Source: Pseudobacteriovorax sp. (GTDB lineage: Bacteria > Bdellovibrionota_B > Oligoflexia > Oligoflexales > Oligoflexaceae). From it: a stretch of DNA of 10,910 nt. The translations under genes were made by a program, and so were the position numbers. The stretch is from NCBI GenBank assembly GCA_050293845.1, contig JBNKNM010000193.1, positions 1 to 10,910 of the forward strand, written 5' to 3'. Under the pieces are notes generated by a model that ran no database searches, was not told the origin of the DNA, and saw only the letters and a list, made by a program, of their open reading frames with translations. Shown here in pieces: positions 1-10,910 of this stretch. Within the stretch, counting starts at the first letter, position 1, and every line of letters starts with the position of its first letter.

Positions 1-15
1 AGGTATTCAAAAATA

Positions 16-52
16 TCAATAAGGTTTTTGGGGAGACCTAAAACCTTATTGA
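16..52. terminator. Strong inverted repeat / hairpin, possible intrinsic terminator
   Basis: TCAATAAGGTTTT (16-28) is the perfect reverse complement of AAAACCTTATTGA (40-52). After a T-T mismatch, GG/CC extends the stem around a 5-nt loop. There is no clear U-tract, so the function is uncertain. Confidence 0.4.
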
Positions 53-311
53 ACTAAGGAAACTTTCCAAAATATTAGTTTCTCGTCTTCCTAGCCTCCT
101 TTTGTTTCCACGCTTAGCGAGCCTTCGTGACAACCGGATCTACAGATTGAATTAGTTGAAATCTACTTTTAGCATTCTATTTTTTATTTCAAAAGGGGTT
201 CATATAGAGTAGAAGTCTTGTTAAAGTTTAAAGTTCGATTCTCTAATTTTACTTCACGCTAGTAGAGCGGTTTTCCGTTTTTCTTGATTCACCCTTTCCT
301 ATTTTGTTTGT

Positions 312-512
312 GTACGCGGATCGAAGGGAGTAATTGTGGCGGTGGCCCGAAGGTTACTTGGAAGAATTCGATATTGCTTTAAGAGCGAACAAGAATATCG
401 GTACGAGAACCTAGCAGTTCACTTGTCCAATTACATAACTTTGACATGTAAGAATATTCGAAATGTGCAACTTTGTAGAGTCAAAAATTTTCGCTTCCGG
501 TCATGTTATTAG
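312..512 (+). pseudogene. C-terminal fragment of an IS110-family transposase (remnant)
   Basis: The frame from 312 reads VRGSKGVIVAVARRLLGRIRYCFKSEQEYRY..., resembling the IS110 C-terminal 'GKKKAIVAVARKL..I......Y' motif. It ends at TAG 510-512. No upstream catalytic domains; similarity is limited to about 315-405. Confidence 0.55.
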
Positions 513-552
513 ACTAATGGTGCATATAAATCAGAACGAAAAAAAAACTTGT

Positions 553-757
553 GGCACGACTACGGTTTTGACCACGATGGGCATATGGTTTGCGCATTGT
601 CACTTTAAAATATGATTTACAATTAAATGATCCAGGTATACCTTTACAGAGCTACGGTAAGAGTTAGCAAAGAACAAGCTCTGAGGCAAGCCATTTTGAT
701 CTTATCAATGAACTTCATCACAGAACTTCAAGTCACAACTATTTTTTGAGCCCGTAA
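553..757 (+). pseudogene. Possible frameshifted remnant of a CHAT (caspase-HetF-like) domain C-terminus
   Basis: SKEQALRQA from 666, then after a frameshift DLINELHHRTSSHNYFLSP* (TAA 755-757). This resembles the CHAT tail 'SKAEALRQAQL.LI...SHPYFWAPF'. Weaker GTTTVLTTM at 553 may correspond to 'GA.SVL.TLW'. Confidence 0.4.
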
Positions 758-760
758 ATC

Positions 761-3712
761 ATGAACGATATAGACGAAATTGCCTTTATAAAGCAGTCAC
801 TGGAGATTTTTAATGGTGCTGTTGAACTTCCTGAGAACGAAAAACAGGAATATATCCGTAAACGATGTGGAAATAATAAGGCCCTCCTAAAGAACTGTTT
901 ATCTCTACTGGCAAATGATTGCAGCGATAGCAGTTTTTTTGGTGATCTGTCCGATCCGGAGCTGGAAAGGATAAATGATCCCAAACTTGTGGGTGAAGTG
1001 GTAGGTACCTATCGGCTGAATAAAAAACTAGGTAGCGGTGGTATGGCTGATGTGTATGTAGCCACACGCACAGATGGTATCCATAATAATCCCGTCGCGC
1101 TAAAGCTGGTACGGGGCTGGGGTGATACGTCGGAACTGGTTGCACGTTTTAAACGGGAACGAAAAATCCTCTCTGGTTTAAAACACCCCAATATTGCCTA
1201 TTTTCTCGATGGCGGTGTATCGGAGCAGGGTCGACCCTATTACGCTATGGAGTATGTGGAAGGTGAGCATTTCGATAAGTACTGTAAACATAATAAACTG
1301 TCCCTAGAAGAGTGTTTAAAGCTATTTGTCAAGATCTGTGAGACCGTAGCGAGTGCCCATCAGCAACTGGTGATTCATCGGGATCTAAAACCTAGCAATA
1401 TACTGGTCACTAAAGAGGGGCAAGTGAAGCTGCTGGATTTTGGCATTGCTAAAATGATGGACGATGAGGAGCTAGAAACCAAGCTATCTGTTATGGGAAT
1501 TCCCATGACGCCACGCTATGGTAGTCCTGAGCAAGTAAAACGGGAAATACTGACTACAGCCAGCGATCAGTACACCCTGGGTGTCATCCTTTATGAACTT
1601 TTAACAGATCAATCTCCCTATGATCTTAAAAAGGGAGATTTACTCGAATCTATCAGCCATACGCAGCCGAAAAAACCAAGTCAAGCACTTTTGAAGGAAG
1701 GCAAAAAGAATCACATAAGTCACAAACTTTCCCAAGATCTAGACGTGATCGTCATGAAGGCTCTGCAAAAAGAGCCTGAACGCCGCTACGCATCGGTACA
1801 GCAGTTTGCCGATGATATCTATCGCTATCTTAGTAAACGTCCAGTAATCGCTCGCAAGGACACCCTCCTGTATTTATCAACGAGATTTATTCAAAGAAAC
1901 CGTACAATGGCTGCCCTTGTTTTTGTATCTCTCATCACCTTTTTAGGGCAGCAAATGCGCGTGATGAATGAAAGGGATATCGCAATAAAAAAGGGGGAGA
2001 TTGCAAATCAAGTACAGGATTTTATGATTACCCTTTTTGAAATTTCAGATCCAGGGGAAGCAAGAGGAAATAGCATCACTGCACGAGAGATTTTGGATCG
2101 CGGCGTGGAAAAGATTGAACAAGGTTTAAAGGAGCAGCCTGAAGAAAAAAGTGCCTTGCTTAATACAATGGGCATCGTTTATCGGGAATTAGGTTTATAT
2201 AACAAGTCGGCTCCATTATTGGAAAAGGCCTTGGAATTACGGCAGAAATATTTACCAGTAGGAAGTACTGAAGAAGCCGAGAGTTTGAATGAATTTGCTA
2301 AATTGCTAAGAGAAACAGGGCATTATGAAGAAGCTGAAGTGCAGCATCAAAAAGCGCTTACCATCCTTATTAGTATTCTTGGCGAGAATCATCTTAATCT
2401 GAGTGATATCTATAACAATCTAGGAAAGTTGTATTTTAGAAAAGGGGAGTTCAGTCGTGCCATTAAATATTTTGAAAAAACCCTAGCTATAAGAATAAAT
2501 GGGTTGGGAAAAAATCATTCAGATGTATCTAACGCTTTACACAATCTGGGAACTGTGTACCTCAGAACAGGAAAGTATGAACTTGCAACTGATTTTTTTA
2601 AAAAGGCTTTGGCTATAAAAATAGATGAGCTGGGAGAAAATCATCTGTATGTGGCCGATACCTATATCAATATGGGTATTTTGAATTTGGAGAAAGGAGA
2701 ATATAACCTTTCCATTAAATCTTTTGAAAAGTCCTTACCTATAAGAATAGATGCTCTGGGAGAAAATCACCCGGATGTGGCAGCGATTTATGAAAATCTG
2801 GGGCTTGTGTATGAAGAAAAAGGTGAATACGACCGCGCTATTGAATATTTTGAAAAGTCCTTGCTTATAAAAATTAATGTATTGGGGGAAAGTCATCCGA
2901 AAGTGGCCGATACTTATAACAATCTAGGACTTGTGTATCATGATAAAGGAGAGTATGAGATCGCAATTAAGTATTTTAATAAATCCTTACCTATAAGAAT
3001 AGATACTCTGGGAGAAAATCATCCGAAAGTGGGCGGGGCTTATCACAACCTAGGATCAATATATCAAGCGAAAGGAGAGTATGAGATCGCAGTTAAGTAT
3101 TATAATAAATCCTTACCTATTCAAATAAATGCACTGGGAGAAAATCATTCGGATGTGGCTATGATTTATGGGAATCTTGGCGTCATATATAATGACAAAG
3201 GAGAATACGACCGCGCGATTGAATATTTTGATAAGTCCTTGCTTATAAAAATAAAGATACTGGGAGGAAAACACCAAAGTGTGGCCCGCATTTATAACAC
3301 TATGGGGAGTTCCTATTCAGGAAAAGGGGAATATGACCGCGCGATTGAATATTATGAGAAGGCCTTGCATATAAAAATAAATGCGTTGGGAGAAAAACAT
3401 CTAAGTGTGGCCGGTAGTTATTCCAATCTGGGAATTGTATATGGAAAAAAAGGAGAGTATAACCAAGCAAACAAATATTTTAAAAAATCCATATCGATTC
3501 TTTCTGTCACTGTCGATGACGATCATCCACGTTATGCCGAAGTGTATGCTGGCCTAGGAGACGTGAGCAAGAAGTTATTACAGAATTCCCGCGCTCTAGA
3601 CTATTACCAAAAAGCGCTTGCCATAAGAATTGAAAAATTAGGAGCTGAGCATCCAGAAACAATTGAGGTAAAAACAAAGATAGCTAATCTAAAAAAGTCG
3701 ATGAAGTTATAG
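761..3712 (+). CDS. Ser/Thr protein kinase with C-terminal TPR array (ECF-sigma-associated type)
   Basis: 983 aa with intact kinase motifs LGSGGMADVY, VALK, ERKIL, HRDLKPSN, DFG, TPRYGSPEQ, SDQYTLG and PERRY. These are followed by a short hydrophobic stretch (MAALVFVSLITFLG), a 'DPGEARG..ITAREILDRG' linker typical of sigma-linked kinases, and about 12 TPR units of 42 aa. No strong RBS. Confidence 0.96.
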   Translation: MNDIDEIAFIKQSLEIFNGAVELPENEKQEYIRKRCGNNKALLKNCLSLLANDCSDSSFFGDLSDPELERINDPKLVGEVVGTYRLNKKLGSGGMADVYVATRTDGIHNNPVALKLVRGWGDTSELVARFKRERKILSGLKHPNIAYFLDGGVSEQGRPYYAMEYVEGEHFDKYCKHNKLSLEECLKLFVKICETVASAHQQLVIHRDLKPSNILVTKEGQVKLLDFGIAKMMDDEELETKLSVMGIPMTPRYGSPEQVKREILTTASDQYTLGVILYELLTDQSPYDLKKGDLLESISHTQPKKPSQALLKEGKKNHISHKLSQDLDVIVMKALQKEPERRYASVQQFADDIYRYLSKRPVIARKDTLLYLSTRFIQRNRTMAALVFVSLITFLGQQMRVMNERDIAIKKGEIANQVQDFMITLFEISDPGEARGNSITAREILDRGVEKIEQGLKEQPEEKSALLNTMGIVYRELGLYNKSAPLLEKALELRQKYLPVGSTEEAESLNEFAKLLRETGHYEEAEVQHQKALTILISILGENHLNLSDIYNNLGKLYFRKGEFSRAIKYFEKTLAIRINGLGKNHSDVSNALHNLGTVYLRTGKYELATDFFKKALAIKIDELGENHLYVADTYINMGILNLEKGEYNLSIKSFEKSLPIRIDALGENHPDVAAIYENLGLVYEEKGEYDRAIEYFEKSLLIKINVLGESHPKVADTYNNLGLVYHDKGEYEIAIKYFNKSLPIRIDTLGENHPKVGGAYHNLGSIYQAKGEYEIAVKYYNKSLPIQINALGENHSDVAMIYGNLGVIYNDKGEYDRAIEYFDKSLLIKIKILGGKHQSVARIYNTMGSSYSGKGEYDRAIEYYEKALHIKINALGEKHLSVAGSYSNLGIVYGKKGEYNQANKYFKKSISILSVTVDDDHPRYAEVYAGLGDVSKKLLQNSRALDYYQKALAIRIEKLGAEHPETIEVKTKIANLKKSMKL
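2270..3660 (+). repeat. 126-bp-period coding tandem repeat (42-aa kinesin-light-chain-like TPRs)
   Basis: Unit LGENHPxVAxxYxNLGxxYxxKGEYxxAIxYFxKSLxIxIxx. The E codon of 'GEY' recurs at 2699, 2825, 2951, 3077, 3203 and 3329, an exact 126-nt spacing. Boundaries are approximate. Confidence 0.92.
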
Positions 3713-3730
3713 TGCCTCTACTTTTGTCTA

Positions 3731-4021
3731 CTAGGAAAGATTCCTTCGTTGTTTTTGATCCTGGAAAATCCTCCAATGCCCCATCCTAATATAAAGATAA
3801 TATTTTTTGACTGCTTCATGTGTAAAGAACGTTGGATGTATTTTGATATTTAGGTTTTGACGAGGTAAACTCCTACAAATTTCTTCCCAATTTCGTGCTT
3901 TTGAAACTTCGTCTATAGATTTATCACTTTGACAATATTCTATTGCTAGAATTTCTACCAAGCTTTCATCGTCGATAAAGTAGTCCCGAGTATTGAACAA
4001 ATAGCTTTTGAAATCATTCAT
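3731..4021 (-). CDS. Hypothetical 96-aa protein translationally coupled to the ECF sigma; candidate anti-sigma, possibly truncated
   Basis: ATGA overlap with the sigma stop (4018-4021); ends in tandem TAG TAG. No recognisable motif or TM helix; the role is inferred from position only. Confidence 0.6.
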   Translation of the reverse strand: MNDFKSYLFNTRDYFIDDESLVEILAIEYCQSDKSIDEVSKARNWEEICRSLPRQNLNIKIHPTFFTHEAVKKYYLYIRMGHWRIFQDQKQRRNLS

Positions 4022-4611
4022 CGAGCATCCTCTCGAACTTGAGATATTTTATCGTGAATATGAAAACGAAATTTTTCACGTAGACGATATACCTTTGAAG
4101 TAACTGTACCTATAGGTAGATCTAGTTTATGAGAAATTTCTTTAAATGACAAACCTTCTTCATAAAACAATCTAAAGCACTCTCCACCATTAGATTTTGA
4201 TATATTCTCAATAATATTACTAAGCAGTTGCAGTTCTAGTTCTCGTTGAGGATTTGATTTCCATACATTTTCCATTGCTATTTTGGTATCACTATCAGAA
4301 TTGAATGTTTTTCTACACATTTCAATTCTATAATTATCGATAACTAGGTTTCTTGCTGTTACAGTCAAAAAAGATCTTATTTTTTTACTTTCTATTTTCG
4401 AGAGATTTTTATAAAGACGAAGAAAAATTTCTTGTGTAATGTCATCAGTTTCTTCTTTGTTCATATTTAGCTTTCGTAAATAAAACTGTATATATCCTAT
4501 ATGTTGATCATATATTTTCTTGAATTTTTCGTGGCTTAACCTCTTAGGCTCTTCAATTGATATAACGTGGCCATTCTTCAAGCTATTTTTTTCTTTAAGC
4601 AATATTCTCAT
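4018..4611 (-). CDS. ECF-subfamily RNA polymerase sigma-70 factor
   Basis: Region 2: ETDDITQEIFLRLY...FLTVTARNLVIDNYR. Region 4: FYEEGLSFKEISHKLDLPIGTVTSKVYRLR. RBS AAGGGAG upstream of the ATG. Confidence 0.93.
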   Translation of the reverse strand: MRILLKEKNSLKNGHVISIEEPKRLSHEKFKKIYDQHIGYIQFYLRKLNMNKEETDDITQEIFLRLYKNLSKIESKKIRSFLTVTARNLVIDNYRIEMCRKTFNSDSDTKIAMENVWKSNPQRELELQLLSNIIENISKSNGGECFRLFYEEGLSFKEISHKLDLPIGTVTSKVYRLREKFRFHIHDKISQVREDAR

Positions 4612-4641
4612 GATTTTTCTCCCTTGGTTTAAACCGACATG

Positions 4642-4776
4642 TCATTTCGTTGGGAAGCCCGTATTGTTATGTTTTAAATCTGGGAAGGCATAATATTGAT
4701 TCTTTTCATCATTTTCTATTCCCACTACTAAAACGTTTCTGAAAATCGCTAATTGCTGTTTGTTTGCACCATTCAT
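4642..4776 (-). CDS. Putative 44-aa small ORF upstream of, and in frame with, the ECF sigma
   Basis: AAGGGA followed by an A-run and ATG. Translates to MNGANKQQLAIFRNVLVVGIENDEKNQYYAFPDLKHNNTGFPTK*. Below the ORF-track cutoff; no homology recognised. Confidence 0.35.
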   Translation of the reverse strand: MNGANKQQLAIFRNVLVVGIENDEKNQYYAFPDLKHNNTGFPTK

Positions 4777-5056
4777 TTTTTCCCTTAATCACTTAGCTAC
4801 CAAAACCAGAGAGAAAAGTGTCATCGATGTAAAATTTTTTTGACAATGGTATAGATAGAGGATAGCTATGAACTATTGGCCTGACCTGATTCTCCACATG
4901 TAGACACCAAGCTGATCCTAACTGACAACAATTTATTGATGCAAAACTAAGGACAAAGCATATAAAGAAAGTTGTTCTACTGTAGAAAAAGTGTTCAAAG
5001 CCAGAGATGACTAGGTAATTTTATTGGGAATGGGATTTCATACAAAGGAGATTCCT

Positions 5057-5629
5057 ATGTCTTTGATTACAGAACATATTCGTGCTTGGAATATTGGTGA
5101 TGAAGCCTCGCTTGATAAACTGATCGTCATGACCTACCAGCGACTGCGCATATCGGCTAAACGAGCCCTAGGCGATGTCAATGGTGTTCATTCTCTGCAA
5201 GCAACAGAGCTAGTGAATGAGCTATATTGCCACTTTAAAAAATATAAAATGACAAACTGTACCGGCAGTGCTGAGTTTTTTGGCATAGCTGCATGGCGAC
5301 TGAGGGACATTCTCAAAAAAAAGCTGCGAAATAAATACGCCAGGAAAAGGGATTTTGGCGTTAAAGTGAGTGGATGCGATGTCGAAAACCTCAAGGCACC
5401 ACACACGGTACTGCAACAACTGGTACTTACCCAATCTCTAGAGACACTTAAGAAAGTGGATGCCCAAATGGCTCAAATCGCAGAATTAAGAACATTTTGG
5501 GAATTCACCGTACCAGAGATTTGTGACATCGTTAATATATCTACAAGTACTTATCACCGAAAGTGGAGACAGGCTAAGGCAATTCTTGTTCAACAGTTTA
5601 GTCATAACTCACTATCGTACCAGTCATGA
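5057..5629 (+). CDS. ECF-type sigma factor, TIGR02999/ECF43-like (kinase-associated)
   Basis: ITEHIRAWNIGDEASLDKLIVMTYQRLR...HSLQATELVNELY...FFGIAAWRLRDIL...ARKR...AQIAELRTFWEFTVPEICDIVNISTSTYHRKWRQAKAIL matches the family pattern (W..GD..ALD.L...Y..LR, HTLQPTALV.E.Y, FF..AA..MR.IL, W..A.A.L). Start moved from 5024 to ATG 5057 because of AAGGAG at 5045-5050; 190 aa. Confidence 0.9.
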   Translation: MSLITEHIRAWNIGDEASLDKLIVMTYQRLRISAKRALGDVNGVHSLQATELVNELYCHFKKYKMTNCTGSAEFFGIAAWRLRDILKKKLRNKYARKRDFGVKVSGCDVENLKAPHTVLQQLVLTQSLETLKKVDAQMAQIAELRTFWEFTVPEICDIVNISTSTYHRKWRQAKAILVQQFSHNSLSYQS

Positions 5630-5721
5630 ACGACATCGATGAAAATTCGAAAGTAACCTATGTGATCATAGAGTATCATTAAGGACATTCCCTAAGCCGA
5701 TATCAAAACGATAAAAAACTT
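5626..5721 (+). pseudogene. Collapsed remnant of a paralogous Ser/Thr kinase gene
   Basis: ATGA overlap with the sigma stop. Encodes MNDIDE, identical to the first 6 aa of the kinase at 761 with 3 synonymous differences. The same frame continues VTYVIIEYH*GHSLSRYQNDKKL, which aligns ungapped to the intact kinase's RPYYAMEYVEGEHFDKYCKHNKL (1232-1300). Confidence 0.7.
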
Positions 5722-5786
5722 GTGATCTGCCACACAAAAGTGAGAGCTACTACAAGCTTCAAAAATCAAAGGAGAACCCCAACAGT

Positions 5787-5999
5787 TGAAGTGGTCCCAT
5801 TTTCCAGGACACTCTGTATAATCATTTAGATTTTAAGGAGGTTATGAAATGGATAAGAAGAAGACTTGGAGCAGCTATCCAATAGAACTCAAGAAAAAAA
5901 AGCGGTTATAATGACGTAGCAAGAAGGGGTCTCCGTTAGTGATGTTGCTGATCAAATGGGCATCTCGCCTCAATATCTTTCCCAGTGGCGTTCTCAGCT
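5787..5999 (+). mobile_element. Truncated IS3-family element: left inverted repeat plus degraded orfA
   Basis: TGAAGTGGTCCCATTTTCCAGGACAC (5787-5812) has IS3-type terminal IR form. RBS AAGGAGG and ATG at 5849 give MDKKKTWSSYPIELKKK, then a frameshift in an A-run to AVIMT*QEGVSVSDVADQMGISPQYLSQWRSQL, an HTH_Tnp_1-like helix-turn-helix. No orfB or right IR seen. Confidence 0.82.
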
Positions 6000-6329
6000 G
6001 CTCCAAGACAGAGCTCCAAGCTTGGATGGAATTCCTAGAAATTTATTTTTAGTTGCGACCACTCGTTTTGAGTATTCTTCGATGAACTCTTCTGCTGGGA
6101 CAAGCTCGTGCTTTAGTACCTTGTACTCAAGTTTCATCTTTTTGGTTTGGATCTTTGCAAGTTTGGCGCGTTCTTGATCTAGTGATAATCCTCCTTGCCT
6201 CTTGTCCTCATACAAAGCACGCAAAGCTTGCTCGGAATCGTAGTATGATCTTGGGCCAACAATTTCAAAGGGCTTAACCCTTAGTAAGCGTTTTTTATGC
6301 TTCTTCCTGATTGTGAAAACAACTCGTGG
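5994..6329 (-). pseudogene. Phage terminase small subunit (lambda Nu1-like) fragment
   Basis: Open frame ...KKRLLRVKPFEIVGPRSYYDSEQALRALYEDKRQGGLSLDQERAKLAKIQTKKMKLEYKVLKHELVPAEEFIEEYSKRVVATKNKFLGIPSKL matches the Nu1-like 'ERARL...Q.....L......ELVP.........K..L.IP.KL' pattern. No start codon for the N-terminal part (in-frame TAG at 6330-6332), the C-terminus ends at the IS3 junction, and there is no terL. Confidence 0.75.
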
Positions 6330-6443
6330 CTATAACTATAGTATGTGTTTTTGGCCTTTGATAAATTTGTGAGAAATTCCTATCTTCAGTACCTTGAAGT
6401 ATCAGGTTTTCCAAATACTATTCGTCCATTACTGGGCTTATGT

Positions 6444-7154
6444 TTATGCTGCCATGTTAGTCTTGGTGTATTTCCATATTTCGTGATCAAGTAATCTTGG
6501 AGTTATTTCAGGGTAATCGCTTTGCAGCATTTTTGCTACTAATGTGATAGCTTCTGTGGCTTGATAGCTATCGAAAGTTGAGTTCGTACATTGGCTTAAG
6601 AACCTTAGCACCATACGATCAGGTTTGATTTGGCTGTTATCTCCTGCTAGCATCAAAAAATATGAGAACGAGATTCCAGAGCGTTGACCTGGGATAGATT
6701 TAATTTCTATTTCGATATCTTTCAATTTTTCGAAATCTAGATCTTGGAACTTATCAATATGATGATCTTTCATCACACTTGCAAATTTCAGAGTTGCCGT
6801 TGCCTTCAAAATCCCGTTTTTCGATGATGTTCGCTGTTGATTGTTAAATATATTTTTAGCGATCGAGATGTCATCATCATCGGGAAATAAGTCTAGAAAA
6901 TGTTTAATTCCCACTTGCGATTCTCTTGGAAGATGTAACGAACCATAGGGTCGAAAATTTTCGAGATCGAAATATTTACATACTGAGGTGACGGTGTTTT
7001 TAGTCGAGGTATAGTTGGCTCCAATCGAGAAGACAGAATCTACAATGCACAAAGGTAGGCTATGATAGAAAAATGATTCGCTAAGTTTTGCGTTTTTTAG
7101 GTTAAGGTGGGTCCGGCAAAACTCAGCTATAGTTTCTATATGATTTGAGTTCAA
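6444..7154 (-). CDS. HhH-GPD-fold DNA glycosylase-like protein (atypical)
   Basis: 236 aa. Motifs LPLCIVDSVFSIGANY, HhH-like IKSIPGQRSGISFSYFLMLAG, KPDRMVLRFL (Asp at the HhH-GPD catalytic position) and terminal TPRLLDHEIW. TTG start overlaps the upstream TGA, with RBS AAGGAG. Gene call is strong; function is moderately supported. Confidence 0.75.
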   Translation of the reverse strand: MNSNHIETIAEFCRTHLNLKNAKLSESFFYHSLPLCIVDSVFSIGANYTSTKNTVTSVCKYFDLENFRPYGSLHLPRESQVGIKHFLDLFPDDDDISIAKNIFNNQQRTSSKNGILKATATLKFASVMKDHHIDKFQDLDFEKLKDIEIEIKSIPGQRSGISFSYFLMLAGDNSQIKPDRMVLRFLSQCTNSTFDSYQATEAITLVAKMLQSDYPEITPRLLDHEIWKYTKTNMAA

Positions 7155-8449
7155 AGTCTTCTCCTTTTCTGATCAGTCTGAAGCTTCATAGAAGGAATAG
7201 GTTTTGGAGTCGCATCATCATGATACAAGTAAAAACCTTGGGGTTTTTCTTCTTCATATCCGTTCAAAGCAAATCTTTGTTTCTGATATCCCTCTCTTTG
7301 CTGAGTGGCTGAGGGTACTAAGAAATCTCGAAAACTATTGCTCGGATTATTACTATTATCATTACAAATATCGTATAGCTCAATAAAGCGAACGATTGCT
7401 TCCCATTTGGCATCACCATTAAAATGGACCCCGCCGTTGTATTCACTACCATAAAAGAAACAGCCATGTTTGCTTGTGTAGTCATGCAAACTGTCTTGGT
7501 ATCCATCTACTTTAAAGTGAAACCATGGGGTACCATTCGAAGAAGATCCCTTTTTCCTTCCATCAATTCTGAAATTACTTGGATTTTGACACCTCCATTT
7601 TTTTAGGACTAATACGGCTTCATCGATATTGAGAGCCTCGGATTTCCTATTTTTGATTCCATTTGATACCGACGGAATAGCCACATTTGATCGTTTCTCA
7701 GACTTATGCACTTTGGCTAAAGGGTTGACCTTAACAATAATATTCTTCGACTTTTCGATTATACTATCTGATACTTCTAGCTCAGCAAACTTAGTGTCCT
7801 CTGTTAGAAACCTAGAATCCAATTTTTTCTGTAATTTTCTAAACAGAATTGATTTAGCTAATTGTTGAATAAATCGGCATTCTGCTAAATCTGCTCTCTC
7901 AAACTCATTAATATTCTCTGGATTTTTTGTAATTTCTACCCGAGCAATTCGGTACGAGGGGAAGAGAAATAGATTCAGGGGAGACATTGTTCTAAGGTAA
8001 CGGGTCGTATGATTTTTGGCAGATGAATCAGCAGCGTCAACAATATGGGCCAACTTCAAGCCTAATTTTCGAAAATGGGCGTTCACTCCACAGAATTTGA
8101 AACTGGACTCAACTCCATCTTTATACCAGGATGCTGGTATCTGCCTTCGCTCCAATTGAGATAAGATCGTATCTGTAGGAATCTTGCCATCTATCCAAGA
8201 TTGATAAAGTGCGATTAATGGCTCGTTATCAACCGAAATAAACGACTTATCGGACTCTACTAGCGTCGATCCTCTGCGAGAGAACTTAGAATACTTTCTG
8301 ACGGGGAGTAGGTTGGGGGTTTCAGTCAGTTGATTTTCAATCCATTTTTGGGCCTTGTGAATTTCATTGATATGAGGCATCAGATTGAAGCAAATCGCCA
8401 TTAGCTCTTCAAGTGTGCATGTTAAGCTGTCATTTCTGAAGTTTGTCAT
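7151..8449 (-). CDS. Hypothetical 432-aa two-domain protein with an N-terminal HNH-like motif
   Basis: Long ORF with RBS AAGGA. GLKLAHIVDA...SPLNLFLFP resembles the 'AHI...N.L.L' core of beta-beta-alpha-metal nucleases. A Lys/Ser-rich linker precedes an unrecognised aromatic/Gly-rich C-terminal domain. Confidence 0.7.
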   Translation of the reverse strand: MTNFRNDSLTCTLEELMAICFNLMPHINEIHKAQKWIENQLTETPNLLPVRKYSKFSRRGSTLVESDKSFISVDNEPLIALYQSWIDGKIPTDTILSQLERRQIPASWYKDGVESSFKFCGVNAHFRKLGLKLAHIVDAADSSAKNHTTRYLRTMSPLNLFLFPSYRIARVEITKNPENINEFERADLAECRFIQQLAKSILFRKLQKKLDSRFLTEDTKFAELEVSDSIIEKSKNIIVKVNPLAKVHKSEKRSNVAIPSVSNGIKNRKSEALNIDEAVLVLKKWRCQNPSNFRIDGRKKGSSSNGTPWFHFKVDGYQDSLHDYTSKHGCFFYGSEYNGGVHFNGDAKWEAIVRFIELYDICNDNSNNPSNSFRDFLVPSATQQREGYQKQRFALNGYEEEKPQGFYLYHDDATPKPIPSMKLQTDQKRRRL

Positions 8450-8461
8450 GTTTTATCCTTT

Positions 8462-8689
8462 TTACTCTGAGTCACAGAGCGGGCGCTTCTTACCAGTGGA
8501 CCTCTCTTTACTGATCCCATACCCGTGGCAAATTGAACATTCTTTAGGATGGCTGTTACGCTCTAAATATTCATTAACCAGCGATTTTGAAACTTTCAAC
8601 CTCCTGGAGATTGTTTCTACAGATAGACCTTTGTTATGCAGTTCCAGCGCGTGATTGGCTTTTTCAATCGTTTCATCTTTGCTTGGCAT
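8462..8689 (-). CDS. Small HTH DNA-binding protein with a C-terminal CxxCxGxG motif
   Basis: ALELHNKGLSVETISRRLKVSKSLVNEYL is a clear HTH, followed by CSICHGYG. Starts 1 nt after the upstream stop with RBS AGGAGA. Confidence 0.8.
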   Translation of the reverse strand: MPSKDETIEKANHALELHNKGLSVETISRRLKVSKSLVNEYLERNSHPKECSICHGYGISKERSTGKKRPLCDSE

Positions 8690-8690
8690 C

Positions 8691-10694
8691 CTATTCTCCT
8701 ATGGCTCTATGGTATTGGATACCTTTGGTAATATTCATCCAATACTCCCAAATCATAACCATTGCCAAGGTATCCAACTCACAATACTTAAGCAGAGCCT
8801 GGATCACCAACTCCCTCTCAGTATCATTCATCTCGCTAAACTGCATTTTCGCATAAGCCGTCATAGCTGCCCCACCATCAGCAAGCTCATCGTTGCTCAT
8901 TAAACGATCTAACTTACTAACATCCACTCCATCGAAAATTGTAGGAAGCAGCTTGTACGGGTCCTTAACAGAACCATCGTCATCGAATTGAATCCAGGAA
9001 TAGGCTTTAAAATTATGACTCACCAAGGATTCGCTTCCATAGATTGGCTGACTATACTTATCTTGGAGAAATTTCGACTCATTGAGGATAGCAGGCAGAA
9101 CTTTTTTAATGCTGTTGGAGCCGTTAGTAAGAGGATGGAAGTAGTACTTTCTTACCACCTCACACATATCGATCATATTACGCTCACCAAGCCATTGCTC
9201 TTCAGATTTAGAACGAGACTTTGTGATGGTTTTTATCCACTCACACAACTCGTCTTTATCACTTTCATTCGATTTTTTAAGCTGATCATAGATCTGGCAA
9301 AGAACAGTATTTTCATGGGGGGCATAGCGGAAGATATTCCCGCCATCCTGATCAAGCTCTTTTTTCAAAGCCCTGATAAAATCAAAGTTAGGAAATTCAC
9401 CGACCTTGCGATTTATATATTCTCCCCCATGGGTGATCTCTCCCGTTTCGCTTACTTTGTGATGGGAAAACTGAAAAGCAATTTGCTCATAAGGAGTTAA
9501 CCCTTTATGAAAGGGTAGGGCGACCATGGTAGTTTCAAAGTCAATAAAATGAAGGGGGTACTTCCAAGATGTAAGCTCTGATCTGAGGGACTCCATCTGT
9601 ATAGAGGGTTTAGCAGATCTGCTACGAATCAACGCAACTTGCTCCCACTGCCTTTCGGTTCTGCTAAATTCCCCAAGCTCTTTAGCGCTGGGCTTCACAT
9701 CGTCTTCAGTAAGATCCCTTGCCAAATAAATACCCTGTTCAAGGAGCTTACCGGCCTTGAGAAAGTTCCAGATATCAAAGACAAAGGGGCCATCTTTTGC
9801 AGACGCATCCCTTTTGACATCTTTCCAGCATTCATGAAATCCGCTTTTTTTGTCCGCTGTCACCTCATCACAGCGAAATTCACAGCTTTTGCAACCGGTC
9901 GTAAAGGGTGTTTGCACTCTCTTATTTTCAGTAAGGATGTTGGAAAGAAATGCGATTTCTTCGGTGAAGGGTAGGGTTCCCTGATCCCTTTCAATGCGAT
10001 CCTCGATGATGAGTTCTACTTCATGGGCAACGTTAATCTCCGTTAATACCTTATTCCCTACAGAGTAGGCATCAAGCCCCGCAAGGGCAACAGCTGAGGT
10101 TCGGCCGTTTTCTTCCACTAGTTTAAACATCTGGTTCAGCCCATCAATAGATGCGGGAGCTGACTTATCAGCCAGCATCAGATAGGGAATGACCGTAAAT
10201 TTTGGAAAGGCTTGGCGCATAACAAAGGCTTGAAAAGCAACATCATAAATATATTTGTCCCAATCCTTTGAAATTTTATACTTACCCTTTTTGAGTATGG
10301 TCTTGTTCCAAAAAACATCGTCTTCATAAGGATCGATCGACTTGGCTTTGACCTCAATAAGGTCGATAGTCTGGCCCCGTTTACGGAGGACGTCCACCCT
10401 TATAAAGAGATTTTGATAGCAAATAGCCGCCTCGTAGATCGTACCGTTTTCCTTGCTGAGTTCTTTATTAGTTAGGGCGATGGCTTCATCATGATCTAGC
10501 GTGGCGATTTCAATGCCATTAGGATTATAGACCTTGGCTAATTCTCCAACCTGAAAACCACCTCTCGCCAACGCTAGAAGAAAAGGATCGTCCAAAGAAT
10601 TATCCAGATAGAGATCTTTGTTGTTGGCATAGTAGAGCTTTGTGGGGCAGGATCTGCCTATCTTGTATTTTGATTTTGTCAAGTAACGAGCCAT
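8691..10694 (-). CDS. DUF2779-domain protein: N-terminal Cas4/RecB-like PD-(D/E)xK nuclease plus C-terminal RNase H-fold DEDD-type domain
   Basis: N-terminal part: LTKSKY....CPTKLYY, G..VGELA, IYEA, RVDVL, LIEVKAKS, YDVAFQ, CKSCEFRC...ECW. C-terminal part: YPLHFIDFET, PYEQIAFQFSHH, HENTVL, IDM, SIKKVLPA, LLKYCELDTLAM. RBS AAGGA. Confidence 0.88.
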   Translation of the reverse strand: MARYLTKSKYKIGRSCPTKLYYANNKDLYLDNSLDDPFLLALARGGFQVGELAKVYNPNGIEIATLDHDEAIALTNKELSKENGTIYEAAICYQNLFIRVDVLRKRGQTIDLIEVKAKSIDPYEDDVFWNKTILKKGKYKISKDWDKYIYDVAFQAFVMRQAFPKFTVIPYLMLADKSAPASIDGLNQMFKLVEENGRTSAVALAGLDAYSVGNKVLTEINVAHEVELIIEDRIERDQGTLPFTEEIAFLSNILTENKRVQTPFTTGCKSCEFRCDEVTADKKSGFHECWKDVKRDASAKDGPFVFDIWNFLKAGKLLEQGIYLARDLTEDDVKPSAKELGEFSRTERQWEQVALIRSRSAKPSIQMESLRSELTSWKYPLHFIDFETTMVALPFHKGLTPYEQIAFQFSHHKVSETGEITHGGEYINRKVGEFPNFDFIRALKKELDQDGGNIFRYAPHENTVLCQIYDQLKKSNESDKDELCEWIKTITKSRSKSEEQWLGERNMIDMCEVVRKYYFHPLTNGSNSIKKVLPAILNESKFLQDKYSQPIYGSESLVSHNFKAYSWIQFDDDGSVKDPYKLLPTIFDGVDVSKLDRLMSNDELADGGAAMTAYAKMQFSEMNDTERELVIQALLKYCELDTLAMVMIWEYWMNITKGIQYHRAIGE

Positions 10695-10750
10695 GATTAT
10701 CCTTTTACTTGTAAGTTCATAACTCGGTCGCTAGCCCTAGAACTTGAGAT

Positions 10751-10822
10751 TGTGATTAGGTGAAATGTGCTAGCTATATAGGTGATGTGCTGTAATATGT
10801 GACCATGGTGACATGCGGGTGA
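10751..10822. promoter_or_regulatory. Candidate operator region upstream of the four-gene operon
   Basis: Imperfect direct repeat TAGGTGAAATGTGCT (10757-10771) / TAGGTGATGTGCT (10779-10791). An 18-bp near-palindrome ATGTGACCATGGTGACAT at 10797-10814 has one mismatched pair. Six (T/G)GTGA pentamers fall within about 72 bp. Confidence 0.35.
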
Positions 10823-10910
10823 GGGTGGGACAGAGTAACTTCTCAATATCGACGGAATGCCATAAATTATGGAACAGAACCGTTTGGGATTGATTTCGAC
10901 AAGAATTCAA

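What the first reader, a model, noticed from the sequence alone, without database searches (positions are those of the whole stretch)
6444..10694. Candidate undescribed nuclease + DNA-glycosylase operon (putative anti-phage system)
Seen: four co-oriented intact genes with spacings of +1, +12 and -4 nt, each with an RBS, in a region otherwise full of pseudogenes and next to a terminase/IS remnant. The products are a PD-(D/E)xK + DEDD dual-nuclease protein (DUF2779 type), an HTH/Cys protein, an HNH-like protein and an HhH glycosylase-fold protein. Known: DNA glycosylases can act in anti-phage defence by excising modified bases (e.g. Brig1, a UDG-fold enzyme), and nuclease-rich operons cluster in defence islands and prophage hotspots. 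Inference: the glycosylase marks modified or foreign DNA with abasic sites, the nucleases nick and degrade it, and the HTH protein regulates the operon. No methyltransferase is visible in the window, which fits modification-dependent targeting. I do not recognise the combination as a named system.
Basis: partly seen in the sequence, partly recalled or inferred. Interest (0 to 1): 0.82.

Follow-up and report, generated by a model that had tools for sequence, protein, structure and literature searches.

The report
Prophage cargo: nucleases plus orphan glycosylase
Four intact, tightly packed DNA-handling genes sit between a dead prophage's terminase stub and an insertion sequence, but their relatives elsewhere occur without one another, so this looks like a local pile-up of separate mobile, probably anti-phage, genes and not a new four-part system.

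Summary
The four minus-strand genes, their spacings (+1, +12, -4 nt) and their ribosome-binding sites are real.

- **A (667 aa)** is a DUF2779 dual nuclease. The Cas4-like D/ExK motif, four Cys and the DEDDy residues are invariant in 16 orthologues.
- **B (75 aa)** is a rare HTH plus H/C3 protein with only 2 homologues.
- **C (432 aa)** is not shown to be HNH. It has no Pfam family and no fold match, only weak HNH_2 leads.

Co-occurrence fails. None of 80 D loci has A, B or C nearby. None of 15 A loci has B, C or D. Neither of 2 C contexts has D.

The cluster lies in a variable cargo site upstream of terS of a decayed prophage family. Sister copies carry an OLD nuclease or a UDG-fold gene at that site.

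Verdict: a mosaic defence-type islet, not a conserved system.

The parts
8691..10694 (-). Gene A: DUF2779-family dual nuclease (N-terminal Cas4-like PD-(D/E)xK with four Cys; C-terminal DEDDy 3'-5' exonuclease-like domain)
   Evidence: Pfam PF11074 E 5.3e-22 at residues 382-528. NCBIfam UU173_fam weak, 31.6 bits against a cut-off of 225. Invariant in 16 orthologues: C16, D101, E114, K116, C268, C271, C289, D385, E387, Y637, D641. Domain architecture as described in PMC3985635 and PMC13621843. Single copy in the genome.
8462..8689 (-). Gene B: 75-aa helix-turn-helix protein with a conserved H-x3-C-x2-C...C tail
   Evidence: HTH_38 E 1.8e-4 and HTH_23 E 1.4e-3, both below their cut-offs. Only 2 homologues among 5.8 billion proteins. 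H47, C51, C54 and C72 invariant in 3 of 3 members. AGGAG lies 7 nt before the ATG.
7151..8449 (-). Gene C: 432-aa two-domain orphan. The N domain (about 1-250) and the C domain (about 265-425) also occur as separate proteins elsewhere.
6444..7154 (-). Gene D: HhH-GPD-superfamily glycosylase-fold protein of an uncharacterised family (phrog_29694; AR9 gp110 type)
5994..6296 (-). Remnant of a prophage small terminase gene (terS). It marks the lower edge of the cargo region.
   Evidence: phrog_57 E 7.1e-11 for ORF 5994-6224. 6008-6296 is 83-85% identical to copies on C206, C4, C322, C327, C187 and C215. The intact copy on C4 is 155 aa and is followed by a GpA-type large terminase, E 3.8e-88.
10834..10910 (.). 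End of a multi-copy IS66-family element, at which the contig breaks. It marks the upper edge of the cargo region.
   Evidence: 100% identical to the ends of C385, C267, C151, C122, C362 and C692 (98.7% on C466) and to C72:23756-23832. On C72 an ORF with DDE_Tnp_IS66 (E 6.4e-10) lies beside it. Contig word depth is 227 there against 8.8 over the genes.

Best explanation
The stretch 6297-10833 is the cargo ('moron') region of a decayed lambda-like prophage. It is bounded by the stub of the phage's terS gene and by an IS66 copy. It holds four intact genes that are probably co-transcribed here but are not a conserved system. Each is a separately travelling gene.

- **D** is a solo HhH-GPD-type DNA glycosylase of an unstudied family carried by phages, plasmids and chromosomes. 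It most likely flips out a non-standard base and cuts it off with Asp179, leaving abasic sites. There is no lysine in the hairpin, so it is probably monofunctional.
- **C** is a rare two-domain protein of unknown fold.
- **B** is a rare small DNA-binding protein, perhaps the local regulator.

Shown: gene structure, folds and motifs of A and D, lack of co-occurrence, and the hotspot setting. Inferred: enzymatic activities, co-transcription, and an anti-phage role for the islet as a set of independent single-gene effectors.
For: **Independence of the genes**
- 0 of 80 D loci have A, B or C.
- The largest shared neighbour family of D is seen in only 5 of 73 loci.
- 0 of 15 A-orthologue loci have B, C or D within about 6 kb, and none in the 1.5-kb flanks of 20 loci apart from one marginal B-like hit at E 0.0046.
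- The C homologue on L082 has no B-like ORF upstream and no D-like ORF downstream. The ORF after the C homologue on L083 is not D.
- C's two domains occur as separate proteins.

**Mobility of D**
- 7 of 50,697 phage records carry it, all of the AR9/PBS1 group. AR9_g110 is annotated N-glycosylase.
- 25 of 72,556 plasmid records carry it.
- Relatives at 37-48% identity span many phyla.

**Defence-type company of A**

**Hotspot**
- The site upstream of terS holds an OLD-family nuclease on C4 (PADLOC Old 2e-24), a UDG-superfamily gene on C187 (E 1.7e-25) and a Calx-beta protein on C215.

**Active-site conservation**.

**Precedent**: solo HhH glycosylases defend against phages with modified guanines (Getz et al., bioRxiv 10.1101/2025.10.29.685425, sections read).
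Against: - The spacing (+1, +12, -4 nt, each gene with an SD) is what a true operon looks like, so functional coupling in this organism cannot be excluded.
- Contexts of C's roughly 20 full-length relatives and of B's 2 relatives could not be fetched, apart from two short contigs. A conserved B-C or C-D pairing is therefore only weakly tested.
- D's chromosomal relatives sit mostly among housekeeping or unknown genes. Seven sit beside repair-type genes: MutT-like NUDIX x3, Xth-like, AlkZ-like, SRAP and an RNase H-like exonuclease. Only 8 neighbour proteins are of defence or mobile type. This favours repair at least as much as defence for the family.
- None of the four proteins matches a PADLOC model.
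- No expression data were found.
- The contig ends 216 nt upstream of A, so upstream partners could be missing.
Confidence: 0.6

Rival explanations
1. A, B, C and D are one integrated base-excision restriction system. D marks modified foreign DNA with abasic sites, C and A nick and degrade it, and B regulates the operon.
For: - Operon-like packing with SD sites.
- All catalytic-type residues of A and D are conserved.
- No methyltransferase in the window.
- A's orthologues often sit with modification-dependent restriction genes: Mrr directly downstream and co-oriented in 2 loci, McrBC-like in 3.
- There is a precedent for a glycosylase working with an operon partner: Brig3-BapA (bioRxiv 10.64898/2026.02.25.707755, abstract and passages).
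Against: - No co-occurrence anywhere: 0 of 80, 0 of 15 and 0 of 2.
- C is not shown to be a nuclease.
- B and C are far rarer than A and D.
- Known defence glycosylases act as single genes.
Confidence: 0.1
2. It is DNA-repair cargo, not defence. D is an accessory base-excision repair glycosylase for some damaged base, and A is a repair exonuclease. They were kept because they help the host, or formerly the phage, to tolerate DNA damage.
For: - D's closest folds are the repair enzymes MagIII, Mag1, EndoIII and Ogg.
- Seven neighbours of D homologues are repair-type and about 30 are metabolic, housekeeping or DUF genes.
- The homologue in phage AR9 lies among early genes near Ugi.
- The DUF2779 member of JCVI-syn3.0 is quasi-essential in a minimal cell without phages (PMC13621843, section 10).
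Against: - Patchy, horizontally spread distribution of both families.
- Presence on plasmids and phages.
- A's restriction-type neighbours.
- The hotspot position, with an OLD nuclease at the same site of a sister prophage.
Confidence: 0.15
3. Only a sub-module is real. B and C, perhaps with the overlapping D, form a lineage-restricted unit: a regulator plus a new effector with a divergent HNH-type N domain and a sensor C domain. A is an unrelated neighbour.
For: - B and C are both very rare, and the exact B and C sequences were each recorded on 2 contigs.
- C and D overlap by 4 nt.
- C's N domain recurs with other C-terminal domains, once with HEPN_Swt1.
Against: - The C homologue on L082 has no B-like ORF in the 289 nt upstream and no D-like ORF in the 460 nt downstream.
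- 0 of 80 D loci have C.
Confidence: 0.1

Closest known systems
Dag defence-associated glycosylases (Dag1-Dag17; Getz et al., bioRxiv 10.1101/2025.10.29.685425) and, by function, Brig1 (PMC11078745, search listing only) and Brig3
   Same: - Gene D is a small, stand-alone protein of the HhH glycosylase superfamily with no sequence-detectable link to repair families.
- It is spread horizontally and carried on mobile DNA.
- Here it sits in a prophage cargo site.
- Dag proteins are likewise solo HhH-fold enzymes found by structure only.
   Different: - Membership could not be tested: the Dag sequences are in supplements that I could not open.
- Dag1's essential W188, four residues after its catalytic D184, has no counterpart four residues after D179 in D.
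- Many D relatives sit in housekeeping or repair surroundings.
- Brig1 and Brig3 belong to the UDG superfamily, a different fold.
HhH-GPD repair glycosylases MagIII (1pu7), Mag1 (3s6i), endonuclease III (2abk, 1orn)
   Same: - HhH hairpin followed about 20 residues later by an invariant Asp at a helix start.
   Different: - 8-14% identity.
- No Pfam HhH-GPD hit at E <= 0.1 and no PDB sequence or profile hit to these families.
- No Fe-S cysteine cluster and no hairpin lysine.
- Substrate unknown.
PF11074/DUF2779 (NCBIfam UU173 family; MMSYN1_0389 of JCVI-syn3.0)
   Same: Gene A has the family's Cas4-like plus DEDD-type architecture and conserved catalytic residues.
   Different: - Unlike MMSYN1_0389, A keeps all four Fe-S-type cysteines.
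- No member has been characterised biochemically in the papers that a full-text search for 'DUF2779' returned (7 papers; passages of two were read).
END nucleases (nuclease fused to an inactive endonuclease III domain; PMC12191111, abstract read)
   Same: An HhH/EndoIII-type module and nucleases are brought together at a defence locus, with no methyltransferase.
   Different: - There the two are one polypeptide and the EndoIII domain is catalytically dead.
- Here D is a separate protein with its Asp intact.
- Its link to the nucleases is not conserved.
Phage P2 Old and other prophage-hotspot defence genes
   Same: A variable cargo site beside the packaging genes of a prophage. A sister copy in the same genome carries an OLD-family nuclease there.
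   Different: - None of A-D is related to Old.
- That hotspots of this kind are a general feature of P2-like phages is recalled knowledge, not from a call.

Membership tests
HhH-GPD glycosylase superfamily (gene D) | Two-domain all-helical fold shared by EndoIII, AlkA, MagIII and Ogg | tested here: met
   [not shown]
HhH-GPD glycosylase superfamily (gene D) | Helix-hairpin-helix with a Gly-containing hairpin, then a Gly/Pro-rich loop and a catalytic Asp about 20 residues later | tested here: met
   Invariant I154, G156, Q157, S159, G160, G171, K177, D179 and nearly invariant P155, P178 in 30 sequences. Helices 145-152 and 161-169 flank the hairpin, and D179 precedes helix 180-190. The equivalence to the catalytic Asp rests on position, not on a residue-level superposition.
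HhH-GPD glycosylase superfamily (gene D) | Match to a curated sequence model of the family (Pfam HhH-GPD, named from memory as PF00730) | tested here: not met
   No Pfam family at E <= 0.1 except a spurious GGDEF_GdpP hit at 0.055. No PDB glycosylase by phmmer or by profile.
Dag defence glycosylases (Dag1-17) | Sequence or structure clustering with a validated Dag protein, and protection against phages with 7-deazaguanine | not testable with these tools
Only the main text was read.
PF11074 / DUF2779 (gene A) | Pfam model above the gathering score | tested here: met
   78.9 bits against a cut-off of 23.3, profile positions 1-126 of 126.
PF11074 / DUF2779 (gene A) | Cas4-like D...ExK triad plus DEDD(h/y) acidic residues | tested here: met
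   D101, E114, K116, D385, E387, Y637 and D641 are invariant in 16 of 16 orthologues. The features are as defined in PMC13621843 section 10. Assignment of the second DEDD Asp (D450 or D479) is not resolved.
HNH / HNH_2 nucleases (gene C) | Match to the HNH_2 sequence model (PF13391) | tested here: not met
   No Pfam hit for C. The six-frame search of the whole genome with PF13391 gave no match at E <= 0.001, while 11 related genomes did match.
HNH / HNH_2 nucleases (gene C) | Profile-profile or fold similarity to the beta-beta-alpha-metal core | tested here: inconclusive
   - hhalign of the N domain (38 sequences) against 12 HNH_2 segments aligns the AHI motif, but with probability 0.17%.
- Protein atlas scores to HNH_2 clusters are 0.79 for the whole protein and 0.87 for residues 40-215, both under the 0.9 lead threshold.
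Any named anti-phage system | Match of the components to PADLOC models | tested here: not met
   0 of 4 proteins match at a meaningful level. The only hit is B to Cas7_IIIg at E 0.013. PADLOC-DB 2.0.0 dates from 2023 and predates the Dag, Brig3 and END reports.
   0 of 80 D loci. 0 of 15 A loci. 0 of 2 C contexts. C is absent from plasmid and phage records.

The most novel reading that the evidence does not exclude
In this lineage the four genes have recently been assembled into a working base-excision restriction module. The unstudied HhH glycosylase D removes a phage-specific base. The orphan protein C cuts at or senses the damaged site, with a fold matching nothing solved and perhaps a very divergent HNH core joined to a new reader domain. 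The DUF2779 double nuclease A then acts as a general 'finisher' that chews the broken DNA. A would play the same finishing role beside Mrr and McrBC-type enzymes in related genomes.
Probability: 0.12. Interest if true: 0.7.

Novelty: new member of a known kind. Interest (0 to 1): 0.35.

Why it matters
**As a claimed new four-gene defence system the finding does not hold.** That saves effort on a cassette that exists only once.

**Three pieces remain useful.**
- Gene D defines a widespread, unstudied HhH glycosylase family: 409 relatives by word search and 261 in species genomes. It is carried by uracil-DNA phages, plasmids and many phyla. Single-gene defence glycosylases have just been discovered, so this family is a ready candidate for testing, and its substrate is unknown.
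- Gene C belongs to a modular family of about 190 clusters with no Pfam family and no structural match. It is a candidate new fold.
- This genome holds a family of decaying prophages whose terS-proximal site collects different DNA-attacking genes, which makes it a small natural catalogue of candidate defence cargo.

Tried and rejected
- **PADLOC, NCBIfam and PDB sequence searches** gave nothing usable for B, C or D. The PDB profile hit of D to ribonucleotide reductase (E 0.14) was dismissed as chance.
- **Rfam**: no RNA family in the window at gathering scores.
- **Promoter and terminator scan**: counts were no higher than in shuffles, 14 against 12.4 and 4 against 4.3, so no operon boundaries could be drawn from it.
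- **Contexts of C homologues**: The viral scan found none, as did plasmids and phages. The cluster look-up gave no usable records.
- **A small conserved partner upstream of A orthologues** (91-101-aa ORFs in four loci): they are not homologous to each other.
- **IS3-like remnant at 5956-6177**: no Pfam support.
- **Expression**: no RNA holder is listed among the 4 runs that hold the stretch, all from one study. The contigs laid cover all four genes, but X1 may be the source sample. In X3 and X4 only parts are covered, at low depth. I draw nothing from that.
- **Complex prediction** was not used. Neighbourhood alone did not justify a binding claim.

Full report
**Observation.** The window is a whole 10,910-bp contig (C193) of a 6.68-Mb, 741-contig genome. 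Four ORFs lie head to tail on the minus strand:
- A, 10694..8691, 667 aa
- B, 8689..8462, 75 aa
- C, 8449..7151, 432 aa
- D, 7154..6444, 236 aa, TTG start

The gaps are +1, +12 and -4 nt. Each start is preceded by AAGGA or AGGAG at 6-8 nt. The C stop and D start share TTGA. All four genes are single copy in the genome. The simple promoter and terminator scan was no richer than shuffled sequence, so co-transcription is inferred from spacing only.

**Gene A.** Pfam gives DUF2779, 78.9 bits against a cut-off of 23.3, over residues 382-528. NCBIfam gives a weak UU173-family match. In an alignment with 15 orthologues of the same phylum, 121 positions are invariant. They include:
- C16, C268, C271 and C289
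- D101 and E114-V-K116
- D385-F-E387
- Y637-x3-D641

This matches the published description of the family as a Cas4-like PD-(D/E)xK domain joined to a DEDD(h/y) exonuclease domain (PMC3985635, passages; PMC13621843, section 10).

**Gene B.** Only sub-threshold HTH matches were found: HTH_38 at E 1.8e-4, and an IS21-type HTH in NCBIfam at E 8e-4. Just two homologues turned up among 5.8 billion proteins. In the three sequences H47, C51, C54 and C72 are invariant. In the phylum the only other hits are weak matches to the HTH of 530-680-aa ORFs.

**Gene D.** No Pfam, NCBIfam or PADLOC family matches, but there is a full-length match to PHROG 29694, of unknown function (E 8.3e-55). The AlphaFold model is confident: pLDDT 95.7, pTM 0.91.
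- All leading Foldseek PDB hits are HhH glycosylases.
- The 30-sequence alignment has an invariant hairpin (I154, G156, Q157, S159, G160) and an invariant D179 just before helix 180-190. K117, D223 and W227 are also invariant.
- No lysine lies in the hairpin and there is no C-terminal Cys cluster. I infer a monofunctional, Fe-S-free glycosylase.

The fold alone does not prove a DNA substrate.

**Gene C.** No family was found in any library and there is no PDB sequence hit. The model has pLDDT 82.3 and pTM 0.58. It matches nothing:
- Foldseek best E 0.54

A profile search of 1.84 billion representatives found 192 proteins. In these the N domain (about 1-250) and the C domain (about 265-425) often occur apart. 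Of 91 of them scanned, one carries HEPN_Swt1 behind the N domain and none carries any other convincing Pfam family. Across 38 diverse members only D74 and N159 are invariant. R51, N75, E76, H135, R150 and R153 are nearly so.

The 'HNH-like' reading probably came from the motif LKLAHI...N-x-FLFPS. The tests gave this:
- The HNH_2 model finds nothing in this genome.
- hhalign aligns the AHI motif to the HNH His but at 0.17% probability.
- The protein atlas points to HNH_2 clusters at 0.79 and 0.87, below the lead threshold of 0.9.

The assignment is unproven and remains a lead.

**Do the genes travel together?**
- *D.* The species-genome scan found 261 relatives, and the best 80 loci were kept. 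None encodes an A, B or C homologue (phmmer E <= 1e-3). Among 73 loci analysed (7 dropped), the commonest neighbour family occurs in only 5.
- *A.* 27 of 131 genomes of the phylum have a match, own genome included, about 16 of them full length at 44-53% identity. None of the 1.5-kb flanks of 20 loci holds C or D, with one marginal B-like hit at E 0.0046. None of 15 loci extended to about 6 kb on each side holds B, C or D.
- *C.* 5 other genomes of 131 match. Four match the C domain alone, as a roughly 165-190-aa ORF; in G027, the one locus read, it lies beside a YchJ-like gene. One matches the N domain alone, next to a WYL/WCX regulator.
- *C in metagenomes.* Two contigs were retrieved. On L082 a full-length homologue has no B-like ORF upstream and no D-like ORF downstream. 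On L083 the following 217-aa ORF is not D.
- C is absent from the plasmid and phage collections.

The caveat is that most C and B contexts could not be seen.

**Company kept by A and D elsewhere.**
- *A.* I scanned 62 of the 71 neighbour proteins of at least 90 aa. In 8 of 15 loci the flanking ORFs include restriction-, defence- or mobile-type genes:
  - McrBC/AAA_5 (L128, L129, L142)
  - N6_N4 methylases (L128, L129)
  - Mrr directly downstream and co-oriented (L129, L140)
  - ResIII and resolvase (L130, L138)
  - EH_Signature (L139)
  - an MTES_1575 helicase-nuclease and T5orf172 (L140)

  No glycosylase family was among them.
- *D.* I scanned 98 of 104 immediate neighbours of at least 80 aa. 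Of these, 53 have no family at E <= 1e-6. Of the 45 with a family:
  - 8 are defence or mobile type (GmrSD_N, HsdM, DUF559, Bro-N, RES, Schlafen-AlbA_2, group II intron RT, IS110)
  - 7 are repair type (MutT-like NUDIX x3, Exo_endo_phos, AlkZ-like, SRAP, RNase_H_2)
  - 30 are metabolic, housekeeping or DUF genes
- D relatives are also in 7 phage records, all of the uracil-DNA AR9/PBS1 group. AR9_g110 is annotated 'N-glycosylase, endonuclease III/AlkA family' and lies among early genes near Ugi. They are also on 25 plasmids of Bacillus, Rhodococcus and Mycobacterium, among others. I found no functional study of AR9 gp110 in the two papers whose passages I read.

**Setting in this genome.**
- Window 6008-6296 is one of at least seven copies, at 83-85% identity, of a prophage terS region.
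- The intact copy on C4 has a 155-aa TerS and a GpA-type TerL. The window keeps only a stub.
- The contig's last 77 bases are identical to the ends of six other contigs (98.7% on a seventh) and to an internal site of C72. There they adjoin an ORF with DDE_Tnp_IS66, E 6.4e-10. Contig word depth is 227 at that end against 8.8 over the genes.
- The four genes therefore lie between a prophage stub and an IS66 copy.
- In sister copies, the place just upstream of terS holds other cargo:
  - an OLD-family nuclease on C4 (PADLOC Old 2e-24)
  - a UDG-superfamily gene plus two unknowns on C187 (PF03167, E 1.7e-25)
  - a Calx-beta protein on C215
- In run X4, a contig with 6 differences over D's 3' end leaves the window's sequence at 6292, the edge of the terS homology.

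This supports a variable cargo site, and so a defence-type role for the islet, without linking the four genes to each other.

**Comparison with what is known.**
- Solo HhH-fold glycosylases (Dag1-17) protect against phages with 7-deazaguanines and are found on mobile DNA (bioRxiv 10.1101/2025.10.29.685425, sections 5, 7 and 8). D resembles them in kind. Membership is untestable here because the sequences are in closed supplements.
- Brig1 (search listing only) and Brig3 (passages read) are UDG-fold. Brig3 works with an operon partner, BapA.
- END nucleases fuse a nuclease to an inactive EndoIII domain (abstract).
- DUF2779 is uncharacterised biochemically in the papers found.
- Earlier notes of this scan are unchecked leads. 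They describe DUF2779 as an exchangeable add-on beside many DNA-cutting defence operons, which agrees.

**Verdict.** The interpretation as one new four-part system is not supported.
- Most likely (about 0.6): a mosaic of independently mobile genes in a prophage cargo site, each acting on its own, with a probable but unproven anti-phage role.
- Integrated system: about 0.1.
- Repair cargo: about 0.15.
- B-C(-D) sub-module: about 0.1.

What is new is modest. D is an unstudied member family of a known kind. C is an orphan family without a fold match.

Noticed in passing
G000 contigs C4:7650-12162, C187:2632-7500, C215:5679-9204, C206, C322, C327; window 6008-6296: The genome carries at least seven copies or remnants of a lambda-like packaging module (TerS plus GpA-type TerL). 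The site just upstream of terS carries different cargo in each copy: an OLD-family nuclease (C4), a UDG-superfamily gene followed by overlapping 263-aa and 341-aa unknowns (C187), a 919-aa Calx-beta protein (C215), and genes D-C-B-A (window).
   Followed up: partly
window 10834-10910; G000 C72:23756-24578: The contig breaks in the end of an IS66-family element. By contig word depth (227 against 8.8) the element is present in roughly 25 copies, and it probably explains much of the assembly's fragmentation into 741 contigs.
   Followed up: partly
window 5785-6003: A further repeated stretch matches several sites per genome at about 67-74% identity in related genomes of the family (G059, G068, G069, G055, G064). 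A 36-nt piece matches C354 at 94%. This may be a small mobile element that truncated the prophage.
   Followed up: no
L110 (G027:C31) 6369-6860; also G028, G033, G034: The C-terminal domain of gene C exists as a stand-alone ORF of about 165-190 aa in four genomes of one genus. In G027, the only locus read, it slightly overlaps a YchJ-like SEC-C protein gene and lies near a MazEF-like pair and a DEAD-box helicase.
   Followed up: partly
P0225 (560 aa); L114 (G038:C66) 1358-4252: The N domain of gene C recurs with other C-terminal parts: once fused to a Swt1-like HEPN domain, and once in a 474-aa protein lying divergently next to a WYL/WCX regulator. Both are typical of conflict systems.
   Followed up: partly
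L033, L036, L040 (Clostridia-type loci), position -1 of the D homologue: In three loci a MutT-like NUDIX_4 gene (127-128 aa) lies directly upstream of the D homologue on the same strand. This hints at a repair role, perhaps on oxidised purines, for part of the family.
   Followed up: no
L129 (G077:C7) 3568-6530; L140 (G088:C5) 5348-8296: In two genomes the DUF2779 orthologue is followed directly, on the same strand, by homologous Mrr-type restriction endonuclease genes.
   Followed up: partly
L083 351-1004: Downstream of a gene C homologue on a metagenome contig lies a 217-aa ORF with no Pfam family. By eye, its middle resembles the C-terminal domain of gene C, so it may be a paralogous domain.
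   Followed up: no
window 761-3712; G000 C241:3116-4527: The 983-aa Ser/Thr kinase with twelve TPR_12 repeats has a paralogous stretch, 68% identical in DNA, on another contig. Two sigma factors, one ECF-type (5024-5629, +) and one with sigma-70 regions 2 and 4 (4018-4611, -), lie between it and the prophage stub.
   Followed up: no
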